Positions 1-64,000 are shown, numbered from the stretch's first letter. The stretch is DNA of 64,000 nt from Schizochytrium sp. TIO01 (GCA_004764695.1 SMSO01000032.1:62001-126000); one strand, 5' to 3'. Numbers and translations: made by a program. Notes: generated by a model from the sequence alone, not told the origin.

Positions 1-898
1 ATTTAAGAAACACAACCCAAGTCTTGCGTTCGTATGCGTAGACCACAAGACACATATAATATGTCCCGTCTGGTACAGCGTACATATTGGTATTCATTCA
101 ATCTTTTGTAGGTATACATACGAGTTGAAGCACTTTGTATGGGACTACGTGCAAGGACTGAAACTCGACATTAACAGCCCAAATCATCGCTGCAAGTATC
201 CAATCCAACATACGAATACCTCATGCTAGTATGCTTTGTGCGTCAGATTGCGAATGTGGCGCTCGATGCTTGGCATGTAGTACTTCTACAAAGCAGCCAC
301 GCTGTACTTCCCTCAAGCTGAGTTTTAAAACCTGAGTAAGATCGAACGACATTGAGTCTAGAAAGATCTTATCATAGAAGAAGATGATGAAGTATTGACA
401 TAGCTTTGATTAATTTGAGTACTTGTCCATGCATCGCACCTACTTCGGAAGCGTGCATAATAGAAACGCGTATTATTTCAGCCCAAATTGTAGTCTACGT
501 TCGAAGTTCCTATCTTTTGAAAGTTCAACGAACAGACCCAGCCAAGAAAAAGTGACTATAGCCCGCATATCTAATTTTGAGACGCTTTTCATTGAATAAT
601 TAAGGAGCTGATAGTCATACTTTCGTTCGCTATTCCTTTGCTTGGAAACGTATGTTTGCGCTGTCAAATAGAACTCAGAAAAAAGGTCAGCATCTGCATG
701 TGCGAACGGCAAGCAAAAGCAATATCGAATGTGACAATTCGAAAATAAAAGTTGAAGATTGTCTCCTCACTCATATAAGTATTTACTTTCGACAGCTGAG
801 GACAAACACGCAAAAGCAAGAGTTTCATGGATAACAGCAAATACAAAGCTTACAGCCCTAGCCTCTAAAAGGACGAGGCGCCAATTCATTGGCCAATC

Positions 899-3800
899 AT
901 GAAAGCACAGCTTTGCATAGTTTTCCTCTTTCTCTTCATCAAAGTGTCTTTTGCAGACTTCTTGGCAGACTATCTTAATGACAAGACATTTGGCATTGAT
1001 CCAGGACCATGCCCGGGGCCATCCAAGAATGGCGATGTCTGTGTCGGACAGTGGGACAATTTACCCCCCCAAGCAAAAGAAATGCGAATTTGCTTGAGCA
1101 ACACGGATGACACATTTTGCGGCAAACTTGGAGATTTAATCATGAATGGAACTTTCACCATTTGGCAGCTTCAATGCAAAGACGTCTCCATCGCTGACAT
1201 TGCAATTACGTACCAGAAAACGAATGCCAATAGGCTACTGAACGCAACAGTGGATGCTTCGGATGTTCGTTTGGATTGCTCTGGTTGGGTTCGAATTCAA
1301 GATCTTGTGATTACAATAGCCGGCCTATCGCTCATTGTGACATTTGAGGGGCAATTTACACTTGATCAAACAGATCTTGCAGATGGCATTTCATTGAACT
1401 TAGGCGTTCAGTTTCAAACAAGTTCTACAACTTCGTTCAACACAGATCTTCCAGAACAGCTTTTAATTCCATACGACGAATGCCGCCTGGACCCCAATCT
1501 TGGTCTTGAACTAAAAACAGGGGAAGAAGGCATTGAGAATCTCAAAGTCTGCCTTGGCACAGTGAATGACTGTGGTTTTGACATTGGCTTCCTTCTTGGC
1601 TCTGGCGCCTCCGATATTGTTATGACTGTGATCATTAGCATAGCAGAAGCTGTGATGAGTGGGGTAGTCTGCCAACTGCTGGAGGAAGCTGCTGTGCTAA
1701 GCGAGACAAACTCTCCAGGTCCACTCACTCAGGTTATGCTGGATATCAAAGCTCAAATTGATACATGGGGGTTAGCACAGGGGGAGAACGTTGCTGAGGC
1801 TGACCAAGACGCTCACATCTTAGCTACGTCACCCTACACAATGATCACACAAGCCGAGCTTGACGTGGCAATTGATTTCAACTCCAGTGCAGTAGTGGAA
1901 GCTGTGTCTGTCGCACTGAATGGATGGTTAGGTACTGCAAGTGAACAGCCCAAATACCACTCCAAACCTGTCGTGAACGAGTTGGTTGATCTCCTTACTG
2001 ATCCCAAAGGGTCCATGTATGTTGATCTAGAAGCCCTTGATGCTTCACCTGAAGTACTTTTCCCTCTCGATGTTACCAATGCCACCGTTGAGTTCGAGTA
2101 TGTTCAACTTGTAGGACTTAGTAATATCTCTACTTTTGAAATCCTTGATGTGGGAACTGACATTGCACTCGCTGATAGGTATCGCCGTACCTTTAACAAC
2201 ACAATTGAAATCGACGAAATTTACCTCTTCGTTCGAACCTTTCTTCGTCTTGAGCGCGGTGATTGGGTGACCGAGTCTTGTAAGTATCCATCAGGGACCT
2301 GCACCAGTGATGCAAGCGAGTTTACATTTACCTTCCAAGTCACTGTTCGTAATGTCTCACTCGAAGCAAGCGTCCTCGCCGTCATCGACCCGTCTCAAAT
2401 CTCTGACTTACAGATTGGTCAACTCTTCGATATTGACTATCAGAGTGAGCCTATCGGAGCATTCTCTAATGCGATTCGCTGCATTTCTCCAGCAGCTTAT
2501 GCCTTAAATGTGACAAATTTACGAGCAAGTGTAGGTGAAATTGATGATCCCAAGCTAACCGACTTTGATGGGGATGGACTCTCCGAATTTATAACTGAGA
2601 CAATCGAGCTTGGTACAGATCTCGCCAAGGGGGCACTAAGCACAAAGTTTCCTGGCATTGCGAATGGCCCAATTCGAGAGCTCATTAATGAAGTTCTCCT
2701 AGAAAACGTCACAGTCTTCGGACGTGACGCATCAACGGTCTGCGACGCATGGCAAGGTTCTAGTACAAGCAATGGAATTAACATGGAAACTGTTGATTTC
2801 CAAGGGCAGTTATTCTCTCCAGTATATGCTCTTGTAAATGAAGGCGTAGGAGGCAATCCAATCCTTGATACAGAAGTAGATCTCAATGATCTTATCCTTA
2901 CTCTTCTCGAATACAATGAAGACACATACGCTGATTTTCCTTTTACACGTCAGGACGAGCCCGAAGGATCGTGGAGACTTAAACCTGAATATGATAGCGC
3001 TAGCACACTTACGGCTTTCGAGACAGATGACTATCTATCCTTCACCTCGCTCACTTTTGGGAATGTAGATTCTTTATACAAGTTACTTTTAGCTTCAACA
3101 GAGACTGGAGGACTCCTTGTGGACTTTGGGATTGGTGGTTCACTTGCGTTCGCCAATGGCAGTGGGATAGAAGCGGAAAGACCGTTTACCATGTCGGTTG
3201 ATTTCGAAGCTAATATTGAGACCAGAGGTATTCTTGAAGAGGCTGAGCTCGAACTCATTTTCCACCAGCTCGACTTTTCAATGGAGCTCACTACACTGGC
3301 GTACAGTCCTGACTTCTTCTATGGGCTAACCTTTTCACAACTACAATACGCCCCGTGTCTTATGGCCATTGTTCGTCAAGTTGAATTCCGTGATGCAGCA
3401 CGTAAAGCTGCAGTCAAATCGCTAAGCTTCAAGGTTACACCCTTATTCTCAGCATCTACAAACCCTGACAATAAGGTTTCCGAAGCCTTGAATCTACTTG
3501 CCACAGAACAGCCCGAGCAGCGAGCCGAAGCACTGGTTAATACTCTTTTGGATGCTAGCTTTGACGCCATCCTAAATACCATTGAATACATACCTGATAA
3601 TCTTGGAGAGATAGTAGTTACTGTGTGCGAAGCTTCAGAGTCTCTTGCAGACATTCTCGACAATATACCGCTGGGCAATTTCTTTCCAAACTTTACAGAA
3701 ATCATCGATGAATGCACAGGCGATATTGTCCCTCTGCCAACGATTTTAGAAGCAGAACGCTTCGTCTTTCCAGAAGACTACCCTAGCACTGTTATTAATG

Positions 3801-6800
3801 TGCAAGAGTCGGCAACACTGCAATTAATTCGCCAAGGCTTACAGGTTCTAAAGGGAGACACCCTTGAAGCAGTTTTAACAGCCCTTGCGAATTCTTCGGG
3901 TAGCGCTCTTGCAGATCTGTTCGAGCTGGAGAACCCCAACAATCCTGAGGATGGAAATGTGACCCTCGTACTTCCTTTGACAAGCTTGGGCTTAAGCGTA
4001 GATTTAATGGATGAATTTAACCCAGGTTTCAGAGCTGGATTTGATTCCCTCAGCATTGTCGGTTTCAGTCGATTGCTAAAATCCTTCAATCTTCTTGAAC
4101 CTGTTGGGAGCCTGACTACTCGAAGCCGAGTGAGCTTTCAAGATAGTGACCCAGTGGAGATTGTTTTTGCAACATCGTTAGAACTTGATGGGTCGGCCGT
4201 TGGTGAAGCTGCAGGCACTATAGTTCGAGAAGAAGTCAATGTCAGTATATTTGTGAGTGACCTTGAACTTATTGTTGACGTTGTCAGTGCTCTCAATAGC
4301 GAATTTCTAGAAAATCTTACGTTTTCACAACTTCTAAGCATTGATGCGTCTCAGAGTTTCTCCTTGGGTGATCATTTCATGGGTTGCCTCTTTGCCGCAG
4401 TCTATGATGATGGCCTTTTTATACGAAGTTTAGAGCTTACACTAGGAGAATTGGGCGGGGTCAGCCTGGTTTCTTCACGTGAAATTTTAAGTGAAGGCAT
4501 GGAAAAGTTGGTGGATGCCATTGTGGATATATCCACGTATTTCTACGCTGAGGTGGCCACAAACATCTTCCAAAATTGTGTTCGTGAATACATAAACTCG
4601 ATCATAAGTGCCGCCATGGGTCTTTCATCGTGCCCTGAAGCCAGCAGCATTTCGCCCCCACCCCTTAGTGGCGACGAGCGCATCCTTCGCTTCTCGACAT
4701 GGGATGCTTTGACCAGTGTTTCGTCATTTTGGTTTGATACCATAGTACCTGAGAAGTATGCTTCCGTAAATGCTGCTGTGAATGCAGCATTCAACAACCT
4801 GGTATTTTTTAACACAGAAGCATCAATCGGTGATCAGTCTTTCTCCATGAGCATACCGCTAGTCTACAATAGTATAAAATATGGTACTGTAGACTTGGGT
4901 ATTGCAGATGTCACAATTACGAACCTAGGTAGTTTTAGTGATCTGCGTTTGGCAGTTCCATTCAATAGTATTGGGGAACCAATGTTCAGGGTCGCTGCTG
5001 CGTCAAGTACTCGTCTACTTGCTTCTCCTAATGAGAGAAGCTCAGACTCATTTGAATACATCACACAGACAAACATTCTCATCGATGGGCCGTTGGAGAT
5101 TAATGGAAAGTTTTCGTTGAATGCTACAGACCTCTTTCGCGACTACCCGAACATGGTAAACCAACTTGATATTACACTAGCTGTCTCTGACATTGAATTA
5201 GGTCTAAGACTACTCTTAGAGATTGATCTTGTTGATCTCATGGGTGTGCAATTTAAGAGTTTTGGATCTATCAGCGAAATTCCATGCGCCTTAGTTCCAG
5301 TAAAAGCGCTGCAGCCTTTAGATTTCAATCTATCTACAAGAGACATTACAATAACGGTGGGGTGTGCAGGCGAGTGTGATTTCCCGCTCATCAACTATCT
5401 GGAAGATGGCAGTGTTTTTACAAATGAGAATGGAGACACGATCAGTGAACTGTTTGACGAATTCGTGGAATACGTAAATGGGTATCTGGTGACCCAAGGT
5501 GCACAAGAGTTGATCAATATAGCCATCTCTCAGGCTGAACAAAACTGTGCTGCGATTACAGAGATCGCAGAGGACCTGTTGACATTTGACGAAATACAGA
5601 AGAACGACATGGCTTCTTTGTTCGCATACATCTTTTTGGGTGGGTGTGGCGTAGCTGGCATAGTAGCTTTGGCTTTGGTACCTCTTCACCGTCTTCGTGA
5701 GAGACGACAGGTTGCAAAACACTTGACTGGGGAACTTCCAGCAAGTAGCCATGGCAACGCAAATTTAGCATCTGACATGGGTCTTTTGGAGCTTCGTATG
5801 AAAAGTCTCTTTCAGCATCCCGCCACGCCACTGGTAGCGCGGTATTTTATTCCATTTGTGCAAATCATGAATGTGGTAGGGTTAGTGATTGCAATCGGTT
5901 TCTCTGATGCAGCTAATATCACAATGTCACTTACCATTTTTGGAGCACAAACAGAGACTGTAGCACTGGTTCCCTTTACGTTGTTCTCAACGATCAATGA
6001 TACATGGAATTCTGGTGCCTGGCCACTTGCTCTTCTCATTACTGTGGCTTCATGTATGTGGCCCATCGTGAAAAACCTGGCACTCCTCTTCCTATGGTTC
6101 GCACCAAGTACAATTGTGAGTGCAGCAAGACGCCGTGCGATTCTAGAGTACCTTGACATGCTGGGCAAGTGGTCATTTCTGGACGTGTTTGTCATTGTAA
6201 TAACTCTGGCAGCGCTGCGTAACTATGTGGTAGGGGCCTACTATGCAAACCTATCGTTTCTTGACACAGATGTTCTCATTACAGACGTGAATGTCACACC
6301 TGAAAATGGTCTTACCCTCTTGTGTTTTGTTGCAGCATTGTCTTTGATCATCAACCATATCGTGCTAGTCATACATGACAAAATTGATACCTCCAATCGT
6401 CTATGCGAGGCACGCGCGACAGGTCGCGAAAAGGCAATGCAAAGTACTCCAGCAATTGCAATGGACAAATTGAGAATTATATCTTATAAATTTGTAGGTA
6501 CTACAAGAACAGGTCAAGTTCGTGCCGTAGATTTTCGTATGGCCAAAGGGCTTGTCTTCCTGCTGCTGCTATCCTTTTCTCTTATTTGTGCAGGTATATC
6601 AGTACCGCTGATTACATTTGAACTTCGAGGCCTCCTTGGTTTGCTTTTGGAAGTGATCTCCAAAGACTCTCCTGTGCTTGGCTCTCAATTAAACATCAAG
6701 ACATACTCTGTCCTTGGAATGGGTCGTGTTTTAGGCGAATCAGCCACAGACACGACATGGGAAACAGCAGTGATTGGATTTTTCAAGACAATGTTTGCCA

Positions 6801-7594
6801 TATCTGTATATGTAGCTCCTCTTCTGCTTCTAGCGATGCTTGCAATTCTATTCCTTCTTCCAATGAATCTGAATATGAGCAAGTCAGTCTTTTTTTGGAC
6901 AAAGATCAATTCATATTGGTCTGGCTTGGAGATTTTTCTAGTAGCTATAATTCTTGGATTGCTAGAACTCGGTATCGTGACACAGTTTATCACTGATTTT
7001 ATCACAGATGATACTTGCTCACAAATCAAAGCGGCCATTGAGCTTGCGGTGTCAGATCCAGAGAAAGATGGCGTGTGTTTCACAATCCATTCATACTTGG
7101 AACCTACTAGTGTGCTTCTTTTCATGGGTCTCAGTTTTCAACTTGTTGCCTTTTACATAATCACCGTCATTTCGTCTACGGTGATTGCAGATCGGAACTA
7201 CGCAGCGTACCGGAACATTCATAATGATGCAAAACCAAAACGTATGAGTATGCTCAATCGCTGGTTGCTGCAAAAGTTTACAAGCCTAGAAGTAGCTCCG
7301 GATGCCCGCCAGTCTCATGGGCGAGGCCCAGCTCCAGTACAAGGACCATTTACATTGCTGGAAGAAGCTGGAGCAGATGCAGTAAGCAAAGACTTTGCTG
7401 ACCCAGTTTTCTCATGTCCATGCCACCCACGTACTATTTACAAGTTATGTTGCGATTTTGAAGCTGGTCAGCGAAAAGCAGAGGCCCGTATTGACGCCTG
7501 GCATGCACGAATTGATGCCCTGAGCGACTCGCGGGTCCAAGATAGTAATTTGTCAAAAACTCAACATATTGAGCGATCACCTTTTCCTTTGTGA
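899..7594 (+). CDS. Large membrane protein: signal peptide, ~5 BPI/LBP (TULIP)-like extracellular modules, TM helix, two PqiA/LetA (paraquat-inducible protein A) domains
   Basis: 2231-aa ORF. N-terminal signal MKAQLCIVFLFLFIKVSFA. PqiA motifs FSTINDTWNSGAWPLALLITVASCMWPIVK...LGKWSFLDVFVIVI, and a second copy TYSVLGMG...VAPLLLL...YWSGLEIFLVAII. The acidic, beta-rich ectodomain has ~300-aa internal repeats. Confidence 0.85.
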   Translation: MKAQLCIVFLFLFIKVSFADFLADYLNDKTFGIDPGPCPGPSKNGDVCVGQWDNLPPQAKEMRICLSNTDDTFCGKLGDLIMNGTFTIWQLQCKDVSIADIAITYQKTNANRLLNATVDASDVRLDCSGWVRIQDLVITIAGLSLIVTFEGQFTLDQTDLADGISLNLGVQFQTSSTTSFNTDLPEQLLIPYDECRLDPNLGLELKTGEEGIENLKVCLGTVNDCGFDIGFLLGSGASDIVMTVIISIAEAVMSGVVCQLLEEAAVLSETNSPGPLTQVMLDIKAQIDTWGLAQGENVAEADQDAHILATSPYTMITQAELDVAIDFNSSAVVEAVSVALNGWLGTASEQPKYHSKPVVNELVDLLTDPKGSMYVDLEALDASPEVLFPLDVTNATVEFEYVQLVGLSNISTFEILDVGTDIALADRYRRTFNNTIEIDEIYLFVRTFLRLERGDWVTESCKYPSGTCTSDASEFTFTFQVTVRNVSLEASVLAVIDPSQISDLQIGQLFDIDYQSEPIGAFSNAIRCISPAAYALNVTNLRASVGEIDDPKLTDFDGDGLSEFITETIELGTDLAKGALSTKFPGIANGPIRELINEVLLENVTVFGRDASTVCDAWQGSSTSNGINMETVDFQGQLFSPVYALVNEGVGGNPILDTEVDLNDLILTLLEYNEDTYADFPFTRQDEPEGSWRLKPEYDSASTLTAFETDDYLSFTSLTFGNVDSLYKLLLASTETGGLLVDFGIGGSLAFANGSGIEAERPFTMSVDFEANIETRGILEEAELELIFHQLDFSMELTTLAYSPDFFYGLTFSQLQYAPCLMAIVRQVEFRDAARKAAVKSLSFKVTPLFSASTNPDNKVSEALNLLATEQPEQRAEALVNTLLDASFDAILNTIEYIPDNLGEIVVTVCEASESLADILDNIPLGNFFPNFTEIIDECTGDIVPLPTILEAERFVFPEDYPSTVINVQESATLQLIRQGLQVLKGDTLEAVLTALANSSGSALADLFELENPNNPEDGNVTLVLPLTSLGLSVDLMDEFNPGFRAGFDSLSIVGFSRLLKSFNLLEPVGSLTTRSRVSFQDSDPVEIVFATSLELDGSAVGEAAGTIVREEVNVSIFVSDLELIVDVVSALNSEFLENLTFSQLLSIDASQSFSLGDHFMGCLFAAVYDDGLFIRSLELTLGELGGVSLVSSREILSEGMEKLVDAIVDISTYFYAEVATNIFQNCVREYINSIISAAMGLSSCPEASSISPPPLSGDERILRFSTWDALTSVSSFWFDTIVPEKYASVNAAVNAAFNNLVFFNTEASIGDQSFSMSIPLVYNSIKYGTVDLGIADVTITNLGSFSDLRLAVPFNSIGEPMFRVAAASSTRLLASPNERSSDSFEYITQTNILIDGPLEINGKFSLNATDLFRDYPNMVNQLDITLAVSDIELGLRLLLEIDLVDLMGVQFKSFGSISEIPCALVPVKALQPLDFNLSTRDITITVGCAGECDFPLINYLEDGSVFTNENGDTISELFDEFVEYVNGYLVTQGAQELINIAISQAEQNCAAITEIAEDLLTFDEIQKNDMASLFAYIFLGGCGVAGIVALALVPLHRLRERRQVAKHLTGELPASSHGNANLASDMGLLELRMKSLFQHPATPLVARYFIPFVQIMNVVGLVIAIGFSDAANITMSLTIFGAQTETVALVPFTLFSTINDTWNSGAWPLALLITVASCMWPIVKNLALLFLWFAPSTIVSAARRRAILEYLDMLGKWSFLDVFVIVITLAALRNYVVGAYYANLSFLDTDVLITDVNVTPENGLTLLCFVAALSLIINHIVLVIHDKIDTSNRLCEARATGREKAMQSTPAIAMDKLRIISYKFVGTTRTGQVRAVDFRMAKGLVFLLLLSFSLICAGISVPLITFELRGLLGLLLEVISKDSPVLGSQLNIKTYSVLGMGRVLGESATDTTWETAVIGFFKTMFAISVYVAPLLLLAMLAILFLLPMNLNMSKSVFFWTKINSYWSGLEIFLVAIILGLLELGIVTQFITDFITDDTCSQIKAAIELAVSDPEKDGVCFTIHSYLEPTSVLLFMGLSFQLVAFYIITVISSTVIADRNYAAYRNIHNDAKPKRMSMLNRWLLQKFTSLEVAPDARQSHGRGPAPVQGPFTLLEEAGADAVSKDFADPVFSCPCHPRTIYKLCCDFEAGQRKAEARIDAWHARIDALSDSRVQDSNLSKTQHIERSPFPL

Positions 7595-8209
7595 AGAAAG
7601 CGTCTTGGCTTCATGTCCAGTAAGAGAAGGAACTACCTGAAATGAACAGTTAGGAATCGTAGCAGGGTCAAGGTCGGAAAGCTCTATCGTATGGTCATGC
7701 GGGCGGAACCTTAAATTCTATTCTCTTCAAGCAGCATATAAGTCCTGCGCTCAGGCTTTCTTTTTTCTCAAAAAATAAAAATTAAAATAATTTTTTTGTC
7801 TCTTGAACCAGTGGCATGAGAAATCAGCGCATAAGCCCCTCGGAAAATTATCTCCACGACAAGTTTTATTAGGAAACAAATGGGTGATTCTTGCCACGAG
7901 AAAGAAATTCAGGTGGGGGCAAAGGCAGACAGGCATGCAAAGCAGTAGAACAAAAGTGATTATCCAGGGCATACGCTTAAATACTTTGACTTTTGCAGCA
8001 ACTCAATGCTTCGTTAGAATACGAATTACCTCAATTTTAAAAGTATCATTATTTCATCATCGCCAATAACAACCTAGACAATAATGAGAGGAAAGAAAAG
8101 GAATGTTCGCGAGGAGGAGAATTGCATTACTCGCAAACACCAATAATTAAGAGAGAGAGAGGAAGAAAGCAAAATAAGGAAAACGGTGGACTTCCTGTAA
8201 GTATATGAA

Positions 8210-11044
8210 TTACATGGGCTTTTGCAACACGCCAAGTTGGAACATAAGGTCTTGGGCCACAATATCAAGCTTGGCGTATGATACCTTGGAGGTGTTTGGG
8301 TTAGTCGAAACGAAAATGCGTCCATCAAACTTGCATGGCTTGGGTTCTTGCACAAGAGCGCCGCCATAGAATCCAGTAATTTCCCACTTGACCTCTAATA
8401 TTTTATCATTGAGGGCAACAGAGGATCGTGACGAAGTTGTTGATGAAGCATCGCTGCTCGAGCTGCTCACGCGGCGGTGTACCGGGACCTTTGTTCGCGG
8501 AGGAAAAGCCATCTCCTCGCGAACAACAGTTGCATTGATTGTAAACGTTGGGAACGCGCGGCGGAGACGTCGCAGGTAAGTGAGGCATGCCGGAATGCCC
8601 TTGTATTTGACACCCATATGTATATCGTCAAACATACATTTTGTATCAAGAATCTCTTCAGCTAAGCGCTCTCGTTCTGAGGCAAGCTCGGCTTGGAAGA
8701 GGCGAGCAAGGTTTGCAGCGTTCCGTCTCCTCAAAGCTGCAGCACGCGCCTCTTGTGCCTCACAAGCGCTCAGAGGGGTGCTCGGATGAGCATCAAGATT
8801 GAGCACTGACCCAGTACTGTCTGATCCACCAGGGTGATTTTCTGTTGAGTTAGCAAGAGATGTTTCGAGTCTCTTACCATTTCCAGAAGGCGCCGACTGC
8901 TGAGATGACGCCACGGACGCATCCTGTGACGCAGAGTGCATACCATTGCCCTGTTTTTGGTTACTGTTGTTGTTATTATCATCAATTTTGGTGGAAGTAG
9001 CTCCTTGAACCATTGCAGGACCACTGGCGGCGGGGTTGCCGTCAAGAGAGAGAGGAGGGATCGCCCCAGGTGAGTTTGCCGCATTGCTGTTGGTGGCCTC
9101 CAGGTTAGGTGGAGGTAATACGCCCTTCTTTGGCGACTTGAGCAAACCAAGCTGCCCGACCAAGCTCATCGCATCCCAGCTGATAATCATCTCCGTAATT
9201 AGTTCAGGTTTGGTAGGATCTGCAAAGCTAAACTCTACGATGACGTTAAAGGATACGGTGCGTGCCTTTTGCTCCTCTTTAGTGAGGAGGGGCTCTGGAG
9301 CGCCGCTCGGCGTCGAGGCCATCGAAGACATCGAGGGCGAGCCGTGACGCGGAGAGGAACCCCAGAAGCCAGACCCGTTACCGTTTTCCGATGTCCCTCC
9401 GGCTCCCGAGTTAGCTGCCCTCGAGAATGTGCCACGGCCACCAACCACCGAGGAAGGAAGCGAAAAGCCGTTCTCAGGAACGTTGATCGAGGTCGAGTTG
9501 AATCCGAAAGGCGTCGCTGGTGATTCCGTCCAGGCCCCACCCGAAGACGATGATGAGCCCTGGTCGCCCCCCTTCTTGCGCGGGCGAAGGCGGCCAATAT
9601 AAACACCTGAGAGACGCCAAGTGCCCGTGACTTTATCGTCCTGCTGGTCCGACACGATGGAGAGTTCCTCACCGTCGAAGGCGCGCAGAGCTTTCGTCTT
9701 CTCACAGGCCTGTGTGTCAAATGCTTTGGTAACAAACGACATATACCGCGTTACCTCGCGCACGCCTCGTTTATCCACGTTGTTATTTGCGTCAACCAGG
9801 ACCACTTCAGGATGCACACAAAGCTTGGCAATTTTCTCTCGAGCTCGTGAGCCCGCAATCGAGAAGAGATGAATCGCCAACGCGGCGCTGTTTTCCTGAA
9901 ATCGCTTGATCTGGTCCACGGCACTTGGGGAGCTAAGAATTTCGTCATTGATTTGGAGATCACATTTGGTGAGTAGTTTGCCCCACAGCTCGTCGAGAAT
10001 GTCTTTGCACGCCGGGTTACTGTGCACCCAGACAACGAACCTGGCAAACTGCTCTGGTTTGAGGATCGTTGTTAGTTCGTTCAGAGAATCCCCAACCTTT
10101 TTGTTGCGCCTGCACCTCTTGACGATGCTCTCCATCTTCTCGAAAGCGCAATCAAGCTCTGTGCGGAGTCTCTTCGCATACCTCACCCGCTTGTTGAACT
10201 CTTGCTGCTGCTCGGCCGTCAGCTCGAGCTCCGCCATAAGTTTCTTAGTAAGTAAGTCTGCCTCGGACCCTGGAGCTGACTCTACCGTCATCATTTGAAG
10301 GTATTGTTTAGTCAGCACTTCGGGTTCCACTAGTCTCTGCAATCTTCCTAGGATGAAACCAATCGCCTTTTGCCTGTCTCTTCCATGGTCTTGGTGTCTC
10401 TCCATGTAAACCTGCACCTTCCTCCTGAGTGCCATTTCGGCCTCTGATTTTGCCGCTCCAGCCCTTCGGGCTTTATTCGCATTTCCACTTCCGCTGCCCC
10501 CCGAGCTTCCGCCGATCTGCTCTTCTTCATGTGCCTTCTTCACAAGAGCCTGCATTTCCGCGATGAGCTCCTGTTCCTCGCCAAGGCCAACGCCTGCTGG
10601 GGCGCCCCCTGGCCCCCCGTGCTGATACCCAGAGAGCACGGAGGAGGTCGCGGAGGCACCACCGGCGGAGAGGCCAAGAGCAGCCTCAGACGCAGCGGCA
10701 GCGCCGAGCTGGAGTTCAAGGCGCAGCTTTGCATTCTCTTCAATGAGCTCGTCCACTCGCTCCTTGAGTTGCTGAGCGTGCTCTTTCTTGCGCTTGCGGC
10801 AGTTTCTGACAGCCTCGCGGTTCTTTTCACGCTGCGAGAGGGCCTTCTCGTTGGCTTCTTCGCCGCGACGACGGCTCCCGGAGCCGCCTTGGCCGCCACC
10901 TCCGACACCGGAGGCCGATCTGCCGCCGCCCACACTCGGTGGTGCCATGCTTGCGTAGCCCTGAGAGTGCCACGCCGCGACAGCCTCGTGCTGCGCTTGC
11001 TGCGCCTGCGCTGCCTGTCGCGCAGCCTTCGCGCGAGAGCTCAT
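8210..11044 (-). CDS. bZIP transcription factor with a central helical (DOG1-like) region and two C-terminal SnoaL/NTF2-like domains
   Basis: Basic region REKNREAVRNCRKRKK (N-x7-R) followed by the zipper LKERVDELIEENAKLRLEL. Central motif LTAEQQ...ILKPEQFARFVVWV. Two SnoaL-type units: HPEVVLVD..RGVREVTRYMSFVTKAF..WRLSG..ISWDAMSLVGQLG and DTKCMFDD..KGIPACLTYLRRLRRAFP..KWEITG..QDLMFQLG. Confidence 0.85.
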   Translation of the reverse strand: MSSRAKAARQAAQAQQAQHEAVAAWHSQGYASMAPPSVGGGRSASGVGGGGQGGSGSRRRGEEANEKALSQREKNREAVRNCRKRKKEHAQQLKERVDELIEENAKLRLELQLGAAAASEAALGLSAGGASATSSVLSGYQHGGPGGAPAGVGLGEEQELIAEMQALVKKAHEEEQIGGSSGGSGSGNANKARRAGAAKSEAEMALRRKVQVYMERHQDHGRDRQKAIGFILGRLQRLVEPEVLTKQYLQMMTVESAPGSEADLLTKKLMAELELTAEQQQEFNKRVRYAKRLRTELDCAFEKMESIVKRCRRNKKVGDSLNELTTILKPEQFARFVVWVHSNPACKDILDELWGKLLTKCDLQINDEILSSPSAVDQIKRFQENSAALAIHLFSIAGSRAREKIAKLCVHPEVVLVDANNNVDKRGVREVTRYMSFVTKAFDTQACEKTKALRAFDGEELSIVSDQQDDKVTGTWRLSGVYIGRLRPRKKGGDQGSSSSSGGAWTESPATPFGFNSTSINVPENGFSLPSSVVGGRGTFSRAANSGAGGTSENGNGSGFWGSSPRHGSPSMSSMASTPSGAPEPLLTKEEQKARTVSFNVIVEFSFADPTKPELITEMIISWDAMSLVGQLGLLKSPKKGVLPPPNLEATNSNAANSPGAIPPLSLDGNPAASGPAMVQGATSTKIDDNNNNSNQKQGNGMHSASQDASVASSQQSAPSGNGKRLETSLANSTENHPGGSDSTGSVLNLDAHPSTPLSACEAQEARAAALRRRNAANLARLFQAELASERERLAEEILDTKCMFDDIHMGVKYKGIPACLTYLRRLRRAFPTFTINATVVREEMAFPPRTKVPVHRRVSSSSSDASSTTSSRSSVALNDKILEVKWEITGFYGGALVQEPKPCKFDGRIFVSTNPNTSKVSYAKLDIVAQDLMFQLGVLQKPM

Positions 11045-13782
11045 GCCGCGCGATCGCCACTCTTGCTGCTGCCTGATTCGGACTTTGCTTTGGCTTGCTT
11101 TGATTTTCTTTCTCTTTCCTTTCTTTCGTTCTGAGTCCTTTGCTCAAGTCTTGATTGATTTCCTCGACAGCTAGTACTTAACTAGCGCTAACTAGGATGT
11201 ACTTTTCGATTGATTTCTCTTCTTCTCCTTCCTTGCTCTCCTTGACCTTCTCCTCTTTCCAGGCCAATCTTTGCCTCCTTCTTCCACTGTCTTCAACGTC
11301 TTGTTCCCCCTTGCTTCTGGTGGAGTTCGATCAGAGTATATTGTGAAGATTTGCTTTGAATCACCTTTGAGGCGGTCGATTTTTACAGAAACCGAAGTTG
11401 CTTTCTTCTTGTATTCGGGTGGGATTGCCTTGAATCCTTTGCTTCACTACGTCAAAAAGAGGTAGGATTATGCACGGGGTTTTAGATAAATGGTACCTCT
11501 TCGATCGATTTGGGCGACTTGGGTTTGGTAATCGGCCTTCCAATGAGCTGGATCGATTGAAGATTTCCGGTGATTTATAGGAGCGTGGCGAATCTGTGAA
11601 GACAAGAAATCAGCTCGGAGGACTCTTTCACAGGAATGCGGGAGTTTGCCTTCGAATGATGAACTATTTGGGCCTTGGACCAGACGTCTAATCTTTTTCT
11701 TGCAAACTTCCCAAGGTTTAGACTCAGCTCACGAACCCGAAATCCAACCACGTTTTCTGTACTAGTGTTCTTTTTTTTTTTACAAAACCCAAATCCAACC
11801 CAAATTCTAGGTCTCCTCACCACGGAATATTAAAAAAAAAGGTCTCCTCCGTGAACGCTACGCCTTCTTCGATGCGTTCGTTAACGCTCCGGTCTAAGCT
11901 CTGTTCGTAGTATCAGGGTCCCTTTCTCGACGAATGAGTCAATAAACGAATCGAAGTACGTAGGTATCACTAGTTATATCATATCATATACCGTTCCTAT
12001 TATTGGCCAAGCTTTTCAAGATTTTCTTTGTGCTCTCTCGATCTGTCCTTGCCGGCTTCGCTTATCTGCACCGCTGCCAGGCGCCGTTCCGGGGAGCCGC
12101 GCTCTCGCTTGTCTATGCGAGCGCCTTCCTGGCTGCCTGGCTTCCTGGTTGCCTCGCGTGCTGCCCGGCGCCCACCGACGAGCAGGATGAGCTCGAGGAA
12201 GAGAAGAAGAGCAATTGCTTTGGTTTTGCTTCTCTTTCTTTCTTGCCATACAGTTGATACTACCTAAACACTTGCTAGCACCCGCCTACCACAATCGCTA
12301 AGAGCACACACATAGCACTCCTTAGAGCACATTTAGCCTCTGGATACTCTAAAGGCTTGAAGAGTTTTACTCGTGAGATTGCATTTCATAGTCGGTGGCA
12401 TCGCTTCAAGACTGCATGACCGACAGGGCAGGGTCTAGATCCCTTCCTGGTGGATGGTTTTCTTATGGGAGATTGATGAGGCAGGGCCCTTTGAGATATC
12501 TACGTCGATTACAATGAGAGCCAACTTGCTCGTGAGTCGTCGAAAAGAACGCCAACAAGAACACTCCATTTTGCTGTGGCGTTTTAGTTGAGATAGCCAA
12601 CGTTTGGTGATCAAGACCAAGAACTCGAAGAATTCCACGAATCCGCATTTGCAAATGACTCCATTTAAGGGCCTCGGGGATGCCTATGCGTACGTAGCTC
12701 GGCGCGATCAAGATGTACGTTTTCCGGGTTCAGGACCACCTGATAGGAATTCGTTCTTGCACGTTGCAAAACATTGTATGACAACCAGTATCGCAACAAA
12801 AATTACAGCAGCCAGTTTGAGATCGCATAGCATAGCAACGCGAGTCGTGGCGAGGGAGCCTTCATCATCGATGATGCAAGCGATATTTCCCAATAATCGC
12901 ACGAAGCTGAGGCCTCCACTCGTGGCAGCGAGTGTACGAGCGGACAGATCGGCGGGTCTTTCAGGTACCACCGGCCATATCCAATTAGCTTTTGCTTTCA
13001 TCCCATTCGCTGTAATATTTTCGTGCCTAATTACCGCGCGCTCTCTTCGTTCTCCTATAAATTAGATTCCATGTTGTGATGTGATTTGCATTTCATTTCA
13101 TGGATATGAGTTTCATGAGGCTTTGGATGTTGGTTGCCTCAATCTTTGGCGAGAACTTCAGATCATCGTCAATTCAATCTTGTTCAATTACTTGATGACC
13201 AGTTCGATGTAGAACTGTAAAGTGGCTGGGTTATCCTCGCCGCCTCTTGGCAGACAGAGAGTACCTATATACATTATGACAAGAGCCACTCTGCGGGTAT
13301 TCATGCGAGGGGTATTTCCAAAGCATTTTCAGACTGCGACGCATTCAAACGCGATTGCTTTGGCAGAAAAGTACAATAGCTCCTCTTGCCTAATCAGTCT
13401 TGCGAAGTTCAGCCTCACGATGTTCAAGCTTTTCCTCATCTTTACGTTTGACTTTCGTAATCTTGCCCTACAAAGAGTACTTCTTCCTAAATAGTATCAA
13501 AACTCTCCTTTTAAATATCCTCATACTACTAAAGGAAGTAGTAACTCAGGTAGTACACACCCCATAAACTTGGGCTTCGTTCTCAACGTCTTTCTTAGTT
13601 TTGTACTAAAGCACATAGGAGGGCTCTTCTTGGGGCAGAAGCCCTTCATAGGTGGACTCCTTTTGCGGCTGACTTTTGCATACACCAATCGCTGTCCTCT
13701 AGCGCGTTCGAGATTTCGTGCAGGCCCTGTGTCGCACGAGTCTGGCTTTACACACTGTCAAGCGCATCCCTTTCGAAAAAAC

Positions 13783-14364
13783 ATGGCATCAGCACAGCAA
13801 CTCGCAGACTTTGGCGCCCTTACCGATCTCTTTGCCAAAGCGGAGGTTGAGGCGCAAAGTCGAGGTACATCGGGGGGAGACAAGAGTGCCGGGCTCATTG
13901 CAAAGCCTACCAAAGTGGTTAAGCTTGGTGAGCAAACGGCCATAGACGATGAGGAATCACAAAGAGTTGAAAAGGATGCACAAAACAATGATGATATCTG
14001 GACAGAAGGAGAGGTAGACACTCCCCACATGGCAGCCTTGAAAGCAACTGATGATGGTCGACCGCAACCAGATTACGATATTGTTTTTAAGCAGCGAGTG
14101 GGCTCCGAAAATGTGTACTTTGGTATGGGAGATGTAGACCCAAGCTCCAACAGCTGCTCAGAGATCGTCATCAAAATTAAGCTTCCGAATCAACAAATGA
14201 AAGATTTGGACCTTGATGTGCAGCGCCAATCATTAGTTCTCTCCTCTCCGGACTTCAGACTTGCCACCTATTTACCGTACCCCGTCGACCACGAGAGAGG
14301 CGCTGCTAAATGGGACTCTGCTACGCACACGCTTTCTGTAACTTTGCCTATTGTAGATGAGTGA
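13783..14364 (+). CDS. DNAAF6: Dynein axonemal assembly factor 6 (PIH1D3/Twister), CS domain
   Basis: Family-typical DIWTEGEV, DGRPQPDYDIVFKQRVGSENVYFGM, PSSNSCSEIVIKIKLP and LPYPVDHERGAAKWD..LSVTLPI. Start placed at the first in-frame ATG (13783); the ORF-track start at 13570 is TTG. Confidence 0.9.
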   Translation: MASAQQLADFGALTDLFAKAEVEAQSRGTSGGDKSAGLIAKPTKVVKLGEQTAIDDEESQRVEKDAQNNDDIWTEGEVDTPHMAALKATDDGRPQPDYDIVFKQRVGSENVYFGMGDVDPSSNSCSEIVIKIKLPNQQMKDLDLDVQRQSLVLSSPDFRLATYLPYPVDHERGAAKWDSATHTLSVTLPIVDE

Positions 14365-15172
14365 AAATGGTTTTACAAAGCAAGCCAACGCCCGTTCATT
14401 CCTGCAGCACATTATGGTCTCGGTTGCGTCAATTTTACAATCATAACACCAATTTTCAACACGAGATCGTAAACTTACATCTATTGACGGACATATTGAT
14501 TGTTCTTATACTCATGCCGCTATTCAGCAAGGTTCCACGAAGGCGTCTTTGCACTAGACACTTTGCCTAAAAAAATGGCAAGGGGAGAAGAAGATGTAAA
14601 GCAAATTTCTTCAATTTTCCAAAAAGTATATAACCAACAATTTTCAATATTGAAAGTTTCAGGAATTCACTCCTAGTGTGCTCGTGCAGAATAATTTCCA
14701 TAGCGTCATGAGGTAGACATCTTTATCTCACTCCTTTGATCATCAATTACCTTGGTCTATGTGTGCATCCTTTAGCACTTAGTTCTTACTTGTAAAACAA
14801 AATGGGCCAACACTAGAAATGCAAAATACTCGTACTTTAAAAATCTGATTATTTAGAATGACACCTTCGCGGCCTACGAAAGTGAAGCAGTGCACCACCC
14901 CTTGTTCGGTACACCAACTTTTTGTTTTTTCTCTTACGTTTTTATTTATTGTTCATAGCATACGTCAAGCTTTTTGGGGATAGCAGTATTATTCTCTCCA
15001 TCCACCTTTTTTTTTTTGAGAGAAAAAAAAAAGAAGTCAAATTTTATTTTTAACGGCTCTTCATATATTATTCATGCTACTAACTCAACAGTAGAGATCG
15101 TCGTAACAGCGAATACATGGGCTCGAGCTCTTGGGCAATCGATGCTCAGAGAAAAGTAAAAGTCGTGTGACA

Positions 15173-17170
15173 ATGGAGACTTTGCGAGATGTGTTTGAGG
15201 CCTCTTGTATCAGTGTTTCTGGTCGAATCTCATCCCGCGAGGAATGGGATTGCTTCGTTGAGCGGCTCTTGGCAACGGGTCTCATCGATGACGATAGTAC
15301 AGTTGCCTTGGACTCAGGGGAAAGTGACGAAGATTCGCCTCAGCAAGAAAACTCAAATGCACAGTCATCGACGGATGCGCACAGCCGTCGGCGTCGTATT
15401 CGTGAAATGCGATGCTCTGGACCGGGACGATTCGCAACCACGAGTGCTATTGAATGGTGCAACCATGTTTGGGCCCGAACGAGGCCCTTTGGGTCTCAAG
15501 TTGGGGATCTCACCTTTGAAGACTTTTGCAAATATCTGACGGACGATTTTCTTGGCAGCAGTGAGCAGCCAAGCCCTGTTATTGAGACACAGCGTTCCTT
15601 GGTGACAGCGCAGAAGCAGATCGCTACTCTGGAGCGAATCGTAAAGGAATGGGCCCCAGACACGATTCAGACTCGACAAATGCTAGAAATGACGGTGATA
15701 CTTCAGCAGGAGCTTGAAAAGACACGAGGTCCCGTAGAATCACTTGTACAACGAGCTCACGGTGCTCTCATCGCCCAGGCTACATCACCGCAGCGAAATG
15801 GACATAGACAGGATGCCTCCTCGTTCGCTTTCCAGACTATTCGGCGTGATGATCTTGAGCGTAGGTGTGCGTCTTGCCGCATCCGGGGCAGGGTCCAAGC
15901 CGTAGATAAGGATGGACGCCGGCGGGCCTCTCCACTTGTACTTTCGGATAAATTTGGTCACACTGGAGCAAATTCTTTGGAAACCAGCCTTGCAACAGAT
16001 CGTAACGGGACCATGGTTGAAGTTGTGTCGTTGCGTAGCATTGGCGCCTTGGATGTGGATGTCCGGTTTGCATTGAATTGCCACGCTGCTCACCGTGAAT
16101 TAATGCTGTCTTCTTACTTCCCCGCCTGGATGGGATACTCCAAGACGTCGGAATTATACTATGAATATCTTCCTAAAAGCATAAGCCTGGCATCCTTCCT
16201 AAACAGAGCAGGCCCTTTATTAGAGTCGCAACCCCTTTTTGCAAGTATTATTAGCCAGACTTTGGCAGCATTCTGTGACCTAGCTGAACAAAGTACCTTT
16301 AGAATCATGAAAAATCTCAGCCCGGAAAATATTTTTCTTCTAGATCACGGTACCAAAGTAATCCTTGGAAGGATTGCATGGGGCGACAAGGAAGTGTGCA
16401 AACCTCAGCTTACACAACGCGGGTTCCAGGCATTTGATACTTTTGCATGGCAGAGAACTCGAGAACGTGATTTACTTAGTGCTTTCGCTAGCATTGTGCA
16501 TGGTTGTCTTGGTATCGAGCGAACGATTAATACACAAAGCAGGGGCACTTTGAGCAGTTCCACCGCACAGGATGATACAATACCAGTCTTTCACCGCCTC
16601 CAGTGCACATCAGGAATTCGAGTGATTGCAAAAACTTTGTTTCGTCTGAGCCTTCCATCATCTGCGCCTGGAAAGGTCTGGCGATGCGTCAGAATGGTGG
16701 ATTCAGGAACCAATCTACATACCACGCAGGAGAAATTCTCGTCCCGATCTTTACGATCTCAAGTGGTGGCTCTTCATGATCCTGATGCGCTGGAGTTTTT
16801 TGCAAGCGGACCTGGACTTGTTCGAGTATTCTTGCAAGAGTTCGAATGGTGGCAAGACCCATCTGATCTCGGACGCAGCTCTGATAGTGGCTTTGCTGGG
16901 GCATCCCTGATGTGTAAAGTATCTGTTGTACCAGCTCCAATAACTTCTCATGAATCACAAATGGATGCTAGTTCCAGTCTTCATGCCCAAAAAGTTTCGA
17001 GAGAGCTGGCGACAGTGTTGTCAGCTTGTGTACACTCTGCACAGTCGGAACATGGACATATTACGCTCAGAGATCTTCAAGCTCGTGGTAATATCTTCAG
17101 TGTTGACTCATTAGACTTTGAGGCGATACAGGATGATTTCCAGATTCATTTGGGGGCGTCTTCACGTTAA
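15173..17170 (+). CDS. Protein-kinase-like (pseudokinase) protein with an N-terminal EF-hand-like/coiled-coil region and a chagasin (I42)-like insertion
   Basis: Kinase-fold remnants: hinge LYYEYLP, alphaE IISQTLAAFCDL, catalytic loop MKNLSPENIFL (HRD lost), no DFG, alphaF DLLSAFASIVHGCL. EF-like GRISSREEW and GDLTFEDFCKYL. First ATG is 15173; the track start at 15131 is TTG. Confidence 0.65.
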   Translation: METLRDVFEASCISVSGRISSREEWDCFVERLLATGLIDDDSTVALDSGESDEDSPQQENSNAQSSTDAHSRRRRIREMRCSGPGRFATTSAIEWCNHVWARTRPFGSQVGDLTFEDFCKYLTDDFLGSSEQPSPVIETQRSLVTAQKQIATLERIVKEWAPDTIQTRQMLEMTVILQQELEKTRGPVESLVQRAHGALIAQATSPQRNGHRQDASSFAFQTIRRDDLERRCASCRIRGRVQAVDKDGRRRASPLVLSDKFGHTGANSLETSLATDRNGTMVEVVSLRSIGALDVDVRFALNCHAAHRELMLSSYFPAWMGYSKTSELYYEYLPKSISLASFLNRAGPLLESQPLFASIISQTLAAFCDLAEQSTFRIMKNLSPENIFLLDHGTKVILGRIAWGDKEVCKPQLTQRGFQAFDTFAWQRTRERDLLSAFASIVHGCLGIERTINTQSRGTLSSSTAQDDTIPVFHRLQCTSGIRVIAKTLFRLSLPSSAPGKVWRCVRMVDSGTNLHTTQEKFSSRSLRSQVVALHDPDALEFFASGPGLVRVFLQEFEWWQDPSDLGRSSDSGFAGASLMCKVSVVPAPITSHESQMDASSSLHAQKVSRELATVLSACVHSAQSEHGHITLRDLQARGNIFSVDSLDFEAIQDDFQIHLGASSR

Positions 17171-17958
17171 CTTTTCATTTTTAATAGATGAGTATGATTT
17201 AATTTGTTTTCTTTATCTAGATGGTAATTTGTAGATTGCATATCGTGAACGAGAAAATGAACGGTTCATCTGCTTATTCTGAACAGTCAGAAGTTTTGAT
17301 TTGCAATTGTTGTAAGATAGAGATTGATATGTTTTGACAGTCTTCTATGGGTAACGAACAGAGAGAAAAAATACCTACTACTAGTATATACAATTTATAC
17401 AAGGACAAGCCAGTGTTGACAACATGAATGGTTAAACCTTACCGAACGAAGTTTTCCCTCTGTATGACGGAGGTAGTAGTAATAATAAGAGCCATTTTTC
17501 TTTAAAGTTTAATATAGACTAACTACCTACTACTCTTAAAATGCATCACCGCCCGATAATGAAGACGAAGTAATTTAAGAGTGCGAGTGATCATTTGCAG
17601 GAAAAGACTGTCCTTGGCTCTTGTTTCGCATTTGCAGCTATTGTACCATGGTACTGTATGTTCCCCGCTGCAAGTAAGTGAGACTCACAGGTAGTTTATA
17701 CATAGTTGTAGTACCATTAAAAAAAATATCATTTCCGATCTCGCTCTTTGTATTCGTTCAGGACTTGCTCCCTCTAGGTCACCAAAACACAAAATGCCTG
17801 TTGCGTGTTAACAGGCATTTCATTTGAGACTGATAGCTGTGCTCATTTAATGAAGCTGAAAGTTAGGACCAGAAGGCATTACAAAGGAGACTTCAGGAAC
17901 AATACATCGTCAAAGGTGAAACGTAAAGAGAAAAAAGGGGGAAACAGAACGGAGAAGA

Positions 17959-20457
17959 TCAACGGAGGCCCTCCTCCTTCATCTCGTCAAGATTCTGCTG
18001 AAAGAGCATGCTTGCACCACAGCGGAGCACCCGCAGGCCGTCCAAAATATCGTCACGCGCCTCCTTGGTGTCTAGTTCAATAAAGACCGAAGAGTAGCCA
18101 ATCTTCTTGGCATGTGGAGACATTTGCAGAGAAACACAGTACTTGACACGCTCTTCATAGTCCATATCAGCCTTGTTGTCATCCTCGTCATCCTCGTCAC
18201 CAACTTCATCATCTTCATTCTGCCCATCTTCAGCATCACTACCTTCTTCTTCTGCGTTCATTCTGCCCGAGCGTTGTTTGGCATTCTGGCGTCTATTAGG
18301 GGCCATCTGATCAAGGTCACTCTCATCGTCATCAGAGTCATCCTCGCTGCCATAAGACTCACCATAAGACTCAGCTTTGGCCGTGCGTTTCTCCTTGGAG
18401 CCGCCACGCAGCTCACCAAATCGAAGCGACTTGTCGTCCTCGCCTGCATAAATACGGTGAATGTAGCGCAACTCAATCCGCGAATAGCCTGGCTTAAGTA
18501 CGCTTCCACGGGAGACCGGTTGCCACACAAGGTTCTCGAAGTAGCGGTCCAAGAAGAATACCACATGACGCGAATATGCGCCATCCTCTTCGTGTTTGAC
18601 GGCCACCACACCAAGGCGAAAAGCTGCTTTTACTGTCTCACAAAGATCATAGCTAGCCCGAAGCTTTTTGTCCTTGAGAATACTGTATGCACGTCCAATT
18701 TCTGCAAATGCCTTGGTATCCACGTCTCGGTTTTTATCAGGGTGGAAGTTTTTGGCAAGATTGTAATATGTCTTGCGAATCAGAGGCAGCTTTGCATCGG
18801 GTGGTACGCCCAGGATGTCATAATAGGTCTGAGGGAGGGTGCGTGGTTTCTCGGTCATGTCCATACCAACTTGAGAGGTACGCCGGCTCTCAGTACGGCG
18901 AAGGCGGTTCATCTCCTTGAGGTTAAGTTCCTTCTTTTCAGCAGCACAAAGAATGTTGTTGTTAATGGCCGCGTGCCACTGGCGCGCCTCTTCCTCAGAC
19001 TCAGTGGATATGCGCATTTTGCGCTCGATTGGTGAAGCAGGTACAATATAGAGGTAGAAGATGCGAGGTTTGCCCGAGTTTTCTCGCTTTGGCTCTTGCA
19101 CATACACAGTGCAAGTTGCGCCGTCGAGTTTGAGGATGCGTCTAACGCTAGCCGACTCTGACTTCACGCTGTAGCTAAGAAGGTTGCCGTCCAACATAAA
19201 GTACCGCATGTGAGGAGAGGCAAAGAGTTTACCGGTTGAGGGGAGCTTGCGCATGTAGCCTGCAAGTCGCATCATTACGTACATGGGTTCCATAAGGGCC
19301 CGCGCCTCTTCCTCGTCCTCTGGTGCGTCTTCAGTGGCTTCCTTGGCAGCATCCGGGTCAATCGTGCCGTCTCCCACGGGAACCTGGGATGCCCTTCGCA
19401 GAGTACGCATGGAGAAGCCATTTTGCCCCCTTTCCAGCTTAGGTGGCGGCGGTAGCAACATCATAAGGTCTTCCATAGCCTCGTCCTCCTCTACAGGGAA
19501 GAGGCCCATGGTCGGTACGTTTCGGGATCCGACGCTAGCCCTCGATGCCTGTGACTGTCTCCTGGTCGTGGTCGGCACAGGTGCATATGCCGAGTTCACT
19601 TCGTCATCTTCGCCCTCTGTGCCGCGTCCATAGAAGCTTCCTCCTTCGTCATCCTCATAGTCTTCATCACCAACAATCTGGTCTTCTGCACCTCCGATGT
19701 TCAAGCCCGTCGTAATGTAGCTCGCCTCGTCGTCGCTTTCATCATCAGCATCTTCGTCATCAACGCCTTCTTTATCATCAACATCTTCACCAGCTCCACC
19801 GTCAAAGCTTCTTCCGTGCCCAGAGTACTGTGACATGCGTCTTCTATTCTCCGCTGCATCTGATAGCGCCACTGACGCTTTTCGTGGTTTGCTTTCCGCA
19901 AAGTTTGCTGCATCAAGGTCTACCGGTACGTACTTGCTGCTGTTATAAGCTTGCTCTTCTGCACCAGCATTTTTCATGTCACTATCGAAGTCATTTCCGT
20001 CGAGGCTAATGCCATAAATGCCATTTCCGTTGAGATCTTTTCCTCCAAGGTCATTTCCATTTCGGTTGAGATCCTGGCGTCCAGAGCTCGCATCAACGCT
20101 GAAGTTCTGACGGCGACCGTGATCATGAAGTTCTTCGCCGTCTCCGTCCAGATCAACGCTGGCACCCATGCCAAAGAGATCTCTGTCAGATTCTTTAACA
20201 GACTTCTTTGCAGAGGCAGCTGAAGAACTTTTCCTTGGCGACGGTGGCAGAGACGGCGGTGGTGGCGGCGAATCTGGCAGATGGACAGGCGGTAGAACAA
20301 GCGGGGTTGCCTGCTGTCCAGAGCGTTTTTTCTCGGCCTGGTGCTGCTGGGCTGACTCGCTAAGTGCATTTTGAATGCGTTGACATTCCTCAAGGTCCTT
20401 GCGAGCAGCCTCTAACGCAGCGCGGCTCTCGCGCAAGAGCTTGCGCACCTCCTCCAT
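17959..20457 (-). CDS. PH domain + DnaJ (J-domain) + PLC-type PH domain protein
   Basis: PH: AGYMRKL..RYFMLDGNLLSY..STESEEEARQWHAAI. J-domain: TYYDILGV..IRKTYYNLAKNFHPDKN..FAEIGRAYSILKD..RASYD. Second PH: VVFFLD..LVWQ..IELRYIHRIYAG..CVSL..IELDTKEARDDILDGLRVL. Confidence 0.85.
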   Translation of the reverse strand: MEEVRKLLRESRAALEAARKDLEECQRIQNALSESAQQHQAEKKRSGQQATPLVLPPVHLPDSPPPPPSLPPSPRKSSSAASAKKSVKESDRDLFGMGASVDLDGDGEELHDHGRRQNFSVDASSGRQDLNRNGNDLGGKDLNGNGIYGISLDGNDFDSDMKNAGAEEQAYNSSKYVPVDLDAANFAESKPRKASVALSDAAENRRRMSQYSGHGRSFDGGAGEDVDDKEGVDDEDADDESDDEASYITTGLNIGGAEDQIVGDEDYEDDEGGSFYGRGTEGEDDEVNSAYAPVPTTTRRQSQASRASVGSRNVPTMGLFPVEEDEAMEDLMMLLPPPPKLERGQNGFSMRTLRRASQVPVGDGTIDPDAAKEATEDAPEDEEEARALMEPMYVMMRLAGYMRKLPSTGKLFASPHMRYFMLDGNLLSYSVKSESASVRRILKLDGATCTVYVQEPKRENSGKPRIFYLYIVPASPIERKMRISTESEEEARQWHAAINNNILCAAEKKELNLKEMNRLRRTESRRTSQVGMDMTEKPRTLPQTYYDILGVPPDAKLPLIRKTYYNLAKNFHPDKNRDVDTKAFAEIGRAYSILKDKKLRASYDLCETVKAAFRLGVVAVKHEEDGAYSRHVVFFLDRYFENLVWQPVSRGSVLKPGYSRIELRYIHRIYAGEDDKSLRFGELRGGSKEKRTAKAESYGESYGSEDDSDDDESDLDQMAPNRRQNAKQRSGRMNAEEEGSDAEDGQNEDDEVGDEDDEDDNKADMDYEERVKYCVSLQMSPHAKKIGYSSVFIELDTKEARDDILDGLRVLRCGASMLFQQNLDEMKEEGLR

Positions 20458-21172
20458 GATGCCAGACCGCCAATGCCGAGGCGGGTGCCAGGTAGTCGAA
20501 CAAGCGGCCGAGGTGCCAAGGCGGGAACGTGGTTTTTGCGCTGCTAGATTCGGTAGAGGTTAGGCTCGAAGGGTGAAACGGAGCGTAGAGTTGAGTTGGG
20601 TGTCTTCAAGTAGCCTTGATCGACAATTTCATCGATTGATGTATTGATTTTGATTGCTTTAAATGTTATCAAATACAGTTTCTGCTCAGCGCTACTTACA
20701 TAGGTACTACTACTACTGGTAAAAATTGTTTTAATTAAAGTAACAATTAAAATTATTAAAAGAGGACACATGGGATTAGAACTGACTATCGCTTCAGTAG
20801 CAGTGAACGATTCAAATGGTGCAAACGAAATGGAAGAATCTCTTTCGAGGAGAAGTTCACATGTTCAGGTTGTGCACAATGATGCTCAGATCCTCTTTCT
20901 GGATAGGTCCAAAACAACGAGTTTAGGCGTCTATGGAGATGAAATCACATGTTCCAAATGGTAAGCGTCTGCCACCCTCTTCTTTCGGCATATCTTCTTA
21001 AGCATTTTGCTTGCACAATGTACGATCACTGCACTCGCTGTCTTTTGTTATTCGTTTATTATTTCTTTATTCATCTATCTTTTTTTAGAGTTATAACTAT
21101 CAGATACCATAAAACCCCTTAGAGAGTCCACTTTAGTGTCTTTCATGAAGTATATTTTTATGTATTTTTCGA

Positions 21173-21240
<68 letters not shown>
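21173..21240. repeat. (AAT)n microsatellite
   Basis: About 22 perfect AAT units. Confidence 0.95.
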
Positions 21241-21242
<2 letters not shown>

Positions 21243-22041
21243 GAAGGGGAAAAATTGTCACAAAGGCCTACTGCTACGAGTAGAAGTTGGTTAGGTAAAG
21301 GAAATTGAAAGGTTAAAAAGGATTAGTACTAGAACCAAGTAATATTTTGGTAGCGCGGGGAGATAAAAGAAATTAGAGAAGAAGTGATGTATCAAGACCA
21401 CTTCTTGAGCCAAGACTCTTTGGAATGTGGTATGTGCACACGCGGCTTCAACATTGATCATACAAATGATGTTGCGCTGTTCCCACGTGAGCGTTTGCAA
21501 TACAAGATGCAGCAGGGGTGGAGGTCATCATGGAGTGATGCTCAGAGAAACAAGGAGATGGGGCAAGTAACCGCACCCCACGGCGCACATGAAAGAACTG
21601 TGTTTGCTCACCAACAGCATGGACGAGAGCATTTAATCCTGTAGTTGTTCGAAATTATGAGAAAACGCATCACGGCATCACCAAGACATTTGATCTGAAG
21701 CCGATTAGTGATGGTGTCACCAGTGAAGGAGAGAATGCATCAATTGCAACAGCAGCAGGCGATTGAGAAAATGGGCGATTGCAGATAAGCAGTAGCGATA
21801 CGAGTAAAGTTATTTAAGATAGATAAGATAAAGCATAGGTGAGCAATCTTGATTGTCCTTACCCAGACTGTTTCGATTCTAAAGTTTAGATAGGTAATCG
21901 TGGATCCGAAGGAAAATCAAAATCTACAGTATTTGCCCAAAACGAAAATGTGATAGTGTTCTTCAGGGAATCTCTTCAATTCCCGAAACAAATAAAGCAC
22001 GCGTCGAAGAATGCTGCTTTAAAAGAAGACTTGAAGACAGT

Positions 22042-22893
22042 TTATAGATTGGAAAACTTGGGCTTGGGGCCGTTCTTCTGAAGCGCAGCTTTAGCAGCCT
22101 CGTAAACCTCTCCAGTCTGAATAGCTGCCGCGTTCCACGTGGCGACGCGCTCCAGGGAATCGGCAATGGTATGCTCCCGGCTGTAGTTTAAATTATTCTT
22201 TGTGCCAGCCACAGCAATAGGTGACTTGGATGCAATCAACTGGGCCAAAGCCATGCCCTCTTTGAACAGAGTTTCGTTATCAGGAAAAACATTGCTCACA
22301 AAACCAGCACTCTTAGCCTCAGCAGCATCCATCTTGCGACCAGTGTAAGCGAGCTCACGGGCAAGACTGTTGTTGCCAAGAGTGTGGTGAAGACGCTGCA
22401 GGGTGCCAACATCTGCAGCAATGCCAACGTTCACCTCTTGAATGGAGAAATAAGCATCCTTGGAGCACAGGCGGATGTCACACGCCGTCAAGAGGTCGAT
22501 AGCTCCTCCAATCGCAGCGCTGTGCACACATGCGATCACGGGCTGCGGACAGTTCTCCATAGCCGTAAAGGTCTCCTGCATCGGGAGCACGGCAATGCGG
22601 GTGCGCCAAAATTTGTGCGCGGGATCCATTTTATTCGCAACAGGGTCAGATCCACCGAGCACCGAGGGCTCCTTGATGTCGAGGCCCACACTGAAGAACC
22701 TGCCTTGTCCGGTGACAAGAATTGCACGGCACTCTGAGTCCGTGGCCAGCGTCTGAAACACCTGCCTGTACTCACGCCAAAAGTCTCCATTCATGGCATT
22801 TCCTGCATTGGGTCTCGCAAGCTCCACGCGCACAACATGTCCTTCCCGAGACAGCTTAAGCGTCTTAAGTTCAAGGTCCTCGAGCCGAGTCAT
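22042..22893 (-). CDS. ECH1: Delta(3,5)-delta(2,4)-dienoyl-CoA isomerase (crotonase family)
   Basis: FSVGLD oxyanion motif, PVIACVHSAAIGGAIDLLTACDIR, IQEVNVGIAADVGTLQRL (catalytic Glu/Asp), SKSPIAVAGTK, C-terminal FSNL. First ATG at 22893. Confidence 0.92.
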   Translation of the reverse strand: MTRLEDLELKTLKLSREGHVVRVELARPNAGNAMNGDFWREYRQVFQTLATDSECRAILVTGQGRFFSVGLDIKEPSVLGGSDPVANKMDPAHKFWRTRIAVLPMQETFTAMENCPQPVIACVHSAAIGGAIDLLTACDIRLCSKDAYFSIQEVNVGIAADVGTLQRLHHTLGNNSLARELAYTGRKMDAAEAKSAGFVSNVFPDNETLFKEGMALAQLIASKSPIAVAGTKNNLNYSREHTIADSLERVATWNAAAIQTGEVYEAAKAALQKNGPKPKFSNL

Positions 22894-23769
22894 TCTTCTA
22901 CTTCGTCTGGTCAATCCTGCGAGAATCTACCTCCACTGCCAAAGCTGCAAATGCTCTTCGCACCCGTTCCCTTCGGAAGCTCCTCGATGCAGAATCGAGC
23001 CGAACTGAAGAGTAGGCAGAGCTGATTTGGGTCTGTCTGATCGTTCATGTGATTGATTGCATTTCCCGCCATCTCCATTACCCGTCTTGGTCCGCGCCTT
23101 TGCGCCCTCTTTCTCACTCGGACCCCCTCTAATTCTTTCAATTAAAATTTTATTAAAAATTAAGTAAGCCACTCTAAACGCTAGCGCCCCTTAGCCGCTC
23201 CTAGGTGCTCTTCTCCTCTTTGCGTTTCTTTTCTCTTTGTTGTTTTTCGTTTTCTATCAGTGTAATCAGAAGTGCTCCAGTCCGAAAGCAACCTGGAAAA
23301 CCAAGCCTCCCAACTCTAGAGAATTAGTAGCGCTAGGTGTCTAGTAGAGATAGCCCGAGAAGGGGGATCTCTTCAAGCTTCGCTTAGTTTCAAGACTCCT
23401 GTGCTTTCTTATCATAACTGATGAACCATAAGTACTAACTCGCAGATCATCTTCCGTTCCGATCCTCAGGCGTCGGACGGGAACGAAAGCAATTGATTGT
23501 ACTTTTAATCTTAATTTTTAATTGAAAATGAAATACAACTCATCCGCTAGAAAGAATGCGAGACGGTGACTCGATTCCTGCGTACAGTCGTAGACTCTTA
23601 AATGTTTGACCTTGAGTTTCCAATCTTTTCCAAATTGTTTGCTTGATCGCTGTGGACTTCATCGAAGATGATCTATCCTGAGAGCCTTCGCTGTGTCCTG
23701 GTGAAAAGCAAGCCATTGTAAGAATATGCAAGTGCATGGAAAGCCTGGTTTTCTCTAGCAGCGTTGTAC

Positions 23770-23872
23770 GTACTTACTTACTTATTTACTTATTTACCTA
23801 TTTACTTATTTACTTATTTACTTATTTACTTATTTACTTATTTACTTACTTACTTACCTACTTGGTTACTTA
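23770..23872. repeat. Compound (TACT)/(TACTTATT)n simple repeat
   Basis: Run of tacttatt and tact units. Confidence 0.85.
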
Positions 23873-24895
23873 CCAAATCTACAGATTGAAGTTACTTTAG
23901 CGAGTCCATCGAATTATTCATTTATGGAGCTGCAAATGAAGCACATTTATTTATTTACTTGCTTACTTACTTAGTGCGTTGAAGCTGCTTTTGTTTCGAT
24001 ATTTTCACACTAGGACAAAGGGTGATTTTGGCAAAGTTAATCAGCTAACTGCCAAAGGCCCTATTACAGCAGCAATGACTTTCCATCTTGCAACTCTAGC
24101 TAGAGTTTCTGAGAACGTTGGTGGGAATCGAGTTGCGGCAAAAGAGGAAATGATAAAAGCGTGTCCTGTGTGTACAATTCTAGATTGTAAGGACTCGTAC
24201 TAGTCGTGGCAGACTTTTTGCTTTCAGCTCCGAAGAGACTGACTTGGAACTTGGAATATGAATGAATGAACTTGGGTCATGTCACAGTATCATGAGTTGG
24301 AGAGTCAATATTCTGCGAGACCAGGATACTCGTGTGCAGAAGCTTCAAATTCACGAGGCACACTGACAGCTACATTGCTAACCCCCCGTCGTTAAAATAT
24401 TCATAGAATCCCTGTGAGCTTGACAAGAGGGTAACCGTGAAGAATATTGAATATACGTGTATGCTTGACCATTGGCATCTTATTCCTCCACAGAAGAAGT
24501 TGTAGAGTCTTGTTGACATCATCAACATGAAACATGAAGCACGAAAGTTTCATCTTTCTCTGTCTTGGTCACTTCTTCTAACTAATGGTACGAGGTCTGC
24601 ATTTCCTCGCCGCCTTCAAAAATGAACATCCTTTTTCTCTCCAAAAATGTAACTATTGCTATATCATCTACCTCTAGCTAGGTGCATTAAAATAGGTAAA
24701 TAGTCTACTTGGCAGGACATAAAATGGGCAAAAGTGTGTGACCACCCACCATGCCCAAAAGCACTCCAAAAGCCTCTTGCAAAAAAGCTTTGCACGCAAA
24801 GCTTTGCTTGCAAAAGGGGCTCGACGGCTCTCCGGCGCTTGCAAGGTCTATCCCCATAGGCATCCCATTAACTCCGTTACCACAACTTTGCCACC

Positions 24896-27160
24896 ATGGA
24901 CGCCGCCGCCGCCGCCGTTGGTGAGAAGCGTCCTGCCCCGGATTCCGAGGTTGATGCCGTCGCCCCTGAGGGCAACGATAACAACGACAACGATGCCGCC
25001 GCCCTCGCAGAGGTCTCTGGTGCAGAGGTCCGCCCCGACGAGGATGAGGTCGCTGGCGACGCCGAAGAAGGCAGACCGAAGCTGACGATCCTAAACGCTG
25101 GCCAGCACCTCATGAACAAGAAGGTCAAGGTGCAGCTTGTTCGCAACAAGATCAAGCATCACAAGACTGTAAAGGTGACAAAATTGTCGCATGCAGTTGT
25201 CTACTTTGACACCAAGGAGGATCTTGAGTTGGCTAGACCAGTGATGGAAACCATCAAGAACCGTAATGGCGATCTTTGGAAGGTCGTGGACTACATCAGA
25301 CCCTCTTCAGATCTTAAGGACTACCAGGACCGCGGCGAGAATGGCAGCAAGAGAAAGCGTGCTCGCCGTGAAGGAGCCGACGGCAAGAAGTCCGGAAACG
25401 AAGATGGAGAGCAAGAACCCGAAGCTGAACGCACGGCCGCCTCATCCACAATTCCTTGGGCATCCATTCCTTACGAAGAACAGCTTGTGAAAAAGCAGTT
25501 CTGGGCAAGCGCCATGATCCGCCGTGTCCTCCGCAGACTCGTCAAGACCGAAAAGGGAGGATCCGCAACACCTATGGAGTGGACCGAAGATATTCGCCGC
25601 CAGTTCGATGGCCGTGGTCGTAACGTTGAGGGCCCTCAACCTGGCGATGAGGCCCTCAAGACCCGTATTGGCATGATTCCTGGAGCACCGTGTCCTCTCG
25701 AAAAGATCATCGCTTCGCCACAACAGGAGGGATACCGCAACAAGTGCTCCTTTACGATCGGCCGTGATAGTGAAGGTAAGGTCGCTGTTGGTTTCCGTGT
25801 TTCTGCATTCAAGATGGGATCTGTTCGTGTTGGCCGTCTTGAGGACTGTATCCACGTTCCCAAGGCAGCTCGTGAGTTCGCCCTTGCCTTGGAGAAACAC
25901 ATTTCAGAATCCTCCAAGCTTGCTCCTTTTGACCTTGAGGACAAATCAGGCTTCTGGCAAACGTGCACTGTGCGCTACTTTGAGTCTACAAAGTCTCTCT
26001 TGGCCTGCCTCGTCGTCAGTACCAAGAAGGAGGAGACCGAGACCGTTGACCAGGAGCTCAAGGCTATTACCGAGGCTCTCATTGCCCAGACCTATGATGG
26101 TGTGGAACTCCAGTCCTTTTCCGTGATCAAGCCTGAAGCAAACCAGCTCCCGGGTCCCAATGACGAAGTTGTGCTCCTGCACGGCAAGCCTTGCATCATC
26201 GACCACGTCGATGGTCTTGACTTCGAGGTATCTCCCAACGCATTCTTCCAGGTCAACTCGTCATGCGCAGAAGCCCTCTTTCAGAAGATTCGCGAGTGGA
26301 CTTGGTACGCTCCTGGTGAGGAGGTTCCTGCTGAGGCTAAGAACCTCGCCCCGGCACCGGAAGGCAACCCTAACGGCCCTACGGTTCTCGATGTTTGCTG
26401 TGGTACCGGTACCATTGGTATGTGCATGGCACGGTCTGCAAAGCACGTGGTTGGTGTCGACATGGTTGAGGATGGAATTAAGGATGCTCGTCGCAACGCT
26501 GAGCTGAATAACATTAAGAACACCACCTTTGTAGCGTCCAAGATCGAGGACGTTGTCAACGATCTTCTTCGCGGCATGCACAACATTACCAACCGCCCGT
26601 CTTCTAAGGACTTTACCCCGCCCGAGGGCCTTGAGGATGCGCGCAAATACATTGTTGAGGCTGGTGATGCTGGACTCGTTGCTATTGTAGACCCTCCCCG
26701 CGCCGGTCTTCACAAGCGTGTCATTCGTGAGCTTCGCGTCTGCGATCAGATTACCAACCTTATTTACGTTTCCTGTGATGCCGAGCTGGCTTTGACAAAC
26801 TTTATTGATCTGTGCCGTCGTGAGCATGGCCAACGCCCTGGCAAGCCTTTTCGCCCTGTTCGTGCCATCCCTGTTGATCTCTTCCCGCACACACCCCACT
26901 GCGAGCTTATCATTCAGTTTGAAAAGATCACTGATGCCAAGACTCACAAAGAATACGTTGCCGAGCAAAAGGCTGCTAAGGAGTCCACTGATGCCTTCCT
27001 CGGCAAAAAGACAACAACAGAGACCGAGGACAAGACGGAGGAGACTACCGAGGCACCTGCTACTGCTGCTGACGACAAGGCGGAAAATACCACTAGTGCT
27101 GCTGATGACACTGCTGCTGCCCCTGCTGAAGCTAGCGAGCCCTCCGCAATGCAGGAGTAA
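24896..27160 (+). CDS. TRM2: tRNA (uracil-54-C5)-methyltransferase, TRM2/TRMT2A family
   Basis: GYRNKCSFTIG, SPNAFFQVN, SAM motif VLDVCCGTGTIG, AIVDPPRAGLH, catalytic IYVSC, PVDLFPHTPHCE; N-terminal RRM-like segment. Confidence 0.93.
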   Translation: MDAAAAAVGEKRPAPDSEVDAVAPEGNDNNDNDAAALAEVSGAEVRPDEDEVAGDAEEGRPKLTILNAGQHLMNKKVKVQLVRNKIKHHKTVKVTKLSHAVVYFDTKEDLELARPVMETIKNRNGDLWKVVDYIRPSSDLKDYQDRGENGSKRKRARREGADGKKSGNEDGEQEPEAERTAASSTIPWASIPYEEQLVKKQFWASAMIRRVLRRLVKTEKGGSATPMEWTEDIRRQFDGRGRNVEGPQPGDEALKTRIGMIPGAPCPLEKIIASPQQEGYRNKCSFTIGRDSEGKVAVGFRVSAFKMGSVRVGRLEDCIHVPKAAREFALALEKHISESSKLAPFDLEDKSGFWQTCTVRYFESTKSLLACLVVSTKKEETETVDQELKAITEALIAQTYDGVELQSFSVIKPEANQLPGPNDEVVLLHGKPCIIDHVDGLDFEVSPNAFFQVNSSCAEALFQKIREWTWYAPGEEVPAEAKNLAPAPEGNPNGPTVLDVCCGTGTIGMCMARSAKHVVGVDMVEDGIKDARRNAELNNIKNTTFVASKIEDVVNDLLRGMHNITNRPSSKDFTPPEGLEDARKYIVEAGDAGLVAIVDPPRAGLHKRVIRELRVCDQITNLIYVSCDAELALTNFIDLCRREHGQRPGKPFRPVRAIPVDLFPHTPHCELIIQFEKITDAKTHKEYVAEQKAAKESTDAFLGKKTTTETEDKTEETTEAPATAADDKAENTTSAADDTAAAPAEASEPSAMQE

Positions 27161-28454
27161 ATTAAACGCTCGTACTTTGGCGTTAGTCTTGTGTTTGTAA
27201 AAGAATATCCTTGCTCCAATGTCGATAAAGCTTTCGCTCGCGCCTGTGTTCAACAATGCATAAAAAATACAAATCTTAAAATGCAATTCCCTCATCTGAG
27301 TTCATATAAAAACACCTATTGAGCTCACTTCCCCTGTTTATGCGCTTATCAACCCTCTCCTTGAATGAAAGAAAAGTTAAGATGCAAGACCATATGCAGT
27401 TTGGAAAAGATAACGGTGATAGTCATTAATGTATGATCTAGACACACGAGTTCTTTGGTACGGTAGTAATTCCTAATCAAATTTTGAAATGATCTTCATC
27501 TCGAACCCCGTCTCTTCCATATGTATATTGTTCGTAGCGTACGACGTCTCCATATTTTGAGAAAGTCGCAGGTTCTGGTTTTGTCCCATTACAAATTCAC
27601 CAACCGTGGTGTTTTGAAATCTATAACATTCGCCATACTTTTCTTTTCGATGAGAAGAAGCTCCATTTAAATTGCGAATTTATTCTCACTTGTTACTTGT
27701 CAATCCTTTACTTCAGTAAAACCTAAAGTAAAAGAATATCACTCATATTATAGTCAAATGTGTGCGACTGCAAACTTGGTTTACCAAAAGTGATAATGTA
27801 TCTGCAAGACTGTCGCAAATCACAAACACCCAAACCAGAATCCATCCTCTTGATTTCCAGTATCCATATGGATAGATAGACTTATCTCGCAACTTCATGC
27901 AGTAGCCTACTCGTCCCCATCCGCTTGCTTTTGCACCACCGGGATGCAGACCCAAGATGGCGACGTTCAACCATCCTAGCTTCTAATATGATTTTCAGAT
28001 AATATGCACCTGCCTAGGTAGTAGTAGGTAGGCAGTCGTAGACGAGTGCATTCGATGGGTACCCCTGCGTCCGTCCATGTTCTATATGGACACTGGCTCG
28101 CGAGCGCAAATTCACCGTACGAGTGCACAACGTAGAGACCTTCTTCTTCGGAGACCTTGGCGAACGAAGAGGTACCAAGAAGGACGCTTTGGCTCTCTGA
28201 CGAGTGAAAGGCCGTCAACTCAAGTCAATATATTATGTACACCTCTTAGACTTCTCGTCGCGATTGTTATTCCGCAGGTTAGAAGAGCATTTACAAATAA
28301 TTGGCAGGGGTGGCCTTAATCCAGGAATGCAGTAGTCAAGAGTGAGAAGACTTCACTCAACGAAGGAATCCACAGGGGATAGACTCTGCAGGCGAGGTCG
28401 CCATTGTATTCGTGGAGTGCTACGGGTGCAACTATCTCTATGGCCATCGACAGC

Positions 28455-28898
28455 TTACCCTGTAGTTTGGTACTTCTCCTCAAGAGCTCTTTTCTCGTCC
28501 ATTCCTCGCTTTGCTACCAGAGCTGCCACGCTTAAAGATGCTGTTCGATACAAACGTGAAAAACAGCAAATGTCCCAGCAGGCAACAACAGACACACGCC
28601 GTGCACAGATTAAGAGCTCGTGGGTTTGCGATCTTGAGCGCCACGGCATTTTGACTTCAAGTTTGTCGATGTCTCGACAGGCCACGGTATCCAAAAAAGA
28701 AAGAGCAAAGCCTTTGTGGATGTCGTTGACATTGTCGTAACAAGAAGGTGGGGAAGAAGATCTCCATGATCCATTCCAAGTCGAACGTCATTCCGTATGA
28801 CTCGAACCGCCTCAAACAACAGCCCGTGGCTTCAAGAGCACGTATTGTCTTTGATCACATGGGCTGACGAAGCTGTCCGCTGCCGAGAGAGCGAACAT
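28455..28898 (-). pseudogene. Possible frameshifted remnant of a Chorein-N (VPS13/ATG2 N-terminal) domain
   Basis: Across frameshifts: MFALSAADSF... DVRLGMDHGDLL / NVNDIHKGFALSFLDTVACRDIDKLEVKMPWRSRSQTHELLICARRVSVVA. This resembles the Chorein-N pattern L.lGiw.Gdv.L...I.kL.vkiPW.....v.i..v.vv. Confidence 0.3.
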
Positions 28899-29716
28899 CG
28901 TGGCCGCGCAGGCTGGTTTATTATTGTGCTTCGTCGAGAATTGCACGAAATGGACAAAAATTGTGGGCTTTTTAGTTACTTTGCAAAAGGAAATTCATCC
29001 TTAGCCGATGCTCGGATAAACGGAAACCCAAGCGAGCCCAACCGAGGCTGAAGTGCTTTGCTTCAATTCTGTCAAGCACATCAGCTTTCGGGGCAACTGC
29101 AGATCTGCCGATCGAGACGACTCCGTACTTTTGGCTGCGCTTAGAAGGTTGAATCTGCGACCAACTATACGGTCGAAAAATATATATATATATATTCGCA
29201 ATGAAAAGACACAGTTCTATTACCCACTTTTGCTTGAGAATTAGAAGAATTTTATTTCTTTGAAATACAACGAAAGCTCCTTTTTCGTTCTCTTCACTTT
29301 GAAGTTCCACGTTCGAAGCAGGCAGCAGCAGTTGACGTCTGCTGTGGCCAGCAAACTCTCATCCGCGAAGACATTCGCCATACGAGATCAACGTCCCCCC
29401 TCTGTCTCGACCGCTTCACTGGGCTAGGCGTTGGCATACCTGTAGACCACATTGGCCGCCTAGACCGGCCAAAGTGCTCGTGTCGTGCATCTCGTCAATT
29501 TTCCACCCATTCAATCGACTCGGAAACCAAAGTTTTCACTACACCTGCTTCCTTCCTCCCTTCCTCGAGACACCTTGCTCGACACAAGCAGTTCCGCTTC
29601 GCTTCAAGTTTGCTTGACACCGTCTGGCCCATCGTCATCATAGCTTTGCACGTTGTGAACCCTCGCGAGGCCCTGCGAGCCACTTTTCAAAAGAGCAAAC
29701 CTCAACTTTGCTTTTT

Positions 29717-29753
29717 AAAACAAAACAAAACAAAACAAAACAAAACAAAACAA
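29717..29753. repeat. (AAAAC)n microsatellite
   Basis: About 7 AAAAC units. Confidence 0.9.
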
Positions 29754-30575
29754 GAGAATCGCGTTTTGATCTAATCGCAAATCGGCAAAAGCTAAACACT
29801 AGACAAGCTTTTGCCAAAGTCTTTCGCGGTGCGCCAGAGCCGTAGCAGTTTATTCCTTCATTGAGCTCGGTGGTGGCAGCGTCCTACGCAAGCGCAACTT
29901 TTCATCCTCGCACGAGGCACCTAGAACTCGTGCATACTCCATAGTCAGTAGCCCCGTGCATATAGCTGTGTCGAATATTGTACAGTGGCTCGTAATAGGC
30001 TGAGCGATTCGTTTGAGCTTGCGTTAACTCCTAAGCCAGTGGCGCAAGACGAGCTAGCAGAGCTTGAAGGATTAGAGCTGGGAGGCAATTGCTTCTTTCA
30101 TTTGGCGAAGAGGCTAGCTTTCGGTGCCTGGAAGACCAGAATCCTCACCAGTGAGATAAGATAAAGGCCTCGTGCAAGCATCTACATACAACCTCTCGTG
30201 CCTGTACCTGGGCTATTCCAAAAAGGGAGCAGGAATCTGTTTGGGACATCCACAATTTGACCTTTAGAGCAAGATCATCTTTAGTCTAGTAGTGCATTAG
30301 TCATATCAATAGCATCCTGTGGTTGTAGCCCGTGAGAAAGTTGTCCGCCTCCTAGACCCTTGATCACTGGGGGGAGTAAAACGCAGTATTGGTTCTGTGC
30401 TTGAGGCACAAGAAATAGGGCAAGTTTTCCTGCTCGCTCGTGCGACGATTGCGATTCTCTTACATAAGGAAAATCTCTGCCTTTTGTGTGACCAAACGTC
30501 TCAGAATTCAGTTACATCAGGAACCCTTTGATACCTTGCAAGCGCGCCGTGAAACAACAAGGGCGAAACTGATCA

Positions 30576-32477
30576 ATGTGGAGAACAATGCAGGTGACGA
30601 CTAGCGCCAAGCTAAGTACTATTTTTACAACCCTCGCGTTCTTTGCCAATTTTGTGGGCTGCGAAAGTATTGATCTTGTATTTTCTTTGAACTTTGCAAA
30701 TTTTACGCCTGCAGAGTTTGTTCCTCTACCTTCTATTGTTAGACAACATCGCCGTCGAGTGCGTAGCACCAACGAATTCACTCTTCCTATTGGTGACACC
30801 TCAGACGAAGAATGGCAGGCCTACTTCAAAGGTTTAATCATCGCTCCATTGGTGATGATCGTTATGTTTATTCTGTATTTTATCTTTCTCTGTGTACAGC
30901 CTTGCTGCTGCAGGTGCGCCCACCGCGTGAACCCCTCTGCACGATTCAAGGCCTATATTGTCTTTTGCATCCTCTGTGTAGGTAGTTTGATTGCTTGGGC
31001 GTTTTGCTTTGCTGTCAACAGTTCTGTACAGCAAGGTTTGAAGGAAGCGGATAGTAACATAGATGATTTACAAGCACTTCTGGGGAGATATGAAGACTTT
31101 CTTGAATCCGTCAAACCTATCATTAATTCAATCCGCGACAACATGACTTCTACTGAATCCGTGTGTAGTGATACCCTGAGTAACAACCCGGACGCTCAAG
31201 AGGCTGTCGATCAGGCAGTACAAACGATTGATAGTTACCTTGCTAGTGCAGAGTCGAGTATTGACCAAGCACTTGGCTACTTTCCGGATATCAGCTCCAC
31301 ACTTGATAATGCTTTTGATGCACGCACGGCTTCACTTGCAGCAAATATGATAATTCTAATGTGGGGTATCATCATGTTTGTCATGGTCTTGTTTTGGTTT
31401 ATTAGCACTTCTGTTCAATATCTTAATATTGGTGGATATCGCATGAAAGGGTACAAGCGTTGTCTCGCTCGCACCTCTTGCGTAACAATGCTTAGCATTG
31501 GTTTGCTGTTTTTAGCTTTGAGTATCATTGTCGCTGCGGCATTTCAGATGGCTTCGACTGCAGGCTCTGACGCATGTGCGCCTGGTCCTGATTTTACTAT
31601 ACAGCGGCTACTCTCTGCAACAACGGGGAGCCCTATTCTCGAAACACGTTCAACTAATGCCGAGGCAGCTCTCTGCACAGAAATCCCTGGATCGGGTAGT
31701 GATGCCAGCGAAATTCCTAGTGGAGTCGCGACTTTGCTTTGCTACTATCAGGTTTGCAACGGTGATAATGTCGTCCAGGATGCTCTTGAGCAGATTGCAA
31801 AGCTTGCTTCTGATAGCACCTGGCCTGCTTTGCCGACAAACACCTCGCGGGACTGCCGAGATTCGTACGCCATCTTGAATGCAACAACAACATTGAATGC
31901 CGTGCAGGTTGTTCAAGGGGCTGTCTCATTATTTCAGTGCAAAACTTTAAATGACATTTACGTCAGCATCGTGCACTCTACTATTTGCACGCACGTTGTC
32001 CCGGCAACAGTTCAAGCATGGCAGTATCTTTTGGCAGGTAGCACTATTATCCTGTGCGCCTTGGCTTTACACCAACATTTTAATCTTTTTCAAACAAGAG
32101 ACCACATTTTCCCTGGAGATACTCGTGGAATGTATGGAGCTGGTCACACCAACTCAACAGACTTTGATACGCCAGACGAAGGCACGCATGCCGACGCTCT
32201 CGACGCGTACTACTCACGCCCCTCGTCTATGCTCGCTGGCACCTTGCCTACCGCAACACCAGAACCAGGCGCCTCATCTGCTAAAGCTGTGCCGCTGGAT
32301 TCGCCGAGTGGGTCAACTGGCACTTCTCCACAAAGCACAAGCAATGCGGCTGCAGTTACTCTCGACTTGAATTCTCCATATTCAGAGGGTGGAGAGTCTT
32401 ATGCATCGGGAAGTTCATCGAGTGCAGCCAGCGATTCTGTTTCGCCAAAAGAACAGACCTCTCTAGTCATGCTGTAA
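30576..32477 (+). CDS. Tweety (TTYH) family 5-TM protein
   Basis: N-terminal FVPLPSIVRQH..DEEWQAYF, Cys cluster CCCRC after TM1, large helical ectodomain, SDACAPGPD, YYQVC, CKTLNDIY..TIC before TM5, Ser/Thr-rich tail. Confidence 0.8.
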   Translation: MWRTMQVTTSAKLSTIFTTLAFFANFVGCESIDLVFSLNFANFTPAEFVPLPSIVRQHRRRVRSTNEFTLPIGDTSDEEWQAYFKGLIIAPLVMIVMFILYFIFLCVQPCCCRCAHRVNPSARFKAYIVFCILCVGSLIAWAFCFAVNSSVQQGLKEADSNIDDLQALLGRYEDFLESVKPIINSIRDNMTSTESVCSDTLSNNPDAQEAVDQAVQTIDSYLASAESSIDQALGYFPDISSTLDNAFDARTASLAANMIILMWGIIMFVMVLFWFISTSVQYLNIGGYRMKGYKRCLARTSCVTMLSIGLLFLALSIIVAAAFQMASTAGSDACAPGPDFTIQRLLSATTGSPILETRSTNAEAALCTEIPGSGSDASEIPSGVATLLCYYQVCNGDNVVQDALEQIAKLASDSTWPALPTNTSRDCRDSYAILNATTTLNAVQVVQGAVSLFQCKTLNDIYVSIVHSTICTHVVPATVQAWQYLLAGSTIILCALALHQHFNLFQTRDHIFPGDTRGMYGAGHTNSTDFDTPDEGTHADALDAYYSRPSSMLAGTLPTATPEPGASSAKAVPLDSPSGSTGTSPQSTSNAAAVTLDLNSPYSEGGESYASGSSSSAASDSVSPKEQTSLVML

Positions 32478-32672
32478 GACGAGATAAGGTATAAGAGAAC
32501 AGCGTATGTGGGATTCTATTAGGTAGATTTGTCAGTATCAAGTGTCGTCACACGAATGTAAAATAAGCCTGTCTTTGATTTTCATATTGAAATTACTTTT
32601 CTGCCTTCGTGAACAGATTTATCATTTAAGACATACAATACAAAATATGTTGAATTTTACATAAAGCTATTC

Positions 32673-35600
32673 TTAGGTAAATAGGTCATCAATATCGTCA
32701 TCATCATCGTCAAAAGGGTCACGATCAGCCATTTGCTTACTCTCACAGGCGTTGGCAGTAGTAGCATCTTTTTCTTTGCTTCGTTGATGTCCTCCATCTT
32801 CGTGGTGCTCAAACTCGTCGTCTGACTCTTGGATTTCCTCAATTTGATCATCATCGTCAAGACAACCTGAATCATCGGACTCATTGAACTCAAAAGGTTG
32901 CATACCTGCCGATCCTGTTGCCGCATCAAGCTGAGCTTGGGCTCGACTCGAAACTAATGCTGCTACTGCTGATGATGTCCCGGCAGATGTAGTAGATTTA
33001 GATGGCTTTCGAGACCGCCTGGCTTTTTTAGATCGCTTCACGCGCTGACGCCGATACTGTGTAGATTGATTCGAAGAAGACGCACCGGGAATCAAGGGTT
33101 TACGCTTCAATCTACTTGTGTTGCATTGAGTCGGAAGATCCAAAAGATTGTCTTGATTTTGATCGCCATTCTCGGCTTCATCATCATCTCCGTGTCGGCT
33201 TCTTTTCTTTGCAGTTGGTGACGATGACTGTGAAGAAGACGAAGACGACGGGAATTTGCGACGACGAGGCGAGGAAGCTGGACCTAGCAAGGAAGAGATA
33301 CCGCCTGGATCATCGTCACTGACCTCCTCCAGGTCTTCCACAATGGCATCATCATCTTCAATCTCATTAGCGCTTCCTTCATCTGCATCTTGTTTCGTTT
33401 CAGAGAGAAATTGTCCAGGGTCCCACCACTGTCCTGAATCCTCCTGATTCTGCGAATCAATGTTTCCGGCATCCTGCGGCTGCATTGTGGGCTGGTCTGG
33501 CTCTCGTGGAATATCAAAGGTATAATCTAAGTCCAGCATGTATGCAGTTACGTGCTGAGCCTTTGCAATAGGTTCGAGATGCCCAAGGCCAAGCTCTTGA
33601 AGAACTCCGAGCGTGCGATCCAGCATATCTTCTTCCGGGGCTTCAGGAAAGGACATATCATCTAAACTGTCCTCCGGCGTTGGTGTTCGCATAGACTCTT
33701 CAATTAGTATTATAGAGACAACTGCATCCATAATGACCACAGTTTGGCGTGCCATAAGTCTTGCGTGCGCTTTTGCAAGACGAATGAGTGCTTCCAGTAG
33801 GCGCAAGGTGGTTCTTCCAGCATCTTGACCACCGCTTACATTCCGGCTACGTTGTGCTTTGTAGTAGGCTGTAAGAACCTGACCCGCCTCTGGTGTAAGC
33901 TGAGGATTGAAGCGTTTCAGGAATGTCAAATATGCCTGAAACGTGTCCACATTCCATAACCCTAGACCTGGATTTACACTGTGAGATCGATCACCCTTCC
34001 ATGTTTTCTGCGATCCAAATGCATTTGCAGACAAATTATCATCATCGTCATCGTCCTCGACTTCAATGTCGTCGCATTCATCAGTATTGTTACTAAGGGA
34101 CTTTATTTGCTGCGAAAGACCAGCTTGGGCGCGCAAGATGAATTCCGAAACTGTTTGGTCCCATCGGGGATCGGGTCTATCCAAAAGAATCAAAACCATG
34201 TCAAAGCGTGAAAGTAGAGGCGGCGCAATTCCTGTGTTTGTGGAGAGGGATTCGTTGGAGTCATACCGACCTCGCGGGTTTGTAGCTGCAATTAATGTTG
34301 TGCGCGTTTTGAGAGAACAAACGAGTCCTGCTTTGGCAACGCTGAGGGTCTGTTGCTCCATGGCTTCATGGATAGTTGCCCGGTCATGCTGCCGAATAGA
34401 GCCAAACTCATCAATACAACAAACTCCACGATCTGCGAGCACCAAAGCACCAGCCTCCAGCATAAACTCGTGACCTTCTTTCACAGCAGAACATGTGAGT
34501 CCTGCACTTGTTGTACCTGTGCCGGTTGTAAGCACTGACCGCGGGGCCAGCTTCGCTGCGTAGCGCAAGAATTGACTTTTGCCAGTACCAGGGTCTCCAA
34601 CAAGCAAAAGGTGTGGTTCACCTCGTACGCGCGTCCCGCCGCGATCCACAAATGCAGGAGACCCCACTAGCGAGAGAGCTACAGCAAGTTTTACAGTGAA
34701 CATGCCATAAACCTGTGGGCAAATGCTGCCAACAATGAGGTTCCGAGCATGCATCGGGCGTTTCCGCCTTCGAGCCCACTTACGCCAGAACTGACGGAAC
34801 TTGGACTCGATTTCTTCCGTGAGTAAGACTCCATTGCTCGACGCGTTGACAACAGATATTGTATTTGCATCAATGACAGTTTCCAAGTTGCACCGTTCTT
34901 CTACATATGTTGCACTCCATCTGCTGATCGGCACACCAGTGATGACAACATCATCACCAGCCTTGCACTTGTCAACCAAGTCATGGAGCGCTAGCACAGT
35001 GATGGATCGCGGTATGGAACCCATCCCGAGCTTCTGCACTTGTTCCTGGATCTTGAGTTCCTGGTAATCGTGGCAGATTGCGCGTTCCTTAAGCTCTGTA
35101 TATGAGCTAGATCTGTGGCATGTAGGGCATGGACCAGTTGGTTTTTCAATAATGCTGCCAACCTCATGCTTGCTGGCAAATACGCGTACGAGGCCCACGC
35201 ACTTGTCATTGTTACACTCAAACACGCGCACCGCCTCTAGAACTTTGATGCTTCCCGATCTCGTTACAGTGCCGCTCACCTGTACAAATGCATTTACATC
35301 CACGGATCTGATAGAACTGATGTTTGGTTTTCGATTAGCTCCAGGTAGCCATTGCACGCGAGCATGTATATTGCGTTTGATTGAGAGTGGCATTGAAGAC
35401 GGGCTCGAGGGAGGCGAGTTTGAAGATGACGACGATGAAGATGACGATTCTGTCCTAAGAGCGCCTGATTCAACTAGTCTTTCCTGTTCTGACACCAGGG
35501 CTCTACTTAGCAGGTTGAGCATGGTCTCCGGGTATCTGAGCAGCAAGTGTCCGAGAAGGTAGTCGTCGTCCAGGAGAGTCTTGGCATCAACGTAGAGACC

Positions 35601-35771
35601 ATAGTGGGCGTCTGCGTTTTCGTCGCGCAAGATTTCCTCCAGCTGTGGCCTGAAGACACCCGAGGCATCGCGCTCTACAAGTCGCTCGAAAAGCTGTAAG
35701 TACTCTTCCTGTTCCACGACGTCCTGCGCATTGCCGGCCCCGTCACGTCCTTCCGGGCCCCGCGGCGCCAT
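32673..35771 (-). CDS. MCM9: DNA helicase MCM9
   Basis: Walker A GDPGTGKSQFL, LEAGALVLADRGVCCIDEF, IHEAMEQQTLSVAKAGLVCSL, arginine finger LLSRFD, RTTLRLLEALIRLAKAHARLM, C4 zinc finger, long disordered C-tail. First ATG at 35771; the track start is TTG. Confidence 0.9.
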   Translation of the reverse strand: MAPRGPEGRDGAGNAQDVVEQEEYLQLFERLVERDASGVFRPQLEEILRDENADAHYGLYVDAKTLLDDDYLLGHLLLRYPETMLNLLSRALVSEQERLVESGALRTESSSSSSSSSNSPPSSPSSMPLSIKRNIHARVQWLPGANRKPNISSIRSVDVNAFVQVSGTVTRSGSIKVLEAVRVFECNNDKCVGLVRVFASKHEVGSIIEKPTGPCPTCHRSSSYTELKERAICHDYQELKIQEQVQKLGMGSIPRSITVLALHDLVDKCKAGDDVVITGVPISRWSATYVEERCNLETVIDANTISVVNASSNGVLLTEEIESKFRQFWRKWARRRKRPMHARNLIVGSICPQVYGMFTVKLAVALSLVGSPAFVDRGGTRVRGEPHLLLVGDPGTGKSQFLRYAAKLAPRSVLTTGTGTTSAGLTCSAVKEGHEFMLEAGALVLADRGVCCIDEFGSIRQHDRATIHEAMEQQTLSVAKAGLVCSLKTRTTLIAATNPRGRYDSNESLSTNTGIAPPLLSRFDMVLILLDRPDPRWDQTVSEFILRAQAGLSQQIKSLSNNTDECDDIEVEDDDDDDNLSANAFGSQKTWKGDRSHSVNPGLGLWNVDTFQAYLTFLKRFNPQLTPEAGQVLTAYYKAQRSRNVSGGQDAGRTTLRLLEALIRLAKAHARLMARQTVVIMDAVVSIILIEESMRTPTPEDSLDDMSFPEAPEEDMLDRTLGVLQELGLGHLEPIAKAQHVTAYMLDLDYTFDIPREPDQPTMQPQDAGNIDSQNQEDSGQWWDPGQFLSETKQDADEGSANEIEDDDAIVEDLEEVSDDDPGGISSLLGPASSPRRRKFPSSSSSSQSSSPTAKKRSRHGDDDEAENGDQNQDNLLDLPTQCNTSRLKRKPLIPGASSSNQSTQYRRQRVKRSKKARRSRKPSKSTTSAGTSSAVAALVSSRAQAQLDAATGSAGMQPFEFNESDDSGCLDDDDQIEEIQESDDEFEHHEDGGHQRSKEKDATTANACESKQMADRDPFDDDDDDIDDLFT

Positions 35772-37234
35772 GGCAGATGCGTAGCTGGCCTCAGTGACGC
35801 CTAAAGTGTCTTCTGCGAGCCCGTTCCGCAATAAGTTTTGATCTCAGGTTCGTTCGTTCTATTGGCCTCATATCGCAGAATTCAACTTAACCACCTCTTG
35901 AAGAGTACAGTACATATATGGAATCCTCGTCTATCATTTTAAGAACGTTTCTTGATGCTGTTTCCGAATCATTTGCGCTTTCTTGCAATTCAGTCTGCGA
36001 AATGCTTATCGCTCTCTTTCTTCGCGTTGCTTGGTTGCGTTCCGCTCAAAGAGCTCTGACCCTTCACCAGCCTTTTTGTTCTTCTCCATTGTGATTTCGT
36101 TTCTTTCTTCGAAGTTCGGAAAGAACTTGAAAGTGATTGTATTATTTTATTTGTAATAAATAGAATGATTTATTATCATTAATAAAATAATAATTATTTA
36201 TTATTTATATTTATTTTCCTTTTCTACTTTTTTAACTTTGCCGAATACTGTTCGTTTGCGGTCGCAGTGCTTGCTGAGCTGACCCCTGCGGGACAGACCC
36301 GTGACGGCGACACGCAGCCTTCAGGCTATCTTCTGGGGCCTCTGGTGTCAAGTTGCGTCCATCGATATCCCGTAAAACCTTCGGTTGGCTCATTTGCGTC
36401 AGTTCTGAGGTCCTAACATCGATCGAGAGTTCCACAACTTGACGAACTTAAGCAAGTTTGTTCTGCAGAGCAGCTGCTGCTTGAGCTTAGGTATGCTGCC
36501 TGCCGATCGCGAGTTAAGAACAACCTTAAGGCATCGGTCGCATCCATGAAAGACTCTTGGGACAACGCCATCATGAATACCGACTTCTAGCGCAAGAACC
36601 CCGATTGCAGGAGCTCCGAACAAAACCAAACTGCACACCGTTTGTCCTAAATCTATCTGCAAGAATGCCCTTGAGGTTGCATAGCGTTGCTACCGTTGTT
36701 GCAAACTCGCACGGTTTGTACGCATTTTACAGAACCTAGAACATGATGGAAGGAGAGTTCCAGTAGTAAGCACTCAAGTGCAGTCGCTTGCGATGTTGAA
36801 GACCGCATTTGTGTGAACGATGCCCTCGTTAGGGTCGTTGCAGTCTCTTTCTGATGTTTGGTCTTGCTTGCTTTTCACGATTATGGCACCAAAGATTCAG
36901 ATAAAATCACCGTCTCTCGATCGAAAGACATGTGGCTTTACTGGTTCGACAGCAGATTGAAAACATGTCTCTGCGGGAAGTATCTTGTAAACCTCTCGGG
37001 GAATCTTGCATAATTATCTCCGCAAGTCTTGAAGCCTCCTTTCCTCCACTTCGCTTCATCGGCTCCAAACGCGGATCTTGATTTTCCTAGCTCTAGAGAG
37101 AGATCAATCCCACGACGCAATACCCTGCTTTCTTTGGCACGAGATTACACCTCAATTACCTGTTCGCAGTAATAGCAAGAGCTCCTGACTTGATGACCTC
37201 AGGTATTACTATCTGCTCCCTCTCTTATCCTAGT

Positions 37235-37331
37235 TTATCTTATCTTATCTTATCTTATCTTATCTTATCTTATCTTATCTTATCTTATCTTATCTTATCT
37301 TATCTTATCTTATCTTATTATCTTATCTTAT
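37235..37331. repeat. (TTATC)n microsatellite
   Basis: About 18 TTATC units with one interruption. Confidence 0.95.
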
Positions 37332-38547
37332 CGTCTTCTCTCTTTCTATGCGTGTATTTATAAAATCTTCTCAATGCAATTTTTCATAAACTCGACTTTT
37401 CCTTCGCGTGCCCTGTGCTTAATAACGTGCACATGTGCACATACATTTTGGGCGGTGTAAAGTCCACGGATCATGATGTCCACGGGTCCAAACTCGTCTA
37501 CACCAGAACATCAACTTGTCTCAACTCAGAAGTACTTTGCCTTCGTACTCGCTAGCGAGATAGAGACTGCAGCCCACACACTCACTTCCGCCATGGCAGC
37601 CAAACAAGCGCCGCTATCGATAGATGGAGGCTCGAAATGAATGTAGATTTGCAGATCTATTGTGTACCCCAGTCCTAGTTCCCCAAGAAGTGCATGTAGA
37701 ACGCAAAAGACGCCAATGCATCACTCAATGTCAATCAATGAATGAACCATCTTAAGCCAAGTGAGTTAGTTATCTTTGATGTTAAACCACGAAAAGATGA
37801 AGTTTCTCCTGTAGTTACAGGTACTTCTTCGACCCGAAGTGTAACTTTATGAGGGATAATCAATCAATCAATCTCTGCCCTCCTGCTTAGCCTTCTTAGG
37901 CTCTCCATCGGCCGCCGATATCTTCCACGCACGGGTGGCCGACTGCTCCAAAGAGCGAGCGAGGTTTCTTTTCGCTCAAAACCAGCTTAAGGATCTCTGC
38001 GGAGTCGGTCGATCGTGCGAAAGGCGCCTCGAAAACCCACTGCAAGTGATCCCAACTCGAAGACCATTTCAAGAAGTATTCTAAAAAAACCAATAATAGA
38101 AATACTTATTTATTTTTAATATAAATTAAAATAAAGAATAAATTAAAAATCCCAACTATCATTAGGTAATCAATCGATAATGGGTCCATAGGCACTTGCT
38201 TGCTTGATTTGAGAACTGACCCTGCATTCAGGGTCCATGACCCTGCATTTATTTGCAGAGCGAGTAAAAGCACCGTTCGCAGACAGTTTACACAAAGGAC
38301 AAAGGGAGCGTGAGCGGGATGCTGTGGCGAATAGCATCATCGATGGCGCTGCCAATTTGTTGTGTGTATGCAGGCGGTGCCTTCCGAGTAATTCAGGGCA
38401 AGAGTCTCGCCGTCCATCCCGACTACAGCCAGGCTGGTCTCGTCTTGCTTTTCAGCTTCCTTGCGAGGACGCAACCAGGGAGGAATCAGCCTCAGCCCAG
38501 CCAGCCCGGCTCGCTGGGGCGGAGGGGAGTCTCATTGCAGGCAGGTA

Positions 38548-38765
38548 CAATCAATTGCAATTGCAAACATTGCGATCAATTTCAATTGCAAACATTGCGA
38601 TCAATTTCAATTGCATCGAGTTTGCGATTGCAATTATCGATTACAGTTGATTAATTGTGATCGATAAACGCAATTAATTGCAATCGATAATTGCAATTGC
38701 AAACACATTTAACTAACTAATTGCAATTTACTGGGTTAAAGGGCGATGATAAATTGCAATTGCGA
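38548..38765. repeat. Palindrome-rich element: 25-bp tandem repeat plus 23-bp inverted repeat
   Basis: caattgcaaacattgcgatcaattt x2.3 (38558-38615). Inverted repeat 38620-38642 / 38682-38704 with 1 mismatch. Confidence 0.85.
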
Positions 38766-39803
38766 TTACTTTGAAAGAAGGCCAAACGAACGAGAACAAC
38801 GATGTGCCGCTGCTGATGCTGAGCGCCTGCTCCTTCACGCACAGCGAGACCGCAGGTTAAAGCGGGGCTGGCAGGCTGAATTCGAGACACGCACGGCCGT
38901 TTCTTCGCCCCGCTCCGTTACCGCTCACCAAAACATAACACGCACTCATTGTAGAGCGGCTTCACCATCAAATTTCACGATATCGAGAAGCATCTTGAAG
39001 AAGCCATGGCATGCCATGGCACGGGCGTGTAGAGGAGCTCGATCCTCTCTGCACTCGGCCACTTGAAGCGATGTAAAGCCGTATTTGTCCTCTACGAACA
39101 GCAAGCGCTCTCTCGAAATCGATCGATTCGCAAAACTTGGGATTTAAGGTTTCAGTTTATGGGTGCCTTTTCGAACGAGCAAAACCAGACCAAAGCAGAG
39201 ACAAACCACCGCCATCGAGTTTCCTTTCTCGAGTCGTCGCGCATCTCTGGCGCAAGGAGAACCAAGGAAACCTGCTCTCATGGCGGCTGCAAAAGTTCTC
39301 CATGGCCACCTCGCTCCACCACACAGCCAACCGCGAGTTTACAGTCACCACGACCACCTCAAAACTAACCCGACTCTCGCCAAGAATCAGACAGTCACAA
39401 ACAAATCAATGCCTCCACAACAGCTCAACACGAAATGAATGGAACGGAGTTCTCCAGCGCCTAAAATCCTTTGCAAACTATAATTATGCACCTTAACAGC
39501 GCAGGTTCCTGCTTACAGCCAACTATTTCATTGCGCTCAACGTTGCGCCGCTCTTGAAGTTCTCCAAGCTCGCTTTGCGCATTCTTGCGACTTTGATGAC
39601 GCTGCCGATGACGATGCCTTGTTAGCTCTACGTCAATGAAACCCGCAATCTACAATCCCAACGAAGCAATAATGCACATCTCAAAGGAATTCCGTCTCTG
39701 CGCAGTCGCCGACATCAGAAACACCCGAGTCATCCAGAGTGAACGCGATGGTCTTCTCAACCTCAACCTCCATAATCTCAATCTCGTCCTCATTCCCGTT
39801 CAC

Positions 39804-39917
39804 ATTCATTCATTCATCATTCATTCATTCATATTCATTCATTCATTCATTCATTCATTCATTCATTCATTCATTCATCATTCATTCATTCATTTATTTG
39901 TTTATTTGTTCATTCAT
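39804..39917. repeat. (ATTC)n microsatellite, imperfect
   Basis: Long cattcatt run. Confidence 0.9.
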
Positions 39918-41545
39918 CCAAGTGTTCTTTCCTATAAGAAGAAGAGAGAGACCTCAGAGAGCATCGATCTCCTCCCCGGCAATAGCACAAAGTGGTGCTC
40001 TTCTAACTTAAAAGCTACCAGTGCATAGCACCTGCCTAGTGCCTGGCTAGCAGGAGTTCCCACTTGGAACATCAAAAGTATAAACGTTTCGTGTCTAGAG
40101 TTCAACTTTGCCCAATTGGATCCGGCACCACGCCCATCTGCCGTCGAACTGACCGACGAGGTTCCCACTACGACGCCGAATACGCGGTCACGGCCCTCCT
40201 TTTAGGGTCCTTCTCAGACGCTGTCAGCTGTATCTACGTACCTCTGGAGAGCCACGGACTTGTTCTTCAGGTCACCAACATTCGTTCTTTGATTTTATTT
40301 GATTTGATTTGACTGATTTGTGCATATTTATTTCCGCCATTGGAGAACACTCTTTCTCTCTACATTCTCTCTCTCTCTCTCTTCAAGTTCCTTTCTCCCT
40401 ACTCAATTCGTAGTTGCGCGTAAATCACAAGAACCAGTGTCTCTCTCTCTCTCTCTCTCTCTGTCACTCTGGCTTCCTTTCCCTCTTTGCGGACCCTCTC
40501 ACCTGCACTGGATAACTGTCATATACGCAATTGGATAACAGTGCTGCATTTTTATCTTTTCCCCCCTTTTTCCCCCTTTTTCTTCTTCCTCCTCTCAGAT
40601 AGCTAATTAACTGTTGGGCGTCTTTTTCCTCTTCTTTCTTCTTTCCAAAAGCAAGAAACACTAAAAGCCCTCTACCCGAGCATAGCACAGGCTTAGAGGG
40701 AGAATGAAAAGAGGAAAAGAAAGAAACTGTTGGCGCTTTTGAAGGAACTGGTTCTTCTCTGGTTTGATCATCTTCTCTGATGCTCTGAGATTCGGGGCCC
40801 AAAAGCTTCTCCGGTAAGTCTCAAAACGCCTCTTTTACCGACCCTAATAGATCCTCTGAGGACCTATCTCAACTTCGTCTTTGCATTAGGTTACAGTAGG
40901 TTGGCTATACACCCGAGCTCTTCGAAACATCGTCGCCTGAACGAGATTGGGTGCTATGGGCTGCCTCTCAACCTATTCCCTAAGATCCCCTCCAGGCCAT
41001 TAGTTAGTCTGTGTAACCCGCTATGAATAGCAAAATCCTTTCTTTTATCACTAATAGTACCTACTTACTCCTTTTTCTAAGGTGGAAAATGAAAAGGAAG
41101 ACATGAAAAAGGAATCATTACTACCTTTCCTACGATACCAGTTAGAGCGAAAAAAAAAGAGTTTTCAACTTTGTAACACTAAATAAAAAGTAAAACTTTC
41201 ATTTACGTGTTCATATATATATATATATATGTATGTATAAAAATCTTTTTAAAATTGATTCTCAGCTCGAGAAACGATGAGTCCTATAGTTATTCGTAGG
41301 TATTGGAGTAGCATGGCTCCTCGACTACTCCTTTCTCTCTTGAAACAAACCAAGCCTTCTCACGATTGCTGAGAACCAATTCCAACTCCAAATCCCGTTC
41401 TGCTCACGACTGCTGCCGGCCTTGGCGCAGGCAGGGCTGATCGGTGATCTCCGTGGTTGCCTGGATACAGACCCATCAACTCTTTGGCACCTTGTTGACT
41501 TGCCTTTCAGGTCTTGGTTGATCAGCTCAAGAGCTAACATCCATC

Positions 41546-44185
41546 ATGGCGACCTCGTTGGCCATGGTCAGCGTACCCATGCTCGCGAGGCGCAAAGCTC
41601 GCGAGACTGAGGGAGGCACCATGTCTGCGACTGCAGCTTCATCAGCGACAGCAGGCCCAGCGGGTGTGTCATCATTTGTATCTGCGCCGCGAAAGGCACG
41701 TGCCAGCAACTCGAGGATTTCCGTGCGAGGCAAGGACTCGCAATCGGACCTCACTAACAGTGCACTTAATCTCAGTGCAAGTACAAATGCAAATGGGAAT
41801 GGGAATGGGAATGGGACCTCTATGGGAAGTCAGAACTTTCAGCAAGAGCCTGATAGCAAGAGACCCGGGGATATCTCCACAGTAAAGGCCGACGACGATA
41901 CTGAAGATGACGGCTCCAAGTCACAGGTGAAGAATGTTGCAGCAGAAGTACGCGACTTTTTAAGGGTCAACTCGAACGAACTCAATTTCTTAGCGGAGAT
42001 TCCATTTCCAAATGGCAACACTAGATGGGCTCTGTTTATGTTTCTTTGTAAGACTGAAGCCTCTGAGGCTATGCTGCTCCGGCTCAACAACCGAGGTGTT
42101 GGCAATATCAAGGATGGTCTTGGTATGGTCACCTTCATGCCAATCCAGCTCTGCCGCATTTCCACGAACCTAGCACCTAGAGACCCGCCTCGAATCATGC
42201 AGGCTACTCCTCAGACAGCAGTTGCAGCTGCTACAACACCACCGATTGCGCCGGTTCAAAACACAGAACAAGTCCCTGCAGAGGACCGAGTGCAACACAC
42301 ATCTTCAATGGAGAGTGGAGGCCTCCCCGCAGGCATGCTCAATGGTGATCTCACTGCTGCTGCGGCAGCAGCCATCAATAATGCGCGGAATGCTAGCAGT
42401 GTCAACCAGAACGAAGCTGCTGGCGAGGAGCTTGACGGAGCCCGTCCTCCGTCTCCCTCGTATATGATTCGCCCCACGAGCAAGGCCAACGAAGGTGTGG
42501 CCAATGCGCTTCGTGCTGCCTACCAGGCTGGCCTCATTACGCCCAATGAACTAGAGCAAAACAATGTGGATGGTGTCGTGGCACACAAGGACCCGAGCTC
42601 TGCGTCTCTCAATTCTTTGGTTCGGGCTGGTGAGCCCCAAGACTTTGTTGGCTCAGTGCCCACTCGCCAAAGTGACGAGAGCACCGCATCTTCGGGCGCT
42701 TCTGATGATGGGGGCGACTCAATGCAGGATATCAACCAGGCTCCAGTTCAGCCAGCCATTCCTCCACCTTTAGCTCAGCCTACGGCCGTCTTTGAGGATG
42801 AGGGTGATCACGCAATATACGAGAGTGATCCTGAACCGGAGGAGGATGTTATTGACGTGAACCAGCGACAGACCGCCAAGACAGGCTTTGAAACCATGTT
42901 TGGTCGCTTTGGTGCTACCGTTAAGAGTCGTGTGGCGGTGGACAGTGTCGTAGAGCTGGTCAATGCCTCAAGTGAATTTTCGTTTGATTATGTGGTCCTC
43001 TGTATCGTGGCTTCCGCATTGGCGTGTATTGGTCTCGTTACAGATAATGCAGTCATTATCGTCGCTTCTATGCTTGTCTCCCCCCTGATGGGCCCAATTC
43101 TGGGTTTCACCTTTGGTGTTACCCTCGTCGACTACCACATGATTCGCATCGGTCTCTTTTCTGAGTTGGCGGGTCTTTTGATTTGCATCATTGTTGGTTT
43201 CATTGGCGGTCTCTGCGCAATCCCCTTTTGCGAGGAAGCGCTGCCTAACGAGCAAATGTGGTCACGATCTTCTGGCAATGCCGTTCTTGTGGGTATCGCA
43301 ATTGCGCTGCCGTCTGGTGTTGGTGTAGCGCTCAGTGTATTGGGCAACAACACTTCCTCTTTGGTCGGTGTCGCCATTTCTGCTTCTCTGCTTCCTCCTG
43401 CGGTAAACACAGGCATCCTTTTGGCGATGGGTTGTCTCGCGAATACACGCTACCTGGACTTGGATAATATTGATCTCAACGAGGCCATTGCAGAGGGTGA
43501 CGAGGGAGATTGGCAGCTTGTCACTCTTAAGACCATCCTCGCAGGTGCAGGCTGGAGTTTTCTCCTCACACTTGCTAACATTGGCTGCATTTGGGTTGCA
43601 GGCATCTTGATGTTCAAGCTTAAGGAGGTTGTTCCTCTGGACCACAAGTCCGAATTCTGGACCGAAGACGTGCCGAACACTCGTGCGTACAATGGTGTTT
43701 TGCGTCGTAATGACCCTGAGGCCCGTGAACTCCGCAAGAAGGTCTTTGATGTCTTGAATCACCAGCAAAGCGGTACCTTGGGAAGCGGATCTGCTGTCAA
43801 TCCGAACGTCACTTTGAACACATTGCGTGCTCAAAGCACCCGCCGGAACGTTTTTGATGAGGACTTCTTCCGTCCTGACCCATCTCATGACATGACTTCG
43901 CCTCGCTCAGGCAGTTCACGTGCGCACCGCCAAGCCCATGTTCCCCATGTGCACTTTTCTAAGATCGGAAATTGGTCCGCTCGTCACCTCTTGCGGCAGC
44001 GGAGCCCTCAGCTCCAAAAGGCACATACCTCTGGTAATCTTGAGGCACTCGCTGAGGATGGATTTGATTTAAACGGTGACACTCCTCTGAACCAATTCTC
44101 AACCACATCGGAGCAGCCTCAGTCCCAGACTCAGACTCCTAGTAAGCGTCACTTCTTCTCTTCACGTCATCATGAGACTGAGTAA
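41546..44185 (+). CDS. DUF389 (TIGR00341-like) multi-pass membrane protein
   Basis: Signature motifs IGLVTDNAVIIVASMLVSPLMGPILG and SSLVGVAISASLLPPAVNTG, ~7 hydrophobic helices, long disordered N-region. Confidence 0.9.
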   Translation: MATSLAMVSVPMLARRKARETEGGTMSATAASSATAGPAGVSSFVSAPRKARASNSRISVRGKDSQSDLTNSALNLSASTNANGNGNGNGTSMGSQNFQQEPDSKRPGDISTVKADDDTEDDGSKSQVKNVAAEVRDFLRVNSNELNFLAEIPFPNGNTRWALFMFLCKTEASEAMLLRLNNRGVGNIKDGLGMVTFMPIQLCRISTNLAPRDPPRIMQATPQTAVAAATTPPIAPVQNTEQVPAEDRVQHTSSMESGGLPAGMLNGDLTAAAAAAINNARNASSVNQNEAAGEELDGARPPSPSYMIRPTSKANEGVANALRAAYQAGLITPNELEQNNVDGVVAHKDPSSASLNSLVRAGEPQDFVGSVPTRQSDESTASSGASDDGGDSMQDINQAPVQPAIPPPLAQPTAVFEDEGDHAIYESDPEPEEDVIDVNQRQTAKTGFETMFGRFGATVKSRVAVDSVVELVNASSEFSFDYVVLCIVASALACIGLVTDNAVIIVASMLVSPLMGPILGFTFGVTLVDYHMIRIGLFSELAGLLICIIVGFIGGLCAIPFCEEALPNEQMWSRSSGNAVLVGIAIALPSGVGVALSVLGNNTSSLVGVAISASLLPPAVNTGILLAMGCLANTRYLDLDNIDLNEAIAEGDEGDWQLVTLKTILAGAGWSFLLTLANIGCIWVAGILMFKLKEVVPLDHKSEFWTEDVPNTRAYNGVLRRNDPEARELRKKVFDVLNHQQSGTLGSGSAVNPNVTLNTLRAQSTRRNVFDEDFFRPDPSHDMTSPRSGSSRAHRQAHVPHVHFSKIGNWSARHLLRQRSPQLQKAHTSGNLEALAEDGFDLNGDTPLNQFSTTSEQPQSQTQTPSKRHFFSSRHHETE

Positions 44186-45080
44186 TAGCTTATATCTGGG
44201 TTGAAGAAAAGTACCCGCGAGGAAAGTAAGGTCAGCAAGAAATAAACAAACACATGTTCGCATGTGAAGCGTTTGATTGCCGTAGCTGATTTCTAGGGTT
44301 TTCTATCCTCGGCGAGAATTGCCCTCATCTTAATTACGAACCCTTTTGAGCCGCCGCTCTTGCCTACCCGTGGAATACTCTGGTGTGATCTTCCGTACAA
44401 TTTCTCTCTGGTATTGCTTCAAGCTGTCATATTTACGCGAGATAGTTTGTTTTCAGAGAGCAAGCAATTAGTCCTCAAGGGATGGAAGATAAGAAAGTCA
44501 CTGCGACTGACTCGAAAGAGTCATGATGATGATTGGTGTCACATCGCCAAAACTTTTGGCGATGCACAGAGTTCTATCGATGGACAAAATAACGGAGCTA
44601 CGAATACATAGCAAAAATAGTCCGTCCTCTCGCAACTTGCAAAACCATACTTGTGCGAAGTACTTACTCCTTATTTAAAAAAAAAAGGGTGAGAAACAAA
44701 TAATGGTAATTGAAAAGTAGTCATCCATTGTTGGGGAAATAGTCCTATTTAGCATTGGGCACATTTAAATCTACTGCTCCTTTTTCATTTCTCCTGATGT
44801 CTTCTTCCTTCGGAATGAGGCTATATCCCAACTAACATCCAACCTATAATCTAGTCTTCAAAATCTTTAAAGTACCAACGATATGTCCAGATTTTCTTTT
44901 GATTTTCTCCAGGTCCAAAATCGTAAAAACATACCCCTTTTTTTTTTTCAAGCAGTTCATCATAAAAAGTTAAATTAAACTCTAAATCCTCACTAGGTAA
45001 AGAAAGAGAAGAAAAGAGAAAAGGTAATCTTCTCCAACCCCAATCACTTTCGCGCAAAGTCTATAGTCTTTCTCATCCCG

Positions 45081-45944
45081 ATGGAGTCCTTATCACAGCC
45101 GCGGGATACTATGGAGGCACCCGCTGCGGAGCACTCTCAAAACGCTGGGGATAATGCTCCTCATGGTAGCAGTAAGCGGCCACGCAGCAAAACACTCTGC
45201 ATTGCTGTGGAGGGATGTTGTCATGGCCGCCTCGCTGATGTCTACGATGCCGTCGAGAAGCGTGGAAAACAATCAGGAAGGGCTGTCGACGTTCTCTTGA
45301 TCTGCGGTGATTTTCAAGCCGTGCGAAATCCTCAAGATCTAGCGTGCATGGCAGTCCCTGACAAGTATAAGGAAATGGGCAATTTCTACAAGTACTACAC
45401 TGGCGAACTGAAGGCTCCTATGTTAACTATCGTCATCGGGGGTAACCACGAGGCGTCAAACTATATGCAAGAATTGTTTTATGGTGGTTGGCTGGCGCCA
45501 AACATCTACTATCTTGGGCAGGCTAGTGTGGTTCGTATTGGCGGCCTACGTTTGGCTGGTCTCAGTGGCATTTTCAATGAGCGACACTACATGCAAGACT
45601 GGAAACGTCTCGAACGACCTCCATATACACCAAACAGCATGCGAAGCATTTACCATGTCAGGCCGCTTGATATTGCGCAGTTATCAATGCTTACTGGTAG
45701 ACTTGATATATTTCTCTCGCATGACTGGCCCAGTGGAATAGCGCACTATGGTAATGTCAGAGGACTCTTGGCGCGCAAAAAGTTCCTGCAGAGGGAGGTT
45801 ATGGAGAACAAGCTCGGGAGCCCGCCAAGCGCCATGCTTTTGCATCGCCTTCGACCTCATCGTTGGTTTGCAGCTCATATGCATGTCATGTTTTCGGCAC
45901 ACGTGCGCCACGAAGATTCGCCTCAAGATCCAGCTTTTTCCCAC

Positions 45945-45987
<43 letters not shown>

Positions 45988-46742
45988 CGCAGCAGCAGCA
46001 GCAGCAGCAGCAGCAGCCGCAGCAGCAGCAGGGAGTCGCTACGGAGGACTCGGCAGGAGCAGACGTGGGTGAAGAAGACCAGATGGAGGGCGAAAAAATT
46101 GTGTTGCGCAAAAAGCAAAACAGACCTGCTTCAGCCAGCATTGATGCTCAGAGCACTCGTGCATCAACAACTGAGTTTCTTGCGCTCGACAAATGCTTGC
46201 CTGGTCGAAAATATCTACAAGTTGTAGAGGTGGAGGTTCCTAACGAATCAAACACTATTAGCGAAGCAAATGAGCCAGTGAGCCTCGAGTATGATCCAGA
46301 ATGGCTTGGCATCTTGGAATTGACGCAACCATTCCTGGCAGCACCGTCTGACCAAGTCCCAACCTGGGATGCGCTTGAGAAACTTGTGAGTGCCAAAAGA
46401 ACTGAGTTGACCGCAAAATGGTCTCAAACAAATTTGCGCATTGAGCCTTCCTGGTTTGAGAAAACTGTACCTACATATGACCCTGCACGTGATCGCAATT
46501 TTCGTCGTGCTCGCGCTCCAAGGCAACAAGGCAACCCTCAGACGGATCGTTTTCTTGCCAAATTAGGACTGGAACACAGATGGCCTGTGACAATACCCTG
46601 TGGCGAGCATGCATCATCCAACGACGGGACAAAGGTTGCGCCTGAAGCAAGCGCTTCTATAGGAGGCTTAGTTGAACCTTCTTCGGCCCTACCTGCTGCT
46701 GTCGCACCGGTAGATGACAATGAAATTGATATTGACATGTAA
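45081..46742 (+). CDS. DBR1: RNA lariat debranching enzyme
   Basis: IAVEGCCHG, LLICGDFQAVRN, IGGNHEASN, RSIYHVR, FLSHDWP, WFAAHMH, FLALDKCLP, LEYDPEWL, NPQT. Confidence 0.96.
45945..46031 (+). repeat. (CAG)n repeat encoding polyQ within DBR1
   Basis: 29 codons, CAG with one CAA and two CCG interruptions. Confidence 0.95.
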
Positions 46743-48396
46743 GTGTGCTGTAGAAGAACCTAAACTAAAAATGATATTAGGAAGCAAGTTCCCACAAAAA
46801 GGAAACTAAAGAAAGAACCCTTGTCTCCTAGCGTTATCTTTCAACAAGGGAGATACATATCGAAAGGTGGACACATGATCAGAAAATGGAAAAAAATGCT
46901 TGTATCATAAGAACTGCTAGAAGGCCTGCAAATACATGAAGCATGGCAGAGAACGAAATGTGCAACGAGTTTATAGAAGAAATTGATATATTCTCCTTGC
47001 CGCAGCTCTCTTTGCCAAAACCACAAATTTGTTTAATCACTTCCGAAGAAGTTAGACCAAAAAAGAGTTTGCTCTTTTTTATGTTTTTTATTAGCAGGAA
47101 AAAAAAAGGAAGTAATCATCATTCATCATCTTCTTTATCGCTCACCACACAGATCTATTGAGATGATCGCACCGCAAGAACACGGGACCAGCAATCAAAA
47201 TATTGGCTGAGGTGTTTCCGGTTGCATTCGCAAATGGAAATGGTGAACGTGAAGTAAGGCGAGTGCAAGAGAATAATGAGAAGCATATCACTGTGAAATA
47301 AAATAGCCAGGTATATTGTATGGCCTAGGCTTGCTTTGAAGGGTCAAATTTTGAGACTGTCTCACTAATTCAATCGTGAGATGCAGAGCTGCTATGGTCC
47401 CAAATCGCATTGTTCGTTATATAGGACGATGCGCAAGCGATCTGCGACTTCTCCCCCCACACTCGTATGTGAATGGTGTGATTTTGTTTGAATGTGTGTA
47501 TTTGTCTTCTCTCGTCCCCAAAACGAAAAATAAAAGAGTTAAAAAGGATGGTCGAACCACTAGAAGCCGTCCTCGAGCCTTCCTCACCATGATGCTAAAC
47601 CAAATCGGGCTCGATTTTGATCTGGTCAACTACAATCGCCAACATCATCACGATGACTTAAAACAAGGTGCGAGGGGGTGTCGTACTCAGTTCTAAGCCT
47701 TCAGAGTATATCATCAATGCTCCTTCCACTGCACAAATTGTGGCCAGGGAGGCAGGTTTGATTGATTGATCGATGCATGTATTGCAGTTGCAACAGCCTG
47801 CATCATGAATCAACAGCCTGTATCCTTGTTACATTATAGCAGGAAACGGAGCACATTGAAAGTAAGTTGTGTTCTTGACAGAGGAATGGAACATGGGGAA
47901 GGAGAGGGCACTCAGTTGCATAGGTGAAATGGGGTAGAAAAGACAACAAAGGGAGGGGGGACTGGACGCCTGGTTTTCTGGTTTGCACATTTCAGTATAC
48001 AAGAGAACGAATGAACAACGGTGGAAACATACTCACTTGGGGGTTTGTGAGGTCAGTCCCCTTGTCATGTAAGACGGTTACATTTCGCCATTGTCGCAAT
48101 CCTCCGCATATGGTATAGCTGAATGAGCCAACTAAAGCCAGGCTTGATGGTATACTACACAGACGCCAACAAGATATTATATCTTCCAATGAAGGTTTGA
48201 TTCTGCCACTGTGAGTTTTTGCCTATGACGACTTGTACATTGCATAGAAAGTCAGCAGACAGTAGTGTGACAATGAGTCTTCACGAAAAAGGAATAGATA
48301 TCATAATTGAACGCTGCGAGGGTTTGTGTCTTTGGAAAGAGCTGTGAAAATCCCGTACGAGGGGAAAGAAGTATTTGTGCGCGTAGTGGAGCTTGT

Positions 48397-49452
48397 TTAC
48401 AAGCTGGCCTTTGAGTTAGCAGCCTTGACCTCGCCCTGAGCATCAGTGGAGTTGGTAGCGGTGTGCTCAAGCTGGTCTGCAACAGCCTGGAGCTGCTTCA
48501 CCTGCTCGGGACTGAGCTGGAGCATGGGAAGACGGTAGTTACGGTTGAGGCTGGTGATCTTCTCGTGGGTGCGAGTGCGCTTGCCAGCAATGAGGTCAAA
48601 CCAAGAGTGGTTGCATTCATCGATGATGGTCTTGGCATATGATGCAGGCATGCACTTCTCGTCAAGACCGAAGGAGTTCTGGGGCTTGCCATCGGCAACC
48701 TTGTAGTTGCGGAACCACTCACGGATGGAGTCAATAAGACCAGGGATGTGCTCTTCAACATCGTTGATGTCGTTGAGGAGAGGAGCCCAATGGTCGTTGA
48801 CGTCAATGGTAATGACTTTCCAGTCAGCCTCGCCTTCGTCAATCATGCAGAGGATGCCGAGAACCTTGACAACGCGGATGCCACCAGTGGGGACCTGGCG
48901 CATACCAATCTCGCAGACATCAAGAGGGTCGTTGTCACCACCAACACCGCAGTCCGGGTGCACGTGCTCGGGGTCCTCCCAGGTCTGGGGAAGGCAACCG
49001 TAGTTGAAGAGGCATCCAGAGGCGCCGGTCTTGAACTCACGGAGAACACCACGCTTGGAGTCCTGCTTGATAGGGGTGCCGTGCTCATCGGTGGCAATCT
49101 CAAACTTCTTCTTGGTCCACTTGGGGATCTCGCACACGAAGTGGAGGTACTCGGTGCTCTCGTGGCGAAGGGGAACATCGTGCCAGAGAGAGAGGGCCTC
49201 ACCATCAGCCTTGGCTTGGAGGCGGTAGGTGGTGGTACCTTCCTCACCGAGCTCGTGGTGCTCGATCTGGTGAGGGGGCTCACGGTGAACACGCTCCGCA
49301 GAGGAGGTAGAGTTGGAGTCGTCGTCCTCGGGCATGTTGAGGTCGAGCTTGGCGAGGAGCTGGCGGCGGAGGTCCTCATCCTGGCGGAGCTCGCGCACGA
49401 CGGTCTCCATCATCTGATCCCGCGATTGCGGCTGGCTAGAGTTAGCGCCCAT
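48397..49452 (-). CDS. Family I soluble inorganic pyrophosphatase with an N-terminal extension
   Basis: SLWHDVPL, EIPK..KFEI, IKQD, NYGCLPQTWEDP, GDNDPLDV, IDEGEADWK, WFRNYK; strong C/G-ending codon bias. Confidence 0.95.
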   Translation of the reverse strand: MGANSSQPQSRDQMMETVVRELRQDEDLRRQLLAKLDLNMPEDDDSNSTSSAERVHREPPHQIEHHELGEEGTTTYRLQAKADGEALSLWHDVPLRHESTEYLHFVCEIPKWTKKKFEIATDEHGTPIKQDSKRGVLREFKTGASGCLFNYGCLPQTWEDPEHVHPDCGVGGDNDPLDVCEIGMRQVPTGGIRVVKVLGILCMIDEGEADWKVITIDVNDHWAPLLNDINDVEEHIPGLIDSIREWFRNYKVADGKPQNSFGLDEKCMPASYAKTIIDECNHSWFDLIAGKRTRTHEKITSLNRNYRLPMLQLSPEQVKQLQAVADQLEHTATNSTDAQGEVKAANSKASL

Positions 49453-50848
49453 TTTTGTATATTGGTTTTTGGCTAGCTGTTGCTTTTTCAGTGTCCTGCG
49501 ACTGTTGTGCAGAAGGAAAGCTTTGTCAGAGCCTGTGAATCAGTGTCTGTAAAATTTCATCAAATGGTCATAGAACATTGTAACAACAAAGCATGCAAGG
49601 TATACAGTCAGTCTTCAAGTTCTCTCTTAGTTATTGCCTCCTCATCCTCCTCACTACCCTCATTTTGCTTCAAGCTTCTCGACTAAGTAGTAGTACAGTC
49701 AAGGTCTCCGCAGAATCTTCTCTCGCTTGATATCCCCAGCCCGTTCCCGCCGTGCTCAACCCTATGTGTCCACAGCCACAGACTTGGCTGAGCTGTCCTC
49801 ACAGTCCCGTGCTCTGCACGCCGCGCTCATTTCTATGATTTCTAGTAGTGCGGGGTTAGCACTCGGTGCCCCCTCGTTTTTCCTCTCCTCTTTGTCTTCA
49901 CTTAAAATATTATTCGAAACGTCTTCGAAGTGAGATCAAATAGAAAAGAAAAGACCAAAGGGTATGTATGCAGCCAACGCGTCATTGACACAGTCAGGCG
50001 ACAATTGAGGGGCCATGGTCTAAGTCTCACGAGGGTTGCTGGTCCACCATTGGCGGGCTACGAGACCTGCGTACGCTCGAGCGCTCTGGTTGCTTGGTTT
50101 GCTTCAGTGAGCCAGTCGCTCATTAAGTGACGCTTTCTTTGAAGTAAGTCATAAAAGTAGCAAGCAAGCAATCCATCTGCTCAAACCAGCCGGACTGGCG
50201 GGAGTACCTGGAGACGTTGCCAGGCGTCCACGGTGCGGTTGGGCGGCATGGGGTTGGTGCCGGGTGTCTTGTTTCTCCTTGTCGGCAGCTGCTTTCCGAG
50301 CTGCGGCCTGCGTTTGCTCCACTTACGAGTCGCGACGCTGCGCTGCGATGCGATGAGGGATTGCTTTCTTTTGCGCGCCTCTTCACAGCTCCTTTTACCT
50401 ACTTTCTTATATGCTCTACTTACTTTACCTATTTCTTCATTCTATTTGTGAGTGAGCTTAAATCCCTTTATTTTCACTTTTCTTTCTTTCTTTGTTAAAA
50501 AAAGAAAAAGAAAAAAAGTGAAAAGTACAAACAAACAAATTAATTAATTGATTGAAGAAGATGAAACTTATTTTTACGCGAACAATCGAAATTTTTATCT
50601 GTTTTCATTCATTAAAATATGTTCACTTAGTTATCCATAGCACTATAGGTCAGCCCGTCGTTCCCTCTGCTCTGCTTCCTACTTTAAAAAAGCAAAGTTA
50701 AAAATCATCAGCTACGTTATGAGTGATATGAGTCATTCATTCTTTCGGTAGTTCGTTCGTTCCTTCGCTCGCTCACTTGAAAGTTTCTCAGTCTGAGAAT
50801 TGAGGATTTCTCGCTCTTTGGTTTAGTCTTCTTCTTCTTCTTCTTAGG

Positions 50849-50880
50849 CAATGTTTCAATGTTTCAATGTTTCAATGTTT
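50849..50880. repeat. (CAATGTTT)4 minisatellite
   Basis: Four perfect 8-bp units. Confidence 0.9.
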
Positions 50881-51043
50881 CTGTCAAACAAGGAATGCTC
50901 TAACAAATTGAGTGTGTTTCCTTTCTGTCTGTCTTTCTGTAAATCTTTCTGTAAATCTTTCTTTCTTTCTTTCTGTCGGTCTGTCTGCTTTTCGGCCTTT
51001 CTTCCTCAACCAAATATGAATGGCAATTAATAACAGCACTCTC

Positions 51044-51077
<34 letters not shown>

Positions 51078-51078
51078 C
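51044..51078. repeat. (AGTT)n microsatellite
   Basis: About 8 units. Confidence 0.9.
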
Positions 51079-52890
51079 TAGCTACCTCCTCGTGCAGTCT
51101 TCCGTCTCTTTCCTGCCTGCAAAGGAGTTGACCGCGATTGATATGGTTCACGATGCGCGTTGAAACCTCATCGCGCTCCTTCGCCGCGTCGCTCTCTTAC
51201 TCAGGGCACGCCTCCAAGCAAACAAGCGACGGTCTCACTCGCTCCCTCCAAAGCCACGCCAAATTAATTCTCTGTTGCCGCTGCTTTCATCGCGAGTCTT
51301 TTGCCATTCATTACTTACACCATTCCTCTCATTCTCACTAAACATAAAAGAACAACATGACAACATTTTCACAGTTATATTATTAAATTTTAAAAATTAG
51401 ATAAATAAAAATAATGATGAGCATTTTCTCCTTTTTCTTTTCATAAATAAATCAATAAAATTAAAATTGCTTCTTCTTTTTTTTTAAGTGCTGCTTCCTC
51501 ACTGAAAACAAGCCAATAACAATGTAGCATCAAAATCTCACTCACTTCTCGAAACTCTCAATCAGCGATGATGAGCGACGAAATTCAGGCTCCAGATAAT
51601 GTGAATCAAGGCGGTATTCGCGAGCTGAAGGAGCGCTTCTTCTTCGCTGGGACCCTCACTTTCCTTCCGCGAGAGCGAGCGAATCACAAGTTTGAGCAAC
51701 TCTTTTTGCCCCGTTTTCGGTTGTCCTCCCCACTAACTACAGGAGGCGAGGCACAATTCGCAGACATGGACAGCCACAGCGATCTTCTCCAAACCCATCA
51801 TACCATGCTGCACATACATGCACTCCTCGAAAGCCCATAACTTCTCCGTCTCGATCTTCTTCTTCGCCGTGCCTTTACACGTACCTGAGTTCTTCATTCT
51901 CTGCGACGAAGGTCCCATTTCGACGCATGAATCGATCGATGGGTTCTCTTTCATGAAGTTCAAGCCGTTAATGGACGTCCACAGCATGGATGATCTTCAG
52001 ATAAGAGACCATCAGTTCGTTCGAAGGCGCTAAGAAAACCAAAGCAGCGTTGACTCAGACAGCTTTCATTCAGAGGCGCGGAAGGAAAGACAAGAGAGAC
52101 CGACCTCTTTCTTTGAAGCAGTCCTGCTCCGTTGCTTTCCACCTCTGCTCACTTAGATCTATTTGTTGTATCCACGACTGACTTTTTACTGACACGGTCC
52201 CAATCGAAAACCAGAGCAGAATAGCGAATCTCTGACGATGCTCTGAGACCTTCCGCTTCAATACAGGTAGATACATAGAGAGAGAGAGATCCACAGAGAG
52301 CTCGAAAAGCCTCCTTTTCACGAGGCCATTGATTATATCGATACACTATGCAGTCTTCCTTCGATCTGTTTCGTACAATTAAAGAGAAAAATTCATAGAT
52401 TAAAGAGAAAATTCATAGATAAGACGCCTGAACTTAGCAAGAGAATAGAACAGAACATAATAGAACAGAACAGAACAGATGACGACGTCAGAGCGCACTT
52501 TGGGGATAGAGACAGACAGAGAGGCCTCGAAAGCCTCGAAACCCACAACCTATTCACAGTTTTCAGAGACGGGCCGTGCTGCGGCTGCTGCTTCTCAACG
52601 CTAAAGCCGCAGACCTACCTAGCTGTCTGGCACCTGAGCACCGCTGTTCGGGCGCTCCGCCGTCAAGCAAACCAACTAAAGCAGAGGTGCTCCAAGAGCT
52701 CATTTCTTTACTTTCGAAATAGGCAGAATGACCGAGTGAAGCTGTTCCGTTCTGTACCGTGTGTTCTGTTCTCTAGCGCTCTTTCCTCCTCAGCCATCAG
52801 TAGGTAGGTGGTAAAGAGGCTACATCCATGTGGTAAAAGGAAGCAGGGAGGAGGTCTTGCTTTCTTTTATTTCAATTTTATTTTTAGGAA

Positions 52891-53045
52891 TTTGTTTGTT
52901 TGTTTGTTTGTTTGTTTGTTTGTTTGTTTGTTTGTTTGTTTGTTTGTTTGTTTGTTTGTTTGTTTGTTTGTTTGTTTGTTTGTTTGTTTGTTTGTTTGTT
53001 TGTTTGTTTGTTTGTTTGTTTGTTTGTTTGTTTGTTTGTTTGTTT
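52891..53045. repeat. (TTTG)n microsatellite
   Basis: About 38 perfect units; it produces the spurious FVCL-repeat ORFs. Confidence 0.97.
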
Positions 53046-54973
53046 AATTAAACAAGGGGGGAGGTGATTAAACTAACTAACTAACTAACTACCCGAAGAT
53101 TAAGCGACTGGAGGAGCGACGAACTGATGGATTGTCTGCGCGTATATTCTGCTCTGCTGTTTGAGTGAGGTCATTAACTTAACTCAGGTTCAATGATAAG
53201 AACAAGCTGTTTCGTGGCTTCATGAAGGAATAAGTTCTACAAGAGTGTTGTTGTTGTTGCATGATGATTTTTGCTTGAAACTTGTTTCTTTTAATGGAAA
53301 GGTAGAAAGGTAAGAAACACGGGATAAGTTACCTCAACAGCACTTGCTTTCTACCAGCCTCAATCAATCTCATCCCCGACCTTGGAACCAGAGCATCTCC
53401 GAGGCAGCAGCTTATGGGGCAGAGCAGTTGAGGGAGGGAGCCGAGCTTCAACTTCCTCGCATGCATGCATCCAGGCTCAGAAACAAGCCAACCCCAATCG
53501 CAATCGCAATCGCAATCACAAGCACAATTATAAGCACAGCGAATGGTACTGTCTTCTCTGGCAATTGCTATGGCTATTACTACGGCTATTACTATTGCAT
53601 TCCGTGAGCCGCTCACGAGGAATTCATTCATTCACCTGCACATGAACCATGAATTCCTGGAAACTCGGGGCGGAGTGTTGCACAGATCATGGAAATGTCG
53701 CGGGGCCATGGAGCTATGAGCCCAAGACCGTGATTGCATATGTAGATGCAGAGAACCGCGCATGAATCGCCTGCCACACCACGTAGGTAGGTACCTAAGG
53801 TACGTGCGCTCTCCGAGATCACCATCTTCGTCATTGGCAAAGATTCGCGAGGCGTTTCAAATGCCCCATTTGCTCAGGCAGAGGTTTCCTCCCTGTTATC
53901 ATCCATTATAATAAAAGAAGAAGTCTTCAGATCTCTCTCACGCTGCTCCAAAAGAGTGCTCTGATGATTCTCTGTTGTCTGATTCTCTCTTCGTCTGTCT
54001 TTACGTTTGGTTTTCACTTAGTTTTCCTCTCTTCGATCCTGCGCAATTCAGTTCGCGATCGATCGAATATGCAGTATAGCTCCAGGTCGTTGTCAGCTCA
54101 GCACTCAAGTCCACCTGTAAAGACTCGTCAAGCGAGGCGACCTCTGTCTCCAAACCAAGCTGAGCTAGAAAACCCGGAAACAGCCGAGCGTCAGGCCATC
54201 AAGTCTGCCTATTGACGGCCTCGGTGAGGTTGAGACACACCTCAATTTGCAGACGGACCGTGATTTATGTGCAAGTAAGAGCAGACGCTCTTTCTTTATG
54301 CCCCTCGAAAGCCTTTCATTTCATTTAGCGACGGTCTTCAATTGTGGAGAAAGAATAAACAGTCAAACAGACAAACAATTTAAAGAAACAAACAAACCAA
54401 AGAAAGTAAGAAAGTAAGAAACAAACAAACAAAGAAGAAGAGGGAAATTTAGAAGAGGTTCTGAAGCTCGGCGAAAGCTCGTGCATTCGCGAGTCGATGA
54501 CCAGGCCGCGCGGCTGCGGCTGCCTCTGCCTCCGCTTCGGCCCTCGCAGAGCGGCAGGAGAAGGCGGCTCGTGGCTACCAGCAAGCTATGCACACGCCGC
54601 AGAGATAGATGGATGGACAGATCGACAGCTGTGTTTATAACTCGCTGCGCACACTATGCATGCATGACGTTGTTGCTCGCGCCACCTCGTTTCATTAATA
54701 GTGCTGTTTGTTTGCTTTCTGTGAAAATGTAATGTAATGTTTCTAACTATTTATGCTAAAGACAGAGGGATCCTCAGCGACTCTCGTGGAGGAATGAAGT
54801 GCTCAATTGACTGCGAAGTGAAATGAAGGAATGAACGCTACTGAAGCAGAGTTGAAAGGAGAAAGGACACGTTTCCCAATGTTCTGACGTCTGCAAAGTC
54901 AGCGGCGGCTTCAAAGACATCAGAAATCTTGGTGTTCGCATCGACATTGCCTTTGTTGTTTCTCCCAACATCA

Positions 54974-55009
54974 ATTCATTCATTCATTCATTCATTCATT
55001 CATTCATTC
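54974..55009. repeat. (ATTC)n microsatellite
   Basis: About 9 units. Confidence 0.9.
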
Positions 55010-58000
55010 GTGTAGTGACATATTAATTTTTTGTTTATTCATAAAAGCTAACAATTGCAAATAGAAATGAAAAAACACAAAGAAAAATTAGAAATAAAAG
55101 CACAGTGAATGGAAAAGTGATGCGCATTTCTTTATTCCGTCTCGTCAGTCAAACCTGCTGAATGGATGGAATGGAGTGGGACCGACCACTTCCCAAACAA
55201 TTAATCAATTAAACAAACAAACAAACCCACCTTCACACGGCACCATCGCACATTCGCACGCAACATAGTGCACTAGCTAGATGCGTAGATAGATTCGGCC
55301 TTTGGCGCTTGCATCTTGGGCACACTTGAATCATTCTCAGACAGACAAGACGAATGTAAAACCATTTTATCTATTCAAACGACGATCCTGTGGAACTATT
55401 AGCCAGCTACGTAAGAATCTCAGGCAATCAGTCCTCAATCATTCAACCCCACTAAAACCTACTTTACACCTAGAGCACACCTTCTTAACGGGAAACTGTG
55501 CGAATATACGAGACAGTCGACGTCTGTCAGGGGGCAGAGAAGGACTAAAAGGACGGATGGTTGGCCAATCACTTGGATTGACGTCTTTTCAATCCTTTCA
55601 CTTTAATTTTAAAAGAATATAGACAATTGTTTTTATCTCAAAAATAGTATTATTTATTTTTATATTTATTTTAAATAAATATATATATTAAAATAATAGA
55701 ATTAACACTAATTATGATAAGAAATAAATAAACGAAACGAACCATCAACTGCCAATAGTGCTTGAGGAATTGTTTGTTCATACAACTAAAAACGATCACC
55801 AAACTTTCAAGAAAATGCAAAAGGTTCGTGAGTTCTCTCTCGAAATTCGCAATCGAGGCCACGTTCCTCAACCCCCAACGCACTCCTACAGTACACGCTG
55901 CGCGAAGCCTCGACAAAACGAGCAATCAATCAAGCAAGCAAGCAAGTAAGCAAGCAATCAAGACTACCTTGGATCCTTCTCCTTCTAGCCCTGCGGATGC
56001 CCAAGATTCCCAAGAATCATGACCTTCTCCAGAAAATCCAACTGACTGACCCTCAATCCAGGACAAGCAAGCTCTCCTTTGGACCCGCGATGTGTTGTTT
56101 CTTCGTCTGCATGTTTGTATATTTGTTTGTATATTTGTTTGCCTGAACGATCTTTCGGCGTTGCTCCTCTTCTCTCCCCTGTGTGGAATCTATCCGCATC
56201 ATCTCCAATAACAGCGAGCGCGTATAATCAATCCATCATCCATGTCGCAGCACGTGGTGGCATAAACGAGAATGTAATTTCGGGCTCCTTCATCAACGTC
56301 GCTCACGACGTACGCCCGCACCTGCTCATGCTCTTGCTGGAGATGGGTACGCACGAAGAACTGGCTTGGCGCCTTGGAATCTTGCCTTGCTCGTAGGCTC
56401 CGCCTTATCTGTTGTGTCTGACTGCCTCCGGGAAATGGAGACTTGCGCTTCAAGAAGCGCCGCTAAGTTCGACGCCGGTATCCAACAACTCTAGCTTCAG
56501 CTTGAGGTCTTTTCAATCAGCCCTGTCGATAAACTCGTATCTTGGCTCTAGTCCGTCACCTCGCATGCCTAATACGCACCAACCTCGTCGTGCAGTGTGT
56601 GCGAGGCCTCGACTTGGATCGATTGTACTTTATCCTCGAAGTTCGAAGCAAACTCGAGATTCATCGACCTCGATCTTCATTTCATACTCCAATCGCGACC
56701 CTTAAAACGCGACCCTTACAGCGCGACCCTTAAAGCTCCAACTCCCAGCGAGACTGCCGCAACGCATTTTGTCAACAGGACAAGTACTATGATGGGAATA
56801 TGAAGAAAGAAGGGCCTGAGCATTGCTTTTCTCTTATAATTAATAATTTTAAAAGTTGGCATGGGTAATAGCAGGCCGTTCATTGTGGACCGCCCGAGCT
56901 GGCTCAATCCCACGTTCACGAGCAGAACGCATTACAGCGAGCAGCCGGCCTGATAACAGATGACAACTTGGAGTAAGTAAGTTGTTACTTACTTTGCAAA
57001 GAATGAACGCATCAATCAAATCAATCGATCAACCATTGAATGAAAACAAGCAATTCGTTCGATTGTTCCAATGCTGCGATGGTGAGCTTTGATGATCAGT
57101 GAGGTGCCTTTGGATGGCATATACTGCGCACTGCTTTATCTGGTAAAGGCGGTGGCAGATAATAATAAGTCCGTCTTACAAGTAGGTAAATATATCCATT
57201 CACCCATGCATATCTTTTATGGGATTCTGTCGAATTTCAAGATGATTTGATCCAATCCACCCAAACTGACAATCAAAGGCTGTGATACGAGGCCATTGTC
57301 CCATTTTCTCTGCGTGGATATGGTGACATATTCTCAAGCTTCAGTTGCCCGTGTCCCTCGGAGAGCGAGCTGTGCCGCTTTCTCAGGCGTTTTCAAGGTC
57401 CTAGAAACGGCTGCGGATTTTCAACTTGAAAGCTGCAAAGAGCGCTTGCTGTTCGTACTACAACGGCTCATAGCCACCGTCTAGGGACCTTCTAAGTCAT
57501 ATCGGGGTTCCTCAGTCACGGACCCTCCACGAGGTTCGATCCCTCTTCTTCCAGCAGAGATTAAAAAAAGGCCGTCCAAAACCAAGAAAACCCAACGTTT
57601 GCAATAATACAAATGAATAAAAATAAGAATTACAAAGAAAGTAAAAAGAAATAACCAGCGTGAGCGTGTGTCTCCAAAACACGCGGCGAAACTGATCAGT
57701 TAATCTCAGTGCTTCGAAGAACTTGATAACTGAAGTTCTTCTACAGACTTTCAAGAAGCAAAGCCATCTTTGTTGTGAGCTTTGTCAGATTGAATAAAGT
57801 CAACCTTGGAAGAGCTTGTCTGAGATGTTTCACGTGAAAGAAACTACTTTCTTCAACCGCGAATCTTTATCCCTCAGGAGTGTGTTAAAACATTTTTTAT
57901 TTTTTTTAAAATATGTCTAGTGCCCTACTATATTGTCAAAATTTATAAACTGTTCTTTTTATTAACTTTACAAAAATAAAAAATTAAACCTTGTATTTGT

Positions 58001-59321
58001 CTCTGCGGAATTATTATAAAGGCACTTGAGGTGAAGGATGCTGCTATGAGAAAGCAGAAGCTCCGGCTCTTCAAAGCTGAGTAGACAAACCAACAAACAA
58101 ACAAACATACAAACAAACACATTGGTGTGAATTCCTCGTATATTATACTGCTACACCACCATGGATGAACTTCTTTCGCCCCTCAGTCACGAGTCCGAAG
58201 AGGTGACCAGCTCGTCGCTTCATTCTTTGGCAGCTTATTTTAAAATTAAAAATTATAATACGGTAATATCAAATCTCAAGCCGGTAATAACTATTATCAT
58301 CCTCGCTCTAGATCTTTTTCTTTAAAATAAAAAAATAAAAAAATAAAAAATGTATTGATTACTTTTTCGACTAATGTTTTTTTTTTAAATATATTTTATT
58401 TCTACTCTTTTTAGAATTAAACTTAAACATTTAATAATAATAATAAACTAACAGTATAGATAGTAATTGTAATAAATAAAGATGATTAAGATGCGAAGAG
58501 AGGGATGATGATATATTGCAGTCATGCCTGAATAAACAAACGTAGGTACTACGAGCCGCGAATGGTCGACCGGATACTCTTACGATATTTCTTTGCAGCA
58601 ATAGGTACGTACTTATTCACGATTTCTGATAAGTTGTCTGTCAGTGTGGCTGTCAAAAGGCAACTCGAAGATACGCACTCTCGCTTTGCTTTGGGTAATG
58701 AGGGAGTCACTCATTCACTCACTCAGACAAAGGTCTTTTGCGATCCCATCGCAAAGAAAGAAATATATATCAGCGGAGGATTGGCTCCTGAAGAGGGGCA
58801 AAGACGCCTGCTGCTGACGCGTTACGGGCTGTGGGGCGCTGAAAGCTAGCATATGCTGCTGCGGTGACGCACGGCTTCCACGAAGATATCCCCACACTGC
58901 GCTCGATAAAGTACTTAACCCCACGACCACTAGTAATTTCTCAATTGGACATATCTTGAATGTCTAGTGCATTTCAACATAGAAGCATTCATCTGTGGTA
59001 ATTTTAGGTGATTTTAAGGCGATATTATATGGCAGTGAAGAAAATAGAAATGAGCGATGCTCATGTATTATCTATAGGGATGAATGGAAGCGAGGCTTGG
59101 CTGTGGTATAGACCAACCTTTCCGTTGCAGGGCTGCGGGGGCGCACTTTTCGCGCATGAGCATGAGGGATTACAGCATTTTTATAAATCATTGGAGAACT
59201 TTAACTAATAATTTATTAATTTATGTTTATATAAATGTTTACTTTATTTTTATACTATTTTAACTGGCTATAAGAACATTGCACTTTCCTTTTAACTTTG
59301 TCCGTGAAAGTGCAGCGACGA

Positions 59322-59323
59322 AA

Positions 59324-59361
<38 letters not shown>
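59322..59361. repeat. (AAAG)n microsatellite
   Basis: About 9 units. Confidence 0.9.
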
Positions 59362-59363
<2 letters not shown>

Positions 59364-62300
59364 GCTAAACGTGAGAACGGGGAGCACCGATCTCGCAAGA
59401 TCCGCGAATCTGCACGGGTACGTGGGTAGCTTTGTAGGTAGGTAGCTCCCTAGGTACCCTTACAATTCGTCTCTTCTTCCTAATGGAGTTGCCGTCTGAT
59501 CCAGATTTCTTCGGGCTTGTGCTATCCATCTATACGTACCTACTTTTAAACAAATCAGATCTCAATGACTATCACATCACAAGTTATCTTAAAGTCTTCG
59601 ATCTTCTCCGTTAGGAAAGCATCAAGTCCATCAATTGCGGTTTCCAAAGCCAACGTCGCTTGAAGAGGCTCCTGTCTGCTGGCTTTCTTGCGTGCTCTTG
59701 CCTTCTTTCGTCGTTCTCCCAGGTGTTCAAGTCTTCACGTCTTAATAATCCCTGCTCTCTCTCGAGTCATTGGTCATTGGCGGCAACAACAGTAAAAATA
59801 ACAACAGAAGTAGTCGATTTAGGTGCACACTGCGTTTATCCATTTACCGATTGTTTGACTTCTTCTTCTTCTTCTTCTGTATTGCTCGATTGTTAACTAA
59901 CTCATCGAAGCTGTTTTTTCGAAGCAAATGCAGCGCCACTTTGTTTTTAGCAAATTGGCCCTTTGCAAGTTCGTGGAGAGCACGTTTCGTTGGCCCATGG
60001 GCTGGAATATCGAGCACTGAGAAGGGAAAAGACCTCGAAGAAGTTTCTTTGGAGGAGAAAATGCGTTGATTGGGTTTGGTCGAGTGAGCGCGGCGACTTG
60101 AAGGAAACAAACATACATGGGATGAGATGAGTGTGAGGTCTGATTGTGATGAAGGAGAGGGAAAGGCGTAAGATGCAGATTTCGGCCTCGTTTTGGATGG
60201 TGGTGATATGCCATGATTGATGAAAGAAACTGGTCCTGATTCTGTACGATCGTTGGAGACTCAACGTTTGCCGCACCTTCTGCTCTCGTGCCGTTTCTGA
60301 TTGAGGGGAGGCGTGAATGGCGGTGATCGCAGACGCTCTGCAGATGTTTCGAGATTAGAAGTCTGCCGTCCGAGGCACGTTAGCGCGCAATCAACACAGA
60401 TCAATGAACGAATGAATGAATCAATCAATCAATGAAGCAATGAATCAAGGAAGGGATTTCAAGATCAAAGAGCGAAACAACGGCAAAGCGAAAGAAGCGG
60501 GTTGGAAACCGATGGTCTGAGAAGGATCGACGCCGAAGCTGAAGGCAACGAGAAGAGGCGCAAAGCCTGTCGGTCCAAGATCTCTTTGCACAACGAGATC
60601 CTTGTACTGCTTCTACCTACGTGCTTTTTTAAAAGGACTACGGAGATGACGATGAATCGATCGAATGGATTCGTGAGAGAAATGGCAAAAAGCTGAGATT
60701 CCGTGAGGTCATTTTGCTGATAAAGCGCACACTCTCTCGGGCGTTACCTACAGACGCGAGACCCGGGAAATCCAGGCTGCGATAGTTCCTTCGAAGATTC
60801 TTCATCCATGGGACAATGCCGAGGGCTCAAGGTTCAATAATAAGATGACACTGATGAATACTTTGTTTATCCATCCATTCATCCATTCGTCCATTCATCG
60901 ATAGAACAGCGATGGGAAAGCAGCAAAGAAGAACAAATTGTTCGAGTTAGATTAGGCTTTCCCTCAGTTTGGAAGGCAATAGATCAATCAATCTTGTTTT
61001 CATGATTTTCTATTCGATTCTCTTCTATTCTATTTAAAAATTAAGTTTTTTAGTTTTCAGAAATTAACAAAATGCATATAGTCACTAAATAGACATTATT
61101 AAATTGGCTTTATGCATGTAAAATTGCAATTATTTTTCCTGGATTTGTTTTTCAACTTTATATAGATAGAATGACAGGTTTTCAACACACACTTTTGAAT
61201 TCTCAAGAGCTTACTTGCGGTACCCTTTATGCCTTGATTACGCGCCAGTCAAGCACGAGAACCACGAAAGAAGCCGTGATAAACTTGACTCACAACGTGC
61301 ATCGGACGAAATTGCAAACGCTGATGTTGTTTGCCCCCTCAAACTCTTCAAGCTGGTCGTCATGCTGTTGGCTCCTTCTAAGCTTTTTATCTTATTTTAA
61401 AAACATTACACATATAACGATATATGTTTTTTTCAATATGAGTGTGTTTATTTATGTTTCAACGATAAATAAATTAACTAAAATAGAACAATTGTTTCCT
61501 GTTTCCTGAGACAAGCGGATGTCCTTTATTATCTGGGGCCTACTGTAGGAAGGTAGGCACTTCCTATGTAGTCTCTGTAAGCGATTTAAAGAAAGAAGAC
61601 CGGAGCAAGAATCCTTTCCAAGAAATAAAAAGCTGCGGCGGGAAATTGAATCTGATGCCATCGTCTCGTAAGCGCTGAGAATTCCGAGTGATCGTCAGTC
61701 TTCGTAACCGTCACCCAATACCATCCAGAGATTGGAGATAACGAGCAACAGACTTTCCGTCGCTTCGACGTCCATTCACTCATCCTCACCCTCATCCACA
61801 TCGCGGGCTGTGCGGAGAGACGTCTGGTTGCTGGCAAGACAAGCAGGGATGCGCAGAACGCAACAACGCGGGCGCAGCGGTGAATGAGCCGGAGCTCAGG
61901 GATTGTTGTTTTTGCATGGCTGTCATGAAGCATAGGCATCGGTGAGGCCAACAACCGCATTGGCGCTCAGCTAGTGGGAATGCTATTACTTCGCAATTGT
62001 CGAGCTGGTTGAGAATCAATTTCCTTTCGGTCCTCTCAAAATCAACTTTAACGCGGGCAGGCATTCATTCATTTATTCAATGAGGACAAAGCGAGCTAGG
62101 AATTGCAATTGTTGATGATCATCACAGATATCAGATGTCTAAGATGCAGGAGAGAAACCCGAGCTTCAGAGTAGTAGTCAAGTGAGTCCATAGGATTGCA
62201 GGAAAGGCAGACTGCAATCGACAGATACCATTCGTCAAGGTCGCCCCCCAAAAGATTAGTCTTTCATGGTGCAACGCACGAGAAAGCTCATGCTGGGCAT

Positions 62301-63775
62301 GAACAGGAGTCACAGATCAAGCTGTTTTTGCAAACCAAGGAATAGTGATACCGACCCATTGTACGAGAAAAACGGTTCAGGTGTTGTTTAGGTCTGATGG
62401 GCTGCCCAAGCCACAGTGAGCCCCATAATGACAAGACGTAAAGAGCTGAATATGGCAGTAAAGATGAAGTTCATGAACGCAGCAAAGCGCTCATCAGCAT
62501 CAGGTTAAACGCAGGGCACTGTCGGCAATCTCTAACGCTTTGGTGACCTCTAGACAGGGCCATAATCGATGTTGTGAATATACCGCGACGAATTTATGAA
62601 TAGATTCTATGTAGGCGTTCTAACAGACCTTTCAACCTGAAGCTACCCTGCGACTAATCCACGAAACTATAGTCTTCGCAAGTTATGTCAAGAAAGAGTC
62701 AAACAATAAGTCAGAGTCCTCAGCGTCGTAGCCTCGGGCTGCTGTAATGACAGGGCAAGGTTCACGAAAAAGAGTGAACCATAGCCCAACCTCGTAGTTA
62801 TCCTGGGCCGTTGAAGCGTTTTGTTGGATTGCAAGCTTTGACATCTCGATGAAATGAGTTATCTTTTCTTTCGGACTCATTTCCCCAATAGATTTACAGT
62901 GCTTTACGCTCAGCAAGATACTCGAACTTATGCAAAGCAAGGTGATGTCACAGGATATTATGATGTGATGACTTCCTTCTTCATGGCAGAGTTTTGCATA
63001 TCTGCAACCTCTATCACTGGAGCGGACATGTGTTATGAGGGCTCTGTACTTTAAACTTATGATGCCGCGGAACTACTCCTTGTATCCATCATTTATGAAT
63101 GGCTGCCTTCATTCTCAAACTAGCTTGGCTTTGGAGTCATTTCGATCTCACCTCGAACACTAATATAATCACTACACATAGTAATATTACCTAGGTACTA
63201 ATAGCTCCACACTAGAATAGCGCTTACGAAGTATTTGTTGATGACAACTTATATTAGAGCAGGCCGGACTTTGGTGGTGCCATTCTTTCCCACAGGACCC
63301 GGTGTGTCCGTAAAAGTCAACACCGTAACAGTATGTAAGTAGCTAGGTAAGTACTATAAGTACTTCGAAAGGCAGACCAAGTTCGATGTGCTGAAATCGT
63401 AAGCCGAATGGTGAAGATTGTTTGTTCTTTGCTGCAAATGGCTACCTACCTCGTTAGGTAACGCTGCAGTTTGGCTGTATCTCCTTCAAGTCTCGGATGA
63501 GTGAATGAATGAATGAATGCCGTCATGATGGTATTGACTGAAGGTAGGTACTATCATTTCCTTTCACCTTTGCTGCCCCTGGAAGGTGTAGTAACTAAGT
63601 CCAAGAAAATAATACCTATCATCGTTACCTTTTCTTCAATGGCTGATCAAAGCCAGCAAACCCAAATCGAGCGGCATCTCATCGTATTGTTGTTTACATA
63701 CGTACCCCTAGATTTCTATATTCCTTCACGAAGCTTGAGTTGAGATCAAATACAAGAGTGGAAAGAGTGTGCACC

Positions 63776-64000
63776 ATGGCGCTTGATCCTCAGCAAAAGG
63801 GCTGTTGTCCTCCGGGATCTCTGGGAGCTGCTCTGGCTGCGGATCCGAAGAGCCTCCGCGGAGAGAATGTTGAACTACATAGCCCATCGCAAGGTAAAGT
63901 TGTAGCCTATGTAAGCAAGCCACCTGCGGATGCTCCCAGCAAGCCTGGCCAATGCTTGCTGGTTTTACATGACGTATTCGGTGTGGACTCTGGTCGTACA
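63776..64000 (+). CDS. Dienelactone hydrolase family (alpha/beta hydrolase), 5' part; runs off the window
   Basis: Not in the ORF track. Manual translation: MALDPQQKGCCPPGSLGAALAADPKSLRGENVELHSPSQGKVVAYVSKPPADAPSKPGQCLLVLHDVFGVDSGRT. The N-terminal CC, AYV and hhhhHDVFG pattern is typical of eukaryotic DLH/AIM2/CMBL proteins. Confidence 0.8.
   Translation, partial: MALDPQQKGCCPPGSLGAALAADPKSLRGENVELHSPSQGKVVAYVSKPPADAPSKPGQCLLVLHDVFGVDSGRT

Follow-up and report, generated by a model that had tools for sequence, protein, structure and literature searches.

A giant thraustochytrid TUPA-like protein with a predicted chain of five TULIP modules and a LetA-like membrane domain

The gene at positions 899-7594 of a 64,000-nt window of the Schizochytrium sp. 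TIO01 genome (GCA_004764695.1 SMSO01000032.1:62001-126000; the window is the whole stretch of DNA analysed) raises the question of whether a single polypeptide can combine a LetA/PqiA-type transporter with the lipid conduit that it would serve. A sequence-only reading had proposed that TULIP-like domains fused to the transporter take the place of the MCE tunnel. The comparisons described here make it likely that the product is a giant thraustochytrid (Labyrinthulomycetes) TUPAL, in which a chain of five TULIP modules joined to a LetA-like pseudo-dimer would operate as a lipid relay.

Gene and predicted topology

The gene is a single uninterrupted, intronless ORF of 2231 codons on the + strand (899..7594), and translation starts at the first ATG in this frame. 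The protein consists, in order, of a signal peptide, a very acidic ectodomain of ~1,550 aa, a transmembrane helix (TM0), two PqiA repeats of four transmembrane helices (4-TM) each, and a C-terminal tail. Hydrophobic segments were mapped by a Kyte-Doolittle scan, in which the signal peptide (residues 1-19; 899..955, +) gives a hydropathy peak of 2.34 at residues 5-23. The N-terminus of the relatives is likewise hydrophobic and precedes a conserved ADFL motif. The ectodomain (residues 20-1575) carries a net charge of -157, 17 N-x-S/T sites and 1.9% Lys.

TM0 (residues 1578-1596; 5630..5686, +; hydropathy 2.33) lies within a long helix of the AF2 model (model residues 532-572) and is followed by a basic RLRERR stretch, as in the positive-inside rule; P1595 and H1597 are nearly invariant in the alignment of relatives. 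This helix is predicted to bring the chain back to the cytosol before the LetA-like domain. The sequence-only reading had anticipated both the signal peptide with its acidic ectodomain (~1550 aa) and a transmembrane helix, placed at ~5609-5685. Because of the signal peptide and TM0, the ectodomain should be extracytoplasmic, at the cell surface or in an organelle lumen, and these two features together with the basic stretch after TM0 predict a non-cytosolic topology for the TULIP modules. The cytosolic C-terminal tail (residues 2101-2231 and the stop codon; 7199..7594, +) follows the last transmembrane helix and holds CPC and CC; C2184, C2185 and W2201 are invariant in the six closest relatives.

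The LetA-like membrane domain

The two PqiA-type domains proposed from the sequence were recovered by the Pfam PqiA profile (PF04403) in two stretches, with a score of 55.5 bits (cut-off 23.8; E 8e-15); for the C-terminal 661 aa taken by themselves the score is 57.2 bits. Hydrophobic helices fall into two sets of four, at about residues 1650-1825 and about 1884-2096. The first repeat (TMD-N, residues 1646-1830; 5834..6388, +) is predicted to contain four transmembrane helices and extracytoplasmic beta-strands and includes the best PF04403 stretch (1693-1773). The second repeat (TMD-C, residues 1881-2100; 6539..7198, +) is delimited by four hydropathy peaks, AF2 helices and the VIA alignment. 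In VIA, model residues 607-1061 superpose on residues 64-418 of E. coli LetA (9n8w_A) with Z 12.0 over 297 residues, and in the unbiased search LetA (Z 11.9; 291-297 residues aligned across both runs) was the only chain with a Z of at least 8 among 48,161. Foldseek also returned 9n8w_A (E 3.5e-6, prob 1.00). The next-best structural matches after LetA were TARPs, at Z about 7, and repeat 1 alone matched TARPs and claudins in VIA at Z 6-7. Direct sequence matches to LetA are weak (E 0.015 to 2). By hhalign, repeat 1 aligns with LetA TMD-C (E 3.1e-5) and LetA TMD-N (E 0.025), and repeat 2 aligns with repeat 1 (E 1.4e-4) and LetA TMD-N (E 1.9e-3).

The GKWSFLDVF motif of repeat 1 (residues 1756-1764; 6164..6190, +) is, in phmmer and hhalign alignments, the counterpart of GRWSM-psi-D-psi-F at LetA 361-369, a motif whose role in LetA has been described (PMC13017536). 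In 28 relatives its G is conserved in 26, K in 27, W in 22, S in 24 and D in 22. Repeat 2 holds the degenerate motif YWSGLEIF (residues 2006-2013; 6914-6937, +), with W2007 present in 27 of the 28. Both motifs had been singled out in the sequence-only reading. The polar network of LetA comprises S321, K328, S364, D367, T402, K178 and D181, the last three of which are without a reliable mapping here. LetA S321, P325, K328, S364 and D367 align to S1718, P1722, K1725, S1759 and D1762, which are conserved in 23, 28, 24, 24 and 22 of the 28 relatives, respectively. These alignments indicate that the asymmetry of the repeats is reversed, with the motif and polar-network residues of LetA TMD-C found in the first repeat, and the active pocket would for this reason probably adjoin TM0 and the membrane-proximal ectodomain module, M5.

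The zinc ribbons that the sequence-only reading had not found evident are indeed missing, as CxxC pairs are absent from the cytosolic linkers 1597-1645 and 1826-1885, the second of which contains one Cys only. The two tandem repeats are best modelled as a LetA/PqiA-type pseudo-dimer without Zn ribbons, which would place the protein in a ZnR-less eukaryotic branch and not with canonical bacterial LetA. A search of the 64-Mb genome assembly for the MCE domain (PF02470, MlaD/MCE), which was detected in four control genomes, returned no match, although a domain missing from an assembly is not thereby absolutely proven absent. This result fits, and lends support to, the proposal that fused TULIP domains replace the MCE tunnel.

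The ectodomain and its candidate function

Structures of the ectodomain and membrane domain were taken from two AF2 models, m53d98eff8786 on the M1 side (pLDDT 78.5, pTM 0.60) and m33efdec68cff on the M4 side (pLDDT 83.1, pTM 0.63); each was built on only 30-33 sequences, and the inter-module geometry comes from these models. They point to a chain of five TULIP-fold modules, comprising a JHBP/CETP-like cap (M1) and M2-M5. When the N-terminal model was compared by VIA, in an unbiased search independent of Foldseek, with 48,161 chains, all ten chains with a Z of at least 5 were TULIP proteins. Foldseek with the ectodomain model returned LBP (7e-6), CETP (8e-6) and BPI (1e-5), and the leads from the ESM Atlas (language-model score 0.85) fall without exception in the Grp7_allergen, JHBP and LBP_BPI_CETP families. 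In each module AF2 predicts strands as long as 28 residues together with helices 31-49 residues in length. The TULIP-like ectodomain suggested earlier is thus supported by the models, with each of the five modules covered. No Pfam family, TULIP families included, was found at E <= 10 in any of three ectodomain pieces, so that TULIP membership is assigned from the models at the level of fold or superfamily only, not of a Pfam family. The TULIP matches are middling, with Z 5.6-7.8, an rmsd of 5-7 A and 6-15% identity.

M1 (residues 20-365; 956..1993, +), delimited from the M1-side model and VIA, is a Cys-rich distal TULIP-like cap with conserved cysteines C38, C48, C195 and C258. Its VIA matches are beta-carotene-binding protein (BBP; Z 7.8), JHBP (7.6), Takeout (7.1), the CETP N-domain (6.5) and Mdm12 (5.8), and in the unbiased search CETP (6.4) and BPI (5.8); profile similarity to M2-M5 was not found by hhalign (E >= 0.0097). 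The remaining modules are mutually homologous, with hhalign E-values of 4e-6 to 4e-22. M2 (residues 366-655; 1994..2863, +) is TULIP-like by VIA and hhalign, matching BBP (Z 5.7, 199/220 residues aligned), Takeout (5.6) and the E-Syt2 SMP (4.3) in the wide VIA search, and M4 (E 3.9e-22), M5 (4.9e-10) and M3 (1e-8) in hhalign. M3 (residues 656-1010; 2864..3928, +), defined in the same way, has a TULIP-like core with a helical extension; it matches Der f 7 (Z 6.8), the Mmm1 SMP (6.2), OrfX3 (5.5-5.9), SPLUNC1 (5.5) and latherin (5.0), and by profile M5 (E 9.4e-11) and M4 (4.3e-6). M4 (residues 1011-1310; 3929..4828, +; TULIP-like by the M4-side model, VIA and hhalign) matches CETP (Z 7.0), Mdm12 (6.3-6.5), SPLUNC1 (5.6) and the TMEM24 SMP (5.3), and M5 by profile (E 5.1e-13). 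M5 (residues 1311-1560; 4829..5578, +; wide VIA search, model residues 228-491) is a TULIP-like module with conserved cysteines C1463, C1489, C1493 and C1550, and matches Der f 7 (Z 5.7), Takeout (5.7, 168/216 aligned), Der p 7 (5.6), BBP (5.6) and Mmm1 (5.1). A BPI match covers M4 and M5 together (VIA Z 6.3). Among relatives that keep the PqiA domain, the number of modules varies from 5 to about 9, with 8-9 in P0032, P0040 and P0045, yet module order and ends are retained.

In the proposed mechanism, which follows the one put forward for LetA, phospholipids would be moved by the LetA-like domain between the bilayer and a pocket on the extracytoplasmic side. The neighbouring TULIP module, standing in for an MCE tunnel, would then receive lipids from this domain or supply them to it. 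A hydrophobic cavity is expected in every TULIP module, and the modules would pass lipids along a rod whose length is estimated at roughly 30 nm by scaling from two-domain BPI (~13.5 nm). At its far end the rod may meet a lipid source or sink, be it a distal membrane, a particle or one on the wall side.

The same domains could instead form a surface-displayed binder of lipids or hydrophobic ligands with no conduit, that is, a scavenger, sensor or antimicrobial like BPI, LBP and PLUNC, with modules that bind bacterial lipids, sterols or carotenoids independently and a LetA-like domain that serves chiefly to anchor the protein or as a tetraspanin-like organiser. Taken singly, the modules do match best to soluble ligand carriers and to proteins of pattern recognition (BBP, JHBP, Takeout, Der f 7, LBP, BPI), single LetA repeats resemble the non-transporters TARPs and claudins (PMC13017536), the Zn ribbons required in LetA are absent, and thraustochytrids are decomposers that live among bacteria. 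Such a role is nevertheless unlikely. Across the 28 relatives there is strong conservation of the LetA transport motif and of the polar-network residues, which a domain serving only as an anchor would not be expected to show. Fusions of PqiA with TULIP domains are found repeatedly among eukaryotes, and in Plasmodium the fusion is needed for bulk lipid recycling. A variable module number with fixed order and ends also suggests a length-dependent role.

The extreme acidity of the ectodomain, its N-glycosylation sequons and conserved cysteines, a repeat number that varies as in surface rods, and the middling Z values would also suit a structural or adhesive rod, a spacer or attachment (for instance in wall scales or the ectoplasmic net) built on a TULIP-like scaffold with no lipid role. 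We consider this quite improbable, given that the matches of all five modules are confined to lipid-carrier folds and include nothing adhesin-like or Ig-like, that the rod is covalently joined to a conserved lipid-transporter domain, and that PfTUPA, the only characterised member of the class, acts in lipid transfer. The eukaryotic gene model was deduced from an ORF alone, and none of the listed sequencing runs is recorded as RNA. That the ORF is an artefact, through the merging of two adjacent genes or as a pseudogene that is not expressed, is nevertheless scarcely credible. The 6.7-kb frame has no stop, and its full-length architecture (about 2100-2350 aa) recurs in 28 aligned relatives, at identities as low as 21% and with residues in both halves of the protein invariant, which argues against a chance ORF or fused gene model. 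The same genome also contains a second full-length paralogue, and an independent Logan assembly contains a copy with 99.9% identity.

Relation to TUPALs, LetA and TULIP carriers

The idea of a PqiA-TULIP fusion, on which the preferred reading of a lipid-relaying TUPAL builds, is not new. Wong & Levine (2017, PMC5507252) reported protist BPI/CETP proteins anchored by PqiA, and Guillen-Samander et al. (bioRxiv 10.64898/2026.09.11.750981, 2026) characterised PfTUPA and defined the class of 'TUPALs' (TUPA-like proteins), whose described arrangements have one or two BPI-like domains. PfTUPA combines a luminal TULIP domain with PqiA and is required for lipid recycling from the digestive vacuole (bioRxiv 10.64898/2026.09.11.750981), the same lipid-transfer function as proposed here.

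The gene product is an unusually long member of this class. As in TUPALs, a 2 x 4-TM PqiA/LetA-type domain and TULIP domains on the predicted non-cytosolic side occur in one polypeptide, with no Zn ribbons and no MCE partner, and protist LetA-like proteins likewise lack Zn ribbons (PMC13017536). The N-terminal BPI-like position and the extra transmembrane helix are shared with the preprint's '2xBPI' type, which paralogue L012 of this genome resembles. In contrast to the one or two BPI-like domains of the preprint, where stramenopiles have only a beta-sheet extension of PqiA, five modules are predicted here and 8-9 in relatives, which we read as a new arrangement within the class. The modules have no Pfam BPI match, and they are N-terminal, whereas the TULIP domain of PfTUPA is C-terminal. 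Both the poly-TULIP chain and the reversed repeat asymmetry seem to be undescribed.

With E. coli LetA (YebS) and PqiA the protein shares tandem tetraspanin-like 4-TM repeats with extracytoplasmic beta-strands, and with LetA the G-[RK]-W-S-x-psi-D-psi-F motif and the Ser/Lys/Ser/Asp polar-network residues. It differs in having TM0 as an additional helix, in lacking the Zn ribbons, which are indispensable to E. coli LetA, and in the placement of the motif and polar network, which LetA has in repeat 2. LetA and PqiA pair with the MCE tunnels LetB and PqiB, whereas the putative partner here is covalently fused and has a TULIP fold.

As in BPI/LBP/CETP, JHBP, Takeout, Der p 7/Der f 7 and PLUNC, each module is modelled with long twisted beta-strands around a long helix, and two consecutive modules align to two-domain BPI and LBP. 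The modules are also predicted to be extracellular or luminal and to have disulfide-forming cysteines, as in known TULIP carriers. The differences lie in the number of modules (five, not one or two), their size (~250-350 aa each, not about 200), the low identity without a Pfam match, and the membrane anchor. Neighbouring modules in the AF2 models are also oriented unlike those of BPI (rmsd 20-24 A with two aligned together).

ERMES (Mmm1-Mdm12-Mdm34) offers a working analogy for a poly-TULIP conduit. In it, too, TULIP-superfamily (SMP) domains are placed in series, and they build a bridge along which a lipid pathway runs (Wozny et al. 2023, PMC7614606); two of its members, Mmm1 and Mdm12, also came up as structural matches of the modules described here. 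Three SMP domains make up ERMES, which lies in the cytosol between ER and mitochondria as a non-covalent heterotrimer, whereas the thraustochytrid protein would be one covalent chain of five extracytoplasmic modules coupled to a LetA-like transporter.

Gene, protein layout and relatives

The gene occupies 899..7594 of the forward strand as a single unbroken ORF of 2231 codons, with 10 codons between the preceding stop and the first ATG (an open frame of 2241 aa). Hydropathy scanning divides the product into an N-terminal signal peptide (residues 1-19), a non-hydrophobic ectodomain (residues 20-1575) with a net charge of -157, 17 N-x-S/T sequons and very scarce Lys and His, a strong transmembrane (TM) helix, TM0 (residues 1578-1596), followed by RLRERR, and two groups of four helices, repeat 1 (residues ~1650-1825) and repeat 2 (residues ~1884-2096). 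Pfam PqiA (PF04403) matches in two stretches with 55.5 bits against a cut-off of 23.8 (E 8e-15), and the PqiA motif is present as GKWSFLDVF at residues 1756-1764 and, in a degenerate form, as YWSGLEIF at residues 2006-2013. The ORF, signal peptide, TM helix and two motifs picked out by the sequence-only reading are real, with every coordinate within a few codons, and its assignment of the membrane part to PqiA is borne out by the PF04403 score above the cut-off. The remainder of the chain is a cytosolic tail (7199-7591, residues 2101-2231) that carries a conserved Trp (W2201) and CPC and CC clusters (C2173, C2175, C2184 and C2185); these cysteines could serve for acylation or bind metal. In many relatives the chain terminates in S-I-x-V, but the gene product has a different C-terminus. 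Neither Rfam nor tRNA scans gave a hit in the window. An adjoining 944-aa ORF on the reverse strand (8210-11044) lies in a GC-richer stretch (0.53-0.59, vs 0.44 in the gene studied).

Full-length relatives are scarce, and a word-indexed search returned six. Two of these belong to Hondaea fermentalgiana (61% and 43% identity), which places the window in a thraustochytrid (Labyrinthulomycetes, stramenopiles) other than Hondaea. Residues 376-1575, used as a single-sequence query and not a cut profile in an exhaustive HMMER search across 1.84 billion cluster representatives, retrieved 60 proteins (30 at E < 1e-30), most of them 2100-2350 aa in length and a few 3269-3405 aa. Named family members are from Hondaea and, as a distant member, from the diatom Pseudictyota. 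Five others bear dinoflagellate or chytrid fungus names, namely P0014, P0015 and P0036 (Durusdinium trenchii) and P0030 and P0045 (Batrachochytrium salamandrivorans); they are located on contigs of 13-495 kb and may be genuine or labyrinthulomycete-like contaminants. A 99.9% identical copy of the gene is present in a Logan assembly, and none of the 23 listed sequencing runs containing the sequence is recorded as RNA. Twenty-eight full-length sequences can be aligned over their whole length and share invariant positions in the ectodomain as well as in the TM domain, which rules out a gene-fusion artefact in the form of a fused gene model. Judged by this conservation, the ORF is a real, conserved gene.

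The LetA-like membrane domain and its two repeats

The membrane domain was modelled with AF2 over residues 1040-2130 from a 33-sequence alignment (pLDDT 83.1, pTM 0.63). Searched against the PDB with Foldseek, this model best matches the LetA chain of E. coli LetAB (9n8w_A, E 3.5e-6, probability 1.00), and VIA-align superimposes model residues 607-1061 (protein 1646-2100) on LetA 64-418 with Z 12.0 over 297 residues, a span that covers both TM repeats and leaves out the Zn ribbons. In a Foldseek-independent search of 48,161 representative chains only LetA reaches Z >= 8. TARPs and claudins also match single repeats (Z 6-7), a likeness that has been reported for LetA itself (PMC13017536). At the level of sequence, phmmer and profile searches of PDB sequences gave only a weak LetA match (E 2.3, then 0.015), and repeat 2 alone found no match there.

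No CxxC pairs were found in the cytosolic linkers, and the Zn ribbons are therefore absent, as the sequence-only reading had noted; protist LetA-like proteins likewise lack them (PMC13017536). A short beta-hairpin, YKFVGTTRTGQVRAVDF, is still predicted in the inter-repeat linker (6389-6538, residues 1831-1880), at the site of LetA's second Zn ribbon. There are no cysteines in it, F1865, G1867, G1872 and R1875 are invariant in six close relatives, and the hairpin may be the vestige of a Zn ribbon that has lost its cysteines. MCE (PF02470), the tunnel domain that partners bacterial LetA and PqiA, had no match in the host genome and was detected in control genomes.

In LetA the GRWSM-psi-D-psi-F motif and an essential polar network (S321, K328, S364, D367 and others) reside in the C-terminal repeat (PMC13017536), whereas the canonical motif here is in the first repeat and the version in the second is degenerate. 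Each repeat was compared by profile with each repeat of E. coli LetA (TMD-N and TMD-C). Repeat 1 matched TMD-C with E 3.1e-5 and TMD-N with E 0.025, while repeat 2 matched TMD-N with E 1.9e-3 and TMD-C with E 0.022; these E-values are modest, yet the four comparisons and the conservation counts all show a consistent pattern. In the profile alignment LetA S321, P325, K328, S364 and D367 correspond to S1718, P1722, K1725, S1759 and D1762, which are conserved in 23, 28, 24, 24 and 22 of 28 relatives, respectively. We infer that the 'active' repeat is probably repeat 1, the one adjoining TM0 and the last ectodomain module (M5). No statement of this position was found in the literature consulted on LetA or on TUPA-like proteins (TUPALs, with PqiA and TULIP in one chain). 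The reversed position of the polar network would offer a simple handle on which repeat is active.

Ectodomain modules and their number

Pfam searches with three pieces of the ectodomain (E <= 10) recovered no family, and phmmer and profile searches of PDB sequences left it without a match. A second AF2 model covers residues 20-1100 (30 sequences, pLDDT 78.5, pTM 0.60). In both models a unit recurs in which very long beta-strands, of up to 28 residues, are succeeded by a helix of 31-49 residues and by shorter ones. All of the best Foldseek matches of the ectodomain belong to the TULIP superfamily, led by LBP (7e-6), CETP (8e-6) and BPI (1e-5), with further matches to OrfX2, OrfX1-OrfX3, Der p 7, Takeout, JHBP, PLUNC and Mdm12-Mmm1. 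A VIA search made without Foldseek preselection gave ten chains with Z >= 5, all ten of them TULIP proteins, and ESM Atlas leads were to the Grp7_allergen, JHBP and LBP_BPI_CETP families only (0.85).

Five modules can be delimited, with Z values that are middling taken singly: M1 (residues 20-365; beta-carotene-binding protein, BBP, 7.8, JHBP 7.6, CETP 6.4-6.5, BPI 5.8), M2 (366-655; BBP 5.7 over 199/220 residues, Takeout 5.6), M3 (656-1010; Der f 7 6.8, Mmm1 6.2), M4 (1011-1310; CETP 7.0, Mdm12 6.3) and M5 (1311-1560; Der f 7 5.7, Takeout 5.7, BBP 5.6). The TULIP assignment is made because one superfamily is exclusively enriched over five separate modules, with Foldseek probabilities of 1.00. 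A beta-jellyroll of the LptA type, an AsmA/TamB fold or a VPS13-type groove was rejected for the ectodomain, as the corresponding matches are low and all below the TULIP ones (LPD-3, Foldseek probability 0.07; LptD, Z about 4.1; autotransporter barrels, Z 4.6-5.2). The models thus support an ectodomain made up of five consecutive modules with the TULIP fold, and the BPI/TULIP-like fold predicted by the sequence-only reading was recovered by Foldseek; together with the Pfam match, these fold matches support its picture of a TULIP-like ectodomain joined to a PqiA/LetA domain. The pTM of 0.60-0.63 for multi-module models of more than 1000 residues tentatively suggests a fixed packing between modules.

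Profile-profile comparison on the 28-sequence alignment relates M2-M5 to one another (M2-M4, E 3.9e-22; M4-M5, 5.1e-13; M3-M5, 9.4e-11; M2-M5, 4.9e-10; M2-M3, 1e-8; M3-M4, 4.3e-6); M1 is tied to them by fold only and is unrelated by sequence. The 28-sequence alignment was needed for this linkage; when only six sequences were used, comparing the chain with itself yielded a single significant repeat pair. With HMMs of the five modules, canonical relatives show the order M1-M5, and 8-9 modules are found in P0032, P0040, P0045 and P0049 (2562-3405 aa), which are metagenomic or labelled Batrachochytrium salamandrivorans BASA81. The extra units in these four proteins are M3/M4-like and internal, M1 and M5 staying terminal, and PqiA is retained in P0032 and P0040 at about residue 2800-2950. 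M2-like and M5-like units alternate two or three times in the distant diatom-type proteins.

The host genome contains at least 10 PqiA-family ORFs, which form a graded series in the length of their N-terminal parts; for a eukaryote such an expansion is unusual. Loci other than the gene studied (L011-L019) are at C30:269166-275897 and C30:6461207-6465787 and on contigs C36, C13, C31, C34 and C32. One of them, L011, is a second five-module giant, giving two in the genome altogether, and L012 (1527 aa) has an M2-like and an M5-like module ahead of TM0 and PqiA, resembling the published '2xBPI' TUPAL type. In the seven shorter ORFs (600-1070 aa) the module HMMs detect no module, and some have long N-terminal regions of unassigned fold. 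Thraustochytrids are industrial producers of DHA and lipids and are genetically manipulable, and with ten PqiA-family paralogues they may offer in this protein a candidate surface or vacuolar machine for lipid import or export that is of applied interest too.

Proposed lipid transport and known systems

In silico the analysis shows the topology, a LetA-like fold that keeps the transport residues, five modules with the TULIP fold and the absence of both MCE and Zn ribbons. In such a protein lipids would be exchanged between the bilayer and a pocket on the extracytoplasmic side of repeat 1 and then handed to M5, from which the TULIP modules would relay or bridge them onward to a distal target. 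Extrapolation from BPI, whose two domains measure ~13.5 nm, gives a five-module rod length of about 30 nm. In this family a chain can contain 5-9 TULIP modules, a multiplication that may point to bridging over tens of nm and not to short-range shuttling, and the family is a natural length series for testing shuttle vs bridge models. The full proposition, a poly-TULIP chain acting as a covalent, length-tunable lipid bridge in which 5-9 barrels end to end form a continuous ~30-55 nm hydrophobic path, fed by a LetA-type transporter with its active repeat swapped to the N-terminal position, is tentative and rather doubtful. Were it true, the bridge would add to MCE tunnels and VPS13/RBG grooves a third architecture for carrying lipids over long distances, and with it thraustochytrids could move lipids between the plasma (or vacuolar) membrane and a remote extracellular or intraluminal target: a membrane, prey or substrate. 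A precedent for a serial TULIP bridge is ERMES, whose bridge, with its lipid pathway, is built from three SMP domains (TULIP superfamily) arranged one after another (PMC7614606).

The sequence-only reading had TULIP-like tubes taking the place of the MCE tunnel, which is right, with experimental support from a relative, and is not new, having been published in 2017 and 2026. According to Wong & Levine (2017, PMC5507252), a C-terminal PqiA domain is the anchor of a few CETP/BPI proteins in protists and amoebae, possibly with the same lipids being handled. ZnR-less LetA-like proteins of protists, joined to extracytoplasmic domains, were pointed out in the LetA paper (Nature 2026, PMC13017536), which also proposed lipid transport of the bridge type. 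A preprint of September 2026 (10.64898/2026.09.11.750981) showed that Plasmodium PfTUPA, a luminal TULIP domain with PqiA, is required for lipid recycling from the digestive vacuole, and set out TUPALs as a class spread across eukaryotes, its members carrying one or two BPI-like domains on either the N- or the C-terminal side. For stramenopile TUPALs it described only a beta-sheet extension of PqiA. Its structures were drawn from the AlphaFold public database and TED domains (10.64898/2026.09.11.750981). In the literature searched no mention was found of chains with at least five TULIP modules, nor any paper connecting PqiA with thraustochytrids. Proteins this long may perhaps be without models in the AlphaFold public database. 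The partnership of PqiA and TULIP is a recognised eukaryotic class of lipid transfer proteins; the TUPAL class is known already, and the gene product adds to it a new and much longer variant, in which the repeat asymmetry is reversed.
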